Made by a program: the position numbers and the translations under genes. A stretch of 64,000 nucleotides of DNA from Clostridia bacterium (GTDB lineage: Bacteria > Bacillota > Clostridia > Oscillospirales > Acutalibacteraceae): NCBI GenBank assembly GCA_017423825.1, contig JAFPCP010000029.1, positions 15,521-79,520 on the forward strand. The letters run 5' to 3'. The notes beneath the pieces were generated by a model. That model made no database searches, was not told where the DNA came from, and was given only the letters and a program-made list of their open reading frames with translations. Positions 1-64,000 of the stretch are shown here, piece by piece (position 1 is the stretch's first letter; each line of letters opens with the position of its first letter).

Positions 1-77
1 CGGTCTTCGACAGTCGGCTCGTTGACCGATTCATCAGCCGCCTTGTCTGACGACCGCTTGATATCATCGAGACTCAT
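1..77 (-). CDS. partial CDS (first 25 codons only; gene continues past window start), unknown function
   Basis: ATG at 77-75 overlaps the TGA of the GldG-like ORF (ATGA coupling). It reads MSLDDIKRSSDKAADESVNEPTVED and then leaves the window. Confidence 0.35.
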   Translation of the reverse strand, partial: MSLDDIKRSSDKAADESVNEPTVED

Positions 78-1654
78 AAGGTTCTCCTCCTGAGGAATAC
101 AATCAAGGCAATGACTAAGGTTAGCACAGGCAGACCGATAGTGAACAAGCCGAGACCTAACCACAATGCCGTGCCTTCCGAGAAGTTTACTGTGTCGGTA
201 GTCAAGGTTTTGTTGGAGATGTTGATGGCGGATTCGGTATCCGTGACAGAGTTGATGAGCTCCAACAACAGGTCTTCGTTATAGAAACTGCCGGTTTTGA
301 CGGTGGAATCGTATGCCATAGCGGCGCATCCGGATACGGTGACGGTTCCGCTCACCTCGGTGGAGGTGTTGTTGTTGTAGGCATCAATCACGCAAGTGAG
401 CATAGAGGTGAGGGGATAGGCGCTGTCCTCGGCGGCGTACATACGCTCTGCTGCGGCGTTTTGATAATCCTGTAACGAAATCAGTTTAGCGGATTTGGGG
501 TGATTGGTTAAATGCACCGGATACATTGTTTGGATGGCGTCTTCATCGGCTTGGGTTAGGGTTGTAGTCAACCGACGGGCCAGCGGCGTGAGCACCTTTC
601 CTTCGCTTTGAGAATCGGAGATTAGTTCGGAAGAGGGAACGTCTGCCATGGTGTATACCGGGTTATAGTTTTGCATGCGGTTGAGGTCGGTTTCCGTCAA
701 CAATTCATTGGTGACTTGGATTTGATATTCGACATTTAGGAATTCAAACAAATTCGGACAGTCGGCGGTTGGATTGAGGAATACCAGCAGATGACGCCCG
801 TAATTACCGTTGTTATACATCCAGTTTTGCACTTTTTTGATGTCCGCTTTGGTATAATCCTTGGCGGGCGCTGCAATGAGGGCTACTTCCGCTTTTTCGT
901 TGAACTGCGCCGAGCCGGAAATAGAAATTTCTTCAAAAGTATAGCCGTTGATCTCATACAATTCTTTCAAGCCCGCGATGGTGTAAGTATCTTCTTCGTG
1001 TCCGGCCAGCACCTGGACAATGCGTTCTTCGCCGGATGTGAGAGAATAGATGGTGGAGGCTAGCACTTTTTCCACGCGGGATTCAAATTTGTATACGCCT
1101 GTGGAAGAATATTCGGAGGTATCCATCGAGTACAAATCCGTGACCGCGCAGGTTTTGTGGCGATTGCCGTAGATGAACAGCAGGTCGCCCGCTTCCACCT
1201 CATACTCGTTATAGGCTGCGAATTTGCCCGGTTCTTGATTCGGGTCGATAAAGGTGAAAGAAACCGCGTTTTTGGAATGGCTTTTGTATTGTTTCAAAGC
1301 GTTGTAAAATTCTTTTATAGCGGTGTCAAACTCCGGTATACCCTGAGCGGTACCGGAGGTGGGGTTGGAAAATTCCGATTCCGGATAGAAAACGACGATT
1401 TCCAACGGCTGTTGAATTTTCTCCGCGATGGCCACGCTTTCTTTGGACAAAGTGAAGGCTTTATTGGAAGAAAGATCGAGCGAAACCGGGAATCGGTCGG
1501 CAACAACGCCGACAATGACGTTGAGAAGCACAACCGCGGCGATCACCACCACGGTGAGCGCAGAGGAGGCGGTGCCGTAACGTATGCGGCGTTTATTTTG
1601 CATGCGTTTTTGTTTATCCACAGGGGAGGCTGATTTTTTTTTGAATAGTTGCAT
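74..1654 (-). CDS. ABC-transporter auxiliary protein, GldG-like (TM anchors at both ends, large extracytoplasmic body)
   Basis: 526-aa ORF with a GGAGG RBS and hydrophobic helices near the N and C termini. It is third in an operon after the ABC ATPase and ABC-2 permease. Confidence 0.7.
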   Translation of the reverse strand: MQLFKKKSASPVDKQKRMQNKRRIRYGTASSALTVVVIAAVVLLNVIVGVVADRFPVSLDLSSNKAFTLSKESVAIAEKIQQPLEIVVFYPESEFSNPTSGTAQGIPEFDTAIKEFYNALKQYKSHSKNAVSFTFIDPNQEPGKFAAYNEYEVEAGDLLFIYGNRHKTCAVTDLYSMDTSEYSSTGVYKFESRVEKVLASTIYSLTSGEERIVQVLAGHEEDTYTIAGLKELYEINGYTFEEISISGSAQFNEKAEVALIAAPAKDYTKADIKKVQNWMYNNGNYGRHLLVFLNPTADCPNLFEFLNVEYQIQVTNELLTETDLNRMQNYNPVYTMADVPSSELISDSQSEGKVLTPLARRLTTTLTQADEDAIQTMYPVHLTNHPKSAKLISLQDYQNAAAERMYAAEDSAYPLTSMLTCVIDAYNNNTSTEVSGTVTVSGCAAMAYDSTVKTGSFYNEDLLLELINSVTDTESAINISNKTLTTDTVNFSEGTALWLGLGLFTIGLPVLTLVIALIVFLRRRTL

Positions 1655-1670
1655 GATGTTGCCTCCTTTC

Positions 1671-2378
1671 TTAATTCCATCTTTTGCTGTCCAGCACCCG
1701 CACGGTCAGGAAAACGAACAGTGCTTGCGCTGTCAGGAAAAAGACGACGTTATCGTATTGGATCAGCCCGGATGTAAAATCTCCGTAGCGACTGCTGATG
1801 GATAAAAACTCCACTATCGCCGTAACAAAAGAAAACGAAGCAAACAAGGTGGAGAGGATATCGATGCTCATGAGCAGCACCGACACGGCTAAGGTGCCTA
1901 TGGCGGCGATAATCTGGCTCTCGGTCAGAGAGGATATCAACACGCCGATGGAAAGGATCAATCCGCCCACCAACAGCAATCCAATGTAGTTGCCGATGAT
2001 GACCAGCCAATCGGGTGTGGCTTGGGTTGCGATAATGACGGCATACAGAAGGGTGATGGACACGCCGATGGCAAACAGGGCTAAGGCCGCGAGAAACTTG
2101 CCAACCACGATGCCGGTGAGACTGACAGGGGCAGTCAACAGAGCTTGGTCGGTTTTTTGCCGCTTTTCCTCGCTGAACAAGCGCATGGTGAGAAACGGAG
2201 CCGCCAACAAGGTTAATGTGAAGAGACCGCTGTAAACGGCGGTGAGGTCCGCCGTGCCGCTGTATAAGTTATACAGATAGAAAAAATATCCGGAAACAGA
2301 AAACAATACCGCCAACACACCATACCCGACCGGGTTTGTGAAGAAGGCGCGAAACTCTCGTCTAAATACAGCACTCAT
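1671..2378 (-). CDS. ABC-2 type transporter permease
   Basis: 235-aa polytopic membrane ORF. Its start overlaps the stop of the upstream ATPase gene (2375-2378). Confidence 0.8.
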   Translation of the reverse strand: MSAVFRREFRAFFTNPVGYGVLAVLFSVSGYFFYLYNLYSGTADLTAVYSGLFTLTLLAAPFLTMRLFSEEKRQKTDQALLTAPVSLTGIVVGKFLAALALFAIGVSITLLYAVIIATQATPDWLVIIGNYIGLLLVGGLILSIGVLISSLTESQIIAAIGTLAVSVLLMSIDILSTLFASFSFVTAIVEFLSISSRYGDFTSGLIQYDNVVFFLTAQALFVFLTVRVLDSKRWN

Positions 2379-3325
2379 TGATGCATCCCTCCATTTTTGC
2401 GCACCGTCAGATTGATGAAGATATCTTCCAGCGACATAGCCGACGGTTTAGAATACAGTAACGGCCACTTTTTTTGTGCCAAACGTTCGAAAAGGTCCCG
2501 TCGTATGTCGACTCCCTCGGCGACTTCAATGGCGAGGTCGGTGGCACCGTTTTCATTGCTGTCCAGAACGGCAACCTTTTCCACGCCGGGAACGCCTGCA
2601 ATCAGGGAAGAAACCTCTTTCGCCGGGGCGTCGATACGCACCTCTAAACGCCGTTCTTTGGAGAACTTGGCGGAGAGATTTTCGGCGGTATCATCTGCGA
2701 CGATTTCACCTTGATTAAGTATAACGATGCGGTCGCACACCGCTTCGATTTCGCTCAAAATATGTGAGGAAAGGATGACGGTGTGGTGTTTCCCCAGGCT
2801 TTTGATTAGCGAGCGGATTTCGATGATTTGATTCGGGTCGAGACCGACGGTGGGCTCGTCCAGGATTAAAACCGGTGGGTTGCCGATAAGCGCCTGCGCC
2901 ATGCCCACGCGCTGTTTATATCCCTTAGAGAGGTTTTTGATGAGCCGACCATACACGTCCTCGATTTTCATCACGCGACAAATTTCGGTGATGTGCTTTG
3001 CGCGCGGCAGAGCACACTTTTTGAGGTCGTATATAAAATCCAAATATTCCCGCACCGTCATGTCGGGGTAGAGGGGTGGCATTTCCGGCAGATACCCGAT
3101 GTTTGCTTTCGCCTCATTGGGTTCTTCGAGAATATCATGGCCGTTGATACGCACGGTGCCATCGGTGGCAGAGAGATACCCGGTGAGAATGTTCATGGTG
3201 GTGGATTTACCCGCACCGTTGGGTCCAAGGAATCCGAGGATTTCTCCTTCCTCCGCTTGGAAACTGATGTTGTTGACGGCGCAATGACTGCCGTATCGTT
3301 TGACAAGGTTTTTTACTTCAATCAT
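2375..3325 (-). CDS. ABC transporter ATP-binding protein
   Basis: Walker A GPNGAGKST, signature LSKGYKQRV, Walker B LILDEPT. Confidence 0.92.
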   Translation of the reverse strand: MIEVKNLVKRYGSHCAVNNISFQAEEGEILGFLGPNGAGKSTTMNILTGYLSATDGTVRINGHDILEEPNEAKANIGYLPEMPPLYPDMTVREYLDFIYDLKKCALPRAKHITEICRVMKIEDVYGRLIKNLSKGYKQRVGMAQALIGNPPVLILDEPTVGLDPNQIIEIRSLIKSLGKHHTVILSSHILSEIEAVCDRIVILNQGEIVADDTAENLSAKFSKERRLEVRIDAPAKEVSSLIAGVPGVEKVAVLDSNENGATDLAIEVAEGVDIRRDLFERLAQKKWPLLYSKPSAMSLEDIFINLTVRKNGGMHQ

Positions 3326-3537
3326 AAACTTATGTGCCTCCTGTTGCCGGAATTTCGACGATAAGTACCTATTTTATTATAAAGGGGACTGCTAACAAAA
3401 GTGTAAACAGACTGTGAAAGATGGATAAAAGGTGCTTTTTTGCATTTTAGAAACCTTCTTATTAGTATAGCATAAACAAGAGCGTTTTTCAACCACGATA
3501 TCCGGTCAAATTAATAGAAAAAATATGAAATTGACGC

Positions 3538-3566
3538 TTGACATCGGCGCGGGGTTATGGTATGAT
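3538..3566 (+). promoter_or_regulatory. sigma-A type promoter of the tRNA cluster
   Basis: TTGACA (3538-3543), 17-nt spacer, TATGAT (3561-3566), about 28 nt upstream of tRNA-Gly. Confidence 0.7.
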
Positions 3567-3593
3567 AAACCACGCTGTCACACAGCAAGATGC

Positions 3594-3667
3594 GCGGGTG
3601 TAGTTCAGTGGTAGAACCCCAGCCTTCCAAGCTGGTTGTGTGGGTTCGATTCCCATCACCCGCTCCA
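3594..3667 (+). tRNA. tRNA-Gly (anticodon UCC)
   Basis: Cloverleaf folded by hand: acceptor GCGGGTG/CACCCGC, anticodon loop CTTCCAA, T-loop TTCGATT, encoded CCA. Confidence 0.93.
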
Positions 3668-3690
3668 ACGTCCTTTCCGGACACACATAA

Positions 3691-3767
3691 GCGCTTGTAG
3701 CTCAGCTGGATAGAGCATCTGCCTTCTAAGCAGAGGGCCAGGGGTTCGAGTCCCTTCAAGCGCGCCA
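3691..3767 (+). tRNA. tRNA-Arg (anticodon UCU)
   Basis: Acceptor GCGCTTG/CAAGCGC, anticodon stem TCTGC/GCAGA with loop CTTCTAA, T-loop TTCGAGT, encoded CCA. Confidence 0.93.
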
Positions 3768-3771
3768 ATAT

Positions 3772-3850
3772 GGTGGGTGTAGCGTAGTTGGCCTAACGCG
3801 TCAGTTTGTGGCACTGAAGATCGTGGGTTCGAATCCCATCTCCCACCCCA
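3772..3850 (+). tRNA. tRNA-His (anticodon GUG, with extra 5' G-1)
   Basis: Anticodon stem TCAGT/ACTGA with loop TTGTGGC, T-loop TTCGAAT. The extra 5' G opposite discriminator C is typical of tRNA-His. CCA is encoded. Confidence 0.9.
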
Positions 3851-3862
3851 GAAAATGGAAAT

Positions 3863-3893
3863 GGCACCGCATGAGCGGTGCCGTTTTCGTTTT
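3863..3893 (+). terminator. rho-independent terminator of tRNA cluster
   Basis: GGCACCGC-ATGA-GCGGTGCC followed by GTTTTCGTTTT. Confidence 0.8.
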
Positions 3894-3938
3894 GTGAGTT
3901 GAGTGTGTTTTTTACAGCGTAAACATTTGTTTTTTCTC

Positions 3939-3967
3939 TTGACTTTTTCTTCCATGACTGCTATAAT
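3939..3967 (+). promoter_or_regulatory. sigma-A type promoter of rpsF-ssb-rpsR
   Basis: TTGACT (3939-3944), 17-nt spacer, TATAAT (3962-3967). Confidence 0.75.
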
Positions 3968-3973
3968 AACACA

Positions 3974-4042
3974 GTTCATGAATGTGTACCTCCTTGCTCC
4001 ATCTGAGGGATGGGGCCATTAGACCATAAGGAGGTGCAATCT
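3974..4042 (+). promoter_or_regulatory. rpsF 5' leader with an anti-Shine-Dalgarno helix (candidate S6:S18 autoregulatory leader)
   Basis: GTACCTCC (3986-3993) can pair with the RBS GGAGGTGC (4030-4037) in 8 bp including one G-U. The position matches the ribosomal-protein leader described for rpsF operons. Confidence 0.4.
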
Positions 4043-4342
4043 ATGCCCACAGTAAAAGCGTCCTATGAGGCTGTTTTCGTGTACTCTCTGAAAGCCGGGG
4101 AGGAAGCGGTGGAAGCCATCAAGGAAAAATTCCGTGCTCTGATCGAGCAAAATGCCGAAATCGGTGAAGTTGACGAGTGGGGCAAGCGCAAGCTGGCTTA
4201 TCTCATCAACGACGAAGCGGAAGGCTATTATGTGCTGTACAACTTTGTCAGCGGCCCGGCCTTCCCGGCGGAATTGGAGCGTGTCAGCGGTATCACCGAT
4301 GGCGTTCTGCGTTCCATGGTTATCCGTAAAGAGGAAGCATAA
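4043..4342 (+). CDS. rpsF: 30S ribosomal protein S6
   Basis: MPTVKASYEAVFVY... is typical of S6, and GGAGG lies 7 nt upstream of the ATG at 4043. The ORF-track start at 4010 lacks an RBS. Classic rpsF-ssb-rpsR order. Confidence 0.93.
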   Translation: MPTVKASYEAVFVYSLKAGEEAVEAIKEKFRALIEQNAEIGEVDEWGKRKLAYLINDEAEGYYVLYNFVSGPAFPAELERVSGITDGVLRSMVIRKEEA

Positions 4343-4356
4343 GGAGGGAAAAACAC

Positions 4357-4803
4357 ATGAATTCCATCTGCTTGATGGGGCGTCTTACAGCCGATATTGA
4401 GTTGAAGACCACCCAAAGCGGCGTGGCCGTTGCCAGTTTCAGCGTAGCGGTAGATCGTGCGTATCGCTCTAAGGATCAAGAGCGGCAGACTGATTTCATC
4501 AACTGCGTAGCTTGGCGTCAGACCGCCGAGTTCATCTCCCGCTACTTCCACAAGGGACAGCGCATTGCCCTGAACGGCTCGTTGCAGTCCCGCAGTTACA
4601 CAGCCAACGACGGTAGCAAACGCACCGTATACGAGGTTGTGGTAGACAATGCTTATTTCTGCGAGTCCAAAGGCGGGCAAGCCGGCGGAGCTCCCAACTA
4701 TGATTCCCAGATTCCGGCCGTAACAGAGGCGAAACCCGCCTTTTCTACGGCAAACGCCGGTGATTTTGAGGAAATCCTCAGCGATGAAGAATTGCCGTTC
4801 TGA
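4357..4803 (+). CDS. ssb: single-stranded DNA-binding protein
   Basis: N-terminal OB fold (MNSICLMGRLTADIELK), G/Q/P-rich linker, acidic C-terminal tip DEELPF. Confidence 0.95.
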   Translation: MNSICLMGRLTADIELKTTQSGVAVASFSVAVDRAYRSKDQERQTDFINCVAWRQTAEFISRYFHKGQRIALNGSLQSRSYTANDGSKRTVYEVVVDNAYFCESKGGQAGGAPNYDSQIPAVTEAKPAFSTANAGDFEEILSDEELPF

Positions 4804-4845
4804 AATCGGGGAACTGTTGATTATTGAGTAAAGGAGGCCTTTTTC

Positions 4846-5103
4846 ATGGCTGAAAGAGCTGAAAGACCTGAGCGTCCCATGCGCTCCGGCCGCAGAGGGC
4901 ATCGTAAAGTGTGCCAATTCTGCGTGGATAAAGTCGATTACATCGATTATAAGGATGTTGCTCGCTTGCGCCGTTTCATGTCCGAGCGTGCGAAGATCCT
5001 GCCTCGGCGTGTGACCGGCACCTGTGCCCGTCACCAGAGAGCGCTGACCACCGCGATTAAGCGTGCCCGTCAGATTGCTTTGGTGCCGTTTGTTTCGGAT
5101 TAA
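4846..5103 (+). CDS. rpsR: 30S ribosomal protein S18
   Basis: The motif [18 protein letters not shown]...LPRRVTG is typical of S18. Confidence 0.95.
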
Positions 5104-5105
5104 TC

Positions 5106-5145
5106 AAAAAAGCCGCCCATTCGTTTGAATGGGCGGCTTTTTTTC
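5106..5145. terminator. bidirectional rho-independent terminator (rpsR / tmcAL convergent)
   Basis: AAGCCGCCCATTC-GTTT-GAATGGGCGGCTT flanked by an A-run and a T-run. Confidence 0.85.
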
Positions 5146-5147
5146 GC

Positions 5148-6368
5148 TTATAGACGCAACAGCTTCTTTGTACAATCGGCACCGCAAGGGGGTGGTGTCG
5201 GTAGGGCAAGAGCGTGCAGGTCGGTGGCACGCTGTTCCAATGCGAACAATGCTTGGCAAGCAGGGGAAAGGGGTTTCAACTGGCTGCTTTTAGTGAACAG
5301 CGGTAATGTCGGGTTGGCGGCGGCGAGGATTTCCTCGCCTTTTTTGTTCATTCCTAAAACGCGTATATACGGCGGTGTTTGAGCCAAATTGTCTTTTGTA
5401 AAGCCTAGCAAAGCTGCCCACAGTATGCGTCGCAACCGCGCTTGCGGATACCGACGAGTGGAGATGGAATCCCATAATTCCTGTGCGTTTGCGGAGCTTC
5501 TGACCGCCCGGTAAAGGCGGTTTTCCAGTCCCTCGGAAAGGTAGGGTAGATTACCGAATTCCTGTTCGCTCATGGTGCGTAAGCGAGCGAGCAGAGCGGT
5601 TTCGAGCGCCGTTTCGTTGGCGGGCGTCTCGTGTTTGTCAAGCGCCCGTTTTAACACGTCCACTGCGGCCTGCGGCATATACTTTTGCACCTCGTTTACT
5701 TGATGGGCTCGAATCCATTTGCGCAGTTGCCCGGCGGTGGCGTAGCCATCCTTCGGGGCGGCGTCATTGTGCCCGCTCCCTTTCCGTTTGAGGGTGTAGA
5801 AAGAGAGGTTGCTTTTCAGCTCGTTTGCCGCTTGCATGTAGGCAACACCGAGCGTATTATTAGGAGTGGCCAGATGCGCAGCGACCTCCTCGCCTAGATG
5901 TTCGGCCGCGGCCGCCTGCCGTGCGGCGGCATAGGGGATGCCGGTGTCCATATATCGGCGCAGCGCTTCTCCAAAGGCAGGGGTTTCTTGTAAGGCGGCG
6001 AGTTTCTGCAAGTCATGTATGTTGCCGCATTCGCTGCCAAAAGAGAGCACGTCCACACAACCGAGCGCTTCTAGCAAGGCGACACCGCCGGTGGCAAAGC
6101 GTTCTGCCGGTGCCATAGCCCACGGCAACGGCAGTTCTACAACCAAGTCTACGCCGCAACGAAGCGCCATTTCGGCACGATGAAATTTTGTCATAAGCGC
6201 CGGCTCACCGCGTTGGGTGAACGAGCCGCTGAGCACCGCAACCATGTGGGTGGCGTTACCGCCTTCAGGGTGGCGTGTGGCAGCAATATGGGCGGCGTGA
6301 CCGGCATGAAATGGGTCATATTCGGCTATAATACCAGCAATACGCAAAAAAACCATCCTTCCTGACAA
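5148..6368 (-). CDS. tmcAL: tRNA(Met) cytidine acetate ligase (YlbM/TmcAL family nucleotidyltransferase)
   Basis: N-terminal GIIAEYDPFHAGH HIGH-like motif and a length of about 400 aa. The start is uncertain: TTG at 6368 or ATG at 6356. Confidence 0.8.
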   Translation of the reverse strand: MSGRMVFLRIAGIIAEYDPFHAGHAAHIAATRHPEGGNATHMVAVLSGSFTQRGEPALMTKFHRAEMALRCGVDLVVELPLPWAMAPAERFATGGVALLEALGCVDVLSFGSECGNIHDLQKLAALQETPAFGEALRRYMDTGIPYAAARQAAAAEHLGEEVAAHLATPNNTLGVAYMQAANELKSNLSFYTLKRKGSGHNDAAPKDGYATAGQLRKWIRAHQVNEVQKYMPQAAVDVLKRALDKHETPANETALETALLARLRTMSEQEFGNLPYLSEGLENRLYRAVRSSANAQELWDSISTRRYPQARLRRILWAALLGFTKDNLAQTPPYIRVLGMNKKGEEILAAANPTLPLFTKSSQLKPLSPACQALFALEQRATDLHALALPTPPPCGADCTKKLLRL

Positions 6369-6450
6369 GTTAATGGTTGAAATTTATATACAAATCCGTT
6401 ATTATATATTACGATAAATCTTCAATAAAATCAATGAGGAGTCGAGAAAA

Positions 6451-7638
6451 ATGAAAATTTTGGTTATTAACGCCGGTAGTTCGTCCCTGAAATATCAACT
6501 CATAGACATGGACGGGGAGAAAGTGCTCGCCAAAGGTGTGTGCGAGCGTATCGGCGCGGCGGACGGCATCTTCACGCACAAAGCGTTTGGAAAAGCGTGG
6601 AAGAGCGAGGTGTCTATGCCGGACCATACGGCGGCTTTTACGCAGGTAAAAAAAGCCTTGACCGAAGGTGAGGGCAAGGTGATAGAGGACCTGTCCGAGG
6701 TGAATGCAATTGGCCATCGCGTGGTGCAAGGCGGTGCGAAATACGACCGCTCGGTGGTTATCACCGAAGAGGTGTTGCAGGATATTGATGCTATGAAAGC
6801 GTTGGCGCCGTTGCACAACCCGCCGGCTTTGCAAGGCATTGCCGCGGCGACCGCTACGTTTGGTGTGGACATCACGCAGGCGGCGGTGTTTGATACGGCG
6901 TTCCATCAGACCATGGAGCCGCAGGCATATATGTTTGCGTTGCCGTATGAGTATTATGAGAAGTATGGTGTGCGCCGATATGGCTTTCACGGCACCTCTC
7001 ACCGGTATGTGAGTGCACGGTGCATGGAATTGTTGCAAAACAAACCCGATGCCCGTATCATTACCTGCCATTTGGGCAGTGGCTCCTCGATTGCCGCTAT
7101 CAAAGGCGGCAAGGTGGTGGACACCACCATGGGCATGACGCCTTTGGATGGCTTTATGATGGGCACGCGTTCGGGTGGGTTTGACCCGTCGGTGGTCACC
7201 TTCTTGATGGAAAAAGAGGGACTCACCCCCAAGCAGATGGATGATGTTATGAACAAAAAATCCGGCACGCTGGGTATTTCCGGTGTGTCCAATGACGATC
7301 GCGATATCCAAGCGGCGATAGAACGCGGCGATGCACGTGCAAAATTGGCTTGGGATATGCGCACCTATCAGGTGCTCAAAATTATCGGCGGCTACATTGC
7401 GGCGCTGGGCGGTTTGGACGCGTTGGTGTTCACCGCCGGCGTGGGCGAGAATCAGCCCGCTCTGCGTGCCGAACTGATAGAAGGACTTTCCTATATGGGC
7501 ATGAAATGTGACCATGAGGCGAATGCGGTGCGCGGTGAGGAGCGGCTGATCACCACAGCCGACTCGGCGATTCCCGCGTGGATTATTCCGACGGACGAAG
7601 AAATGGTGATTGCACGGGATACCGCTGCTTTGGTATGA
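6451..7638 (+). CDS. ackA: acetate kinase
   Basis: MKILVINAGSSSLKYQL..., FHGTSHRYV, and IPTDEE at the C-terminus. Confidence 0.96.
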   Translation: MKILVINAGSSSLKYQLIDMDGEKVLAKGVCERIGAADGIFTHKAFGKAWKSEVSMPDHTAAFTQVKKALTEGEGKVIEDLSEVNAIGHRVVQGGAKYDRSVVITEEVLQDIDAMKALAPLHNPPALQGIAAATATFGVDITQAAVFDTAFHQTMEPQAYMFALPYEYYEKYGVRRYGFHGTSHRYVSARCMELLQNKPDARIITCHLGSGSSIAAIKGGKVVDTTMGMTPLDGFMMGTRSGGFDPSVVTFLMEKEGLTPKQMDDVMNKKSGTLGISGVSNDDRDIQAAIERGDARAKLAWDMRTYQVLKIIGGYIAALGGLDALVFTAGVGENQPALRAELIEGLSYMGMKCDHEANAVRGEERLITTADSAIPAWIIPTDEEMVIARDTAALV

Positions 7639-7645
7639 GAATATG

Positions 7646-7677
7646 AAAAAGCCCGCAACTTGTGTTGCGGGCTTTTT
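7646..7677. terminator. bidirectional terminator (ackA / DUF378 convergent)
   Basis: AAAAAGCCCGCAAC-TTGT-GTTGCGGGCTTTTT. Confidence 0.85.
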
Positions 7678-7683
7678 GCTTTC

Positions 7684-7881
7684 TCAGTCGGCTTTGGCGC
7701 GGGGGTTGAACAAGAGAGAAATGCACCAGATGCCGGCCAATGCCACCACCGTATAAATAATACGGGCAAACAACGAGCCGGAACCGCCGCAAATCCAGGC
7801 TACCAAGTCAAACTGAAACAGACCAATACTGCCCCAGTTGAGAGCGCCGATGATAGTTAAAATAAGAGCGATTTTGTTCAT
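7684..7881 (-). CDS. DUF378 family small membrane protein
   Basis: MNKIALILTIIGALNWGSIGLFQFDLVA... with two TM helices. The start was trimmed to the ATG at 7881. Confidence 0.8.
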   Translation of the reverse strand: MNKIALILTIIGALNWGSIGLFQFDLVAWICGGSGSLFARIIYTVVALAGIWCISLLFNPRAKAD

Positions 7882-8023
7882 GGTATGACTCCTTTCTTTC
7901 TGGTGTCTAGAAACAGTATGCACCGATGAATCGCAAAATATACACACAGGAACTTGTCCTTTACTTTTAAGCAAAATCGTGGTATACTTGTAAAAGTTTT
8001 TGAGTAAAAAGGGAGGATTTTGT

Positions 8024-8293
8024 ATGCGGGCAGTTATTACGGTGGTTGGTAAAGATGCCGTTGGTATTTTGGCTAAGGTTTCGGGTTGTTGCAGCGACCA
8101 TCATATAAACGTCATTGAAGTGACGCAATCCATATTGCAGGAAATGTTTGCTATGATTATGATGGTGGATATTGCGAACAGCGATATTCCGTTCACGCGA
8201 TTGGTGGATGAAATGACGGAACTGGGCAAACAAAATCATTTGGTTATTCATTGTATGCATGAGGAAATTTTCAGCGCGATGCATACCATTTAA
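8024..8293 (+). CDS. ACT domain protein (UPF0237 family)
   Basis: [20 protein letters not shown]... with GGAGG upstream of the ATG at 8024. It is always paired with the following UPF0210 gene. Confidence 0.85.
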
Positions 8294-8304
8294 GGAGACA
8301 GGTT

Positions 8305-9666
8305 ATGTTAAACGGTAAGGACATATTAGAAACCATCACCATGATCCAGGACGAAAACCTGGACGTGCGTACGATAACGATGGGCATCTCTTTGTTGGAT
8401 TGTTGTGACAGCGATGTGGATTCCATGTGTCGTAAGGTGTATGATAAAATTACCCGTTGTGCCAAGAATTTGGTACGCACAGGCGAAGAGATTGAGAAAG
8501 AACTCGGCATTCCGATTGTCAACAAACGCATTTCCATTACGCCGGCGGCGATGGTGCTTGCGGCGTGCGAAAAGCGCGACGCGGTCAAATTAGCGCGCAC
8601 GTTGGAGCGGGCGGCTTTGGCTTGCGGGGTGAACTTTCTGGGCGGTTTTTCCGCCTTGGTGCACAAGGGCTTTTCCGCCGGCGACCGCGAACTCATAGAG
8701 TCTATCCCGGAGGCGTTGGCGGTGACCGACCACATCTGTGCTTCGGTCAACGTCGGCTCGACCAAGGCCGGCATTAACATGGATGCCGTTGCGTTGATGG
8801 GACGCATTGTGCGTCAATCCGCCGAGTTGACGGCTGACCGTGGATGCATTGGACCGGCTAAACTCGTAGTTTTGTGTAATGCGCCGGAAGATAATCCGTT
8901 TATGGCGGGCGCCTTCCACGGCGTTGGCGAGCCGGATTGCGTGATTAACGTGGGCGTTTCCGGCCCCGGTGTGGTACGTGCCGCGTTGGCAAAAGCCGGC
9001 CCGGAGCCCGATTTGGGCTATATTGCGGAACTTATCAAAAAGACCGCTTTCAAGATTACGCGTACCGGCCAGTTGGTGGCGCAGGAAGCATCCAAACGGC
9101 TGGGCGTGCCGTTCGGCATTGTGGATTTGTCGTTGGCACCGACACCGGCGATAGGCGATTCGGTAGCCCATATTTTGGAAGAAATCGGGTTATCCCAGTG
9201 TGGTGGCCATGGCACGACAGCGGCGTTGGCGATGCTTAACGACGCGGTGAAAAAGGGCGGCGTGATGGCATCCTCCCATGTCGGCGGCCTGTCCGGTGCG
9301 TTTATCCCGGTTACGGAAGATGCCGGCATGATTGCGGCCGCGCGTAGTGGTTGCCTGCGTATAGAAAAATTAGAAGCAATGACGTCCGTCTGCTCGGTGG
9401 GGTTGGATATGATAAACATTCCCGGCGACACGCCGGCAGAGGTGATTTCCGCTATCATTGCCGACGAAGCGGCAATCGGCATGGTCAATTCCAAAACCAC
9501 CGCCGTGCGCGTGATACCGGCTATCGGCAAACAGGTGGGGGACGAGCTGAACTTTGGCGGATTATTGGGCGAGGGTCCGGTCATGCCGCTGAACACCGCC
9601 TCTCCTGCGGTGTTTATTCAGCGCGGCGGCCGTATTCCGGCCCCTATGCAGAGTCTAAAAAACTAA
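8305..9666 (+). CDS. UPF0210 (DUF711 / PFL-like) family protein
   Basis: The N-terminus [27 protein letters not shown] is characteristic of UPF0210. Length 453 aa. Confidence 0.85.
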
Positions 9667-9675
9667 AATATAATG

Positions 9676-9711
9676 AAAAAAGAGGACGAACCATCCGGTT
9701 CGTCCTCTTTT
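9676..9711. terminator. bidirectional terminator
   Basis: AAGAGGACGAACC-ATCC-GGTTCGTCCTCTT flanked by an A-run and a T-run. Confidence 0.8.
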
Positions 9712-9753
9712 GCTTGTATAGTTAAACACCTTTACAGGTCTATTAGCTATAAT

Positions 9754-10428
9754 TCACGGCGATAACCGCGCGGCAGAAAGGTCCCAACCTTCCCATGGCG
9801 GTTGTGCCATATCGGGCAGACACTCGATTTGCAAGGTTTCGTTGGTGATGGGGTGCCGCAGAGAAAGACGACAACTCCACAACGCCAAAGGGACCCCCCG
9901 GCAACCACCGTAGCGGGAGTCGCCTACGAGGGGCATTTTTCGAGAGGCAAATTGCACGCGAATTTGGTGGGTGCGACCGGTGTGCAAGCGCACCAACATA
10001 AGACTTTGTATGCCTTGTTCGGTTTCGCGGGATTGCAACACGGTATAGGTGAGTTTTGCATCGCGCACACCTTTGCGCTTTCGTGTCACCACATAGGATT
10101 TGTTGCGACGCACGTCGTGGTATAACCAGTCTTCAAAAGTGCCTGTGTCCGTCTGCGGGCGACCGCTGACAATAGCCAGATATTCTTTGACAAAAACGGT
10201 ATGGTCCTGTACTTGCTTGGATAGATTGGCGGCCGCCGATGCGGTGCGTGCATACACCATGACACCGCCGGTGGCCTTGTCCAGGCGATGCACCGGCTTG
10301 ACCGGTTTTCCCATGGTTTCCAACCGAGCCGGTAGGCTGTCACCGCCGGCGGCATCGGTTTGGGATGTGAGACCGACGGATTTTTGCACCATTAGAATGG
10401 CATCATCTTCGTAGAGTATAGTTGGCAT
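9754..10428 (-). CDS. RluA-family pseudouridine synthase
   Basis: Catalytic HRLDKATGG motif and a downstream RTHQIR motif. Confidence 0.88.
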   Translation of the reverse strand: MPTILYEDDAILMVQKSVGLTSQTDAAGGDSLPARLETMGKPVKPVHRLDKATGGVMVYARTASAAANLSKQVQDHTVFVKEYLAIVSGRPQTDTGTFEDWLYHDVRRNKSYVVTRKRKGVRDAKLTYTVLQSRETEQGIQSLMLVRLHTGRTHQIRVQFASRKMPLVGDSRYGGCRGVPLALWSCRLSLRHPITNETLQIECLPDMAQPPWEGWDLSAARLSP

Positions 10429-10446
10429 AGGGGAATGCTCCTTTTC

Positions 10447-10481
10447 AAAACAGCCTGCGGTTTTCCGCAGGCTGTTTTTTT
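10447..10481. terminator. terminator
   Basis: AAAACAGCCTGCGG-TTTT-CCGCAGGCTGTTTTTTT. Confidence 0.85.
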
Positions 10482-10485
10482 GGTG

Positions 10486-11898
10486 TTATTTTCTGTCCAT
10501 AGCGGCCAGCAAAGCGCGATGCGCCATATACACGTCAATCTTAGAGACAAGTTCAAACGGAGCATGCATGCTCAGCACCGGTACACCGAGGTCAACGGTG
10601 TCGACGTTGAGGTTGGCGATATACATGGCCACCGTGCCACCGCCGCCGGCATCCACTTTGCCCAGTTCGCCGGTTTGCCACAGCACGTCGTTATCATCCA
10701 GAATTTTGCGTATCATGCCCATATATTCTGCCGAGGCATCGCTGGTGCCGGATTTGCCACGGGCACCGGTATATTTGGTGATGCACACGCCGTAATTCAC
10801 TTGGGCGGCGTTAGTGCGCACCATGACGTCCGGATAAATGGGGTCGAGCGCCGCATTGACGTCCGCAGACAAGCAGATGGAGCGGGAAAGCACGTGGCGG
10901 CCCTCTGCGCCCCATACGGTGGCGAGGTCGTCTATGAAATACCGCAGGAAAGCGGATTGCATGCCGGTGTTGCCCTCGGAGCCGATTTCTTCTTTATCCG
11001 CAAGGATAGCGATAGCGGTGTAAGCGGGGGTGGTGCACTCCAACAAAGCAGTAACTGCCGGATAAGCGCACACGCGGTCGTCGTGTCCGTAGGCGCCGAT
11101 GAGACTGCGATCTAGACCGACGTCTTTGGCTTTGAAAGCGGGGACAATTTCCAATTCTGCGGACAGAAAATCGCTTTCGGTGATATCGTATTTCTCATAC
11201 AACAGATGCAGAATATTGAGTTTCACGAGGTCGCTTCCCTCGTCGTCGCGGAAAGGGCGAGAGCCGATGAGCACGTTCAAATCTTCGCCACGCACAATCT
11301 CGCCGGCGGGACGTTTCATCTGCTCGTTACCGAGGTGCGGAAGCAGGTCGGTGACGCAAAACACGGGGTCAGATTCCTGTTCGCCGATGTTGACGTTGAC
11401 CGAGGTGCCGTCACGGCGTATCACCGTGCCGTGAAGAGCTAGCGGGATGGCGGTCCATTGGTATTTTTTGATGCCGCCGTAATAGTGGGTATCAAAATAG
11501 GCCAGTTCGCTGTCTTCATAGAGCGGGACGGGTTTCAGGTCCAAGCGCGGGGAATCGATATGCGCAGCGGCGAGAGTCACGCCGTCGGTTATCGGTCGTG
11601 TGCCGATAACGGCCAGAATGAGAGATTTACCACGGTTGTTATAGTAAATTTTGTCGCCCGGTTGGAGATTTTTCTGTCCGTTAAAGGGGACAAATCCGGC
11701 TTTCTCTGCCATGGCGATGGTTTCGCAAACCGCTTCGCGTTCGGTTTTGGCCACGTCCAAGAAATGCTTATATCCGTCGCAATAGTTGTCGGCAGCAGTG
11801 ATGGTTTCAGCGGATAGCGATTTGCCGCCGTTTTTGGGCTTGTAGCCGAGCTTTTCCCGTAATTGTTCTGCGGGGCTTTTGATTTTTTCGTCTGCCAT
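10486..11898 (-). CDS. M18-family aminopeptidase
   Basis: About 470 aa with HIDSPRLD, GAYGHDDRVCAY and SMHAP motifs. The ATG at 11898 is preceded by AAGGTGG. Confidence 0.85.
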   Translation of the reverse strand: MADEKIKSPAEQLREKLGYKPKNGGKSLSAETITAADNYCDGYKHFLDVAKTEREAVCETIAMAEKAGFVPFNGQKNLQPGDKIYYNNRGKSLILAVIGTRPITDGVTLAAAHIDSPRLDLKPVPLYEDSELAYFDTHYYGGIKKYQWTAIPLALHGTVIRRDGTSVNVNIGEQESDPVFCVTDLLPHLGNEQMKRPAGEIVRGEDLNVLIGSRPFRDDEGSDLVKLNILHLLYEKYDITESDFLSAELEIVPAFKAKDVGLDRSLIGAYGHDDRVCAYPAVTALLECTTPAYTAIAILADKEEIGSEGNTGMQSAFLRYFIDDLATVWGAEGRHVLSRSICLSADVNAALDPIYPDVMVRTNAAQVNYGVCITKYTGARGKSGTSDASAEYMGMIRKILDDNDVLWQTGELGKVDAGGGGTVAMYIANLNVDTVDLGVPVLSMHAPFELVSKIDVYMAHRALLAAMDRK

Positions 11899-11938
11899 AA
11901 AAATAACCACCTTTTCTTATGTTTTTTGTAGCATGGTT

Positions 11939-12520
11939 TTATGCGATATGGTATATGCGTTGATATCGCTTTTGCGCGGTTAAAACCCGTTGTATATACT
12001 GTTCGGTTTCCGGATAAGGGATGGTGTGCAGATGCACGCCATCGGCGGAATACAGCGGGTTTTTAAGCCAATCTTCCGCGCGCCCTTGCCCCGCATTGTA
12101 TGCGGCGAGCGCGGTGTCTGTTTCTTTGAATTGTTCCCGAAAAAGGGAGAGAACATACACACCTGTGCGGATGTTTATGGAGGGCTGGAATATGTCCTGT
12201 GCGGAATATTTGCTACCTTCTCCTGAGCGGGTAAGCGCCCAACGGAAGGTGTCGTCGGTTAATTGCATGAGTCCTTTGGCGTTTGCCGGCGATACAGCCG
12301 CGGAGTCAAAATGACTTTCGGTGTGTATAACCGCATAAATCAAGGATGGCTCTATCTTGTATTCTTCGGCGGCGGCAAGCACGAGATCGGCATGGTGGGT
12401 GGGGTAGAGGGCTTTCATGTAATAGCGGTAGGTCGCGGACAAACCGACTATGCCGCCAATCAGGGCCATAAAGAAAACGCAGAAGCATGCGAATTTTTTA
12501 AGTGTTTGTGCGTTGTTCAT
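11939..12520 (-). CDS. lytic transglycosylase (SLT domain) with N-terminal TM anchor
   Basis: Motifs HTESHF, GLMQL and AYNAG. The ATG at 12520 overlaps the upstream stop (ATGA). Confidence 0.85.
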   Translation of the reverse strand: MNNAQTLKKFACFCVFFMALIGGIVGLSATYRYYMKALYPTHHADLVLAAAEEYKIEPSLIYAVIHTESHFDSAAVSPANAKGLMQLTDDTFRWALTRSGEGSKYSAQDIFQPSINIRTGVYVLSLFREQFKETDTALAAYNAGQGRAEDWLKNPLYSADGVHLHTIPYPETEQYIQRVLTAQKRYQRIYHIA

Positions 12521-14142
12521 CCTGTCGGCCACCACCCTTTCTCCATGTTTTTCCATAGGGTGACCGCTTGCTGTTTCAATTCCTCTTGTGTGCCGGTGTT
12601 GTGCAAAACCGTAACCCCCGGTCGACAATAGAAATCGTCCGTCTGTTGCGCGTGTATGCGGGAAATAGCCTGTTCATAGGACAATCCGTCACGAGCCCGG
12701 ATGCGTTCGATGCGTTTTTCTTCCGGTGCTATGACCGCCACGATATCGTCGCAAACCGCATCTATGCCCGCCTCAAACAGTAAGGGCGCATCCACTACGA
12801 TGGCGGAATAGCCCGCCTCGGCGGCGTCGTCCGTTTTTTGTTGCGCCAAGGCAAGGATGGCCGGGTGTGTGATGGCGTTGAGTTGTTTGGTCTTTTCCGG
12901 TGAGGAAAAGGCGTGTTCTGCCAATGCAGTCCGGTTGAGGGTGCCGTCCGGGTTTAGGATGGCACAGGAGAAGGTTTTTTGCAACTCTTCCAAACACGGT
13001 GAACCAGGCTGTACGATTTCCCGCGCCAAGAGGTCGGTGTCGATGATCGGTATACCCATTTCGCGCCATGCGGCGGCTGCGGTGGATTTGCCGGCACCGG
13101 TCGGCCCGGTGAGCCCTACCACGCGAATGGCGTTGACAACGTCAAAGCCGGCGGCGCGGATAAGGCGATTATACACCGCCAGCCCGATCCCCTCGGGGCG
13201 CGGACAGGCAGCAAACACGGTGGTGGCTCCCTTTTCGTCTAATTGCCGCAAGGCATCAAACAAATTTTGCGCTTGTTGGATGGGGTTTTGTCGCGAACCG
13301 TAGGAAACGGTCGGAACAGACAAAGTCGGTATGTCTTCGTCGAAACACAAGGCCATGACGCCGTGCGCAGCATGGGCTTGCACATAGTGTGCATAGGCGG
13401 CAGGGGAGCCTTTTATCAACTGAATACGGGCCTTGGGTGCGTAATGTTTATATTTCATGCCTGGGGAAGCCGCAACAGCGCCTTTTTCGAGAGCGTGTGT
13501 GACTGCCGGGTCGATAGCAATCGGGCCGATGATTTCTTCAATCATTTTCGGGGTAATACCGCCCGGGCGCAAAAGGCGGGGCGGTTGCACGGAGAGGTCA
13601 AGCACGGTGGATTCGACACCAACCTCGGCACGACCTCCGTCCAGTATGGCGGCGATACGCCCTTGCATATCCTCCATCACGCGTGCGGCGTTGGTAGGAC
13701 TGGGGGAGCCGGAACGGTTTGCGGAGGGCGCCGCCAAGGGGCGGCCGGTTCGCAAAATCACCGCTTGCGCTACCGGGTCTGCGGGGAAACGTACCGCCAC
13801 GGTTTGCAGTCCGCCACGCACTTCTTGCGGAATACACGGGGCGGCGGGTAGTATCATGGTGAGAGGCCCCGGCCAATAAGCCTCGGCTAAACGCCGTGCG
13901 GTGGTTGGGATGGATTCAACCAGGGGCGCCCAATCTTCTATGGCAGCGATGTGGACGATCAGGGGGTTATCCATAGGTCTGCCTTTGGCGGCGAAGATAG
14001 AGGCGACAGCCGTTGGATTGAGAGCATCTGCTGCCAATCCGTATACGGTCTCTGTGGGGACAGCCACCAACTGCCCGGCTTGTAGGAGCCGAGCGGCTTG
14101 GTCAATCCCTGCAGGGTCTGGTTTTAACAAACGGGTGTCCAT
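12517..14142 (-). CDS. fusion protein: L-threonylcarbamoyladenylate synthase (Sua5/TsaC, YrdC+Sua5 domains) + dephospho-CoA kinase (CoaE)
   Basis: The N-terminal ~335 aa carry VAVPTETVYGLAADAL, the YrdC signature. The C-terminal ~200 aa start with the P-loop GLTGPTGAGKST (coded about 13093-13119) and continue with IDTD and ITHP motifs, as in CoaE. The ORF is uninterrupted. Confidence 0.85.
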   Translation of the reverse strand: MDTRLLKPDPAGIDQAARLLQAGQLVAVPTETVYGLAADALNPTAVASIFAAKGRPMDNPLIVHIAAIEDWAPLVESIPTTARRLAEAYWPGPLTMILPAAPCIPQEVRGGLQTVAVRFPADPVAQAVILRTGRPLAAPSANRSGSPSPTNAARVMEDMQGRIAAILDGGRAEVGVESTVLDLSVQPPRLLRPGGITPKMIEEIIGPIAIDPAVTHALEKGAVAASPGMKYKHYAPKARIQLIKGSPAAYAHYVQAHAAHGVMALCFDEDIPTLSVPTVSYGSRQNPIQQAQNLFDALRQLDEKGATTVFAACPRPEGIGLAVYNRLIRAAGFDVVNAIRVVGLTGPTGAGKSTAAAAWREMGIPIIDTDLLAREIVQPGSPCLEELQKTFSCAILNPDGTLNRTALAEHAFSSPEKTKQLNAITHPAILALAQQKTDDAAEAGYSAIVVDAPLLFEAGIDAVCDDIVAVIAPEEKRIERIRARDGLSYEQAISRIHAQQTDDFYCRPGVTVLHNTGTQEELKQQAVTLWKNMEKGWWPTG

Positions 14143-14151
14143 GGGTTCGCC

Positions 14152-15231
14152 TCAATTCTCGTCATAGTTATTACGCATCTTTTCCGCTTGATCGGCGGTG
14201 ATAAGGGCTTGTATCAGTTCGTCAATGTCGCCGTTCAATATAGCGTCTATTTTGTATAATGTCAGACCGATACGATGGTCCGTGACACGCCCTTGCGGGA
14301 AGTTATAGGTGCGAATGCGTTCGCTGCGGTCACCGGTGCCCACTTGTGAACGGCGGTCGGCGGCGATGGCAGATTGTTGTTCTTGCTGCTTTTGTTCCAA
14401 CAATCGCGCGCGCAGCACGCGCATAGCTTTATCTTTGTTTTTGAATTGGCTACGCTCATCCTGACATTCCACCACCATACCGGTGGGCAGGTGGGTGATG
14501 CGGATGGCGGACTCGGTTTTGTTGATATGCTGGCCGCCGGCGCCACTGGAACGAAACGTGTCAATTTGCAGGTCGCCGGGGTCGATGTCGATTTCTACAT
14601 CTTCCGCTTCCGGCAACACAGCGACGGTGGCGGTGGAGGTGTGTATACGGCCACCGGTTTCGGTTTCCGGCACGCGTTGTACGCGATGCACACCGCTTTC
14701 GAATTTGAAGCGGCTGTACGCACCATGGCCCGAAATGAGGAAACTGATTTCTTTATAGCCGCCTAATTCGGTGGCGTTTTCGCTGATGGGTTCGGTGCGG
14801 AATCCTTGTTTATCCGCGTACATGGAATACATGCGATAAAGCGAGCCTGCAAACAGCGCGGATTCTTCACCGCCGGCACCGGCCCGAATTTCTACGATAA
14901 CGTCGCGGCTATCGTTCGGGTCTTTGGGGAGCAGAAGAATGTGCAGTTGTTGCCGCAGATGCTCGGTTTGTTCCTTTGCGTCATTGAGCTCCTGTTGCGC
15001 CATGTCGTGCAATTCACGGTCTGCACCGGCTTCTGCCAGCAGCTCTTTGGCGTCCTCCATGCGTTGTTGTTGCAATAAAAACGCTGCATACGCTTCCGCA
15101 ATGGGTTGCAAGGTGGCGCTCTCTTTCATAAGAGCGCTGTACTGCTCCGGTTGGGAAACAATTGTCGGGTCATATAATTGTTGGCTGATTTCTTCGTATC
15201 GTTTGCTAATTTCTTGCAGTTTATGTAGCAT
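14152..15231 (-). CDS. prfA: peptide chain release factor 1
   Basis: [16 protein letters not shown] (GGQ motif) and PET tripeptide (VPETE). Confidence 0.96.
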
Positions 15232-15273
15232 ACACAGCCGCCTTTCCGTTGATGAGTTGCCGTGTGCTTGTGC

Positions 15274-15456
15274 CTATTCTTCTCGCAACACTTTACGAAT
15301 GTTCTTTTCTGCCTTTAAGCGTGGGAGCATGATTTCATGATTACACCCCAGACAGCGCAGACGGAAATCCATGCCGATACGTAACACCTCAAATTGATGA
15401 GCGCCACAGGGGTGCTGTTTTTTCATTTCCAAAATATCCCCTAATCGAATATCCAT
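15274..15456 (-). CDS. DUF951 family small protein
   Basis: LGDILEMKKQHPCGAHQFEVLRIGMDFRLRCLGCNHEIMLPR matches the DUF951 pattern. Confidence 0.8.
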   Translation of the reverse strand: MDIRLGDILEMKKQHPCGAHQFEVLRIGMDFRLRCLGCNHEIMLPRLKAEKNIRKVLREE

Positions 15457-15642
15457 TTACTATGCCTCCTGCCGATGTGAGGGTAAATAAACAATCTCCT
15501 TATATTCTAACATATTTTATGCGTTCATGCAATCATTCTATTAGAAAAAAATTGCAGTATATTTTCTGTTTTGGGCGAAAACATAAAGGTGTGAAGAGAA
15601 TCCATTTTCTTTTCAACATTGACACATAGGAGGGCATGAAAG

Positions 15643-15774
15643 ATGGAACAAAATTTTAATAACCAGAGCAACCAGAACAAGAAACAGCAGAACGAGCAGA
15701 ACAAAAAGAAAAACAACGAGCAGAACAAAAAGCAGAACAGCGAACAGAACAAGAAACAAAACGATTTGTTCTAA
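15643..15774 (+). CDS. 43-aa N/Q/K-rich repeat microprotein (not in ORF track)
   Basis: GGAGGG lies 7 nt upstream of the ATG. The ORF reads MEQNFNNQSNQNKKQQNEQNKKKNNEQNKKQNSEQNKKQNDLF and is followed by a 19-bp perfect hairpin. The antisense L/F-rich track ORFs are mirror artefacts. Confidence 0.55.
   Translation: MEQNFNNQSNQNKKQQNEQNKKKNNEQNKKQNSEQNKKQNDLF
15691..15762 (+). repeat. three tandem 24-nt coding repeats, each encoding an 8-aa (N/S)EQNKK(K/Q)N unit
   Basis: Units at 15691-15714, 15715-15738 and 15739-15762. Units 1 and 2 differ at 2 nt. Confidence 0.85.
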
Positions 15775-15787
15775 TTGGTTCCGTATG

Positions 15788-15829
15788 GCAAGACAAACGC
15801 CTGTCCGTGTGGACAGGCGTTTGTCTTGC
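15788..15829. terminator. 19-bp perfect hairpin between convergent genes (no obvious U-tract)
   Basis: GCAAGACAAACGCCTGTCC-GTGT-GGACAGGCGTTTGTCTTGC. Confidence 0.6.
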
Positions 15830-15838
15830 ATAGTGTGT

Positions 15839-16309
15839 TCATGTTTCGGTGCTATCTGTAAGAGTGGGGAGAAGGTTACTCAGTTTGTTGTGCAGAGTGG
15901 ATAACGTATCCGCGGAAAGGTTGCCGGCCACAGAAACGACCACATCCCCTTGCACGATGGAATACGGGAACTGGAAGTTTCCGTATTCTTTTGGATTGGT
16001 GACGTTGACAGGTACACTTTTGGCTTTACATTCGGTAGCGATGGCAATGTTCAGAGCCGGGTCGTCGGTGGCCGCCACACAGAGTTGCGCGTTGCTGCAA
16101 TCTCCTCGAAAATACTTTCTGGGAATGTGACGAATTTTTCCTTGCTCGCTGAGGGCTTTTAATTCTTCACATATATCGGGAGAGATGACTGTTATTTGCG
16201 CCTGAAACAAAAGCAATTCGCGCACGCAACGGCTTGCCGCTTGGTTACCGCCGAACACGGTGCAGTTGTTGCCGGTCAGGTCGATGTATAAAGGGAAACC
16301 AATCGCCAT
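15839..16309 (-). CDS. precorrin-2 dehydrogenase / siroheme synthase N-terminal-domain protein (SirC/CysG-N like), orphan
   Basis: FPLYIDLTGNNCTVFGG... Rossmann start typical of the family. The ATG at 16309 is preceded by AGGAGG. Confidence 0.7.
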   Translation of the reverse strand: MAIGFPLYIDLTGNNCTVFGGNQAASRCVRELLLFQAQITVISPDICEELKALSEQGKIRHIPRKYFRGDCSNAQLCVAATDDPALNIAIATECKAKSVPVNVTNPKEYGNFQFPYSIVQGDVVVSVAGNLSADTLSTLHNKLSNLLPTLTDSTET

Positions 16310-16454
16310 CCAACAAGCCCTCCTTTCTGTCAAGTAAATATACTTTTCACCTATTTCTTTTATAATAACATAGTATTTTGCTACCTACAATACAGAAAAT
16401 ATGACAAAATATTCCCTTGGTTATTGACAAAGTGACCAAAAAACGAGGGGTTAT

Positions 16455-16484
16455 GGATAAACCGGCAGCCTTTGGGGCATACTG
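16455..16484 (+). promoter_or_regulatory. possible forespore-type (sigma-F/G-like) promoter
   Basis: GGATA (16455-16459), 15 nt, GGGCATACTG (16475-16484), an approximate match to recalled GCATR-N15-GGnrAnAnTw. Weak, by eye only. Confidence 0.25.
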
Positions 16485-16512
16485 CCCGTAGTAAGATAAG
16501 GAGGAAACGCAT

Positions 16513-17253
16513 ATGCACAAATCGTCATTTAAGGGGACGTCCCGTTTTCAAAAATTTCTAAACGGCAATGGGTTTTATGTAGCGATTGCCGCTTGTTTAT
16601 TGGCCATTGGTGGCGTGGCGGTTGCTTTGGTGGGGCAGACATTGTTTCACGACACGAGCGAAGGGGTGTCGCAACCACCCATTTCAACGGCAGAGCCGGT
16701 GGAACAGATTGTCACCAATCAACCGGATGACCGCACCACCACAACGGCGACCACCACGGCTACGACGACTACCACGGCGGCGCAACCGGATTTGTACGTT
16801 TTGCCGTGTGGCAATCTCGTGCAAAAATCGTTCAGCGGCGGTGCGCCTGTGTATTCCGCAACGATGAAAGATTGGCGTGTGCACAATGGCACGGATTATA
16901 GCGGAGAGGATGGGCAGACGGTGCGCGCGCTGGCGCGGGGTACGGTGTCGGCAATTGAAGAAGACCCGCTTTGGGGAGAAGTTTTGGTGATAGACCACGG
17001 CGTGGAGGTGCTGTCGCGGTATTGCGGGGTGCATGCCACGGTGAAAGTGGGCGACACGCTGGATGCCGGCGATGCCATAGGCAAGTTGACGAGCATTCCT
17101 TGTGAGGCGGCCCAGGCACCACATTTGCACGTAGAAATCACGGTTAAAGGGGAACTTGTGGACCCGGTCTCTGTGTTAGGGCTGGACGTGCGGTATGAGG
17201 AAGGCGCCGCACCAACTACGGGGGCCGCAAAATCCACCCAATCTGCACAATGA
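16513..17253 (+). CDS. M23 (LytM) peptidase with N-terminal TM anchor and Thr-rich linker, SpoIIQ-like
   Basis: HxxxD (HNGTD) and HxH (HLHVE) zinc motifs are intact. The architecture (TM, linker, LytM) is that of SpoIIQ in clostridia. Confidence 0.75.
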   Translation: MHKSSFKGTSRFQKFLNGNGFYVAIAACLLAIGGVAVALVGQTLFHDTSEGVSQPPISTAEPVEQIVTNQPDDRTTTTATTTATTTTTAAQPDLYVLPCGNLVQKSFSGGAPVYSATMKDWRVHNGTDYSGEDGQTVRALARGTVSAIEEDPLWGEVLVIDHGVEVLSRYCGVHATVKVGDTLDAGDAIGKLTSIPCEAAQAPHLHVEITVKGELVDPVSVLGLDVRYEEGAAPTTGAAKSTQSAQ

Positions 17254-17319
17254 TTTAGGATGTGTTCCTGCCCTCGGAAGCCGTACGTTTTGACGTGCGG
17301 AAACGGTAAGAGGGGCACT

Positions 17320-17357
17320 AAACGACCACTGTTTCGGCAGTGGTCGTTTATTATTTT
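17320..17357 (+). terminator. rho-independent terminator
   Basis: AAACGACCACTG-TTTCGG-CAGTGGTCGTTT followed by ATTATTTT. Confidence 0.8.
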
Positions 17358-17374
17358 GAAATGGCAAAAATCGG

Positions 17375-17403
17375 TTGACAAACGCTTGTGTTTGGGATAT
17401 ACT
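17375..17403 (+). promoter_or_regulatory. sigma-A type promoter of the alaS leader
   Basis: TTGACA (17375-17380), 17 nt, TATACT (17398-17403). Confidence 0.7.
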
Positions 17404-17650
17404 GTAAGGGATAAAGGCGTTGACGGAAATGAACCGGAACAGGATACGCACAGAGAGGGCTTCCGCTGTTTTTTGACAGTGCTGTGAGGGGGCCTGCGTT
17501 GGAGTTTTGGGGGCCATTCCCGAGCATCGCCGCGATATAAGCGGCGGCGGTTGACTCTCGTTATCGAGTTATAAAGTGGCACAATTTCTGATTGTGCAAT
17601 TTGGGTGGTACCACGGAGCCTCCGTCCCATGTGGACGGGGGCTTTTTCTG
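17404..17650 (+). promoter_or_regulatory. T-box leader (tRNA-sensing riboswitch) controlling alaS
   Basis: T-box core AATTTGGGTGGTACCACGG at 17598-17616. It overlaps the terminator GCCTCCGTCC-CATGT-GGACGGGGGC (17618-17642) followed by TTTTTCT. An AGAGAG box lies near 17450. The specifier codon was not resolved by eye. Confidence 0.85.
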
Positions 17651-17680
17651 TATCACACAGAGAAAAGGAGAATGAAAACC

Positions 17681-20335
<2,655 letters not shown>

Positions 20336-20353
20336 AGAAGGGAGTATAAGCCG

Positions 20354-20686
20354 ATGGATTGTTTATTTTGCAAAATAGCGGCAGGGGAAATCCCTTGCAA
20401 AAAAGTATACGAGGATGAGCAGGTGCTTGCGTTTTATGATATCGACCCTAAAGCGCCGGTGCACGTTCTCTTCATCCCCAAAATCCATCTGGACGGTGTG
20501 CGGGATATTACCCCCGAAAACGCCGCTGTGGTGGGACATATTTTGTCGGTTTTCCCGGTTGTCGCGGCGCAACTCGGCGTGACGGATTACCGTGTGGTGT
20601 CCAACAACGGCGCACAGGCGGGCCAATCGGTGCAACATTTGCATTTTCATTTGTTAGCCGGCCGTACCTTGGGCGAGATGGGTTGA
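20354..20686 (+). CDS. HIT family (histidine triad) protein
   Basis: C-terminal HLHFHLL triad. Confidence 0.9.
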   Translation: MDCLFCKIAAGEIPCKKVYEDEQVLAFYDIDPKAPVHVLFIPKIHLDGVRDITPENAAVVGHILSVFPVVAAQLGVTDYRVVSNNGAQAGQSVQHLHFHLLAGRTLGEMG

Positions 20687-20694
20687 GTGTTTGT

Positions 20695-21570
20695 ATGCAG
20701 TATATTGTGATGGATTTAGAGTGGAACGGGGGATATTCCTCCCGTGCCCACGGCTATTTTAATGAAATCATCGAAATAGGCGCCGTTAAGATAGGGAGCA
20801 ATTTGCAAATAACCGACCGCTTTCGTGCGGCGGTGCGCCCGACCGTTAACAAGAAACTGTCCGGCATCGTCTCTAATCTCACGAACATCACCACCGAGGA
20901 GTTGGAGGATGGCACGACTTTTGATAAAATGATGCGGGATTTTGCCGGTTGGATTGGACCGGAAGACTCGGTGCTGTTGACTTGGAGCACCACGGATTTG
21001 TTGGTGCTTATGGAAAATTGTCGCTTCTTTTATCAAAAACAGGAAATCCCCTTTTTAAGACACTATATGGATTTTCAGGCGTACGCCCAGCGGCGTATGC
21101 AGGTGGATGCGTCACAGCAGATAGGGCTTGCGCGGGCTGGTGAACTGTTAGGCATCTCGGAAGACGCGCTGTCGCTGCATCGGGCATTGGATGACAGCGT
21201 GCTGACGGCGCAGATTTTGCAACGGGTGTATGAACCGGAATCTTTTGCGGCAGCCATTCAGAAGGTGGATGCGGAGTTTTATCGGCGCATCACTTTCAAG
21301 ACCACCATTATTAGCGACATCGACAACCCGCTTGTCAAGCGTAGCGAGATGACGTTTCGCTGTCCCGAGTGTGGCCGCAACCTGCGGCGTGCGGGGAATT
21401 GGCGGTTTCGCAGTCGGGCATTTTGCGCGGATTTCGTCTGCAAAGCCTGTGATAAAAAATACCACGGACGCATCCAATGCCGCCTGAAATATGAGGGCGT
21501 GGAGATGCGCAAACGCTTGGAAGAAGTTGTGCCCAAACCGGCAGAAGAGCAAGAAACAGCCGCTTTGTAA
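20695..21570 (+). CDS. DEDDh 3'-5' exonuclease (KapD-like) with C-terminal Cys-rich zinc-ribbon tail
   Basis: Exo I MDLEWN, Exo II WSTTDLLVL, Exo III HRALDDSV. The tail carries CPECG...CADFVCKACDKKYHG. Confidence 0.8.
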   Translation: MQYIVMDLEWNGGYSSRAHGYFNEIIEIGAVKIGSNLQITDRFRAAVRPTVNKKLSGIVSNLTNITTEELEDGTTFDKMMRDFAGWIGPEDSVLLTWSTTDLLVLMENCRFFYQKQEIPFLRHYMDFQAYAQRRMQVDASQQIGLARAGELLGISEDALSLHRALDDSVLTAQILQRVYEPESFAAAIQKVDAEFYRRITFKTTIISDIDNPLVKRSEMTFRCPECGRNLRRAGNWRFRSRAFCADFVCKACDKKYHGRIQCRLKYEGVEMRKRLEEVVPKPAEEQETAAL

Positions 21571-21618
21571 CGCACATTGGACGGCCTTTTCTCGTACAAT
21601 GGTATGAGGTGATGGGAA

Positions 21619-22305
21619 ATGGCTGTCGGCAAAAGAAGGCGGCGCAAAACGCATGGCTTTTGGCGTGTTTTGATTGCGTTGACGGTCGTGTTCGTTTTGC
21701 TTGTGATGGCATTTTTTCGTTGCCGTCCGGTGGTGACGGCGTTTGCCGAAAGTCAAGCGGTGTGGCTGGCCACAAAGGCGACCAATCAAACGGTGGCAGA
21801 AATTTTGGAAGAAAAGGCCGAATTAGCCGATTCCATGATAGAGGTTAGTTACAACGACCAGCAGATACTGGCGGCTGTGATGACCGATACGATGGCCGTC
21901 AACACGCTGAAAACGGCCATCACCAAATCCATTATACAAAAATTGGAGGGTATGGTCTCCATCACGGTGGGCATTCCGTTGGGTACGCTGGCAGGGTTGG
22001 ATTGGCTTAGCGGCTGGGGGCCGCTGATATCCATCCCCATGAGTGTTACCAGCACCGTGCTGTCGAATGTTTCATCCAGTCTGGAAGCCGCCGGTATGAA
22101 CCAAACCAATTATCGCGTGCTTATTAACGTACAGGTGGAGATGTATTTGGTCACACCGGGTGGTCGTTCGTCCGTAGCGGCGGATTTTTCGTATCCCATG
22201 GCTCAGGCTGTGCTATTGGGCGACGTGCCGGAGAATTTGACCGAAGTGTATGGGGACGATCAGACTTTGTTGGGAAAAATATTTGACTATGGCACGGGGG
22301 AATAA
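21619..22305 (+). CDS. yunB: sporulation protein YunB
   Basis: N-terminal basic stretch plus TM, and a central IPLGTLAGLDWLSGWGPLISIP resembling B. subtilis YunB IPLGQVTGNSLLGNLGPKIPV. Confidence 0.75.
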   Translation: MAVGKRRRRKTHGFWRVLIALTVVFVLLVMAFFRCRPVVTAFAESQAVWLATKATNQTVAEILEEKAELADSMIEVSYNDQQILAAVMTDTMAVNTLKTAITKSIIQKLEGMVSITVGIPLGTLAGLDWLSGWGPLISIPMSVTSTVLSNVSSSLEAAGMNQTNYRVLINVQVEMYLVTPGGRSSVAADFSYPMAQAVLLGDVPENLTEVYGDDQTLLGKIFDYGTGE

Positions 22306-22337
22306 TTGCGTTTTAGTGCCGCATACTGCGAATATAA

Positions 22338-24338
<2,001 letters not shown>

Positions 24339-24341
24339 TGG

Positions 24342-24378
24342 TTTCGGGGGTTGTTTTTGCAACCCCCGAAAAATTTTT
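24342..24378 (+). terminator. rho-independent terminator of ligA
   Basis: TTTCGGGGGTTG-loop-CAACCCCCGAAA followed by AATTTTT. Confidence 0.8.
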
Positions 24379-24395
24379 AATCCAAGGAAAAAACA

Positions 24396-24424
24396 TTGCA
24401 TTTTAGCTGATGATGTGGTATAAT
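24396..24424 (+). promoter_or_regulatory. extended -10 sigma-A promoter of tRNA-Leu
   Basis: TTGCAT (24396-24401), 17 nt, TGgTATAAT (24416-24424). Confidence 0.7.
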
Positions 24425-24443
24425 CCTTTCAGTTTTGAAATTT

Positions 24444-24526
24444 GCGGGCGTGGTGGAATGGCAGACACGCTGGTCTTAGGAGCCAGTGCCTCGTGCGTGC
24501 GAGTTCGACCCTCGCCGCCCGCACCA
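24444..24526 (+). tRNA. tRNA-Leu (anticodon UAG), type II long variable arm
   Basis: Acceptor GCGGGCG/CGCCCGC, anticodon loop CTTAGGA, T-arm GCGAG-TTCGACC-CTCGC, encoded CCA. Confidence 0.92.
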
Positions 24527-24530
24527 AAAA

Positions 24531-24567
24531 AATAAGGAAAACCTTTTGGGTTTCCTTATTTTTTTGT
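24531..24567 (+). terminator. rho-independent terminator of tRNA-Leu
   Basis: AATAAGGAAA...TTTCCTTATT followed by a T-run. Confidence 0.8.
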
Positions 24568-24720
24568 TCTGTGAAGTTGGTTTGTCTGTTCGACCGAGGT
24601 TTATGAGACCGAAAGGCGAATAACTTGTAGCGTTGCCGAGCGGGTCTGGTGGACGATGCAGCGATGCAAAAGTTGCTGCCGCGGTCAAAATGTGCCGAAC
24701 GGTAGTGAGATAAGCGCGTT

Positions 24721-24771
24721 TCGGGCACCGCAAAGGTATGGTCGCAGGTTCGAATCTCGCCCCCGCAACCA
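24721..24771 (+). pseudogene. decayed 3' portion of an initiator tRNA-Met (fMet) gene; no 5' half present
   Basis: GGTCGCAGGTTCGAATCTCGCCCCCGCAACCA (24740-24771) matches the recalled bacterial initiator tRNA 3' end GGTCGCAGGTTCAAATCCTGCCCCCGCAACCA at all but 3 positions. An upstream TCGGGC remnant of the anticodon stem survives. The T-stem no longer pairs and there is no CGCGGGG 5' acceptor or D-arm. Confidence 0.5.
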
Positions 24772-24885
24772 AAATTTTAGACTCGTTTTCGGGGACTATT
24801 ATTAAGTTGAAAAGTAAAAGCTTTTGAGATGTTTTAGTTGCAGCAGTGTGAATGATGTTGAATTCTCATATAAGGGGTACTGAAT

Positions 24886-25887
24886 ATGAAAACAGCGTAC
24901 GATCACAGCAAGAAATTGATACAAAAGGTTACGCCGCGGATGTCTTATAACGGAGGCGATTTCCGAGAATGGCAGGCTTCGGCCAGAAACAAGCTTTCAC
25001 AGCTTCTGGGCATGGATAAGTTTGAAATGGTCGATTTGGATTTTAATATAGAATATCAAAATAAGATCGACGGAGCGACAGAAATCCGCTTCACATATCA
25101 AAGCGAGGCCGGATATCGTGTGCCATGTCATCTGCTGCTTCCCGATGGAATTGAGAAGCCGCCGGTGATGATTTGCCTTCAGGGTCACTCCACAGGAATG
25201 CACATTTCTTTGGGAAGGCCGAAATTTGAAGGAGATGAGAATTCCATAAAAGGCGGGGACCGGGATTTTTGCATTAGAGCAGTCAAAGAGGGGTTTGCGG
25301 CAATTGCGTTGGAACAACGAAATTTTGGCGAATGCGGCGGTAGCGAAAAAGGCCCGAATTGCATGGAGTCGAGCATGACAGCGCTTCTCATGGGAAGAAC
25401 AACGTTGGGCGAACGTGTGTGGGATATTTCAAGATTGCTTGATGTGATTGAAACGGAGTTTGCAGATCAGGTAGACACAACGAAGATTTGCTGTATGGGA
25501 AATTCCGGCGGAGGCACCGCAACCGCATACGCTGCAGCGCTTGAAGACCGGATTATTCTGGCAATGCCTTCGTGTGCCATGTGCACATTTAAACAGTCTA
25601 TTGGCGCAATGTTTCACTGTGTCTGCAATTATGTACCCACTATTGCGCAATATTTTGATATGAATGACCTTATAGCAATGGCATATCCTAAATATTATAT
25701 CCAGGTATCCGGCATAGAGGATCCTGCTTTTCCGCTGGTTGGCGCCGAAACCGTTTTTATAAAAGGAAAGCGGGCTTACGAAGCAATGCAAGCGGGAAAT
25801 CGTTGTACGCTGGTTAAAGGTAACGGTGCACATAGATTTTATGCAGATGATTCATGGCCTGTTGTGCACAAATATCTTGGCGTCTGA
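24886..25887 (+). CDS. alpha/beta-fold hydrolase (esterase-like)
   Basis: 333 aa with nucleophile elbow GNSGG. Lower GC than flanking core genes by eye. The family was not resolved further. Confidence 0.6.
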   Translation: MKTAYDHSKKLIQKVTPRMSYNGGDFREWQASARNKLSQLLGMDKFEMVDLDFNIEYQNKIDGATEIRFTYQSEAGYRVPCHLLLPDGIEKPPVMICLQGHSTGMHISLGRPKFEGDENSIKGGDRDFCIRAVKEGFAAIALEQRNFGECGGSEKGPNCMESSMTALLMGRTTLGERVWDISRLLDVIETEFADQVDTTKICCMGNSGGGTATAYAAALEDRIILAMPSCAMCTFKQSIGAMFHCVCNYVPTIAQYFDMNDLIAMAYPKYYIQVSGIEDPAFPLVGAETVFIKGKRAYEAMQAGNRCTLVKGNGAHRFYADDSWPVVHKYLGV

Positions 25888-25914
25888 ATCCGTCCAACTT
25901 GCCAAAAAAGAAAT

Positions 25915-25949
25915 CTCTTTTGTCTACCAAGACAAGAGAGGCTTCTTTG
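25915..25949 (+). terminator. rho-independent terminator
   Basis: CTCTTTTGTC-TACCAA-GACAAGAGAG (10 bp, one G-U) followed by a T-rich tail. Confidence 0.6.
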
Positions 25950-25956
25950 CGTTGTG

Positions 25957-25985
25957 TTGAAAATTTCATACTTTTGTAGTATAAT
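25957..25985 (+). promoter_or_regulatory. sigma-A type promoter
   Basis: TTGAAA (25957-25962), 17 nt, TATAAT (25980-25985). Confidence 0.65.
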
Positions 25986-26022
25986 CAATTCAACAAATAA
26001 GAATCCGACGGAGGCACATGTT

Positions 26023-26349
26023 ATGGAAAACATCTTTTCGGTAATACTTGGTGTGGTATGTGTCATTATTGGCCTTTCAAACAGAAAGGGCAATATTTCT
26101 CTGCTGCATTCTTATCATAGAAAACGAGTGTCCGAAGAAGATAAACTACCATTTGGCAAACTGGTTGGTTTGGGAACAATCATCATTGGTGTTGCTCTGA
26201 TTTTGATGGGTGTTCTATCTTTTTTGGCAACCAGTTTGCAGGATAGAATATTTTCAATTATTGGAACGGTTATTTTAATTGTGGGTTTGGTTTCAGGTTT
26301 AGGCATTAGTTTCTATGCCATGATTAAATACAATAAGGGGATTTTCTGA
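26023..26349 (+). CDS. small three-TM membrane protein (DUF3784-like)
   Basis: MENIFSVILGVVCVIIGLSNRKGNISLLHSYHRKRVSEEDK... with GGAGG 8 nt upstream of the ATG at 26023. Family assignment is from memory only. Confidence 0.55.
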   Translation: MENIFSVILGVVCVIIGLSNRKGNISLLHSYHRKRVSEEDKLPFGKLVGLGTIIIGVALILMGVLSFLATSLQDRIFSIIGTVILIVGLVSGLGISFYAMIKYNKGIF

Positions 26350-26440
26350 TTACCGAATTCCAATTTCTCGAATAGTCCCGTTGCGCACCTTTTTGCTTTT
26401 CTTACCTACATTTACATACCGTTTAGTTGTTCTTAGGAAT

Positions 26441-26482
26441 AAAAGGGATGCATCGTTGGGGCACCCTCCGTAAGGAAGGTGC
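26441..26482 (+). repeat. left copy of a ~42-nt inverted repeat (hairpin with GTAA tetraloop)
   Basis: AAAAGGGATGCATCGTTGGGGCACCCTCCGTAAGGAAGGTGC. It matches the reverse complement of 27175-27216 at 32 of 42 positions, with an identical 13-nt core CTCCGTAAGGAAG (26466-26478). Confidence 0.8.
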
Positions 26483-26509
26483 TTTAACGACGATATACTC
26501 ATTAATAAA

Positions 26510-26536
26510 GAAAAGCCGTGAATTTCACGGCTTTTC
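26510..26536. terminator. palindromic terminator overlapping the RHH gene stop
   Basis: GAAAAGCCGTGAA-T-TTCACGGCTTTTC. Confidence 0.65.
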
Positions 26537-26680
26537 TTCGTTTAGAGCTTTTATGTGTTGTTTTAAGATGATGTTTATATATTGAGAAAGTGAACGATCA
26601 TCCAGTTCGGCTCTTTCTTTTAATTTTGCTAAAACATCATTATCTATGGTTATACTTATTTTCTCCTTCAAAGGTTTCAT
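26525..26680 (-). CDS. 51-aa ribbon-helix-helix (CopG/antitoxin-like) DNA-binding protein (not in ORF track)
   Basis: GAGGTGG RBS. MKPLKEKISITIDNDVLAKLKERAELDDRSLSQYINIILKQHIKALNEEKP shows the beta-strand (ISITID) plus two-helix pattern typical of RHH. Confidence 0.65.
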   Translation of the reverse strand: MKPLKEKISITIDNDVLAKLKERAELDDRSLSQYINIILKQHIKALNEEKP

Positions 26681-26700
26681 TTTACCACCTCAAAAATATT

Positions 26701-26760
26701 ATAGGATAAAGAACTCCATAATATTGACAAATCGCACAAAGTAGTATAAAATAGGATAAA
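26701..26760. repeat. two direct copies of ATAGGATAAA in the divergent promoter region (candidate operators)
   Basis: Copies at 26701-26710 and 26751-26760, 50 bp apart. Each abuts or overlaps a -10 element of one of the two divergent promoters. Confidence 0.5.
26724..26752 (+). promoter_or_regulatory. sigma-A type promoter of the zinc-ribbon membrane protein gene
   Basis: TTGACA (26724-26729), 17 nt, TAAAAT (26747-26752). Confidence 0.6.
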
Positions 26761-26780
26761 ATGTTGAAAGAGGTGATATT

Positions 26781-27068
26781 ATGGCATTAAATGCAAAATG
26801 TCCTAAATGCGGTAGTACAAAAGTCCAATTATCTAACGAATCAAGTAAACACGGTTGTTTGTATATGGTTCTTTTTGGTATTTGGTATTTTATGTGGCTT
26901 ATGTGTAAGTGGTGTATTGGTATGATGGTGTTCTTCTGCTATGATTGGTGGATGGCAATCGTACATAAGGCATCAGGTAAAGGTCATGTATGGCAATCAA
27001 AAAGATGGTTCTCAAATCGTAGAAAAATCTATTTCTGTCATGATTGCGGACATAATTTTAGAGCGTAA
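26781..27068 (+). CDS. 95-aa membrane protein with split zinc ribbon (CPKCG ... two TM helices ... CHDCG)
   Basis: GAGGTG RBS, N-terminal CxxC, C-terminal CxxC, and a W/F/M/C-rich hydrophobic hairpin between them. No family recognised. Confidence 0.65.
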   Translation: MALNAKCPKCGSTKVQLSNESSKHGCLYMVLFGIWYFMWLMCKWCIGMMVFFCYDWWMAIVHKASGKGHVWQSKRWFSNRRKIYFCHDCGHNFRA

Positions 27069-27123
27069 TAAAAACAAACTTTATATTTTGAGATTAGTAT
27101 AATTTCAAAGTATGTAACCCACT

Positions 27124-27157
27124 ATGACACTTTCAAGTTTTGAAAGTGTCATTTTTA
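27124..27157 (+). terminator. rho-independent terminator
   Basis: ATGACACTTTCAA-GTT-TTGAAAGTGTCAT followed by TTTTAT. Confidence 0.85.
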
Positions 27158-27174
27158 TATGCAAGAAAAGGGAG

Positions 27175-27216
27175 ACAACTTCCTTACGGAGTGTCTCCCT
27201 TTGGTGCGTCCCTTTT
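27175..27216 (-). repeat. right copy (inverted) of the ~42-nt hairpin repeat
   Basis: The reverse complement reads AAAAGGGACGCACCAAAGGGAGACACTCCGTAAGGAAGTTGT, with the core at 27179-27191. The stem sequence differs from the left copy but still pairs (GGGAGACA/TGTCTCCC). Confidence 0.8.
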
Positions 27217-27230
27217 TTTGAAATATTTCC

Positions 27231-27259
27231 TTGACATCTTTTGGGAAATGTGCTAGTAT
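27231..27259 (+). promoter_or_regulatory. extended -10 sigma-A promoter of the aromatic operon leader
   Basis: TTGACA (27231-27236), 17 nt including TGc, TAGTAT (27254-27259). Confidence 0.65.
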
Positions 27260-27291
27260 TAGCACATTAAAGAAGTGAAGGGGTGAACGGA

Positions 27292-27366
27292 ATGTTCTTT
27301 ATAAGCTATTATTTTTATTACTTTAAGAAGGGCTGTCCGTTCTCTCATGCGTGCTGTGTCAGATAA
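27292..27366 (+). CDS. 24-codon Phe/Tyr-rich leader peptide (not in ORF track)
   Basis: AAGGGGTG SD 6 nt upstream. MFFISYYFYYFKKGCPFSHACCVR has 8 of residues 2-11 aromatic (5 F and 4 Y in total). The stop codon lies in the loop of a 7-bp hairpin. Confidence 0.6.
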   Translation: MFFISYYFYYFKKGCPFSHACCVR

Positions 27367-27399
27367 ACACAGCTATCGTCATGTATAGTAACGAACAGT

Positions 27400-27451
27400 C
27401 CGCAACGGCGTGTGCTCATTCAAGAGCATACGTAGGTATGCGGATTTTTTT
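27400..27451 (+). terminator. candidate attenuator terminator (composite hairpin + T7)
   Basis: CCGCA/TGCGG (27400-27404 / 27439-27443) encloses an 8-bp helix GTGTGCTC/GAGCATAC, followed by A+TTTTTTT (27445-27451). An alternative 6-bp helix GCATAC/GTATGC competes. The first operon gene starts 20 nt later. Confidence 0.5.
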
Positions 27452-27471
27452 ATTGAAACGGAGATGAAGGT

Positions 27472-28665
27472 ATGATTTCACAAGAAATGTTAGCACTTGG
27501 CAAGAAAAGTTCGGTTATTCGGGAGATTTTTGAATATTCCAAGGTGCGCCGGGCGGAAATCGGGGATGAAAACGTGTTTGATTACAGCCTCGGTAACCCG
27601 AGTATACCCGCACCGCAGAAGATTGGAGAAACGATGCAGACGTTGCTGCGCGAAATGAACCCGGTGGACTTGCACGGATACACCTCTGCGCCTGGCGATA
27701 TGACGGTGCGGCGCAAGATTGCTGAAAGCATTACCGCTCGTTTTGGTGTGCCCGCCGATCCTGCCTTGATTTACATGACTTGTGGTGCGGCCGCGTCGCT
27801 GACGATCACCTTGCGTGCACTGACAACGCCGGGGGATGAGGTCGTTTTGTTGGCCCCGTATTTTCCGGAATATCAGGTGTTTGTGCGCAATGCCGGTGCG
27901 GTTCCGCAGACGGTGTGTTGTCGGCCGGGCGACTTTGATTTGGACATTGACGCGTTGGCGGCGGCGATTGGTCCGCGCACACGGGCGCTTATTTTGAATT
28001 CGCCCAACAACCCTTCCGGTGCCGTGTTTTCGGCGCAGAGCATCGAGCGCTTAGCCGACCTGTTGCGGGAAAAGACCGCCCAGATTGGCCATCCCATCAC
28101 CATTATTGCCGACGAGCCGTATCGCGAGTTGGTGTACGATGGGGTTGAGGTGCCGTATGTGCCGGCCTATTATGACGATACGGTTGTGTGCTATTCATAC
28201 AGCAAATCGCTCTCTTTGCCCGGTGAGCGCATTGGCTATATTGCGGTTTCGCCGCGTATGCCGATGGCGGGGGACGTGTTTGCGGCGGTTTGCGGTGCCG
28301 GGCGTAGCATGGGATACGTGTGTGCGCCGAGCCTTTTGCAACATACCGTGGCGTTGTGCGGAGACGTGAAACCGGATTTGTCGGCTTATGACCGTAACCG
28401 CACGCGGTTGTATACCGCCCTGACAGAGATGGGCTATGAGGCGGTACAGCCCAAAGGCGCGTTTTACCTGTTTGTGAAAGCGTTGGAAGAGAACGCGGCG
28501 TCTTTTTGTGAAAAGGCGAAGCAATTCGAACTGTTGCTGGTGCCGAGCGATGATTTCGGTGTTCCCGGCTATGTGCGGATTGCCTATTGCGTGGATTATG
28601 AACGCATTGAACGCTCTTTGCCGGCTTTCCGGCAGTTGTATGCGGCGTATAACGAGGGGAAATGA
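27472..28665 (+). CDS. class I/II PLP-dependent aminotransferase (aromatic/aspartate type)
   Basis: YSYSKSLSLPGERIGY (PLP lysine) and NPSGAV motifs. First gene of the aromatic operon. Confidence 0.88.
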   Translation: MISQEMLALGKKSSVIREIFEYSKVRRAEIGDENVFDYSLGNPSIPAPQKIGETMQTLLREMNPVDLHGYTSAPGDMTVRRKIAESITARFGVPADPALIYMTCGAAASLTITLRALTTPGDEVVLLAPYFPEYQVFVRNAGAVPQTVCCRPGDFDLDIDALAAAIGPRTRALILNSPNNPSGAVFSAQSIERLADLLREKTAQIGHPITIIADEPYRELVYDGVEVPYVPAYYDDTVVCYSYSKSLSLPGERIGYIAVSPRMPMAGDVFAAVCGAGRSMGYVCAPSLLQHTVALCGDVKPDLSAYDRNRTRLYTALTEMGYEAVQPKGAFYLFVKALEENAASFCEKAKQFELLLVPSDDFGVPGYVRIAYCVDYERIERSLPAFRQLYAAYNEGK

Positions 28666-29762
28666 GTATGAACGAGTTAGATAAAGCGCGACAACAAATC
28701 AATGAAGTAGACGAAGAAATGGCGCGCCTGTTTCAGAAGCGCATGGATGCCGTGCGGCTGGTAGCGGCGTACAAAAAGAAACACGGGATGCCGGTGGATG
28801 ACCTTGCCCGTGAGGAAGAGATGATACAGCGCAACAGCACGCGTGTGCAGGATGAGGCTTATCGCTCGTATTACGTCAATTTTTTGCGCGCCAATATTGA
28901 TTTGTCCAAAAACCTGCAACACCGTTTGCTGGACGGTATGCGTGTGGCGTATAGCGGGGTAGAAGGTGCCTTTGCGAACATTGTAGCGGAGCGCATCTTT
29001 CCGGATGCCTCGTGTGTGCCTTGCGCAGATTTCAAGGCGGCTTATCAGGCAGTGGTTGATGGGGATTGTGATTGCGCTTTGTTGCCTGTGGAAAATAGTT
29101 TTAACGGCGACGTGGGCCGGGTGATGGATTTGGCCTTTTTCGGTTCGCTGTACGTCACCGGCGTGTACGAAGCGGAAATTGTGCAAAATCTGTTGGTGGT
29201 GCCGGGCACAAAGGCCGAAGATATCCGGCAGGTGATTAGTCACCCGCAGGCGCTCGGCCAATGCGCGGCGTATATTGAACAGCATGGATATCAGCCGATA
29301 GAGGCTGTAAACACAGCGGTGGCCGTCAAACAGGTGGCAGAGATGGGGCGGCACGATATAGCTGCCATCGGCAGCGAGGAAGCGGCTGCGAAATTCGGTT
29401 TACAAAAGTTGGATTCGCATATTAACGAAAGCGGGACCAACAGCACACGTTTTGCGGTGTTTTCGCGAGCGCAGCGCATAACCGGCCCGAAGGACAAGGA
29501 CGACCGTTTCATTATGCTGTTTACTGTGAAAAACACAGCCGGTTCATTGGGCCGCGCGATATCGGTGATTGGAGAGCACGGCTTTAATTTGCGCGCCTTA
29601 AAAAGCCGCCCGACGCATGATTTGAGTTGGGAGTATTATTTTTACGCAGAGGGCGAAGGTAACATTGCCGGGGAACAGGGACAGACCATGTTGCGTGATT
29701 TGACGGCTTGTTGTAATAACGTAAAAATACTCGGGAGTTATGAGAAGGAAATAAAGGTCTAG
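28662..29762 (+). CDS. pheA: bifunctional chorismate mutase / prephenate dehydratase (P-protein) with ACT domain
   Basis: N-terminal AroQ-type CM helix (INEVDEEMARLFQKRMD), PDT domain with NSTRF, C-terminal ACT (GSLGRAISVIGEHGFNL). ATGA overlap with the upstream gene. Confidence 0.9.
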   Translation: MSMNELDKARQQINEVDEEMARLFQKRMDAVRLVAAYKKKHGMPVDDLAREEEMIQRNSTRVQDEAYRSYYVNFLRANIDLSKNLQHRLLDGMRVAYSGVEGAFANIVAERIFPDASCVPCADFKAAYQAVVDGDCDCALLPVENSFNGDVGRVMDLAFFGSLYVTGVYEAEIVQNLLVVPGTKAEDIRQVISHPQALGQCAAYIEQHGYQPIEAVNTAVAVKQVAEMGRHDIAAIGSEEAAAKFGLQKLDSHINESGTNSTRFAVFSRAQRITGPKDKDDRFIMLFTVKNTAGSLGRAISVIGEHGFNLRALKSRPTHDLSWEYYFYAEGEGNIAGEQGQTMLRDLTACCNNVKILGSYEKEIKV

Positions 29763-29783
29763 TATAGCAGGAGGCGAGCGACA

Positions 29784-30803
29784 ATGCGAATACCGGTTAA
29801 AACTTCACAAGGCGCATACGATATTGTGTTGGAACGTGGTGCTTTAAAAAAAGCAGGCACGTATCTTTCTTTACAGCGTCGGGTATTGATAGTGACCGAC
29901 ACCGGCGTACCGCCCGCCTATGCTGAGAGAGTGGCTTCTGCTTGCAAAAGCCCGGTGATATTGACCATCCCGCAGGGGGAACGCTCCAAACAAATGGAAA
30001 CCTATACGTTGTTGTTGGAGACGCTTGTGAAAAACGATTTCACCCGCACCGACTGCGTGGTAGCGGTTGGCGGCGGCGTGGTGGGGGATTTGGCAGGTTT
30101 TGCGGCGTCCACCTATATGCGTGGCATTGATTTTTACAACATTCCCACAACCGTGCTTTCGCAGGTGGATTCCTCCATCGGCGGGAAAACAGCCATTGAT
30201 TTTATGGGACTTAAAAACATTGTCGGGGCTTTTTATCCGCCTAAGCGGGTGCTAATCGATCCCGATACGCTGGCGACTTTGCCGGCACGACAGATAGCCA
30301 ATGGATTGGCAGAATCGGTAAAAATGGCGTTGACCAGCGATGCGGAGCTGTTCACCTTGTTTGAAACAGGGGATTTGCGCGAGGCAGCTGTGTTGGATAC
30401 GGTCATTGCCCGCTCTTTGGCGATAAAGAAACAGGTCGTCGAGCAGGATGAACACGAATCCGGTTTGCGGAAAATCCTGAATTTCGGGCACACTCTGGCG
30501 CATGCGTTGGAGAGCGTGCATGGGATGGATACCTACTACCACGGAGAATGTGTGGCAATCGGTATGGTGCCGATGTGTGCGCCTGCGGTGCGGGAGCGAT
30601 TGTTGCCGGTGTTGGAGCGCTTGCAATTACCTACGCAATTAGCGGGTGATGCAGAGGCGCTGATTGCGGCTTGTCGGCACGATAAAAAGATGACGGATGA
30701 GGATATAACCGTAGTGTATGTGCCGGAGATAGGGCAGTATGCATTGCATGCGATTCCGTTTACGGCATTGGAAACACGTATAAGGGAGGTGCTGGACAAA
30801 TGA
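29784..30803 (+). CDS. aroB: 3-dehydroquinate synthase
   Basis: GGGVVGDLAGFAASTYMRGI and GHTLAHALE motifs. Confidence 0.93.
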   Translation: MRIPVKTSQGAYDIVLERGALKKAGTYLSLQRRVLIVTDTGVPPAYAERVASACKSPVILTIPQGERSKQMETYTLLLETLVKNDFTRTDCVVAVGGGVVGDLAGFAASTYMRGIDFYNIPTTVLSQVDSSIGGKTAIDFMGLKNIVGAFYPPKRVLIDPDTLATLPARQIANGLAESVKMALTSDAELFTLFETGDLREAAVLDTVIARSLAIKKQVVEQDEHESGLRKILNFGHTLAHALESVHGMDTYYHGECVAIGMVPMCAPAVRERLLPVLERLQLPTQLAGDAEALIAACRHDKKMTDEDITVVYVPEIGQYALHAIPFTALETRIREVLDK

Positions 30804-31894
30804 AAAACACGATAGGTAACCACGTTTCAGTCACGTTGTTTGGAGAAAGCCATGGCCCGTCTATCGGCGTCGTTTTGGATGGCTTGGCGCCGGGCATGCG
30901 TGTGGATGAAGAATATATTACTGCGATGTTGGCGCAGCGTCGTCCGGCGGGTGCGTTGTCCACCGCCCGGCGGGAGCCGGATCCCTTCGTGATAGAGAGC
31001 GGTGTGTGGCAGGGGTATACCACCGGCACACCGGTGTGTATTCGCATTCCGAATACCGATACGCGTTCCGGTGATTATGCGGATACCCGCTGGCTCGCGC
31101 GCCCTTCCCATGCGGATTATACCGCCCATCAGAAATACCACGGATTTGAGGATTATCGCGGCGGCGGCCATTTCAGCGGTCGGTTAACGGCGGCATTGGT
31201 GGCGGCCGGGGCGTTGGTGATGCCCTCGCTTGTGGCCAAAGGGATTGCTATCGGCACGCATATACAACGCTGTGCCGGTGTCGCTGACCGCGATTTTGGG
31301 GATATAGCCCAAGATATCGCCGCGTTGCAGAAATTGGATTTTGGCGCATTGGATGCGGCCGCAGCCGAAGAGATGCAACAGCGCATACTCAAAGCCAAAG
31401 CCGAGGGCGACAGTGTTGGTGGTGTGCTGGAAACGGCTGTCATCGGGCTGGAACCCGGTTTAGGCGAGCCCTGGTTTGACACCGTGGAGGGTGTGTTGGC
31501 GCACGCTTTATATGCCATTCCGGCGGTAAAAGGCGTGGAATTCGGAGCGGGTTTTGGGCTGGCAGATATGACCGGTTCGGTCGCCAATGATGCTTTTTGC
31601 CAAACAGACAGAGGCATCGCCACCGCGACCAACCATAGCGGCGGCGTCAACGGCGGTATCACAAACGGCATGCCGGTGATATTTCGCTGTGCAGTGCGTC
31701 CGACGCCGACGTTGAGCCGCCCGCAAAACACCATAGACATGCGCACCGGTGAGGCGGCTGTTTTACAGTCTAAGGGACGTCACGACCCGTGCATTGTGCA
31801 CCGTGCCAGAGTGGTTGTGGATGCGGTGACCGCTTTGGCGGTGTGTGATTTGCTTGCGGGCCGCTATGGTACAGATTGGTTGGGTGCTCAATGA
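30800..31894 (+). CDS. aroC: chorismate synthase
   Basis: GESHGPSIG, RPSHAD and GRHDPC motifs. Overlaps the aroB stop. Confidence 0.95.
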   Translation: MKNTIGNHVSVTLFGESHGPSIGVVLDGLAPGMRVDEEYITAMLAQRRPAGALSTARREPDPFVIESGVWQGYTTGTPVCIRIPNTDTRSGDYADTRWLARPSHADYTAHQKYHGFEDYRGGGHFSGRLTAALVAAGALVMPSLVAKGIAIGTHIQRCAGVADRDFGDIAQDIAALQKLDFGALDAAAAEEMQQRILKAKAEGDSVGGVLETAVIGLEPGLGEPWFDTVEGVLAHALYAIPAVKGVEFGAGFGLADMTGSVANDAFCQTDRGIATATNHSGGVNGGITNGMPVIFRCAVRPTPTLSRPQNTIDMRTGEAAVLQSKGRHDPCIVHRARVVVDAVTALAVCDLLAGRYGTDWLGAQ

Positions 31895-33144
31895 AATATG
31901 GATGTATAGCGGAAAAGTTGTCCCACAGTTTTTCAAAGGAAATACACGCGCAGTTGTTTGGTTATGACTATACGTTGCGCGAGGTGCCGCCGAACGAACT
32001 GGATGCATTTATGCGTGCGCGGGATTTTGCGGCGATTAACGTCACCATCCCGTACAAGCAACAGGTGTTGCCGTATTTGGATGAAATCAGCGATATAGCC
32101 CGTCGGATCGGCGCGGTGAATACGATTGTTAATCAGCAAGGCCGTCTGATTGGCTACAATACGGATTTTTTGGGTTTAAGCGCCCTCATAAAGCGTGCCG
32201 GTCTTTCTCTTGCGAATAAAAAGGTGCTGGTGTTAGGTAGTGGCGGCACATCCAAAACCGCCTTGGCGGTAGCCGAGACTATGGGATGCCGTTGTGTATA
32301 CCGAGTCTCTCGCAATGGTCGGGAAAATTGCATTACCTACGAACAGGCCGCTGCTGAACACGCAGATGCGCAGATTTTAATCAACACCACACCCTGTGGT
32401 ATGTATCCCGTCTTGGGAGAAACACCTGTAAAGCTAGACACCTTTCCAGAATTAGAAGGTATCGTCGATGCGGTGTACAACCCACTGCGCAGCCAATTGG
32501 TGTGTGACGCGTTGAAACGAGGCCTTGTGGCTGTGGGTGGATTGTATATGTTGGTGGCACAGGCGGCGTATGCGGCGGAGAAATTCACGGAGCAAGAGGT
32601 GCCTGTGGATAAGATAGAGGCGATATACACCAACATGCGGCAGAAGAAAGAGAACATCGTGCTTGTCGGCATGCCTGGCTGTGGAAAGAGCACGGTTGGT
32701 TTGGGCTTAGCCGATGCGCTGGGATGCGATTTTATAGACACCGACCGCGAAATTGAGACGCGTCAAGGGCGTTTTATCCCGGACATTTTTGAGCGTGTTG
32801 GCGAGGCTGGGTTTCGCGACATGGAAACGGCCGTCATTCGAGAGATAGCCTCTCGACAAGGTGCGGTGATAGCCATCGGTGGCGGCGCGGTGTTACGCGC
32901 AGAAAACGTGGATTGGTTGCGACAAAACGGGCGCTTGTATTTCCTGGACCGCCCGCTGGAATGTTTGCCGGTGACGCAAGACAGACCGCTGTCGAGCAGT
33001 CGGCAGGCATTGGAGCAACGCTATCACGAACGATATGCCACATATTGTGCGGTTTGTGACCGGCGCGTACCCGTCGAGGAAAACGTAGACCAAACGATAA
33101 AGACCATTATAGAGGATGTTGCGTATGAAGATTTTGGTGATTAA
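31891..33144 (+). CDS. fusion: shikimate dehydrogenase (AroE) + shikimate kinase (AroK)
   Basis: The N-terminal ~260 aa are AroE-like (VTIPYK, GSGGTSK). The C-terminal part has the P-loop GMPGCGKST (coded from 32668) and DTD, as in AroK. ATGA overlap with aroC at 31891. Confidence 0.88.
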   Translation: MKYGCIAEKLSHSFSKEIHAQLFGYDYTLREVPPNELDAFMRARDFAAINVTIPYKQQVLPYLDEISDIARRIGAVNTIVNQQGRLIGYNTDFLGLSALIKRAGLSLANKKVLVLGSGGTSKTALAVAETMGCRCVYRVSRNGRENCITYEQAAAEHADAQILINTTPCGMYPVLGETPVKLDTFPELEGIVDAVYNPLRSQLVCDALKRGLVAVGGLYMLVAQAAYAAEKFTEQEVPVDKIEAIYTNMRQKKENIVLVGMPGCGKSTVGLGLADALGCDFIDTDREIETRQGRFIPDIFERVGEAGFRDMETAVIREIASRQGAVIAIGGGAVLRAENVDWLRQNGRLYFLDRPLECLPVTQDRPLSSSRQALEQRYHERYATYCAVCDRRVPVEENVDQTIKTIIEDVAYEDFGD

Positions 33145-33559
33145 CGGGCCCAACATAAACATGCTTGGCATACGGGAACCGGCGATTTACGGGCAGGCTA
33201 CGTATGCGGATTTGTGTGAACAAATTCGCGCGTATGCGGTGAACCGAAAGATAGACGTGGAGTTGTATCAATCCAACCACGAAGGTGCGCTGGTAGACGC
33301 TATCCAGCAGGCCTATAATCGTGTGGATGGCATTGTGATCAATCCGGCCGCATATACACACACCAGCATCGCACTTCTGGATGCACTCAAAGCGGTGGGG
33401 CTTCCCGCGGTGGAGGTGCACATTTCGAATGTTGCCGAACGGGAAGATTTCCGGCAGGTGAGTTATGTGCGGGAATGGTGTGAAAAGACCATTGCCGGCC
33501 ATGGATTTGCTGGGTATTTAGAGGCAATGGATTACCTTGTTGAGCGTGCGGGGGGATAG
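33125..33559 (+). CDS. aroQ: type II 3-dehydroquinate dehydratase
   Basis: MKILVINGPNINMLGIREPAIYG and INPAAYTHTSIAL. Confidence 0.95.
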   Translation: MKILVINGPNINMLGIREPAIYGQATYADLCEQIRAYAVNRKIDVELYQSNHEGALVDAIQQAYNRVDGIVINPAAYTHTSIALLDALKAVGLPAVEVHISNVAEREDFRQVSYVREWCEKTIAGHGFAGYLEAMDYLVERAGG

Positions 33560-33562
33560 CAT

Positions 33563-34765
33563 ATGAACGTGCAAATTTTCTCCTCTTGCGCCGCGGGTGA
33601 GGTAGCTGCGCCCCCATCCAAAAGCATGGCGCATCGGGCGCTGTTGTGCGCGGCTCTTTCAGAGGGTAGCACGGTGTGTGGGTTGGCCTATTCGCAGGAT
33701 ATCTTGGCAACCATCCAGTGTCTACGTGCGTTGGGAGCTGCGGTTGAGCAGAACGGCGACACCGTGCGTCTGGGTGACCTGCGTCCTTTTGATACACCAG
33801 ACGACGTTTGTTTGGATTGTAACGAAAGCGGCAGCACGTTGCGCTTTTTATTGCCATTGTGTATGCTTTCCGGCCGAGTGGTGACGCTCACCGGCAGTCA
33901 ACGGCTTTTTGAGCGTCCATTGAGTGTGTATGAAAGCATCGCGCGCGAACAAGGCGGGCTTTTCGAGAAAGTGGGCAACCGATTGCGTGTTTGCGGCGGA
34001 TTGCGTGCCGGCACCTACCGCGTGCCCGGAAATATATCCAGCCAGTTTATCACCGGCTTACTTTATGCTTTGCCTTTGTTGCCGGGGGACAGTTGCTTGG
34101 AAATCATCGGCGGACTGGAAAGTGGCTCTTATGTGGATTTGACGCTGGCGGCGCTGAAAGAGTTTGGCATATCCATCCATCGTGATGGTTCAGTTTTTCA
34201 TATTCCCGGCGGGCAAAAGTTTGACTGTTGCGTCTATACCGTCGAGGGGGATTGCTCCAATGCCGCTTTTTTGGATGCGCTGAACGTTGTGGGTGGCCAT
34301 GTGCGCGTGACCGGTCTTACGAAAGACACATTGCAAGGGGACCGCGTCTATCGCACTATGTATGAATCCTTGTTAGGTGGCGGTCGCCGTTTTGATTTGA
34401 CGGATTGCCCGGATTTGGGGCCGATTATGTTTGCGCTGGCAGCGGCAACGGGTGGCGCGGAGTTTACCGGCACCGCCCGCCTGTCCATAAAGGAGAGCGA
34501 CCGCTGCGCCGCGATGGCGATGGAACTGGCCAAATACGGCATTACGATGCAGGTAGGGCAAAACACCGTGTCGGTGCAAGAGGGAACCTTGCAAACGCCC
34601 GCGGTGCCGCTGTGTGGACACAACGACCACCGTATTGTCATGGCGTTGGCTGTGTTGTGCACCATAACCGGTGGCATCATTGAAGGAGCCGAAGCGGTGC
34701 GCAAAAGTTTTCCGGACTTTTTCGACGTGCTGAAATCTTTACAGATTGGACTAACCGAATTATGA
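33563..34765 (+). CDS. aroA: 3-phosphoshikimate 1-carboxyvinyltransferase (EPSP synthase)
   Basis: PPSKSMAHRAL, LFERPL and DHRIVMA motifs. Confidence 0.93.
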   Translation: MNVQIFSSCAAGEVAAPPSKSMAHRALLCAALSEGSTVCGLAYSQDILATIQCLRALGAAVEQNGDTVRLGDLRPFDTPDDVCLDCNESGSTLRFLLPLCMLSGRVVTLTGSQRLFERPLSVYESIAREQGGLFEKVGNRLRVCGGLRAGTYRVPGNISSQFITGLLYALPLLPGDSCLEIIGGLESGSYVDLTLAALKEFGISIHRDGSVFHIPGGQKFDCCVYTVEGDCSNAAFLDALNVVGGHVRVTGLTKDTLQGDRVYRTMYESLLGGGRRFDLTDCPDLGPIMFALAAATGGAEFTGTARLSIKESDRCAAMAMELAKYGITMQVGQNTVSVQEGTLQTPAVPLCGHNDHRIVMALAVLCTITGGIIEGAEAVRKSFPDFFDVLKSLQIGLTEL

Positions 34766-35622
34766 AATTGGATACATCAAAAAAGATTCTTATTGTAGGG
34801 CTTGGTTTGCTGGGCGGTAGTTATGCCAAAGCGCTGAAAAAGAAAGGGTTTACCGTCCATGCAATAACACGTAATCCGGAGGATATCACCTATGGATTGG
34901 AAAATGGCCTGATAGATGCCGGCACCACAACGGTGGATGCGGATTTGATCGGCGCATCGGATTTGGTTGTGTTTGCGTTATATCCGCATGTTTTTCTTGA
35001 ATGGATACAACAACACGGACACCTACTGCGAGAGGGTACGGTGATCACCGACGTGACCGGTGTCAAAGGGTGTATCGTGCATGAGATACAGAATCGGCTG
35101 AAACCGGGCGTGGAGTTTATCTCTGCGCACCCGATGGCGGGGCGAGAGGTAGGCGGTGTGCAAAATAGCGACGATGCCATTTTTACAGGCGCCAACTATA
35201 TCGTGGTGCCGACCGAGCGCAACACGCCCGAAGGCATTGCGCTTTGCAAAGAACTGGGAGAGATTTTAGGGTTTGCGGATATATCTGTGCTCACACCGGA
35301 AAAACACGATAAGATGATAGCCTTTTTATCCCAGTTAACACACGGCATTGCCGTGTCGCTCATGTGTGCGGTTGACGATGCGGATGTGCAACGCTACACC
35401 GGTGACTCTTTCCGGGATTTGACGCGCATTGCTAACATTAATGACGAAATGTGGAGTGAGTTGTTTCTCGCAAACCGCATCGCGTTGTTGGATGAAATGG
35501 ACCGCTACCGAGAAACATTTGACCGTTTGTACACTTGTATTAAAGATGGCGACAGAGAGGAGATGCGTCGCATGATGCGGCTGTCCACTGTCCGCCGTCG
35601 TGAGTTTGATAAGAAGGCGTGA
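34762..35622 (+). CDS. tyrA: prephenate dehydrogenase
   Basis: Rossmann IVGLGLLGGS and HPMAG motif. Overlaps the aroA stop. Confidence 0.9.
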   Translation: MKLDTSKKILIVGLGLLGGSYAKALKKKGFTVHAITRNPEDITYGLENGLIDAGTTTVDADLIGASDLVVFALYPHVFLEWIQQHGHLLREGTVITDVTGVKGCIVHEIQNRLKPGVEFISAHPMAGREVGGVQNSDDAIFTGANYIVVPTERNTPEGIALCKELGEILGFADISVLTPEKHDKMIAFLSQLTHGIAVSLMCAVDDADVQRYTGDSFRDLTRIANINDEMWSELFLANRIALLDEMDRYRETFDRLYTCIKDGDREEMRRMMRLSTVRRREFDKKA

Positions 35623-35628
35623 ATTACT

Positions 35629-36657
35629 ATGAATATGACCTTCCACAAAAAATTGCCCATTCCGCAAGATATAAAAGCCGAATATCCGGTTTTGGAAACG
35701 ATGGCAGAGGTGAAAGAAGCCCGAGACCGCGCGATTAAAGCGGTATTTTCCGGCGAATCGGATAAGTTTTTATTGATTATCGGTCCTTGTTCTGCGGACC
35801 ATCGCGAGCCGGTGCTGGATTATATCGGTCGTTTGCGCCGTGTACAGGACCGCGTGCAGGATAAAATCATTATTATTCCCCGCATCTATACCAACAAGCC
35901 CCGTACGACCGGCGACGGATACAAGGGGATGCTTCACCAGCCGGATCCGGATAAAAGACCGGATATGCTTAAAGGTATAGTGGCTATCCGTGAATTGCAT
36001 AGAACGGCGCTGAAAGATTACGGATTTACTTGTGCAGACGAGATGTTATACCCCGAAAATCACCGGTATTTATCGGATTTGTTGGCGTATGTGGCGGTGG
36101 GCGCGCGGTCGGTGGAAAACCAGCAGCACCGACTGACCGCGAGTGGATTAGACGTGCCGGTGGGGATGAAAAACCCCACCAGCGGAGATTTGACCATCAT
36201 GATGAATTCTATTAAGGCTGCCCAGCACAGCCACACGTTCCTGTATCGCGGCTGGGAGGTGCAAAGCCACGGCAACCCGTATGCGCACGCGATTTTACGC
36301 GGGTCTGTTGATTTTGCCGGCAAGAGCGTCTCCAATTACCACTATGAGGATTTACTAAAATTGCACGCTTTGTATCAAGAGTCTGGTTTAGATAATCCGG
36401 CGGCCATCGTGGACACTAACCATGCAAACTCCGGAAAGAAATGGATGGAGCAGGTGCGTATTGCGAACGAGGTGGTTTTCAGCCGCAATCACAACAGCGA
36501 CATTAAACGGCTTGTCAAAGGTCTCATGATTGAAAGTTATATTGAGGACGGTGCCCAAGGCCCCGGAGAGCATGTGTACGGCAAATCCATCACGGATCCC
36601 TGTCTTGGTTGGGAGAAAACGGAAAATCTTATTTTGCAGTTAGCGGATAAGGTGTAA
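35629..36657 (+). CDS. aroG: 3-deoxy-7-phosphoheptulonate (DAHP) synthase, class I
   Basis: IIGPCS and KPRTT motifs, 342 aa. Confidence 0.9.
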   Translation: MNMTFHKKLPIPQDIKAEYPVLETMAEVKEARDRAIKAVFSGESDKFLLIIGPCSADHREPVLDYIGRLRRVQDRVQDKIIIIPRIYTNKPRTTGDGYKGMLHQPDPDKRPDMLKGIVAIRELHRTALKDYGFTCADEMLYPENHRYLSDLLAYVAVGARSVENQQHRLTASGLDVPVGMKNPTSGDLTIMMNSIKAAQHSHTFLYRGWEVQSHGNPYAHAILRGSVDFAGKSVSNYHYEDLLKLHALYQESGLDNPAAIVDTNHANSGKKWMEQVRIANEVVFSRNHNSDIKRLVKGLMIESYIEDGAQGPGEHVYGKSITDPCLGWEKTENLILQLADKV

Positions 36658-36697
36658 TGAATTTTTTACAAATCTTTGATTTTCCTGCGGTTTAGTC

Positions 36698-36726
36698 TTG
36701 ACATTCCGTTCGAAATCGTGTAAAAT
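36698..36726 (+). promoter_or_regulatory. sigma-A type promoter of tRNA-Gln
   Basis: TTGACA (36698-36703), 17 nt, TAAAAT (36721-36726). Confidence 0.65.
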
Positions 36727-36766
36727 GCATCAAGGCGGTTGAGGGAATCCTCTCCGCTGTGCATAT

Positions 36767-36840
36767 TGGGCTGTAGTCTAGCGGTAGGACACGTGACTTT
36801 GACTCACGCCGTGATGGTTCGACTCCATCCAGCCCAGCCA
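36767..36840 (+). tRNA. tRNA-Gln (anticodon UUG)
   Basis: Acceptor TGGGCTG/CAGCCCA, anticodon stem CGTGA/TCACG with loop CTTTGAC, T-loop TTCGACT, encoded CCA. Confidence 0.92.
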
Positions 36841-36876
36841 AAAATCGCCGACAGTTTCTGTCGGCGATTTTTCTTT
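36841..36876 (+). terminator. rho-independent terminator of tRNA-Gln
   Basis: AAAATCGCCGACAG-TTTC-TGTCGGCGATTTTT. Confidence 0.85.
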
Positions 36877-36948
36877 TGTAAAACGGTAGATCTATGGATT
36901 GCTTTATGATAAAATAAGTGTAACGAAGATCCACAAGGAGGGGATAGA

Positions 36949-39912
36949 ATGTTAGAGGTTAAAAATGTTACAAAAGTGTATAAGAGTAAGAATGGTGTGG
37001 ACGTTCACGCACTGGATGGTGTTACGTTGCGCTTTCCAACCACCGGTATGGTGTTCCTTTTGGGTAAAAGCGGCAGCGGCAAGTCGACTTTGCTGAATGT
37101 TTGCGGTGGCTTGGATGCGCCTACGCAAGGCGAAATCATTGTAAAAGGGCGTAGTAGCCAGTCCTTTTCCCAAAGCGATTTTGATAGTTATCGCAACACC
37201 TACGTGGGCTTTATTTTTCAGGAATATAACATATTAAATGAATTCTCTGTGGAGGATAACATTGCGCTTGCTTTGGAGTTGCAAGGGCAACCTAAAAACA
37301 AAGAGGTTATTGACGCCCTGCTCAATGATGTCGACCTGTCCGGTTTTGCAAAACGCAAACCAAACACGTTGTCCGGTGGACAAAAGCAGCGCATTGCGAT
37401 TGCGCGTGCGCTCGTAAAATCACCCGAAATCATTATGGCGGACGAGCCGACCGGCGCCTTGGACTCCAATACCGGAAAACAGGTGTTGGATACGCTGAAA
37501 AAACTCTCCAAAGATAAACTGGTGTTGGTGGTGTCCCACGACCGGGAGTTTGCCGAGCAGTATGCCGACCGCATCATCGAGCTGAAAGACGGCAAAGTGT
37601 TGTCGGATGTCAGCAAAACCGAGCTGGAAAAGCAGTCACTCACGGAGAATGTGCATTCCTTGGGAGATGTTTTATGCGTTAAGAACGGCACGGGGTTGGA
37701 TGAGTCGGATTTCGAAAAAATCAAGGCTTTTCTCAAACAATCCGACACGGATGTGATTATCGCAAACAACACAGCGGACGTGCAAAAGTTCAAAAAGGTC
37801 AGCCATATTAACGAGGACGGCGGAAAAGAAGTGTTCCGCGAAACGGATGAAAATGGCGTGGAGAAACGGAAATATACCCCTGAGGAAAGCCGCTTTATTC
37901 GTTCGAAACTGCCCGCAAAACATGCGGTAAAAATAGGCCTTTCCAGTTTGAAAAATAAACCCTTCCGCCTGTTGTTTACGGTGCTGTTATGCACGGTGGC
38001 TTTCGTTATGTTCGGTCTGTTGTCTACGCTGAGTTTTTATAACAGCGAGGCAACCTTCCGCCAGACATTCCAGGACATCGAGACCTCTGTGGCACAAGTC
38101 ACCAAGGTTTATAGTGTGGATGTGTCTTGGTATTATAACGGAGAAAAGGAATCCACCTACCAAGCGGTGTACGATACGCGTTTCACCCAAGCGGATTTTG
38201 AAAAAATGCAACAAGATTTCGGCAAGGATGTTTTTGGTGGTGTGCCGGTGTCCATGTCGCTGAACGTGCGCGCGACCGCAGCGCCGTATTGGGTGAATCG
38301 CCTATCCGGTCTTGCTTATCTGCCGGAGGAAAACTCTTTGCGCGGAAAAATCACCGGCAATTATCCTAAAAATCAAAACGAAATTGTGCTTTCCACCTAT
38401 ATGGCGCAGTCGCTTGTGAATTGCAAGCCCTACGATGCAAAAGGCAAATCATTGGAGCTTTCGAATGCTTCGGAGTTGATTGGCAAAGCCCTTGTTATAG
38501 AGGGAAACACCTATACGGTGGTAGGCCTGCTGGACAGCGGCAATTTGCCAGAACGGTTTGAATCGCTTAAAAATACACAGGAAGCACCGGATTTGTTGAT
38601 GATGGACTTTAATGCGTCGTTAGAGGACGGTTTGCATCTGGTTGGTTTTGTTTCGTATGATAGATTGGAAAAGGTCGCACAGGAAAACAAACCGTACGCG
38701 GAAGACCGAACCAGCTATCAATCCGTGGTGGCTGCGATCGCGCTGACCGGTGGTGGCGAAAGCGCGTTTCCGGAATATGCGAATGCCCATTATATGGCGT
38801 ACGCCGACCTGCCGGAAGGCACGGCGTATACGCCTTTGGTCCCCGGGAAAACAAAACCGGGTGACAACGAGGTGGTTGTTTGCACCTCTACGTTTTATTC
38901 GTTGGTAAGGGAAGCGGTAAGCAAGGCCTATTCAGCGGCGATTGAAAAGGACGGCATGGCACCGGAAAAATTGGAAAAATTGCAAACGTTGACGCACGAG
39001 TTGGTCAACGGTGGGGTATACACGTACAACAAAACCAATCAAAAAGAAGAGTTGCGTGTGTTCACCGAGGCGGAGAAATCTCAAAAAATAAAGCAGTTGA
39101 TTTCTTTGTTAAAGCAAAACGGTATTGCCCTGAAATTAGAGCTTAAACTTTTCAATATGAACGACCAAATGGCGATAGGTGAGTCGCGCAAGTTTGACAT
39201 CGTAGGCATCAGCAGTTATGGCGGCAACCAATTTTCAAACGACTATATTCTTGTGAGCGATGCCACCGAGGAAACTTTGTGGGATGAACAAAAACGCACC
39301 ACAGAGTATTATACAGAGGTTTCCACTCTGTACAAAGCGACGGATGCGGATGTTTACGGAAGAATTTTTCTGCCGTTTGACGGCTCACAAGCTTCCATCG
39401 ACCATTTTTGGAGATTGTATAAAAACCAAGCGTTTGAATCGGATGGCAGCCGCGTCGATCTCACTGGCTCTGTGGTGGAAAAACTCCGCTTGATTGACAG
39501 CACGGTGCATGAATTGTCAAAAGTGTTTTTGTATGTCGGTCTGGTGTTGGCTGTTTTCGCGGCTTTGCTGCTGTCGAACTTCATCTCGGTATCCATATCC
39601 CAGAAAAAACGTGAAATTGGCATTTTGCGTGCGGTTGGTGCGCGGAGCTTGGATGTGTTTAAGATATTCTTCTCCGAATCCTTCTTTATCACGGTCGTGT
39701 GCGTGTTGCTCTCCGCAGCGGGTAGCATGGTGATTTGCAGCCTTATCAATGCCCAATTATCTGCCGGAATCGGTGCTTCCATATTGGTGTTTGGTCCGGC
39801 GTCCTTTGCGGTGTTGTTGGCGGTTTCGTTTGTGACGGCTGTGTTGGCCACCTTCTTGCCGGTATACAACGCCGCCAGGAAGAAACCGGTGGAGTCGATT
39901 CGTTCTATATAA
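36949..39912 (+). CDS. MacB-like fused ABC ATPase / FtsX-family permease with very large extracytoplasmic domain
   Basis: N-terminal NBD (GKSGSGKST, LSGGQKQRIAIARAL, IMADEPT), TM1 near residue 340, about 490 residues with no predicted TM, then three C-terminal TMs with the FtsX signature. Confidence 0.88.
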   Translation: MLEVKNVTKVYKSKNGVDVHALDGVTLRFPTTGMVFLLGKSGSGKSTLLNVCGGLDAPTQGEIIVKGRSSQSFSQSDFDSYRNTYVGFIFQEYNILNEFSVEDNIALALELQGQPKNKEVIDALLNDVDLSGFAKRKPNTLSGGQKQRIAIARALVKSPEIIMADEPTGALDSNTGKQVLDTLKKLSKDKLVLVVSHDREFAEQYADRIIELKDGKVLSDVSKTELEKQSLTENVHSLGDVLCVKNGTGLDESDFEKIKAFLKQSDTDVIIANNTADVQKFKKVSHINEDGGKEVFRETDENGVEKRKYTPEESRFIRSKLPAKHAVKIGLSSLKNKPFRLLFTVLLCTVAFVMFGLLSTLSFYNSEATFRQTFQDIETSVAQVTKVYSVDVSWYYNGEKESTYQAVYDTRFTQADFEKMQQDFGKDVFGGVPVSMSLNVRATAAPYWVNRLSGLAYLPEENSLRGKITGNYPKNQNEIVLSTYMAQSLVNCKPYDAKGKSLELSNASELIGKALVIEGNTYTVVGLLDSGNLPERFESLKNTQEAPDLLMMDFNASLEDGLHLVGFVSYDRLEKVAQENKPYAEDRTSYQSVVAAIALTGGGESAFPEYANAHYMAYADLPEGTAYTPLVPGKTKPGDNEVVVCTSTFYSLVREAVSKAYSAAIEKDGMAPEKLEKLQTLTHELVNGGVYTYNKTNQKEELRVFTEAEKSQKIKQLISLLKQNGIALKLELKLFNMNDQMAIGESRKFDIVGISSYGGNQFSNDYILVSDATEETLWDEQKRTTEYYTEVSTLYKATDADVYGRIFLPFDGSQASIDHFWRLYKNQAFESDGSRVDLTGSVVEKLRLIDSTVHELSKVFLYVGLVLAVFAALLLSNFISVSISQKKREIGILRAVGARSLDVFKIFFSESFFITVVCVLLSAAGSMVICSLINAQLSAGIGASILVFGPASFAVLLAVSFVTAVLATFLPVYNAARKKPVESIRSI

Positions 39913-39923
39913 TCCATATCATC

Positions 39924-39961
39924 AAAACAGTGTAGCCCATATGGGCTACACTGTTTTTTTA
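39924..39961 (+). terminator. rho-independent terminator
   Basis: AAAACAGTGTAGCCC-ATAT-GGGCTACACTGTTTTTTT. Confidence 0.88.
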
Positions 39962-40042
39962 TTTATGTGCAGCGATTTGCCGCGCCAAACAACTATGGCA
40001 TCACACAAAATTCTTGCATACGATATAGTGAGGTGATATGCG

Positions 40043-40216
40043 ATGAACGCTTGCGAATTGACGGCATCCGTCACGGCTCTGGCCAATGTGATAGCTTGCA
40101 AATTGAACGATGACGAGATTACCTTGCTTGCCTCGGTGCTGGTTCAGCTTGGTGATACACTGGTTACAATTGCCACGCAAAGAAATATTTGCCAAAACGC
40201 AAAAGAGGAACATTAA
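40043..40216 (+). CDS. 57-aa small protein (not in ORF track), resembles small CELTA...QLGD proteins common in Clostridia
   Basis: GTGAGGTGA RBS. MNACELTASVTALANVIACKLNDDEITLLASVLVQLGDTLVTIATQRNICQNAKEEH. Preferred over the antisense 70-aa track ORF 40001-40213. Confidence 0.55.
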   Translation: MNACELTASVTALANVIACKLNDDEITLLASVLVQLGDTLVTIATQRNICQNAKEEH

Positions 40217-40271
40217 CGGTTAATATTACGCTTCTTTGGGGATGCTAAACCGAAACGGAGGCGTAGTACAA

Positions 40272-40946
40272 ATGGATATAATAAAGGTGATTTTAACATC
40301 GATTTTGTCGACTGCGACATTGTTTGTTATTGCAAAAATATTAGGGCACAAGCAGATGTCCCAGCTTGATTTTTTTGATTACATTACCGGCATCACGATC
40401 GGTTCTATCGCGGCGGAGCTTGCCACCGAATTGGAGAAACCGTGGAAGCCATTCATTGCTATGATAATTTATGGTGCGGTAACGTTTGGCTTGACCTTAC
40501 TGACCAGCAAGATGCCAAGAATGCGAAAGTTCATAAACGGAACCCCCACCATAATTATGAACGACGGCAAAATCTACCGTAAAAACATGAAAAAGGCTAA
40601 ATTGGATTTAAGCGAGTTTATGGTGATGTGTCGTCAAGAAGGGTATTTTAATCTGGACGATATTCAAACCGCCGTTTTTGAATACAACGGTAGACTGACC
40701 GTTTTACCTAAATCCACAAAGAGGCCGATAAATCCGACGGATATGAATTTGGTTCCGCCGGTTGAGTCTATCAACGTCGAGGTCATTATGGATGGCAGAA
40801 TTCTGGGTGAAAATTTAACCCGCCTTGGTCTGGATGCGGTATGGCTTGGAAAGCAATTGGAGAGTCAAGGGTACAAAAATGCAAAGCAAATTTTTCTTGG
40901 CATCTGCGATGACAAGCACCAACTCACTTTGTTTGAAATGACATAA
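40272..40946 (+). CDS. DUF421 (YetF-like) membrane protein
   Basis: LGHKQMSQLDFFDYITGITIGSIAAE matches the YetF/DUF421 N-terminal pattern. GGAGG lies upstream of the ATG at 40272. Confidence 0.8.
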   Translation: MDIIKVILTSILSTATLFVIAKILGHKQMSQLDFFDYITGITIGSIAAELATELEKPWKPFIAMIIYGAVTFGLTLLTSKMPRMRKFINGTPTIIMNDGKIYRKNMKKAKLDLSEFMVMCRQEGYFNLDDIQTAVFEYNGRLTVLPKSTKRPINPTDMNLVPPVESINVEVIMDGRILGENLTRLGLDAVWLGKQLESQGYKNAKQIFLGICDDKHQLTLFEMT

Positions 40947-40967
40947 TTTCGCCTTGTGAGCGCAATA

Positions 40968-41014
40968 AATAAAGATGGCGGTAAGGATACGTAGTCCTTA
41001 CCACCATCTTTATT
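40968..41014. terminator. 20-bp hairpin between convergent genes
   Basis: AATAAAGATGGCGGTAAGGA-TACGTAG-TCCTTACCACCATCTTTATT (one mismatch). Confidence 0.7.
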
Positions 41015-41037
41015 AGGAATAAATTCGGTGGATAGCA

Positions 41038-42225
41038 TTAGAGGCCCGCTGCCTGTTTGAGAGCATCGGTTTTGTCGGTGCGCTCCCACACAACGTCTAA
41101 ATCCTCGCGGCCGATATGTCCGTACGCGGCCAGTTGACGATAGATGGGGCGGCGCAATTGCAACGTGTCGATAATTGCGGCCGGGCGGAAGTCAAAGACT
41201 TTGGTCACCGCCTCGGCAATCTGGTCATCGGATATAATGCCGGTGCCGGCGGTGTCCACCATGACGGACACCGGGCGCGCTACGCCGATGGCGTAGGCTA
41301 ACTGAATCTCGCATCGCTCGGCCATACCGGCGGCAACGACGTTTTTGGCGGCATAGCGCGCCATATAACAAGCGGAACGGTCCACTTTGGTGGGATCTTT
41401 TCCGGAGAAAGCGCCGCCGCCGTGACGGGCATATCCGCCGTAGGTGTCGACAATGATTTTGCGTCCGGTGAGGCCGGTGTCGCCCTGCGGACCGCCGACG
41501 ACAAAGCGACCGGTGGGGTTGACGTAGATTTTGGTGTTTTCGTCGATCAGATCAGCCGGGATGATCGGCGTGATGACGTGGGCGATAATATCTTGGCGAA
41601 TGGTGGCTAAATCCACACTATCGCTGTGTTGGGTGGAAACGACCACGGCTTCTGCGCGAAGGGGTTGTCCGTCGGCATATTCTATGGTCACTTGCGCCTT
41701 GCCGTCCGGGCGCAAATAGGGGAGAGTGCCTTCTTTGCGGCAGCGAGTAAGTTGTTTACAAAGATCGTGCGAAAGCGCGATCGGCATCGGCATCAACGCG
41801 GGGGTTTCTTTGCACGCGTAGCCGAACATAAGACCTTGGTCACCGGCACCAATGCGGTCATAAGCGTCCGCGCCGGTGTTGCCGCGGCTTTCCAAAGCGT
41901 CGTTGACCCCCATTGCGATGTCGGGGGATTGTTCGTCGATAGCAGAAAGTACCGAACAGGTAGCTCCGTCAAAATTGCCTTCTTCGCCGTTGTAGCCGAT
42001 ATCTTTGATGACCGACCGCGCGATAGAGGGGATGTCTACGTAGCAGTTGGTGGAAATTTCCCCCATGACCATGACCATACCGGTGGTGCAAGCGGTCTCG
42101 CATGCCACGTGTGCCGTCGGATCTTGGGCGAGAATGGCGTCCAAGACGGCATCGGAAATTTGGTCACACACCTTGTCGGGGTGCCCCTCGGTGACGGATT
42201 CAGATGTGAAAAAATGGCGATTCAT
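41038..42225 (-). CDS. metK: S-adenosylmethionine synthase
   Basis: [26 protein letters not shown] and [12 protein letters not shown]. The ATG at 42225 lies after AAGGAGG, because the track ORF extends into the riboswitch. Confidence 0.96.
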
Positions 42226-42253
42226 ACGTAAAACCTCCTTAGAAAATGAAACA

Positions 42254-42390
42254 AAAAAAGCACTCGGCAAAAGCCGAGCGCTGAAAAACCTCATCTCTCG
42301 GTTGTTACCGCAGGATTTGGCACCTTATGCATAACACAGGTTGCCGGACTTCACAGGGCCTGTTCCCTCAGTCTCTCTTGATAAGGGTAT
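42254..42390 (-). promoter_or_regulatory. SAM-I (S-box) riboswitch with terminator
   Basis: The minus strand reads CTTATCAAGAGAGACTGAGGGAACAGGCCCTGTGAAGTCCGGCAACC...GGTGCCAAATCCTGCGG...GAGAGATGAGG. The terminator AGCGCTCGGC-TTTT-GCCGAGTGCT follows, then a T-run. Confidence 0.9.
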
Positions 42391-42414
42391 GAAATTGTCG
42401 AAATACCGGGAGTT

Positions 42415-42443
42415 ACTATACCATAGCGATGCGGATTTGTCAA
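42415..42443 (-). promoter_or_regulatory. extended -10 sigma-A promoter of the S-box/metK unit
   Basis: The minus strand reads TTGACA (42443-42438), 17 nt, TGgTATAGT (-10 at 42420-42415). Confidence 0.7.
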
Positions 42444-42446
42444 CCG

Positions 42447-43103
42447 TTAAATGATTCCTTTCCAAGCTAGCATGACCAAAACAAGCGTTGCCAGAAGGAA
42501 AAGGGGTGCTATCCATACCCATTGGCGTTTGGTGTTTTGCGGATTGTTCGGGTTTTTGGGTAGTAGATGAGCGGCACGCAAAGCGGAAGAAACGCTTTTG
42601 TACAAAAGCATCGTTAAAGTGGCGTTAAGGCCGTTTTTGAGCAGATTGAAGGGGAGGAATACCGGCACCAGCATTCCGGCGATATCCTGCCGGCTGACGG
42701 CCATATACAGCGGTGTGATGAGATAGTTCCAAAGAAGCATACCGCCGGTCGCGATTATAGCACCGCACAGCAGACCGATGATGGCTCTTGACAGTGTTTT
42801 TTTGGAGTGGTAGATAATTGCGGCGGTGCATACAAATAAGCAGGAAGACAAGGCGTTCATGAGCAGACCGATGACACCTGTGTCACTTACCGTCACCATT
42901 TCAAGCAGAGCCACCGCTACCGCCATGGCGGCGCCTGTCCACGGCCCGAAAAGAAACCCGCCGATGGTGAGGATGACGTCTTTGGGCTCGTATTTAAGGA
43001 ACAACACCACCGGAATACGAATAAATGCGACCGCGGCAAAAGCCATCGCGCACAGCATCGCAATCACACACAAGCGGCGCAGTTGCCAAGAGTTGTTTTT
43101 CAT
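42447..43103 (-). CDS. ribU: ECF-transporter S component, riboflavin transporter (RibU/FmnP type)
   Basis: About 218-aa polytopic protein directly downstream of an FMN riboswitch. The ATG at 43103 lies after AGGAGG. Confidence 0.8.
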   Translation of the reverse strand: MKNNSWQLRRLCVIAMLCAMAFAAVAFIRIPVVLFLKYEPKDVILTIGGFLFGPWTGAAMAVAVALLEMVTVSDTGVIGLLMNALSSCLFVCTAAIIYHSKKTLSRAIIGLLCGAIIATGGMLLWNYLITPLYMAVSRQDIAGMLVPVFLPFNLLKNGLNATLTMLLYKSVSSALRAAHLLPKNPNNPQNTKRQWVWIAPLFLLATLVLVMLAWKGII

Positions 43104-43120
43104 AATGAAGCCTCCTAAAT

Positions 43121-43335
43121 AAAAATGCCTTGCATGGACACAGGTGTGTTCTGCAAGGCGCATGTATGCTCTTCCCGGATAGGGGAGCCGCTACGTTTCT
43201 TCTCTCATCCGGACTATACCGTCGGCTCCGGAATCTCACCGGAATCTGTCGTGTGACTGGCGGGCTTGTCCGATGATGTATGAGCATCGGCATTACCGCC
43301 GGTGGGGACTTGCACCCGCCTTGAAGAATATGTAT
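43121..43335 (-). promoter_or_regulatory. FMN riboswitch (RFN element) with terminator
   Basis: The minus strand reads TTCTTCAAGGCGGGTGCAAGTCCCCACCGGCGGTAA...AGCCCGCCAG...GATTCCGGTGAGATTCCGGAGCCGACGGTATAGTCCGGATGAGAGAAGAA. The terminator GCCTTGCA...TGCAAGGC follows, then ATTTTT. Confidence 0.9.
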
Positions 43336-43343
43336 TTGTTTGT

Positions 43344-43371
43344 ATTATACAACAAACCGGGTGTTTGTCAA
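43344..43371 (-). promoter_or_regulatory. sigma-A type promoter of the FMN riboswitch/ribU unit
   Basis: The minus strand reads TTGACA (43371-43366), 16 nt, TATAAT (43349-43344). Confidence 0.7.
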
Positions 43372-43381
43372 GAGGGTGGCG

Positions 43382-43816
43382 TCAAAGCGCTTTATAATAC
43401 GCGACCGCCAATCGGTCACAGCGCTCGTTTTCGGGATGTCCGTCGTGCCCTTTCACCCATACAAATTCGACCTCGTGCTTATCTAAAAGGGGCAACAACT
43501 GTTCCCACAAATCGCTGTTGAGAGCGGGTTTTTTATCCGCTTTTCGCCAGCCGTTTTCTTTCCAGTTATACACCCATTTTTTTGTTACGGCGTCGGTGAC
43601 ATAACGAGAATCGCTGGTCAAACGCACGCGGCATGGTTCTTTGAGAGCGGACAAAGCGGCGATGACGGCGGTTAATTCCATGCGATTGTTGGTGGTGTCT
43701 GCCTCGCCGCCGCACAGCTCTCTTTCGTGCCCTGCGTAGCGTAGAACAGCACCCCAGCCGCCCTTCCCGGGATTGCCGGAGCAGGCACCGTCCGTAAAGA
43801 TTTCCACACACTTCAT
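43382..43816 (-). CDS. rnhA: ribonuclease HI
   Basis: [24 protein letters not shown] and WVKGHDGH motifs. Confidence 0.93.
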
Positions 43817-43935
43817 TGGCATGTTCCTCCTGCTGTTTATGCGCTTATTATAACAAAATTCTTTTGCTCTTTCAAGACTGAAATGTTACAAACATGTCTA
43901 TACTAGATTCATGGGTGATGCATAGGAGGGAGTTA

Positions 43936-43964
43936 TTGACAATTTGGTGGATATAGGGTAATAT
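43936..43964 (+). promoter_or_regulatory. candidate sigma-A promoter giving a ~250-nt rnj 5' UTR
   Basis: TTGACA (43936-43941), 17 nt, TAATAT (43959-43964). Confidence 0.45.
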
Positions 43965-44220
43965 AATAAGGATGTATCATGTTCGGATGATTGTTGCCGA
44001 TTGTGGAGCGGTAACAATGGTTTGCCCGGGTATATTTTGCGGAAAAGCGGCAGGTGCGGAGCCTGCCAACCAAGCGTTGGGTACACAACGCAAAGCTCAG
44101 CGTATCCTCTTTGCAGACGTACATCCTATGAGGAAGCCTCACCATGGGTGGGGCTGGTCCCCGTTATATGGCATAACATCGCATTTGTATGAATGATTGA
44201 ACGGAAAAGGAGAATATTGA

Positions 44221-46122
44221 ATGCCTGAAAAAACGAAGCAAAACAGCCATGCTGCATCCAAAACGGCAAATGGCAAATTTAACAATACAAAAGGCAATCG
44301 TAATCAAAAAGGACAGGCGAGTGCCGATGGTCGCCGCAACACCCAGCGCACGGCACAAAAGAAAGGCCGTCCTGCTTATTATACGGCGAAAAAGAACGAC
44401 GCAGGTGCCGAGCGCCGCACATCTAAAAACACAGCCAATCGAAAAGAAAAAGCCGTCCCTGCTTTGCCGATTCATTATACGGTGTTGGGCGGTCTCAACG
44501 AAATCGGCAAGAATATGGCCGTGTTTGAATATGGTGACGACGCCTTTATCATCGACTGTGGTATGTCTTTCCCAGATGAAGATTTGCTGGGCGTGGACGT
44601 CGTGTTGCCGGATTTTTCTTACATTTTGAAGATAAAGGACAAAATTCGCGGCATTTTCATCACGCACGGACACGAAGACCATATCGGTGCCCTGCCGTAT
44701 TTGCTCAAACAGATAAACCTGCCGATATACGCAGGCCGTTTGACGGTGGCTTTGATTGACTCAAAGTTAAAAGAGCACGGTCTCTCCGGTAAGGTGAAAC
44801 TGCACGTGGTAGAGCCGCGTGGTGTCATTCATGTTGGAAAGAACATCTCGGTGGAATTTATCAGCGTGAACCATTCCATTCCGGACGCAATGGCTTTCGC
44901 CATCAAAACCCCGCTCGGCTATGTGGTGCACACCGGCGACTTTAAGATTGATTGCACGCCGGTCATGGGCCCGGTCATTGACTTGGCTCGCTTTGGTGAA
45001 TTGGGTAATCAAGGCGTATTAGCGTTGCTTGCGGATTCCACCAATGCTGAGCGCGCCGGATACACCCCCAGCGAGCACGTCGTAGGGGATAGTTTTACGA
45101 CATTGTTCCAGAAAGCGGAGAAAAAGCGTATCATCGTGGCCACTTTCTCCTCTAATTTGCCGCGTATACAGCAGATTATGTCTGCCTCGGCGAAGGAAGG
45201 ACGCAAGGTGGCGGTTTCCGGTCGCAGTATGATCAATTTTGTGGCCATTGCGCAAGAATTGGGTTATTTGCATGTTCCGGAAGGCTTGCTGATTGACATT
45301 GATGCTATTAACCACTATCCCAAAGACAAAGTGACGCTGATCACCACCGGCAGTCAGGGAGAGCCTATGTCGGCGCTCAGCCGCATGGCCTTCTCTGACC
45401 ATCGCAAAGTGGAGGTCGGCCCGGATGACTGCATCATTATATCCGCCACCCCGATTCCGGGGAACGAGAAAACGGTCGGCAAAGTGGTCAACGAACTCAT
45501 GAAACATGGGTGCGACGTGGTTTATGAAAAAATGTATGATGTTCACGTGTCTGGACACGCGTGTCAGGAAGAATTGAAGATCATCCAAAGTCTGATACGC
45601 CCCAAATTCTTTATACCGGTGCACGGCGAGCAAAAACATCTGTATAAACACGCGAATTTGGCAAAATCCATGGGCCTTTCCAATCAACATGTGTTGATTA
45701 CCGAAATCGGTAAAACCATCGAAATCACAGCGGATAAAATGAGTGTTGTCGGATCGGTACCCGCTGGGCGTGTGCTGGTGGACGGTCTCGGCGTGGGTGA
45801 TGTGGGTAGCATTGTGTTGCGTGACCGTAAACACTTGGCGGAGGACGGTTTGATTGTGGTGGTGGCTTCGATAGACGGTGTCACCGGTGAGTTGGTGTCC
45901 GGTCCGGATATCGTTACGCGCGGATTTGTGTATGTGCGCGAAGCGGAGACGCTGATTGATGAGATCAAAGAAACCGCGCGAAGAGCTTTGGAGGATTGCT
46001 GTCGCAACCCGCATTGCGACTGGGCTACGATGAAAACGCGTGTGCGGGATGACCTGTCCAGACAGTTGTTCCAAAAAACGAAGCGCAGTCCTATGATTCT
46101 GCCGATTATTATGAATGTTTGA
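44221..46122 (+). CDS. rnj: ribonuclease J with ~80-aa basic low-complexity N-terminal extension
   Basis: The beta-lactamase/beta-CASP core starts near residue 83 (IHYTVLGGLNEIGKNM, HGHEDHIGALPY). AAGGAG lies 8 nt upstream of the ATG at 44221. Confidence 0.92.
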   Translation: MPEKTKQNSHAASKTANGKFNNTKGNRNQKGQASADGRRNTQRTAQKKGRPAYYTAKKNDAGAERRTSKNTANRKEKAVPALPIHYTVLGGLNEIGKNMAVFEYGDDAFIIDCGMSFPDEDLLGVDVVLPDFSYILKIKDKIRGIFITHGHEDHIGALPYLLKQINLPIYAGRLTVALIDSKLKEHGLSGKVKLHVVEPRGVIHVGKNISVEFISVNHSIPDAMAFAIKTPLGYVVHTGDFKIDCTPVMGPVIDLARFGELGNQGVLALLADSTNAERAGYTPSEHVVGDSFTTLFQKAEKKRIIVATFSSNLPRIQQIMSASAKEGRKVAVSGRSMINFVAIAQELGYLHVPEGLLIDIDAINHYPKDKVTLITTGSQGEPMSALSRMAFSDHRKVEVGPDDCIIISATPIPGNEKTVGKVVNELMKHGCDVVYEKMYDVHVSGHACQEELKIIQSLIRPKFFIPVHGEQKHLYKHANLAKSMGLSNQHVLITEIGKTIEITADKMSVVGSVPAGRVLVDGLGVGDVGSIVLRDRKHLAEDGLIVVVASIDGVTGELVSGPDIVTRGFVYVREAETLIDEIKETARRALEDCCRNPHCDWATMKTRVRDDLSRQLFQKTKRSPMILPIIMNV

Positions 46123-46152
46123 TTGCTTGTATGGTATTTGGGAGGTTTTAAT

Positions 46153-46599
46153 ATGAAGGTTATACTGAAAAAAGACGTAAAAGGGCAAGGGAAGGCCGGC
46201 GAATTAGTGACGGTATCGGACGGATACGCCCGCAATTTTCTTTTCCCGAGGCAGCTGGCTGTGATAGCGGATGCGCAGGCTATGAGCGAACTGCGCACCA
46301 AGGAAGAAGCAGCACAATACCATGCAAAAGTCGAGAAACAAGCGGCGTTGGATGCGGCTGAACAAATAAAAGATAAAACCCTGCGCATTACCGCCAAGGC
46401 GGGAACTGGCGGGCGTTTGTTTGGTTCGGTTACCACCAAAGAGGTAGCCGAGGTTTTGCAAAAGCAATTTGACATTCGTGTGGATAAGCGAAAAATCTCT
46501 ATGGAAGATATTAAAGCGTTTGGCAGTTATACGGCTGAGATAAAATTACACGCGGGTGTGACAGCCAAAGTCACAGTTATGGTAAGCGAACAGGAATAA
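46153..46599 (+). CDS. rplI: 50S ribosomal protein L9
   Basis: [32 protein letters not shown], with GGAGG upstream of the ATG at 46153. Confidence 0.95.
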
Positions 46600-46633
46600 G
46601 CCATATTAACGGATATAGAAAGGTGGGGTTTTC

Positions 46634-48007
46634 ATGGCCTCTACAACAGAACATGCGAACGACGGTCTGGGGCTTCCGTACAGCCTGGAAGCCGAGCAAT
46701 CGGTTTTGGGTGCTGTATTGGTTGAGCCGGAAAGCATCGTGCAGGTAGCCGATAAACTGATTCCGGAGCATTTTTATCTTCCGGAGCACCAGTCTGTGTA
46801 TACGGTTATGTTGGATAAACTGAGAAACAACCAGCGCATTGATTTTGTTACTGTGTTGGAATCGCTGAAATCGGAGGGCTTTTTCTCTTCAGAAGAGGGG
46901 AAGGCGTATTTACTTAAATTGGCGAACACCGTGCCGTTCTTATCCAATCTGCCGAATTATATCCAAATTGTTCGGGAAAAATATGAGGCACGTTGCTTGA
47001 TTAAGGCGGCTCGTGAGATCACCGAGGCGGCGATGGATCCCGCCACGCCGCCGGACAGCCTATTGGAGACGGCTGAACAAAAGATTTATAATATTCGCCA
47101 AGACAGACGCACCGGCGGTTTGATGCACATTCGCGAAGTGATTGCGAGCAATTATGAGATTTTCATGAAATTGGCCTCGCCGGAAGAGCGTGACCAATTT
47201 ATCGGTATTCCTACCGGCATTTCCGCTCTGGACCAGGTTACCAGTGGCTTGAATCGCTCGGATTTGATTATTGTAGGCGCTCGTCCCGGTATGGGTAAAA
47301 CGAGTTTTGCCTTGAACATTGCTCGTAACGTAGCGGTGCAGCAAAAACGGACGGTGGCCTTTTTCAACCTGGAAATGTCTCGGGAGCAAATGGTGAACCG
47401 CTTGTTATCCTCTGAGGCGGGCGTGGAGAGCACCAAACTACGCACAGGCAACCTGAGCAAAGACGAATGGAGCCGCATATCTACGGCCGCTAGCAGTTTG
47501 AGTCAGGCGCCGATTTACTTGGATGATACCGCCAGCATCACGGTGCCGGAGATGAAAGCCCGATTGATGCGGTTGGATGATTTAGGTTTTGTGGTGGTGG
47601 ACTATTTGCAGCTTATGCATGGCGCGAAACGCACCGAAAACCGCGTGCAAGAGGTCAGCGAAATCACCCGTAGTTTGAAAATCATGGCTAAAGAATTGAA
47701 TGTCCCGGTTATGGTTGCCGCGCAGTTGTCGCGTAGCACCGAAAAACAGGGCGCGAACCACCGCCCGGCGTTGTCGGATTTGCGTGAATCCGGCTCTATT
47801 GAACAGGATGCCGATCAGGTGCTGTTTTTGTATCGTCCGGACTATTATAGAAACGAAAATCAAGATCCAACCACCGCTCCGTCGGCGGATACGGCTGAAG
47901 TGATTGTCGCCAAAAACCGCCACGGTGAGTTAAAGACTGTGCCGTTAGCTTGGTCGGGTGAATTTACACGCTTCACCTCGGTCGATACGCGCTGGAATGA
48001 ACAATGA
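46634..48007 (+). CDS. dnaB: replicative DNA helicase
   Basis: Walker A GARPGMGKTSFALNIA and IVVDYLQLM, with no intein-sized insertion. Confidence 0.95.
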   Translation: MASTTEHANDGLGLPYSLEAEQSVLGAVLVEPESIVQVADKLIPEHFYLPEHQSVYTVMLDKLRNNQRIDFVTVLESLKSEGFFSSEEGKAYLLKLANTVPFLSNLPNYIQIVREKYEARCLIKAAREITEAAMDPATPPDSLLETAEQKIYNIRQDRRTGGLMHIREVIASNYEIFMKLASPEERDQFIGIPTGISALDQVTSGLNRSDLIIVGARPGMGKTSFALNIARNVAVQQKRTVAFFNLEMSREQMVNRLLSSEAGVESTKLRTGNLSKDEWSRISTAASSLSQAPIYLDDTASITVPEMKARLMRLDDLGFVVVDYLQLMHGAKRTENRVQEVSEITRSLKIMAKELNVPVMVAAQLSRSTEKQGANHRPALSDLRESGSIEQDADQVLFLYRPDYYRNENQDPTTAPSADTAEVIVAKNRHGELKTVPLAWSGEFTRFTSVDTRWNEQ

Positions 48008-49380
48008 ACAGACACGAAATGATTGAAAAGGTATACACCTTTACAGGTGAAAACGCTCTGTTTTCGCCGCCTTGTCACGTGTTGGTGGGCGTATCCGGCG
48101 GTGCCGACTCGATGGCTTTGCTTGGTTGTCTGCTGAACTGGCCGGTTGCCGGTGTGCAGGTCACAGCGGTGCACGTGCATCATGGGTTGCGCGCCGAAGA
48201 GGCGGATAGGGACGCCTGGTTTGTGCGTGAACAGTGTGCGCTTTTAGGGGTTCCGCTCGTTGTGCGGCATCTCGATGTGGCTGCGGAGGCGGCTACCGCG
48301 GGGGAAGGGTTGGAAGAAGCCGGCCGTCGATTGCGGTATGCGGTTTTTGATGAGGTCGCCAAAACGGTACAAGCGGATTTTATTGCTACGGCTCACACCG
48401 CAAACGACCAGACGGAGACGGTGCTGATGCATTTGCTTCGCGGTAGCGGGGTGGACGGTTTGGCAGGCATTCCGGCTAAACGACAGAACATTGTGCGGCC
48501 GTTACTTTCGTGTGCGAGAGAAGAGATTGAGGCCTTTTGTGCCGCGCAAAACATCGCTTTTGTGCAGGACAGCACGAATCAGAATATGCAATTTACACGC
48601 AATCGGGTGCGGCATGAACTGTTGCCGTTTTTGCGACAGTTCAACCCGGCGGCGGATGTGGCTATTCGCCGCCTAGCGAGCCATGCCGCACAAGACAGCG
48701 CATGTCTGCGCACATGGGCACAAAAAGCCCTTGAACAGGCGCAGACGGCGGAAGGGTTTTATGCTGTAAAGGCATTCACCGAACAACCCTCGTCCATCCG
48801 CCGACGGATGATTATGGCTCTGTTAGCCGCGGACGGGTGTTATACCGTGGAGGAAAAACATATCCTTGCGATTGAGCAAATGTTGTTAAAAAACGCCGGG
48901 TCTACGATGGTGTCGGGCGGACGACGGTTGCTGGTGACGGGCTCGCAAATAGGCTTTGTCACACAACCCGATGAGCATCCCGAATGGTCGGCTGTGACGG
49001 TAGAAAACCTGCCGCAACGGTGTGCGTGTGGGTGTTTTAGCGGCGTTTTACGCCTTTTGTCGGCCAAAGAATATGAACAATATAAAAATGTTCATAAAAT
49101 GTTCTTCAAATACGCATTGGATTATGATAAAATACAAGGCGATTTGATTGTGCGCACGTGGTTGCCGGGGGATACGATGCATCCCGCGAGCCGCGGCGTG
49201 GGTAAATCGCTGAAAAAAATATGGCAAGAAACTGCTGTATCTGCCTCTGACCGGCACCAACGCCCGCTTGTCTGTGATGCGCACGGCGTGGTGTTGATTC
49301 CGGGCATCTGTTGCGATGAGCGAGTTTCTCCTTGTGCGGATACCAAACTTTTTCTTGTATGGGAGCCGTGTTCGGAGTAA
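48004..49380 (+). CDS. tilS: tRNA(Ile)-lysidine synthase
   Basis: PP-loop VGVSGGADSMAL. Overlaps the dnaB stop. Confidence 0.9.
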   Translation: MNRHEMIEKVYTFTGENALFSPPCHVLVGVSGGADSMALLGCLLNWPVAGVQVTAVHVHHGLRAEEADRDAWFVREQCALLGVPLVVRHLDVAAEAATAGEGLEEAGRRLRYAVFDEVAKTVQADFIATAHTANDQTETVLMHLLRGSGVDGLAGIPAKRQNIVRPLLSCAREEIEAFCAAQNIAFVQDSTNQNMQFTRNRVRHELLPFLRQFNPAADVAIRRLASHAAQDSACLRTWAQKALEQAQTAEGFYAVKAFTEQPSSIRRRMIMALLAADGCYTVEEKHILAIEQMLLKNAGSTMVSGGRRLLVTGSQIGFVTQPDEHPEWSAVTVENLPQRCACGCFSGVLRLLSAKEYEQYKNVHKMFFKYALDYDKIQGDLIVRTWLPGDTMHPASRGVGKSLKKIWQETAVSASDRHQRPLVCDAHGVVLIPGICCDERVSPCADTKLFLVWEPCSE

Positions 49381-49443
49381 GGCTATAAGGTAGTTGTTAA
49401 CAGTAGCAAAGGCTGTTTTCTCTGTCTCAAAGGAGTTGAATAA

Positions 49444-51345
49444 ATGGAACCAAATAATAAAAAAGGCGGGAACACTTTACGCAACCTCTTGTTGGTTATA
49501 GGTGTGCCGCTGGTGCTTTTTTTCGGTATGTGGTCTTTGCTGGGTGGCCAATCCGCGTCACGAGATAAGAAGGTTTATTCCGAATACATCCAGTATTTCA
49601 TGAATGGCCAGGTAGAAAAATACGAGTTGGATTTAGGCACCGGTGAATTGGTTTTGCTTTTGCGATCGGATGTGCGTGCCGATACGAATAAAGACGGTCA
49701 AATAAACGAAAAAGACACCATCAAATACAATTTGCCGGATGTGGGATATTTTCTTTCGGTTGTAAATCCTATGGTGATGGAAGCCAACCGGGATGATAAA
49801 ACCGACAACGACGTGTCCTACGAATGGAAGCCGGTGGCGGATGTTTCTTGGATATTCAGCGCTCTGCCGACAATCATTTTGATTGTTTTGGGCGTGTTTA
49901 TGATTGTTTCCATGCGTCGTTCGTTCGGCTCCATGGAGGGTCCCGGCAAGATGATGGGCTTCGGTAAGGCGAAGGCGAAGCTTGTGGAGGATGAAAAGCG
50001 CAAAACGACCTTTGACGATGTCGCCGGTGCGAATGAAGAGAAGGAAGAATTACAAGAAATTGTAGAATTCCTAAAAAGCCCCAAACGTTTCACTGAATTG
50101 GGCGCTCGCGTGCCGAAAGGCGTTTTGTTGGTTGGCCCTCCCGGTACAGGTAAGACGCTGTTAGCCCGTGCGGTTGCAGGGGAAGCCGGTGTACCATTTT
50201 TCTCCATGTCCGGTTCGGATTTTGTGGAGATGTACGTGGGTGTTGGTGCCTCTCGTGTGCGGGATTTGTTTGAACAGGCGAAGAAAAATGCCCCTTGTAT
50301 TATATTCATTGATGAAATTGATGCTGTGGGTCGGCAACGTGGCGCCGGTTTGGGCGGCGGACACGATGAACGCGAACAGACCTTGAACCAGTTGTTGGTG
50401 GAGATGGACGGTTTCAGTGCCAACGAAGGGATTATTATGATAGCCGCCACCAACCGCCCCGACATTTTGGATCACGCGCTTATGCGTCCCGGTCGTTTTG
50501 ACAGACAAATCGTTGTGAATACACCCGATTTGCAGGGCCGTGAGGATATATTGCGGGTGCACGCGAAAGGAAAGCCGCTGGGCCCGGACGTGGATTTGTC
50601 GGTGATTGCCAAGTCGACGGTGGGCTTTACCGGCGCCGATTTGGAAAACCTGCTCAACGAGGCCGCATTGTTGGCTGCCAGACGGGATTTGCACGCTATA
50701 ACGATGGCGGAAATCGAGGAAGCCACCATAAAGGTCGTTGTCGGCACGGAAAAACGCAGCCGCGTGATGACGGAAAAGGAGAAGAAACTCACCGCTTATC
50801 ACGAGGCTGGTCATGCGGTGGCGACCTATTTTTGCCCCACACAAGATCCGGTGCATCAAATTTCCATCATTCCGCGCGGCATGGCCGGCGGCTATACGAT
50901 GAGTTTGCCGCAGCAAGACCGTTCTTACAAGACGCGCAAAGAAATGTTGGAGGACATTCAGGTGTTGTTGGGCGGTCGTGTGGCTGAGGCATTGACCTTG
51001 GATGATATTTCTACTGGTGCCTCGAACGATATTGAGCGCGCAACCGAGCTTGCCCGCCGTATGGTTACAAAGTTTGGTATGAGTGATAAATTAGGCCCCA
51101 TCGTGTATGGTGCTTCGGATGATAACGAGGTGTTCTTGGGCCGTGATTTCGGGCATACGCGCAACTATTCCGAAGAAATTGCTTCGCAAATCGACCAAGA
51201 GATCACACGTTTGTTAACCGAGGGATACGCAGCGGTGGAAGAAAAACTGTCACAGCACATGGATAAGTTGGTTGCGGTGGCAGAGCAACTCATAGAAAAA
51301 GAAAAAATGGACGGAGACGAGTTCCGTCGTATTATGGAGGCTTGA
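49444..51345 (+). CDS. ftsH: ATP-dependent zinc metalloprotease FtsH
   Basis: [18 protein letters not shown], the SRH region, and zinc motif HEAGHAV. Confidence 0.97.
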
Positions 51346-51390
51346 TTTCTGTTTAGAAAGCAAACCACCACAAGTAAACCTAACAAGACA

Positions 51391-51429
51391 AAGAAACCGC
51401 TGCCAAGTGATTCGGCAGCGGTTTCTTTT
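51391..51429 (+). terminator. rho-independent terminator of ftsH
   Basis: AAGAAACCGCTGCC...GGCAGCGGTTTCTT followed by TTG. Confidence 0.8.
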
Positions 51430-51454
51430 GTGTGCACAGCACTTTTTGTTGAGG

Positions 51455-51482
51455 TTGACTTTTTTGTCGAATGGAGTATAAT
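51455..51482 (+). promoter_or_regulatory. sigma-A type promoter
   Basis: TTGACT (51455-51460), 16 nt, TATAAT (51477-51482). Confidence 0.65.
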
Positions 51483-51533
51483 AGAAGGAGAGATTTTTGC
51501 GGATACAATACATATGTATAGGAGATGATTATC

Positions 51534-51755
51534 ATGAAAAATAACAAATCTATAAAATGGATTATTGTAGCCGGTGTAGCGGCTGTTGTGGCTGTCATTA
51601 CGACTCTGGTTGTGTTGGCTCTGCGTGCCCGTGCGAAGAGAAGAGCATGGTGCGAGGAAGAGGCCGTTTTTGAATATGACTTCGACGATGATGCCTGTTT
51701 GAGCGATTTTGAAGAAGAGGCAGATTTAGCCGTTGAGGAAGAAGTGCAAGAATAA
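51534..51755 (+). CDS. 73-aa single-pass membrane protein with strongly acidic C-terminal tail
   Basis: It has its own promoter, RBS (AGGAG 9 nt upstream of the ATG at 51534) and terminator. One TM helix (IIVAGVAAVVAVITTLVVLAL), then RARAKRR, then a D/E-rich tail. Confidence 0.6.
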   Translation: MKNNKSIKWIIVAGVAAVVAVITTLVVLALRARAKRRAWCEEEAVFEYDFDDDACLSDFEEEADLAVEEEVQE

Positions 51756-51760
51756 ACAGT

Positions 51761-51788
51761 AAGAGGCAGACGTTTGTCTGCCTCTTTT
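51761..51788. terminator. bidirectional terminator
   Basis: AAGAGGCAGAC-GTTT-GTCTGCCTCTT. Confidence 0.8.
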
Positions 51789-51803
51789 ACTGCGTTTATG
51801 AAA

Positions 51804-52970
51804 TCATAGATAGGATAAGCGGCTTCGGTTGTTCCTGCGTGTCTTTTCGGAGAAGGATACGCTGAGAACCAACCCGATCCCCAGATACAACGTTGCGACG
51901 GAACTGCCGCCTTCACTGAAAAAGGGGAGAGTGATACCGATAACCGGTAAAAGCCGCAGATTCATGCCTAAATTGATGATGGACTGAAACCCTATCAGAG
52001 CCAACATACCGATGCACAAATAACTGCCGAGGTTGTCGCGCGAATACGAACTGCACCGATATAGTTCATACAATAAAAGACCTAATAACACGAGCAATAA
52101 AACGGATCCGATAAAGCCGAACTCTTCGCCGGCGACGCTGAAAATCAAATCGTTGTTGCGAGCAAACAGCGAGCCGTTAGAACTTTGTAGATAGCCGGTG
52201 CCGGTCAAGCGGCCGGAGCCGATGGCTTTTATGGCCTCGTATTGTTGCCAGCCGGCGGTGCCTAGATACTTCTCAACATAGGGAGGGAGTATACACAGAA
52301 ACCGGGCTTTTTTATCCTCTGTCATTGTGTTCCAGAGAATCGGCACAGCCGCACAGATGCCGGCTGCACCGATGATATAATATAGAAGATTCACACCCGC
52401 CGCAAGAAGCATAGACAGGGTGATCATAATAAACACCAAAGCGGTTCCGTCGTCCCCTTGCATAAACACCAATCCAATGGGGAGCATGGCATGCAAACCA
52501 AGCAACAAAACCGTCTTAAAACGGTGAATTTGGTCATGCACTTTAACCAAATGCAAAGAAAAGGTGATGATGAATACAATTTTCATCAACTCGGATGGCT
52601 GGAACGTGATATAAAAGGAGCCAGCGCCGAAACCGAGCCAGGCGGTGTCATCTGTTCCTGTGGCGTTGAGCCCCAAAGGCGTAAAGGTCAAAAACACCAG
52701 CAAGAGGGAGATGCCTGCCCAAATGGGCCATAATCCGCAAATGTTTTCATAATCCACGCGGGAAATCAGCAACGCTATCAATAACCCGCCTATCGACGCG
52801 CCGATTTGTGTGAGCACGTCCGCAAGGCCGCCTCCGGCACCGTGCGCCGAAGAATACACCAAAATACACCCGTAAGCGGAAATAAGTGCGCACAATAAAA
52901 TTAAACGAAAATTAGAGTATTGCAAAAAGGAACGCAGGTCGTTTCCAAAGGCTTTTCCAGACAGTTTCAT
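51804..52970 (-). CDS. FtsW/RodA/SpoVE family peptidoglycan glycosyltransferase
   Basis: Polytopic, 388 aa, with the C-terminal PFFSEGGSS motif of the SEDS family. Confidence 0.9.
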   Translation of the reverse strand: MKLSGKAFGNDLRSFLQYSNFRLILLCALISAYGCILVYSSAHGAGGGLADVLTQIGASIGGLLIALLISRVDYENICGLWPIWAGISLLLVFLTFTPLGLNATGTDDTAWLGFGAGSFYITFQPSELMKIVFIITFSLHLVKVHDQIHRFKTVLLLGLHAMLPIGLVFMQGDDGTALVFIMITLSMLLAAGVNLLYYIIGAAGICAAVPILWNTMTEDKKARFLCILPPYVEKYLGTAGWQQYEAIKAIGSGRLTGTGYLQSSNGSLFARNNDLIFSVAGEEFGFIGSVLLLVLLGLLLYELYRCSSYSRDNLGSYLCIGMLALIGFQSIINLGMNLRLLPVIGITLPFFSEGGSSVATLYLGIGLVLSVSFSEKTRRNNRSRLSYL

Positions 52971-53107
52971 TCACTTTACGCCTCCTTTCGTCAGCATATC
53001 TTTTGTTATTATAGCGAACTTTTGCATAAGATGCAAGTTTCCTCTTTTATTATTTGAAAAAATGTGATACAATAATCAGGATAGAATTATAAAAAGGAGG
53101 CGGTTAA

Positions 53108-53521
53108 ATGGCGGAGACGTTCTGTTCACATTCTCCGTCCCAGACAGAGGCGTACGGCCGACAATTAGCCGCCGAATTACACGGTGGCTCGGTGGTGGCT
53201 ATGTTTGGCGGCATGGGCATGGGCAAGACAGCGCTCGTGCGCGGCATAGCAGAAGGATTGGGCCTGTCCGCCGAGGTGTCTAGTCCTACCTTTGCTCTGG
53301 TGCACGATTATGGTGGTTGCCCGCCTTTGGTGCATTTTGACATGTACCGAGTTAATGGGTGGGAAGACCTGTATTCTACCGGATTTTTGGATTATTTAGA
53401 TGCCGGCGCTATTTTGGCGGTGGAGTGGAGCGAACACATTGAAAATGCTTTGCCGCCGGATGCAATTCGGCTGTATTTCACCCGCGTGGATGAAAACACG
53501 CGTTTGATAGAAAGAGGGTGA
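53108..53521 (+). CDS. tsaE: tRNA t6A37 biosynthesis ATPase TsaE
   Basis: P-loop GGMGMGKTALVRG and SPTFALVH. Confidence 0.9.
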   Translation: MAETFCSHSPSQTEAYGRQLAAELHGGSVVAMFGGMGMGKTALVRGIAEGLGLSAEVSSPTFALVHDYGGCPPLVHFDMYRVNGWEDLYSTGFLDYLDAGAILAVEWSEHIENALPPDAIRLYFTRVDENTRLIERG

Positions 53522-53526
53522 CGGGT

Positions 53527-54249
53527 ATGTCGCTGATTTTGGCCTTGGATACGACGGCCACGCCGGTTTCCTGTGCATTGTCGCGAGATGGCCGTGTGTT
53601 GGCGTCTTATTACACACATACAGGATTGACACATAGTCAAACACTTATGCCTATGATAGAGCATGTTTTGCGTATGACAGCTGTTTCGATAGAACAGATA
53701 GATGCGCTGGCTGTCAACGTGGGACCAGGCTCGTTCACCGGTGTAAGAATCGGCGTTTCAGCTGTAAAGGGGCTTGCCTTTGCACATGAAAAGCCGTGTA
53801 TACCGGTATCCACCTTGTTCAGCATTGCGGAAAACATAGCCGTGCCGCCCGATGTGGTTGTTTGCGCGGCAATGGATGCACGCTGTCAGCAAGTGTACAC
53901 AGCGTTGTTTGAGAAAGACAACGTAGGATGTACGGTGCGCCTTTCTGAGGATGAGGCCATTACCATAGACGAGTTAAAACAACGCCTCTCGGCCATAGAA
54001 AAACCTGTTGTGTTAGCCGGAGATGGCAGCGAGCTGTGTTATAAGCAGTTAAAGGATGCTTTACCGCACCTGGTTTTGGCGCCACCCTCCGCACGGTATC
54101 AGTCCGCCGCAGCTACGGCGACGCTCGCACAGGCTATATACGCGTCTGGCGACGTTGTGACAGCGGAAAATCTGTTGCCGGTATATCTTCGCATGCCGCA
54201 AGCTGAGCGGGAACTGCGACGTCGGCAAGGGGAAAGCAACCCGGAATGA
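53527..54249 (+). CDS. tsaB: tRNA t6A37 biosynthesis protein TsaB
   Basis: ILALDTTA and GPGSFTGVRIG motifs. The alternative GTG start at 53518 overlaps the tsaE stop. Confidence 0.9.
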   Translation: MSLILALDTTATPVSCALSRDGRVLASYYTHTGLTHSQTLMPMIEHVLRMTAVSIEQIDALAVNVGPGSFTGVRIGVSAVKGLAFAHEKPCIPVSTLFSIAENIAVPPDVVVCAAMDARCQQVYTALFEKDNVGCTVRLSEDEAITIDELKQRLSAIEKPVVLAGDGSELCYKQLKDALPHLVLAPPSARYQSAAATATLAQAIYASGDVVTAENLLPVYLRMPQAERELRRRQGESNPE

Positions 54250-54305
54250 AAATAGGTTAATGTAATTTGCAATATTTCAACTGTTAAATTAGGAGGAATT
54301 GTCTT

Positions 54306-54938
54306 ATGAGCGCTACACCATTTATCGCAGATCATCCCCTTATTCAGCACAAAGTGACCCTGTTACGCGACCGATCAACCAGTTCAAAACAATTTCGCGA
54401 GTTGATAAAGGAAATCACGGAATTGATGGTCTATGAGGCGACGCGGGATTTGCCTGTTTGTGAAGTGGACGTGCAAACCCCGATTACTGTTTGCAAAAGC
54501 AAGGTGATCGCCGGACGTAAACTGGCCTTCGTACCGATTCTGCGTGCCGGTTTGGGCATGGTGGATGGCGCGTTGGAGTTGATTCCTTCTGCACGCGTTG
54601 GGCACATTGGCATGTATCGTGACGAGGAAACCTTGATTCCCCATCCTTATTATTGCAAATTGCCCGGCGATATCGAGGAACGCGACGTCATCGTGTTGGA
54701 CCCGATGTTGGCTACCGGCGGTTCTGCGGTGGATGCCATCGATCAAATTAAGACGCGCAACCCCCGCAGCATCAAGTTTATGTGTATTATTGCCGCGCCG
54801 GAAGGGTTGGATTTGCTCACGAAAAAGCATCCGGATGTGCAGGTTTTCTGTGCCTCTAAGGATGAAAAGTTGAATGAGAACGGATATATTGTGCCCGGAT
54901 TGGGTGACGCAGGCGACCGTATTTTCGGCACGAAATAA
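54306..54938 (+). CDS. upp: uracil phosphoribosyltransferase
   Basis: The [15 protein letters not shown] motif and the C-terminal [13 protein letters not shown]. Confidence 0.96.
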
Positions 54939-54940
54939 GC

Positions 54941-56002
54941 ATGCAAACGATAGATAACATGGTCACTCCTTTGTTGGAGTGGTATGCTACGCATTATCGT
55001 CCTTTGCCGTGGCGGCAACATCCTACGCCATATCGGGTGTGGGTGTCGGAAATCATGTTGCAGCAAACCCGTATCGAGGCGGTTATGCCGTATTATGAAC
55101 GCTTCATGCAAGCGGTGCCGGACGTGGCGGCTTTGGCGTCAATAGCGGAGGATGAACTGCTCAAACTTTGGGAAGGGCTTGGTTATTACAGCCGTGCCCG
55201 CAATTTGCAAAAATGTGCACGTCTTCTGATGGACAAATACGGCGGGCAACTGCCGGCGGATTACGATTCGCTGGTTACGTTGCCGGGCATTGGACCGTAT
55301 ACCGCCGGTGCCATCGCATCCATAGCTTATCATATACCGGTGCCGGCTGTGGATGGAAACGTGATGCGTGTGTTAGCTCGCCTAACAGCGGACGACACAG
55401 ATGTGCTATCTGGTGCCGGCAAGCGGCATTTTACCGCATTGGCGGGGCGGCTTGTACCGCAAGACCAGCCCGGTCGATTTAATCAGGCAATCATGGAACT
55501 GGGTGAAACGGTATGCATACCCGCCACGCAGCCGCATTGTGAAATGTGTCCGCTGGCTTTTATGTGTTTGGCGCATGCAAGCGGGAAAGAACAGGCGTTG
55601 CCTGTCCGTACGGCCAAAAAATCCCGCCGGATAGAGCGGCGCACGGTGGCGGTGGTGCGCGTTGTCGGCGACCCGATGCGTGTGTTGTTGCATCGTCGTG
55701 CGGATACCGGGCTTTTGGCCGGGTTATGGGAATTGCCCAACGTCTTGGCGGATAAGGCGGATTTGTTGCCGTCTGCTCTTGATAAGGTGGCGGTGTATAA
55801 GCGTTCTCTGCCGTCTGGTAAGCACGTTTTCTCTCACGTGGAGTGGCATATGACAGGAGCTTTATATGATATGCCCAACGGGCAACTACCACCGGATTAT
55901 CGCGCTGTAACGTTGGAAGAATTGGTCGAAAAATATGCACTTCCCAGTGCGTTTCGCACCTATGCGGCATGGCTCCCGCAACTATTGGAAGGAGATGGTT
56001 GA
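54941..56002 (+). CDS. mutY: A/G-specific adenine DNA glycosylase
   Basis: HhH-GPD (LPGIGPYTAGAIASIAY), the 4Fe-4S cluster cysteines (C...CEMCPLAFMC), and a C-terminal NUDIX-like domain. Confidence 0.92.
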   Translation: MQTIDNMVTPLLEWYATHYRPLPWRQHPTPYRVWVSEIMLQQTRIEAVMPYYERFMQAVPDVAALASIAEDELLKLWEGLGYYSRARNLQKCARLLMDKYGGQLPADYDSLVTLPGIGPYTAGAIASIAYHIPVPAVDGNVMRVLARLTADDTDVLSGAGKRHFTALAGRLVPQDQPGRFNQAIMELGETVCIPATQPHCEMCPLAFMCLAHASGKEQALPVRTAKKSRRIERRTVAVVRVVGDPMRVLLHRRADTGLLAGLWELPNVLADKADLLPSALDKVAVYKRSLPSGKHVFSHVEWHMTGALYDMPNGQLPPDYRAVTLEELVEKYALPSAFRTYAAWLPQLLEGDG

Positions 56003-56003
56003 T

Positions 56004-56486
56004 ATGAACCAAAGAGAAAATTATTTGAGTTGGGATGCTTATTTTATGGGCATCGCCCTGTTGTCTGCTCAGCGCAGCAAGGACCCCGGCACACAAGTCG
56101 GCGCCTGTATTGTGGGTGCGGATAATAAAATTTTGTCTGTTGGTTATAACGGCATGCCCACCGGTTGTGCGGATAAAGATATGCCCTGGGCGCGAGAGGG
56201 CGAACCAATGGAAACGAAATATTTATACGTTTGTCATGCGGAATTGAATGCGATTCTCAATTATTCCGGTGGTAATCTTCACGGTGCCACCGTGTATACG
56301 ACGTTGTTCCCTTGTAACGAATGTGCTAAAGCCTTGATACAAGCCGGCATCAAACGGGTGGTATATTTGTCGGATAAATACAGCGAGAGCGATTCGGTGA
56401 TGGCTTCTAAGATGATGTTTCGCATGACGGGCGTGTCCTTTGATAAATATGAACCCACCGATCAAACCATGCATTTGGAGTTATAA
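56004..56486 (+). CDS. comEB: dCMP deaminase (ComEB family)
   Basis: HAELNAI and PCNECAKALIQAG zinc motifs. Confidence 0.92.
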   Translation: MNQRENYLSWDAYFMGIALLSAQRSKDPGTQVGACIVGADNKILSVGYNGMPTGCADKDMPWAREGEPMETKYLYVCHAELNAILNYSGGNLHGATVYTTLFPCNECAKALIQAGIKRVVYLSDKYSESDSVMASKMMFRMTGVSFDKYEPTDQTMHLEL

Positions 56487-56488
56487 AT

Positions 56489-57223
56489 ATGAAAAAAATT
56501 GCCTTAGTAACCGGCGCTTCTCGTGGCATTGGGCGTGCGATCGCTCAGCAACTCGGGAAAGAGGGCTATGCGGTTGCAATAAATTGTTTGCAGCATATAG
56601 AACAGGCCGAATCCTTGCAACAGGAATTACAGGCGCAGGGGATTACGTGTGCGGTGTTTCCTTGTGATGTGGGGGATTTTGAGGCGGTACAGTCCATGAA
56701 AGAGTCGATCGAAACGATGTGGGGACCGGTTTCGGTGTTGGTCAACAATGCGGGTATCGCGCAACAAAAACTCTTCACCGATTTGGATGTCGCCGATTGG
56801 CGGCGTATGATGTCCGTCCACGTGGACGGTACATTTAACACCTGCCGCGTGTTTTTGCCGACCATGTTGCGTCAGCACGAGGGCTGTATTGTCAACGTTT
56901 CCTCTATGTGGGGGCAAGTAGGCGGATCTTGTGAGGTGCATTATTCTGCGGCTAAGGCTGCCGTTATCGGTCTCACAAAAGCGCTAGCCAAAGAGGTTGG
57001 CCCGTGTGGTGTGCGCGTCAATTGCGTAGCCCCCGGTGTGATTTGTACCGATATGCTGGGGGATTTAGACGAGGATGCGTTGTGTGCCTTGGCAGAAGAA
57101 ACGCCGCTTGGTCGTTTAGGGACCGTTCAGGATGTAGCCGATGCGGTGTCGTATTTGGTTTCGGATAAAGCGGCATTCATAACCGGGCAGGTTTTAGCGC
57201 CTAACGGCGGTATCGTGATTTAA
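56489..57223 (+). CDS. SDR family oxidoreductase (3-oxoacyl-ACP reductase-like)
   Basis: TGASRGIGRAIA and YSAAKAAVIGLTKALAKE. Confidence 0.85.
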   Translation: MKKIALVTGASRGIGRAIAQQLGKEGYAVAINCLQHIEQAESLQQELQAQGITCAVFPCDVGDFEAVQSMKESIETMWGPVSVLVNNAGIAQQKLFTDLDVADWRRMMSVHVDGTFNTCRVFLPTMLRQHEGCIVNVSSMWGQVGGSCEVHYSAAKAAVIGLTKALAKEVGPCGVRVNCVAPGVICTDMLGDLDEDALCALAEETPLGRLGTVQDVADAVSYLVSDKAAFITGQVLAPNGGIVI

Positions 57224-57242
57224 GAAACAGGAGGAAATAGAT

Positions 57243-57692
57243 ATGATAGCGATTGCGTGTGACCATGCGGCTATAGAATTAAAAGAGGAAATCAAACGTT
57301 TGTTAACCGAACGGGGTTTGGAATATACCGATTTCGGCACGAACGATACCGCCAGTTGTCACTATCCTGTTTTTGGTGCACAGGCGGCTCAGGCGGTGGC
57401 GGACGGCCGCTGTGACAGAGGAATCGTTATTTGCGGTACAGGCATTGGTATGTCGTTGGTTGCCAACAAGGTGAAGGGGATCCGTTGCGCTTTGTGCAGC
57501 GATCCGTATTCCGCTCGCATGACAAGAGCACATAACGACGCGAATATGCTGGCGTTGGGTGCTCGCGTGATTGGCGTGGAATTAGCCAAGATGATTGTTG
57601 AGGCGTGGTTGGACACTCCGTTTGAGGGTGGTCGCCACCAAACACGCGTGGATATGATTACAGCCATCGAAAACGGTGAAACCATCGAGTAA
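57243..57692 (+). CDS. rpiB: ribose-5-phosphate isomerase B
   Basis: MIAIACDHAAIELKEEI, ICGTGIGMS, and RHQTRVD near the C-terminus. Confidence 0.95.
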   Translation: MIAIACDHAAIELKEEIKRLLTERGLEYTDFGTNDTASCHYPVFGAQAAQAVADGRCDRGIVICGTGIGMSLVANKVKGIRCALCSDPYSARMTRAHNDANMLALGARVIGVELAKMIVEAWLDTPFEGGRHQTRVDMITAIENGETIE

Positions 57693-57708
57693 ATCCTTTG
57701 GAGGAACT

Positions 57709-58464
57709 ATGAAAAAACGCACAAAAAACACACTCAAATTATCTCTGAAAGTTTGGGGCCGTTTGCTCATGTCCGGCATCATGTGTGCCGTGTTATCATT
57801 ATCCATGTCGGTGCTGGGAAACGGTTTGCTGGCTAAGGATGTCGGCTATCGAATCATACAGGTAACGCAAATTGGCGAAAACAGTGAAGCCACCATTCTC
57901 AAAGAGCATCGATACACACAAAACGAAAAACCTGTCGAAGGGATGGAGTTGCCGGAAGGGCAGTATTTTCAAGCCATTTCCGAGATGACACCGGCGGTTA
58001 AAACGCTTATGGACGTTTTGACGCAACTTGGCATGTTGTTCTTGCTGGGTGTGTTCCCTTACAATCTGTTGTGGGAAGTGGGGAACAAGGATGAAAACAA
58101 AGTGCGTTATCGCAACCGTCGCCCCGAACCCTGGCGTGGTCTCAAAATCGGCCTTTTGTCGATGATTCCCACGGCGCTGCTGTATGTTGCGTTGTGGTTG
58201 AGCAAAGGCGGCGTTTTGCCGGCGGGTTATTTGGCGGTTTATCGCGTGTTAAACACGCCGTATTTGCCATATATTAACTGGTTTATACCGGTTGGCGTTT
58301 CTATATCCGAAATTGCTTTTTGGCGCTTATTTGCCGTCGCGGGGTTGGTTGTTTTTGTTCCCGCGGTATGCGTGATTGGTTATCGATTAGGCTTCTGTCA
58401 ATTCTCTATAAAAGAACATTTGACCTATCAATCTCCTGAAAAAGAAGAACAAGGCGAAGTGTAA
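57709..58464 (+). CDS. polytopic membrane protein of unknown function
   Basis: GGAGG RBS, basic N-terminus plus multiple hydrophobic helices. No motif recognised. Confidence 0.6.
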   Translation: MKKRTKNTLKLSLKVWGRLLMSGIMCAVLSLSMSVLGNGLLAKDVGYRIIQVTQIGENSEATILKEHRYTQNEKPVEGMELPEGQYFQAISEMTPAVKTLMDVLTQLGMLFLLGVFPYNLLWEVGNKDENKVRYRNRRPEPWRGLKIGLLSMIPTALLYVALWLSKGGVLPAGYLAVYRVLNTPYLPYINWFIPVGVSISEIAFWRLFAVAGLVVFVPAVCVIGYRLGFCQFSIKEHLTYQSPEKEEQGEV

Positions 58465-58525
58465 GTGTAGTCAGTCTGTGTGATATTCCTTACCTTATCC
58501 ACATAGGATGAGTGGGGGGATGAGC

Positions 58526-59215
58526 ATGAAGACACGACGTAACATAAGCATCCTGCTTTGCATATGCATTGGCTGGTGTTTGTTAGTAGGCATCAACGGG
58601 CGCACTCTTTCCACGCAGGGGCCGGTGGCGGCGCCGTCGATATTGCTGGATCCCGGCCACGGCGGGGAGGACGGCGGCACAGCGGCATCCGATGGCACGC
58701 TGGAAAAAAACATCAATCTGGCGATAGCATTGGATTTGCGGGATCTGTTGCAAATCTGTGGTTTCCCGGTATCTATGACTAGGGATGTGGACATATCCAT
58801 TCACGATGCAGGTAACACGACGGCGCGGCAGAAAAAAGTCAGTGATATGCAAAATCGCTTGAAACTATATGAGCAAGCACACACCGTTATAGCGATTCAT
58901 CAAAATCATTACGGCGTTTCCAAATACAAAGGAGCGCAAGTTTTTTATTCTGCCAATCACGAGGCGGGGCAAACCCTCGCAACCTCTATACAACAAAGTA
59001 TATCGCAGCGTTTGCAGACGGATAACACGCGGCAGATAAAGAAAGCGACCGATGGCATATTTCTGCTGCATCACACAAAACGCCCGGCCGTTTTGGTGGA
59101 ATGCGGATTTTTGTCTAATCCCGAGGAGTTGGCTTTATTAAAAATGCCCGTCTATCAGCAACAGATTGCCTTTTGTGTGATGGCGGGGTATTTTGAATAT
59201 ATGGTACAAGAATGA
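58526..59215 (+). CDS. cwlD: N-acetylmuramoyl-L-alanine amidase, CwlD-like (germination-specific type)
   Basis: Amidase_3 motifs LLDPGHGGEDGG, HQNH and ECGFLSNPEE. The N-terminal TM and about 230-aa size are typical of CwlD. Confidence 0.8.
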   Translation: MKTRRNISILLCICIGWCLLVGINGRTLSTQGPVAAPSILLDPGHGGEDGGTAASDGTLEKNINLAIALDLRDLLQICGFPVSMTRDVDISIHDAGNTTARQKKVSDMQNRLKLYEQAHTVIAIHQNHYGVSKYKGAQVFYSANHEAGQTLATSIQQSISQRLQTDNTRQIKKATDGIFLLHHTKRPAVLVECGFLSNPEELALLKMPVYQQQIAFCVMAGYFEYMVQE

Positions 59216-59224
59216 GGAGAAAAA

Positions 59225-60586
59225 ATGGCTGGAAAGAACAAAAACGTCTATGTTTGTATAGAGTGTGGTGCTGAATCCGCGAAATGGTATGGGCGGTGTC
59301 CTGCCTGTGGGGCGTGGAACACTTTGGAAGAACAGATATCTGCTTCGTCCGCCCACAGCAAAAACGGACAAGCAGTCAAAGCGGTGGTGCAATCCATCCG
59401 GGATATCCGCCCGAATGATAAACAGCGCTATCACACCGGTCTGCAAGAACTGGATAGGGTGCTGGGTGGCGGTATCGTGTGCGGCAGTTTAATGCTTTTG
59501 GGCGGTGACCCCGGCATCGGTAAATCCACCCTTCTTTTACAGATTTGCGAACATTTAGGAAGGGAACACACGGTTTTATATGTTTCCGGCGAAGAATCCG
59601 AAGGGCAGATAAAACTGCGGGCAGACCGTCTGCAAGTGTCCGGTGAAAACCTTCTGGTGTTGTGCGAAAATGATATGGATGCCGTGTTACTGTCTATACA
59701 AGACACAAAACCGGATATTGTCATTATCGATTCTATTCAAACCATGAATTTGGCGGAAATCGCATCCGCGTCCGGCAGTGTAACGCAAGTGCGTGAATGC
59801 ACCTCGGCCATTATGCGACTTGCCAAACGGGAGAACATTTCTGTGTTTATCGTGGGGCATGTCAATAAAGATGGGGCAATCGCCGGTCCTAAGGTGATGG
59901 AGCATATTGTGGATTGCGTTCTCTATTTTGAGGGGGACAGGCATTCCTCGTATCGTCTGTTACGTTGTGTGAAAAACCGTTTTGGTTCCACAAACGAAAT
60001 CGGCGTGTTCGAGATGGGAGGACAAGGTTTGGCGGAGGTAGAAAATCCTTCGCTTATGCTGCTGTCCGGTCGTCCGTTGAATGTTAGCGGTGCCTGTGTG
60101 GCTTGCACCATCGAGGGCACTCGCCCGATGCTCGCGGAGATACAAGGTCTGGTTTCGCCCACCGGCTTTGGAAATCCCCGGCGGATGGCGACCGGCTTCG
60201 ATTATAACCGTTTAGCGCTCATTTTGGCAGTGCTGGAAAAACGAGCGGGTTATTTCTTTTCGAATCTGGATATTTATGTGAATGTGGTGGGCGGTCTGTG
60301 GCTGGATGAACCGGCTGTGGACTTGCCGGTCGCGCTATCTTTGATTTCCGGACTGAAAGATGTGATTATTCCGTCCGATTGTCTGGCTTTTGGTGAAATT
60401 GGATTGACCGGAGAAATTCGAGCTGTTTCCAATGCGGATTTGCGCGTATCTGAGGCGGTACGGATGGGTTTCAAGCGGGTTATTTTACCCGCGCACAACC
60501 TTTCTTCCGTAGCCAAACGGGATACCATTCAGTTGATTGGAGTGCATACCGTTCGGGAAGCATTTGAAGCTATGCAGGAGTCATAA
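59225..60586 (+). CDS. radA: DNA repair protein RadA/Sms
   Basis: Zn finger CIECGAESAKWYGRCPACGAWNT, Walker A GGDPGIGKST, KNRFG, and a Lon-like C-terminal domain. Confidence 0.96.
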   Translation: MAGKNKNVYVCIECGAESAKWYGRCPACGAWNTLEEQISASSAHSKNGQAVKAVVQSIRDIRPNDKQRYHTGLQELDRVLGGGIVCGSLMLLGGDPGIGKSTLLLQICEHLGREHTVLYVSGEESEGQIKLRADRLQVSGENLLVLCENDMDAVLLSIQDTKPDIVIIDSIQTMNLAEIASASGSVTQVRECTSAIMRLAKRENISVFIVGHVNKDGAIAGPKVMEHIVDCVLYFEGDRHSSYRLLRCVKNRFGSTNEIGVFEMGGQGLAEVENPSLMLLSGRPLNVSGACVACTIEGTRPMLAEIQGLVSPTGFGNPRRMATGFDYNRLALILAVLEKRAGYFFSNLDIYVNVVGGLWLDEPAVDLPVALSLISGLKDVIIPSDCLAFGEIGLTGEIRAVSNADLRVSEAVRMGFKRVILPAHNLSSVAKRDTIQLIGVHTVREAFEAMQES

Positions 60587-60592
60587 AATAGT

Positions 60593-61078
60593 ATGAAAGA
60601 TAAACTTATTCATTGGTTCGCAGCGTTTGGTTTGTTATCGTTGACAGCCGCTGTTTTTCTTGCCATTGGTCTAACTGTTCCGGCGTTGCCGGGGCTACAA
60701 CGAACCGAAACAATCGAAATCAAAAATAGCGACGCTGTTTTAGGGGCTACTCAAACTGCCAACGTCGATGGCGAGGCGGTGCCTACGTCGACTTCTACTT
60801 CGGCCTCTGCTATAATCTCAGCACCCACCGAAACCTCTGTTACCTCTGCAAAGACATCTTCCTCCACCGTCGTAAATAAAACCACCAAAATTGCGATAAA
60901 CACTGCCACAAAAGATGAGCTGATGTCCATTAAGGGGATCGGCGAGTCTTTTGCAGAGCGCATCATCGCCTATCGAGAAGAACATGGCGGTTTCAAGAGC
61001 TTGGAAGAACTCAAAAACATTTCCGGCGTAGGAGAGAAACGCTATGCGAACTGGGTGCCTTATTTTAGCATAAATTGA
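60593..61078 (+). CDS. comEA: ComEA-family helix-hairpin-helix DNA-binding protein
   Basis: N-terminal TM, S/T-rich linker, and a C-terminal tandem HhH (LMSIKGIGESFAERII ... LKNISGVGEKRY). Confidence 0.88.
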   Translation: MKDKLIHWFAAFGLLSLTAAVFLAIGLTVPALPGLQRTETIEIKNSDAVLGATQTANVDGEAVPTSTSTSASAIISAPTETSVTSAKTSSSTVVNKTTKIAINTATKDELMSIKGIGESFAERIIAYREEHGGFKSLEELKNISGVGEKRYANWVPYFSIN

Positions 61079-61097
61079 TAAAATCTTTGAATTTTTG

Positions 61098-61126
61098 TTG
61101 AAATCCTGTTTAGTCTGTGGCATAAT
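61098..61126 (+). promoter_or_regulatory. extended -10 sigma-A promoter
   Basis: TTGAAA (61098-61103), 17 nt, TGgCATAAT (-10 at 61121-61126). Confidence 0.55.
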
Positions 61127-61180
61127 GGTATGTAGGCGAAAAAACAAGGATAAACCAACTAGGACAGGGGAGAGGTCAGC

Positions 61181-61738
61181 TTGCGTGTCATTACCGGTAG
61201 TGCCCGCGGGTGTCGTTTAGAAACATTACCGGGCGATTCCACTCGCCCCACAGCCGAAAAGGTGAAGGAAAGCCTCTTTTCGGCTATTCAATTTGATATC
61301 GAGGGACGGCGTGTGTTGGATTTGTTTGCCGGTTCGGGGCAGTTAGGGATCGAGGCGCTGAGCCGCGGTGCGGCGAGTTGTGTGTTTGTGGACCAAAATA
61401 CGCAAGCAGTGCAGGTGATTCGCGGCAACTTACAGCGCGCCGGGTTAACAGCTAACGCACAAGTGATCAGCACCGATGCATTGACCTATCTCAATCGGCC
61501 GAAGGAGCGCTTTGATTTAGTGTTTCTTGATCCGCCGTATGCCACCGATCTCTTGCACGCCGCAATGCAAAAGGTGGCGCCGCTTATCAACGATGGCGGT
61601 ATCCTTATCTGTGAAACCGATGCGCAGACGAACATGCCCGAGCGTGTTGACCGTCTGGCGCTAAATCGTGTTTATCGTTTCGGGCGTATACATGTATATT
61701 TGTATCGCTACGCACCACAAGAGGAGGTCATGCTTTGA
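61181..61738 (+). CDS. rsmD: 16S rRNA (guanine966-N2)-methyltransferase
   Basis: TTG start after GGGGAGAGG. Motifs FAGSGQLGIEALSRGA and DPPY. Confidence 0.9.
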   Translation: MRVITGSARGCRLETLPGDSTRPTAEKVKESLFSAIQFDIEGRRVLDLFAGSGQLGIEALSRGAASCVFVDQNTQAVQVIRGNLQRAGLTANAQVISTDALTYLNRPKERFDLVFLDPPYATDLLHAAMQKVAPLINDGGILICETDAQTNMPERVDRLALNRVYRFGRIHVYLYRYAPQEEVML

Positions 61739-62232
61739 AGATTGCTATTTGTCCCGGTAGCTTTGATCCGGTAACGTTGGGCCATGTGGATATTATACGC
61801 CGTGCCTCTCAGCTGTTTGACCAGGTGATTGTGGTTGTGATGTCAAATGTATCCAAATCGCCACTATTCAGTCAAGTGGAGCGCATGGATCTGCTGCAAC
61901 GAGCCGTAAAAGAAGCCGATCTGCACAACGTGACGGTAGATTGCTATGATGGATTGTTGGCAGAATATGCACATTCCAGACGAGCCACCGCGATCGTTAA
62001 AGGGCTACGAGCCATGTCGGATTTTGAATATGAATTCCAAATGGCTTTAACAAACCGAAAACTCAATCCGGAAGTAGAAACGGTGTTTTTAACTACCACG
62101 GCGGACCATATGTATTTATCTTCCAGCTTGGTCAAACAAGTGGCTCTCCTCGGTGGAGATATCAGCGATTTTGTTCCCTCCTGCCTTTTGCCGTACATTA
62201 TAGATAAATTAAGAAAGGAAACAGAACAATGA
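61735..62232 (+). CDS. coaD: phosphopantetheine adenylyltransferase
   Basis: CPGSFDPVTLGHVDII motif. Overlaps the rsmD stop. Confidence 0.95.
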   Translation: MKIAICPGSFDPVTLGHVDIIRRASQLFDQVIVVVMSNVSKSPLFSQVERMDLLQRAVKEADLHNVTVDCYDGLLAEYAHSRRATAIVKGLRAMSDFEYEFQMALTNRKLNPEVETVFLTTTADHMYLSSSLVKQVALLGGDISDFVPSCLLPYIIDKLRKETEQ

Positions 62233-62705
62233 GTATGACTATTGAAGATATTTTGGAAACGATTGATGATATGTTGGATGCGGCGTGGGCTATGCCTTTG
62301 TCGGGTGGAAAAATTGTTGTTGACGGCGAGCGTATGCGGGATTTGATTGAATCCATTCGCGGCAATATGCCTAGCGAAATTCGTCAGGCGAAGAATATCG
62401 TGCGTGACCGCACAGATATTATCAACGCGGCGAAAGGGGAGGCGGAGAGCATTATCCGCAACGCCGAAGAACGGCGCAATCAGATTGTATCGCAAGAAGA
62501 GATTGTTAAACAAGCGCAGGAAAAGGCAAACGAATTGCAAACCCAAACGCAAAAACGCGTACGCGAAATGCGGCGCACCGCACAAGAGTTTACCGAAGAT
62601 TTGTTACGGCGTACCGAAGAAACGCTGACGCAGCAGGTTGCGCAAGTGCGGCAAGCGCGGCAATCCCTTCGTTCCGGTGGCAACAAAACGACAGACGTGG
62701 AATAA
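62229..62705 (+). CDS. coiled-coil protein of unknown function (ATPase subunit b/H-like helical region)
   Basis: 158 aa, E/R/Q-rich heptad-like C-terminal half, translationally coupled to coaD (ATGA). Confidence 0.6.
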   Translation: MSMTIEDILETIDDMLDAAWAMPLSGGKIVVDGERMRDLIESIRGNMPSEIRQAKNIVRDRTDIINAAKGEAESIIRNAEERRNQIVSQEEIVKQAQEKANELQTQTQKRVREMRRTAQEFTEDLLRRTEETLTQQVAQVRQARQSLRSGGNKTTDVE

Positions 62706-62717
62706 AATCGCATTTAT

Positions 62718-62758
62718 AAAAAAGTGGGCAGACACGATATGTGTCTGCCCACTTTTTT
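62718..62758. terminator. bidirectional rho-independent terminator
   Basis: AAAAAAGTGGGCAGACAC-GATAT-GTGTCTGCCCACTTTTTT. Confidence 0.88.
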
Positions 62759-62767
62759 ATGTGAGAA

Positions 62768-63361
62768 TCAATCAAAGCTGGGATTGAACGCATAAAAGTT
62801 CTTGCTGTTCAGGCGGTCTTGTAACAAGCGAAGTCCTTCGCCAAAACGTTGAAAATGCACAATTTCTCTGGCGCGCAAGAATTTAAGCGGTTCGCGCACG
62901 TCGGGATCATCCACCAGACGTAGCAGATTATCATAGGTGGTGCGCGCTTTTTGTTCGGCAGCTAAATCCTCATGGAAATCGGTTATAGGATCTCCCTTAG
63001 ACTGGAACCCCATTGCATTAAAGGGGGTGCCGGAGGCGGCAACCGGGTACACGCCGGTGGTGTGGTCTGTGTAATATGGCGCAAATCCGCTGTCTAAAAT
63101 TTCTTTTTCGCTTAGATTGCGCGTTAATTGATACACGATAGCCGACACCATTTCCAGATGCGCCAACTCCTCTGTGCCCACATCGGTTAAAATGCCCTTT
63201 AATTCGCCGAAAGGCATGGAATAGCGTTGGCTTAAATAACGCAGAGAGGCACCGGCTTCGCCGTCAGGTCCGCCGTATTGACTGATAATAAGCCCTGCCA
63301 GCTTAGGGTTGGGATTTTTGATGTTTACCGGATATTGCAATTTTTTCTCATATTGCCACAT
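62768..63361 (-). CDS. cotJC: spore coat protein CotJC (manganese-catalase family)
   Basis: MWQYEKKLQYPVNIKNPNPKLAGLIISQYGGPDGE...ELAHLEM are di-iron/manganese catalase motifs. The ATG at 63361 lies 9 nt after AAGGAG. Confidence 0.88.
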   Translation of the reverse strand: MWQYEKKLQYPVNIKNPNPKLAGLIISQYGGPDGEAGASLRYLSQRYSMPFGELKGILTDVGTEELAHLEMVSAIVYQLTRNLSEKEILDSGFAPYYTDHTTGVYPVAASGTPFNAMGFQSKGDPITDFHEDLAAEQKARTTYDNLLRLVDDPDVREPLKFLRAREIVHFQRFGEGLRLLQDRLNSKNFYAFNPSFD

Positions 63362-63626
63362 ATCTGCCATCTCCTTTGCAAATATCCCAGGGCCACGGGT
63401 CGCAAACCCATTCTTTCCAGGATTCTTGTACATCTTGTTGGGTTAAGATGTATTTGCCATAACATTGCTCGTATTCATCAATCAATTTTTGTAATTTTTT
63501 TTGATAAACGCATCGCAACTCCATAGCTTCTTTATCACAGGGATGAGAATCCAGGAACAGTCCCAGGTCATATAAGGCAAATTGATAAGCCGAGATGCGC
63601 CTTTCAATGTCATATCGATTAACCAC
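63348..63626 (-). CDS. cotJB: spore coat protein CotJB
   Basis: ISAYQFALYDLGLFLDSHP...DPWPW pattern of CotJB. GTG start overlapping the cotJA end. Confidence 0.85.
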   Translation of the reverse strand: MVNRYDIERRISAYQFALYDLGLFLDSHPCDKEAMELRCVYQKKLQKLIDEYEQCYGKYILTQQDVQESWKEWVCDPWPWDICKGDGRYVAI

Positions 63627-63786
63627 AACGGCCCCTCCTTCCCATGAACGGTTTGTTTAGTTCTGGGAAAATTGTGCCGTAGCAAAATCCCTTTTCCGGT
63701 TCATACACGTTTTCTAAATCCTGCCAACGCACATAAGCGATGGCCAATGCGGGGTCTTGCGGAAACGCTTGCATCGGATGTTCCAT
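63619..63786 (-). CDS. cotJA: spore coat-associated protein CotJA (55 aa, not in ORF track)
   Basis: AAGGAG RBS. MEHPMQAFPQDPALAIAYVRWQDLENVYEPEKGFCYGTIFPELNKPFMGRRGRCG matches the CotJA pattern (AxAYVxxQ...GTIFPxLxxPF). Confidence 0.8.
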   Translation of the reverse strand: MEHPMQAFPQDPALAIAYVRWQDLENVYEPEKGFCYGTIFPELNKPFMGRRGRCG

Positions 63787-63829
63787 TCAAGTGACTCCTT
63801 TCTCAAAAGTATTTGTCCCAATTCCAGTA

Positions 63830-63837
63830 TATGTATG
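63830..63837 (-). promoter_or_regulatory. possible sigma-E type -10 element upstream of cotJA
   Basis: The minus strand reads CATACATA about 45 nt upstream of the cotJA ATG. cotJ is sigma-E dependent in B. subtilis. The -35 was not convincingly identified. Confidence 0.3.
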
Positions 63838-63856
63838 CCTGTCCGTATGGTGACAA

Positions 63857-63900
63857 AAAACGGATGGACCACCAATCGAAAAGGTGAATCCATCCGTTTT
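63857..63900. terminator. hairpin terminator for the upstream minus-strand gene
   Basis: AAAACGGATGGA...TCCATCCGTTTT flanked by an A-run and a T-run. Confidence 0.7.
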
Positions 63901-63917
63901 ATCTGTTTATATAGCGA

Positions 63918-64000
63918 TTATTTTGTTTTTCTGCGATGCAGGATATAGGTGTATATATAATAACCGGCCAAACTGCAAGCGCCGGTTATTGCGTAGACGA
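63918..64000 (-). CDS. partial CDS (C-terminal 27 codons), hydrophobic tail of a membrane protein
   Basis: The frame reads ...VYAITGACSLAGYYIYTYILHRRKTK and then TAA (63920-63918). The gene starts beyond the window end. Confidence 0.3.
   Translation of the reverse strand, partial: VYAITGACSLAGYYIYTYILHRRKTK

Follow-up and report, generated by a model that had tools for sequence, protein, structure and literature searches.

A predicted Phe/Tyr-responsive leader-peptide attenuator ahead of the aromatic amino acid operon of uncultured Oscillospirales

The stretch of clostridial DNA analysed here (64 kb, hereafter the window) carries, directly ahead of a nine-gene aromatic amino acid operon, a short leader which is very probably a ribosome-mediated leader-peptide transcription attenuator that sets expression of the operon by the supply of charged tRNA-Phe and tRNA-Tyr. 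Roughly 100 related gut Clostridia, all uncultured, share this arrangement, which makes a classic ribosome-sensing attenuator very likely. The operon encodes an aminotransferase, a chorismate mutase/prephenate dehydratase (pheA), aroB, aroC, an aroE-aroK fusion, aroQ, aroA, tyrA and a DAHP synthase, and it contains no trp genes. The features of the leader, all on the forward strand of the window, are as follows.

27231..27259, forward strand: sigma-A/sigma-70-type promoter, with a -35 element TTGACA at 27231-27236, a 17-nt spacer and TAGTAT at 27254-27259
27278..27285, forward strand: Shine-Dalgarno (SD) site AAGGGGTG of the leader ORF, 6 nt 5' of the ATG at 27292
27281..27291, forward strand: region 1, predicted 5' strand of the anti-antiterminator, comprising the SD G-run and the spacer GAACGGA (minimum-energy folds)
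27292..27366, forward strand: leader peptide ORF (uORF), 24 codons plus TAA, encoding MFFISYYFYYFKKGCPFSHACCVR (translation)
27295..27324, forward strand: putative regulatory codon run TTC TTT ata agc TAT TAT TTT TAT TAC TTT, in which 8 of 10 codons specify Phe or Tyr
27330..27351, forward strand: region 2, the shared strand, uORF codons 13-20 (folds and family-wide duplexes)
27353..27373, forward strand: small 7-bp hairpin (27353-59/27367-73) whose loop contains the uORF stop codon (27364-66) (minimum-energy fold)
27377..27401, forward strand: region 3, predicted 3' strand of the antiterminator, with a core at 27390-27401 (AACGAACAGTCC) (folds)
27397..27446, forward strand: predicted intrinsic terminator hairpin (3:4), -29 kcal/mol, z = -6.4
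27445..27451, forward strand: terminator U7 tract, where the attenuated transcript is predicted to end
27460..27474, forward strand: SD (GGAG, 27460-63) and start codon ATG (27472) of the aminotransferase, the first structural gene
27472..36657, forward strand: the operon of nine genes presumed to be regulated (gene content)

The promoter lies exactly where an earlier note on this DNA had placed it, with the same hexamers and spacer. It matches the consensus at 10 of 12 positions and has an extended -10 element (TGcTAGTAT, 27251-59, with the TG at 27251-52), from which transcription would start near 27266. Promoters with at least 9 of 12 consensus positions precede all 69 aligned leaders (at least 11 of 12 in 56), and the distance from the end of the -10 element to the uORF start is 29-44 nt in this set, with all but two members at 29-38 nt.

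The small ORF itself was likewise found as the earlier note had described it, with 24 codons, an SD site 6 nt upstream, a richness in Phe and Tyr and no Trp. Its product has five Phe, four Tyr and no Trp residues, which makes Phe or Tyr 9 of the 24 codons, and eight of residues 2-11 are aromatic. This content agrees with the products of the operon, which serves Phe and Tyr synthesis and lacks trp. Across 69 sequences the uORF is 17-28 codons long and begins with ATG (54), TTG (10) or GTG (5), and an SD-like site with the same spacing is also visible in the homologous leaders. Phe and Tyr together account for 31.6% of the 1529 family codons compared with 6.9% in the operon's own genes, an enrichment that is partly circular given that the uORFs were initially chosen on their Phe/Tyr content; Tyr (248 codons) and Phe (235) contribute about equally, and no Trp codon occurs among the 1529. 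The family contains 483 Phe/Tyr codons in frame, compared with 140 and 169 when the sequences are read in the two alternative frames, and the longest unbroken run in each member is 3-8 codons. Phe is residue 2 in 48 of 69 leaders, whereas the order of Phe and Tyr changes freely among species.

Three further lines of evidence are free of that selection bias, namely frame-preserving indels, ribosome-binding sites and a motif-first search. The start codon lies 18, 21, 24, 27 or 30 nt from the aromatic core, a multiple of three in 67 of 69 leaders, and the indels 5' of the aromatic run are multiples of three. We also considered the use of rare Phe and Tyr codons in the leader and rejected it, as the TTT/TTC and TAT/TAC ratios agree with those of the operon genes. 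A scan of both strands of the window for small ORFs with an SD site, at least five of seven residues from one amino-acid class and a downstream T-run returned a single further ORF, a weak candidate of 17 amino acids rich in Ile, Leu and Val at 53076-53129 on the reverse strand.

The leader is conserved together with the operon. The same layout was present at 68 of 80 related Oscillospirales loci, which come from different species and whose aminotransferases are 60-73% identical to that of the window; in all 68 the aminotransferase is followed by pheA. A motif-first scan of metagenomes gave 30 matches, 29 of which have an aminotransferase start 136-162 nt downstream, followed by pheA and then aroB wherever the contig reaches, while the 30th is cut by a contig end. 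In 68 of 80 loci and in the 29 independent metagenome loci, conservation extends to the uORF with its ribosome-binding site, to the aromatic run and to the terminator, as the attenuator proposed in the earlier note would require. Among the 12 loci without the leader, 10 have a stand-alone aminotransferase and one has the gene internal to an operon; the exception, L060, has aminotransferase-pheA and lacks the leader. The idea that a T-box substitutes for the leader at these 12 loci was rejected: none lies 5' of the aminotransferase, and the gene stands in another context. A covariance model of the leader gave exactly one match in the window and, across 728 kb, one copy per locus and none elsewhere, so that the leader was found solely ahead of the aminotransferase-pheA-aroB operon. 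A protein search and an exact-protein look-up for a cultured host gave metagenome and MAG sequences only.

A rival reading is a structured RNA that binds a ligand, tRNA or protein, as in a riboswitch or a T-box-like or TRAP-like element, with the small ORF incidental. In its favour, the leader folds strongly (-68.2 kcal/mol, z = -5.4, with none of 200 shuffles equally stable); most homologues also share a highly conserved core, CGAUUUUAUUAY, and in the 3' half of the uORF it is the RNA rather than the peptide that is under constraint. Searches for known elements nevertheless argue against it. Rfam 15 (4227 models, a release expected to cover Phe_leader and the Lactococcus leu/phe leader) returned no family for 27260-27471, either at the gathering threshold or at E <= 10, save chance-level fragments of microRNA and tmRNA. 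The T-box model (RF00230) had no match in the window, and the leader contains neither a GGTGG.ACC nor an AGAGA motif; the same model was positive elsewhere, at a genuine T-box at L042 6834-7084. For TRAP, for which a site would comprise 9-11 (G/U)AG triplets 2-3 nt apart, the longest array in 27260-27471 had length 0, with five scattered triplets. The view of the earlier note that the leader is neither a known riboswitch nor a T-box is borne out by these scans. The coding features also run counter to a ligand-binding RNA, since indels separating start codon and core leave the reading frame intact in 67 of 69 leaders, the SD and start codon keep a fixed spacing, and Phe and Tyr codons swap place and number yet stay aromatic with no in-frame stop; A or G at the third position of these codons gives Leu or stop. 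Moreover, the clade of the window lacks the CGA core but has the Phe/Tyr run. We therefore regard a ligand-binding RNA as very improbable, and the earlier reading of the leader as a Phe/Tyr-sensing attenuator of the pheL/trpL type, a role that would rest on its translation, is supported both by the conserved uORF and by the lack of an Rfam match.

The minimum-energy fold of the full leader contains the 1:2 pairing and the complete terminator. Region 1 pairs with 27336-27346, forming a hairpin from 27281 to 27346 (-22.9 kcal/mol, z = -2.8). Region 2 is divided between two partners, 27336-27346 serving region 1, and 27330-27343 together with 27346-27351 serving region 3 and the sequence just 5' of it. 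The core of 2:3 joins 27330-27341 to 27390-27401 with 11 of 12 positions paired and no bulge, a better helix than had first been claimed for the ORF and 27390-27401. When region 1 was removed, the minimum-energy fold kept 2:3, and the leftover hairpin stopped 3 nt before the U-tract. Nucleotides 27397-27401 are common to the 3' end of the antiterminator and the base of the 5' strand of the terminator, whose lower stem pairs 27397-27406 with 27436-37 and 27439-46. The T7 tract of the terminator is at 27445-27451 as proposed; its upper stem, previously given as 8 bp, has 10 bp on folding (27408-17/27424-33). The 7-bp hairpin described earlier, with the stop codon in its loop, is present in the minimum-energy fold and sits within the loop of the antiterminator; its sequence is variable among homologues, and in a strain variant both the stop codon and the pairing are kept. 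A competing hairpin that the earlier note had drawn at 27426-31/27436-41 does exist but is absent from every minimum-energy fold.

Family-wide, all 69 homologues have a hairpin, at energies from -18 to -36 kcal/mol, with a T-run behind it, and the basal stem of the terminator is 95.7% paired, with a compensatory UA-to-CG change in 31 sequences at one pair. RNAalifold on MAFFT alignments recovered the terminator base only and nothing for the 1:2 hairpin, because pairing registers differ among subfamilies; we replaced it by explicit structures with slid controls and by per-sequence duplex energies compared with shuffles. By this approach 78% of cells were paired for 2:3 (23-43% in slid controls), with conserved mismatches at A1 columns 84/166 and 88/162, and 71% for 1:2 in fixed columns (32-56% in slid controls). 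Median duplex energies were -15.4 kcal/mol for 1:2, -16.7 kcal/mol for 2:3 (z = -2.9) and -23.7 kcal/mol for the terminator, of which 2:3 takes up a median of 7 nt of strand. In all 69 leaders 1:2 and 2:3 use the same region 2 nucleotides, and the strands of 2:3 and the terminator likewise overlap in every case. The region 1 spacer and region 2 co-vary between subfamilies, as GAACGGA with UCCGUUC, CACACAGA with UCUGUGU and GAGUUCCG with CGGAACUC, and as the SD spacer co-varies the peptide tail changes between GCPFS, DCLC, DRRNSV and ADRQCT. Judged from these sequences, the 3' half of the uORF is conserved at the level of the RNA and not of the peptide.

This last observation bears on whether the small ORF might instead encode a functional micro-protein, aromatic and Cys-rich, with the hairpin and U-tract acting as its terminator or as an RNA-stability element and the operon expressed independently. 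Peptide length is conserved, and many homologues have a C-terminal DCLC-like motif in common, which would fit such a protein; yet the C-terminal peptide is wholly different between subfamilies, which keep the RNA complementarity to the SD spacer instead. An independently expressed operon would also need its own promoter, and the U-tract is followed by the aminotransferase ATG after just 20 nt in the window, leaving no room for one. Across the family the T-run ends 9-59 nt from the gene start, most homologues having 9-37 nt, with the exception of L003 (178 nt). Given in addition that the element occurs solely ahead of the aromatic operon, we consider a micro-protein extremely unlikely.

Returning to attenuation, the logic of the antiterminator, which the earlier note had left unsolved, can now be set out in terms of three pairings predicted to be mutually exclusive: 1:2 (27281-91/27336-46), 2:3 (27330-51/27377-27401) and 3:4 (27397-27406/27436-46). 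The sequence elements, their conservation, the coding signature, the alternative pairings and the exclusive link to the operon are results of the analysis; that ribosomes stall, in which order the helices fold and how the leader answers to Phe and Tyr is what we infer. With no ribosome on the leader, or once a ribosome had finished and gone, 1:2 would form first, region 3 would be left free and the terminator would fold, ending the transcript at about 27451. When Phe-tRNA and Tyr-tRNA were both ample, a ribosome would reach the stop codon over region 2 while the polymerase was making regions 3 and 4, and with region 2 covered by this ribosome the terminator would again form. If either charged tRNA was scarce, the ribosome would be expected to stall at Phe codon 2 or within the Phe/Tyr run at 27295-27324. 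There it would lie on or beside region 1, inside the 1:2 loop, blocking 1:2 with region 2 just past its leading edge, and the freed region 2 could pair with region 3 as the antiterminator. The polymerase would then read into the operon, because 2:3 strips the bottom pairs of the terminator beside the U-tract.

Two features of the layout may refine this scheme. A ribosome stalled at initiation on the conserved Phe codon 2 would mask region 1 directly, and because a closed 1:2 would bar further ribosomes from loading, the decision would be gated by initiation and taken once per transcript. We lean, by a little, towards a fuller reading in which this is an undescribed two-amino-acid leader family, widespread in Oscillospirales, in which stalling at Phe or at Tyr switches on the common pathway and both branches, with three departures from the textbook layout, namely the ribosome-binding site as region 1, the regulatory codons in the loop and masking by Phe2, and with one initiation-gated decision.

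The dependence of these pairings on ribosome position was assessed with a geometric and kinetic model in which region 4 is not yet made, pairing across the ribosome is forbidden, the footprint edge is at +13 nt and 1:2 is assumed to fold first. With the A site on an aromatic codon, 2:3 was predicted (P > 0.5) in 67 of 69 leaders; with the ribosome on the last sense codon it was predicted in none of the 69, a zero that is largely built in, because the model forbids such pairing across the ribosome. In 66 of 69 leaders, no more than two codons separated the last permissive codon from the point where the aromatic run ends. Region 2 lies -4 to 29 nt from the stop codon across the family, and because this distance varies a terminating ribosome would not always mask it. 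Pure equilibrium models did not reproduce the switch in most members. In the full transcript with region 1 removed, the basal terminator pairs had a median probability of 0.69 and fell below 0.5 in only 23 of 69 leaders. In the fold with masked ribosome footprints that the earlier note had proposed, run at equilibrium with the full terminator present, the terminator was dominant almost everywhere, which makes it uninformative on a switch that depends on folding order. In truncated transcripts without a ribosome 2:3 was favoured at equilibrium in 46 of 69 leaders, and for this reason the off state must rest on the assumed earlier folding of 1:2.

That equilibrium folding favours the terminator in most states would also suit a uORF that works mainly on translation or mRNA stability, through coupling or ribosome-dependent 5' protection, with premature termination not the regulated step. 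Similarly, in 59 of 69 leaders the ribosome-binding site of the uORF is sequestered by 1:2, which shows some control over translation initiation. The SD and start codon of the aminotransferase, however, lie outside all conserved helices. In 69 of 69 leaders the conserved hairpin has all the hallmarks of an intrinsic terminator, with a GC-rich stem that runs directly into a U-run, and 2:3 specifically removes the basal stem pairs beside the U-tract. An effect chiefly on translation or stability is in our judgement very unlikely, and regulated termination is the reading we retain.

In Firmicutes, aromatic amino acid genes are usually controlled by T-box elements or TRAP. Both serve the same purpose as the present leader, a choice between terminator and antiterminator tied to tRNA charging or amino acid level, whereas the proposed sensor here is the translating ribosome rather than direct binding of tRNA or a protein. 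The trpL attenuator works on the same principle as pheL, and its stabilities probably resemble those predicted for the present leader, in which 1:2 is about equal to 2:3 and both are weaker than 3:4. The regulatory codons of pheL and trpL form part of region 1; in the present leader, by contrast, region 1 is its own SD and spacer, and the regulatory codons are in the loop between regions 1 and 2. With pheL-pheA of Escherichia coli and other Gammaproteobacteria (Rfam Phe_leader) the leader shares a short ORF rich in codons for the product, the 1:2, 2:3 and 3:4 pairings and a terminator before the first gene (PMC3082878, PMC11802643). It differs in having no sequence or structure homology to pheL (Rfam, E <= 10), in its clostridial host, in its mixed Phe and Tyr codons and in governing, as proposed, nine genes where pheL governs pheA alone.

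Closer in codon content is aroR of Corynebacterium glutamicum, the leader that precedes aroF (DAHP synthase), described as a ribosome-mediated attenuator with a Phe-Tyr-Phe motif, in which, as that account summarises it, read-through rises under Phe limitation and Tyr availability is without effect (PMC11802643, citing Neshat et al. 2014). Both are mixed Phe/Tyr leaders before shikimate-pathway genes; by description, aroR belongs to an actinobacterium and has a much shorter aromatic motif, as compared with a family total of 248 Tyr and 235 Phe codons here. The uORFC-13-1 element predicted upstream of aroF in Acholeplasma (Mollicutes) has a uORF, promoter and ribosome-binding site in 24 representatives, a U run coding at least one Phe and an intrinsic terminator alongside, with no Tyr component described (PMC8632094); by that description it differs in lineage and first gene and resembles the present leader as a Phe-codon uORF ahead of a shikimate-pathway gene. 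The same kind of comparative approach has predicted His-leader attenuators with 3-5 His codons in three Firmicute groups (the Bacillus cereus group, Peptostreptococcaceae and Erysipelotrichales), for another amino acid and another operon and with no sequence relation to the present leader (PMC9413887), and a ribosome-mediated ilv attenuator has been reported in Listeria (PMC5864092). The earlier note was right to see the pheL/trpL layout of Proteobacteria in this leader; its contrast with Firmicutes was too strong in the light of these three reports (PMC9413887, PMC5864092, PMC8632094). Leader-peptide attenuation is apparently sporadic in Firmicutes, arising lineage by lineage.

A search of the literature found no description of a Phe/Tyr leader in Oscillospirales or Clostridia. 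The mechanism of attenuation is itself already known from pheL, trpL and Corynebacterium aroR, and the novelty of the present case is reduced because Firmicute leader-peptide attenuators and the mixed Phe/Tyr aroR precede it; general understanding of attenuation is unchanged. The family is a further case of classical leader-peptide attenuation in a Firmicute lineage, where T-box or TRAP control is usually assumed. Its covariance model could join RNA family databases and improve the annotation of MAGs, and the leader itself is a compact two-amino-acid sensor that might be reused as a genetic part.

Few gut anaerobes are as abundant, or as hard to study, as the Oscillospirales (Acutalibacteraceae, Oscillospiraceae, Ruminococcaceae), and to our knowledge almost nothing is known of how they regulate amino acid synthesis. 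An easily recognised attenuator would provide a testable handle on the control by Phe and Tyr of the whole shikimate/aromatic pathway in these bacteria.

Positions 26900–27700 hold every element that the earlier note had listed (promoter, ribosome-binding site, ORF, terminator and U7 tract), arranged as follows.

Leader of the aromatic operon and its surroundings
27124–27152 and 27170–27200: two terminator-like hairpins, upstream of the promoter and downstream of a 95-aa ORF
27231–27259, + strand: promoter, with -35 TTGACA (27231–36), a 17 nt spacer and extended -10 TGcTAGTAT (27251–59); consensus match 10/12
27278–27285, + strand: ribosome-binding site of the leader peptide ORF (uORF), AAGGGGTG; the ATG (27292) lies 6 nt further on
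27292–27366, + strand: uORF of 24 codons, TAA at 27364–66; product MFFISYYFYYFKKGCPFSHACCVR
27397–27446, + strand: GC-rich terminator hairpin, the 3' side merging into U7 (27445–51)
27460–27463, + strand: SD GGAG of the first structural gene, ATG at 27472

A T-run follows the hairpin at 27124–27152, and TTTGG follows that at 27170–27200 (GGGAGACA...TGTCTCCC); the two probably insulate the aromatic unit from upstream transcription. Leader RNA (27266–27471) has a predicted fold of -68.2 kcal/mol (z = -5.4). The operon runs in the order aminotransferase, chorismate mutase/prephenate dehydratase (pheA), aroB, aroC, aroE-aroK fusion, aroQ, aroA, tyrA and DAHP synthase; it comprises the entire common pathway with the Phe and Tyr branches and holds no trp genes. 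The fusion, with aroE (shikimate dehydrogenase) domains and shikimate kinase (aroK) in one ORF (31876–33144, +), was assigned from Pfam and NCBIfam matches only. A tRNA-Gln(UUG) gene (36767–36840, +) lies ~110 nt past the DAHP synthase stop at the operon end, and tRNA genes flank the stand-alone aminotransferase in several related loci.

A protein search with the aminotransferase gave 80 loci, one per species-level genome, all from uncultured Oscillospirales (Acutalibacteraceae, Oscillospiraceae, Ruminococcaceae and Faecousia) and with 60–73% identity to the window's protein; the window's organism itself is known from gut metagenome assemblies only. A small F/Y-rich ORF occupies the equivalent position in 68 of the 80, which answers the earlier note's question of whether the uORF is conserved in relatives. 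In these 68 loci it starts 150–190 nt and ends ~100 nt upstream of the aminotransferase start, and an SD-like site precedes every start codon. Counting the window (69 leaders), the start codons are ATG (54), TTG (10) and GTG (5). Each leader has a near-consensus promoter whose -10 ends 29–44 nt before the uORF (29–38 nt in 67/69), and a terminator hairpin (-18 to -36 kcal/mol) with a T-run behind it; between the end of the T-run and the aminotransferase start lie 9–59 nt, or 178 nt in a single outlier. The leader of the window's species is identical in four strains, save for changes in one of them. At a locus of the same species with an identical aminotransferase (L082, 1254–1504, compared with window 27225–27475) the leader differs at six positions (window 27360–63, 27371 and 27374), which affect the stop-codon hairpin (its loop and one pair) and the site 1 nt beyond the stem. 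The last residue of the uORF becomes E in place of R (V-R-stop to V-E-stop), with the stop position and the pairing retained (U-A to U-G).

Several features of the 69 uORFs argue that the leader ORF is translated and not incidental. They are 17–28 codons long (22–25 in 58), and 31.6% of their 1529 codons specify Phe (235) or Tyr (248), a share that is 6.9% among the genes of the window's operon; the uORF frame holds 483 F/Y codons and the two alternative frames hold 140 and 169, although these enrichment figures are partly circular because the uORFs were initially chosen by F/Y content. Free of this bias are the ribosome-binding sites, the promoter spacing and the frame-preserving indels: in a MAFFT alignment of the leaders the start codon lies 18, 21, 24, 27 or 30 nt from an invariant core, a distance divisible by three in 67/69, both exceptions being start codons misaligned by MAFFT. 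Trp is absent from all 1529 codons (chance 0.0025 if Trp were as frequent as in the operon). Species differ in how many F/Y residues they have and in what order (FFISYYFYYF, FKNYFYFYYF, RFYYY, FYFYYF, SYYYFF and others) while the run is always aromatic, and residue 2 is Phe in 48/69. Most leaders (L014 and L018 and L071 among them) also carry a near-invariant Arg codon, CGA, ahead of the aromatic run (alignment columns ~55–71), which the window's own leader lacks. Of the 105 Arg codons in the uORFs, 52 are CGA (core CGATTTTATTAY), which is a minor Arg codon in the window's aromatic operon genes (19/192); it could have been placed beside the sensor codons deliberately for slow decoding, or reflect an RNA-level constraint. 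In one subfamily (L021, L025, L027, L031 and L051) a palindrome, ACGGAUGUUCCGU, is centred on the uORF start codon and could form a small AUG-sequestering hairpin, an extra layer of initiation control.

A known riboswitch, T-box or TRAP identity for the leader was ruled out. As the earlier note expected, 4227 Rfam 15 models searched against 27000–27600 at E <= 10 gave chance-level fragments only, and the leader contains neither the T-box core sequence nor a TRAP-type (G/U)AG array. Across the whole window the only Rfam matches at gathering threshold were five tRNAs, an FMN riboswitch (43193–43332, -, 92 bits) and a SAM-I riboswitch (42288–42387, -, 81 bits), the last two ~800 nt apart. A crude attenuator scan of the window had one other match, a 17-codon ORF at 53076–53129 (-), MNRTSPPFNRLLFIILS, with an SD-like site, an Ile/Leu/Val-rich run and a T-run 13 nt downstream; this may well be chance.

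Beyond the aromatic run the peptides are unlike between subfamilies (KKGCPFS, TDCLC, ADRRNSV, SADRQCT), while the nucleotides keep their complementarity to the leader's own SD and spacer; the 3' half of the uORF is conserved at the RNA level. Four regions can be defined: 1 (27281–91, SD G-run and spacer), 2 (27330–51), 3 (27377–27401) and 4 (27436–46), which pair as anti-antiterminator (1:2), antiterminator (2:3) and terminator (3:4). Spacer and region 2 co-vary, as GAACGGA/UCCGUUC (window), CACACAGA/UCUGUGU and GAAGCGG/CCGCUUU, and further as GAUACAGA/UCUGUGU and GAGUUCCG/CGGAACUC; at least three SD nucleotides lie inside the 1:2 helix in 59/69 leaders. On the MAFFT alignment, paired cells amount to 95.7% for the terminator base (where one pair has switched from UA to CG, a compensatory change, in 31 sequences), 78% for 2:3 (27330–41 with 27390–27401; 23–43% when slid) and 68% for 1:2 in fixed columns, where subfamilies differ in register. 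A structure-aware alignment to a covariance model including 1:2 raised the latter to 71%, against 32–56% in slid controls, and its SD-side helix is 85.5% paired with both-side changes at 4/4 pairs. Median duplex energies, computed per sequence against shuffled partners (n = 69), were -15.4 kcal/mol for 1:2 (z -2.2) and -16.7 kcal/mol for 2:3 (z -2.9); the terminator median was -23.7 kcal/mol. In 69/69 leaders 1:2 and 2:3 have region 2 nucleotides in common and 2:3 takes nucleotides from the terminator 5' strand (median 7).

The earlier note had proposed folding the leader with and without ribosomes. The unconstrained fold of the window's leader gives 1:2 (27281–27346), the small stop-codon hairpin and the complete terminator, but pure equilibrium models of the 69 leaders did not reproduce a switch. 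RNA from 27326 on, the part left 3' of a ribosome on the F/Y codons, adopts an extended 2:3 (27330–51 with 27377–27401) even with region 4 present; the residual hairpin beside it ends at 27441, 3 nt before the U-tract, and should therefore cease to act as an intrinsic terminator. In a further model the leading edge of the ribosome was set 13 nt past base 1 of the A-site codon, with pairing across the ribosome forbidden and the transcript ending before region 4; the results hinge on this footprint and folding order. With the A site on an aromatic run codon 2:3 was predicted (P > 0.5) in 67/69 leaders, and with the ribosome on the last sense codon in 0/69, largely because pairing across the ribosome is forbidden. 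The last codon permissive for 2:3 lies at most two codons from the last aromatic codon in 66/69, and 2:3 is permitted from 378 of the 448 aromatic codons. In most leaders the distance from base 1 of the last aromatic codon to the start of region 2 is 6–9 nt. At equilibrium, truncated transcripts lacking a ribosome preferred 2:3 in 46/69, and the basal pairs of the terminator had a median probability of 0.69 when region 1 was deleted and the terminator was complete; given the preference for 2:3, we infer that the off state must rest on 1:2 forming first, as in classical attenuators.

Shortage of either charged tRNA-Phe or charged tRNA-Tyr would stall the leader ribosome at codon 2 or the aromatic run, blocking 1:2 and permitting 2:3, which would strip the terminator of its basal pairs and let RNA polymerase continue into the operon. 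The terminator would form when both tRNAs are charged or translation is absent. In textbook attenuators (pheL, trpL) the regulatory codons lie inside region 1, whereas here that region is formed by the ribosome-binding site of the leader itself and the 1:2 loop carries the regulatory codons.

The leader is tied exclusively to the aromatic operon. All 68 leader-bearing loci have the aminotransferase followed by pheA, and the covariance model found exactly one copy in each and one in the 64-kb window (27274–27351), with no match elsewhere in 728 kb. A motif-only scan of metagenome contigs (CGATTTTATTAY, 6–13 nt gap, GGAYTGYCTGT) gave 30 matches; 29 have an aminotransferase start 136–162 nt downstream with pheA and aroB next, as far as contigs reach, and the 30th is cut by a contig end. 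The aminotransferase stands alone in an unrelated context in 10 of the 12 leaderless loci, is internal to the operon in one (pheA-aroB-aroC-aminotransferase) and precedes pheA in one, L060; in all 12 the region upstream of it is free of T-boxes. L060 (2700–3000) is the sole aminotransferase-pheA locus lacking the leader uORF and terminator; upstream it has a TTGACA promoter and no other recognisable feature, a pattern that loss of the attenuator may explain. In another locus, L042, a genuine T-box leader (99 bits) occupies 6834–7084 (+), ~2.6 kb downstream of a stand-alone aminotransferase; T-boxes are therefore present in the group but absent from the aromatic operon.

The analysis shows the sequence elements and how far they are conserved, the signature of coding, the competing pairings and the tie to the operon, which together support the ribosome-mediated attenuator first proposed from the sequence, for which we infer the stalling, the folding order and the physiological response to Phe and Tyr; the leader is very probably a classical transcription attenuator of this kind. 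The suggestion that such a Proteobacterial layout is foreign to Firmicutes was too strong, as his, ilv and Acholeplasma cases contradict it: a leader-peptide attenuator has reportedly been found at Listeria ilv. The his operons of several Firmicute lineages have predicted ones as well (PMC9413887), and in Acholeplasma a predicted Phe uORF, uORFC-13-1, lies beside a terminator upstream of aroF (PMC8632094). Both pheL-pheA and trpL work by the mechanism proposed here (PMC3082878, PMC11802643). An already studied leader of mixed aromatic content, aroR, with a Phe-Tyr-Phe motif, precedes aroF in Corynebacterium glutamicum and responds to Phe and reportedly not to Tyr (PMC11802643). We found no description of the Oscillospirales Phe/Tyr leader family in the literature and no Rfam 15 match to it. 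The mechanism itself is already known and unsurprising; this leader is a solid, widely conserved and previously unannotated regulatory element in an important gut lineage.
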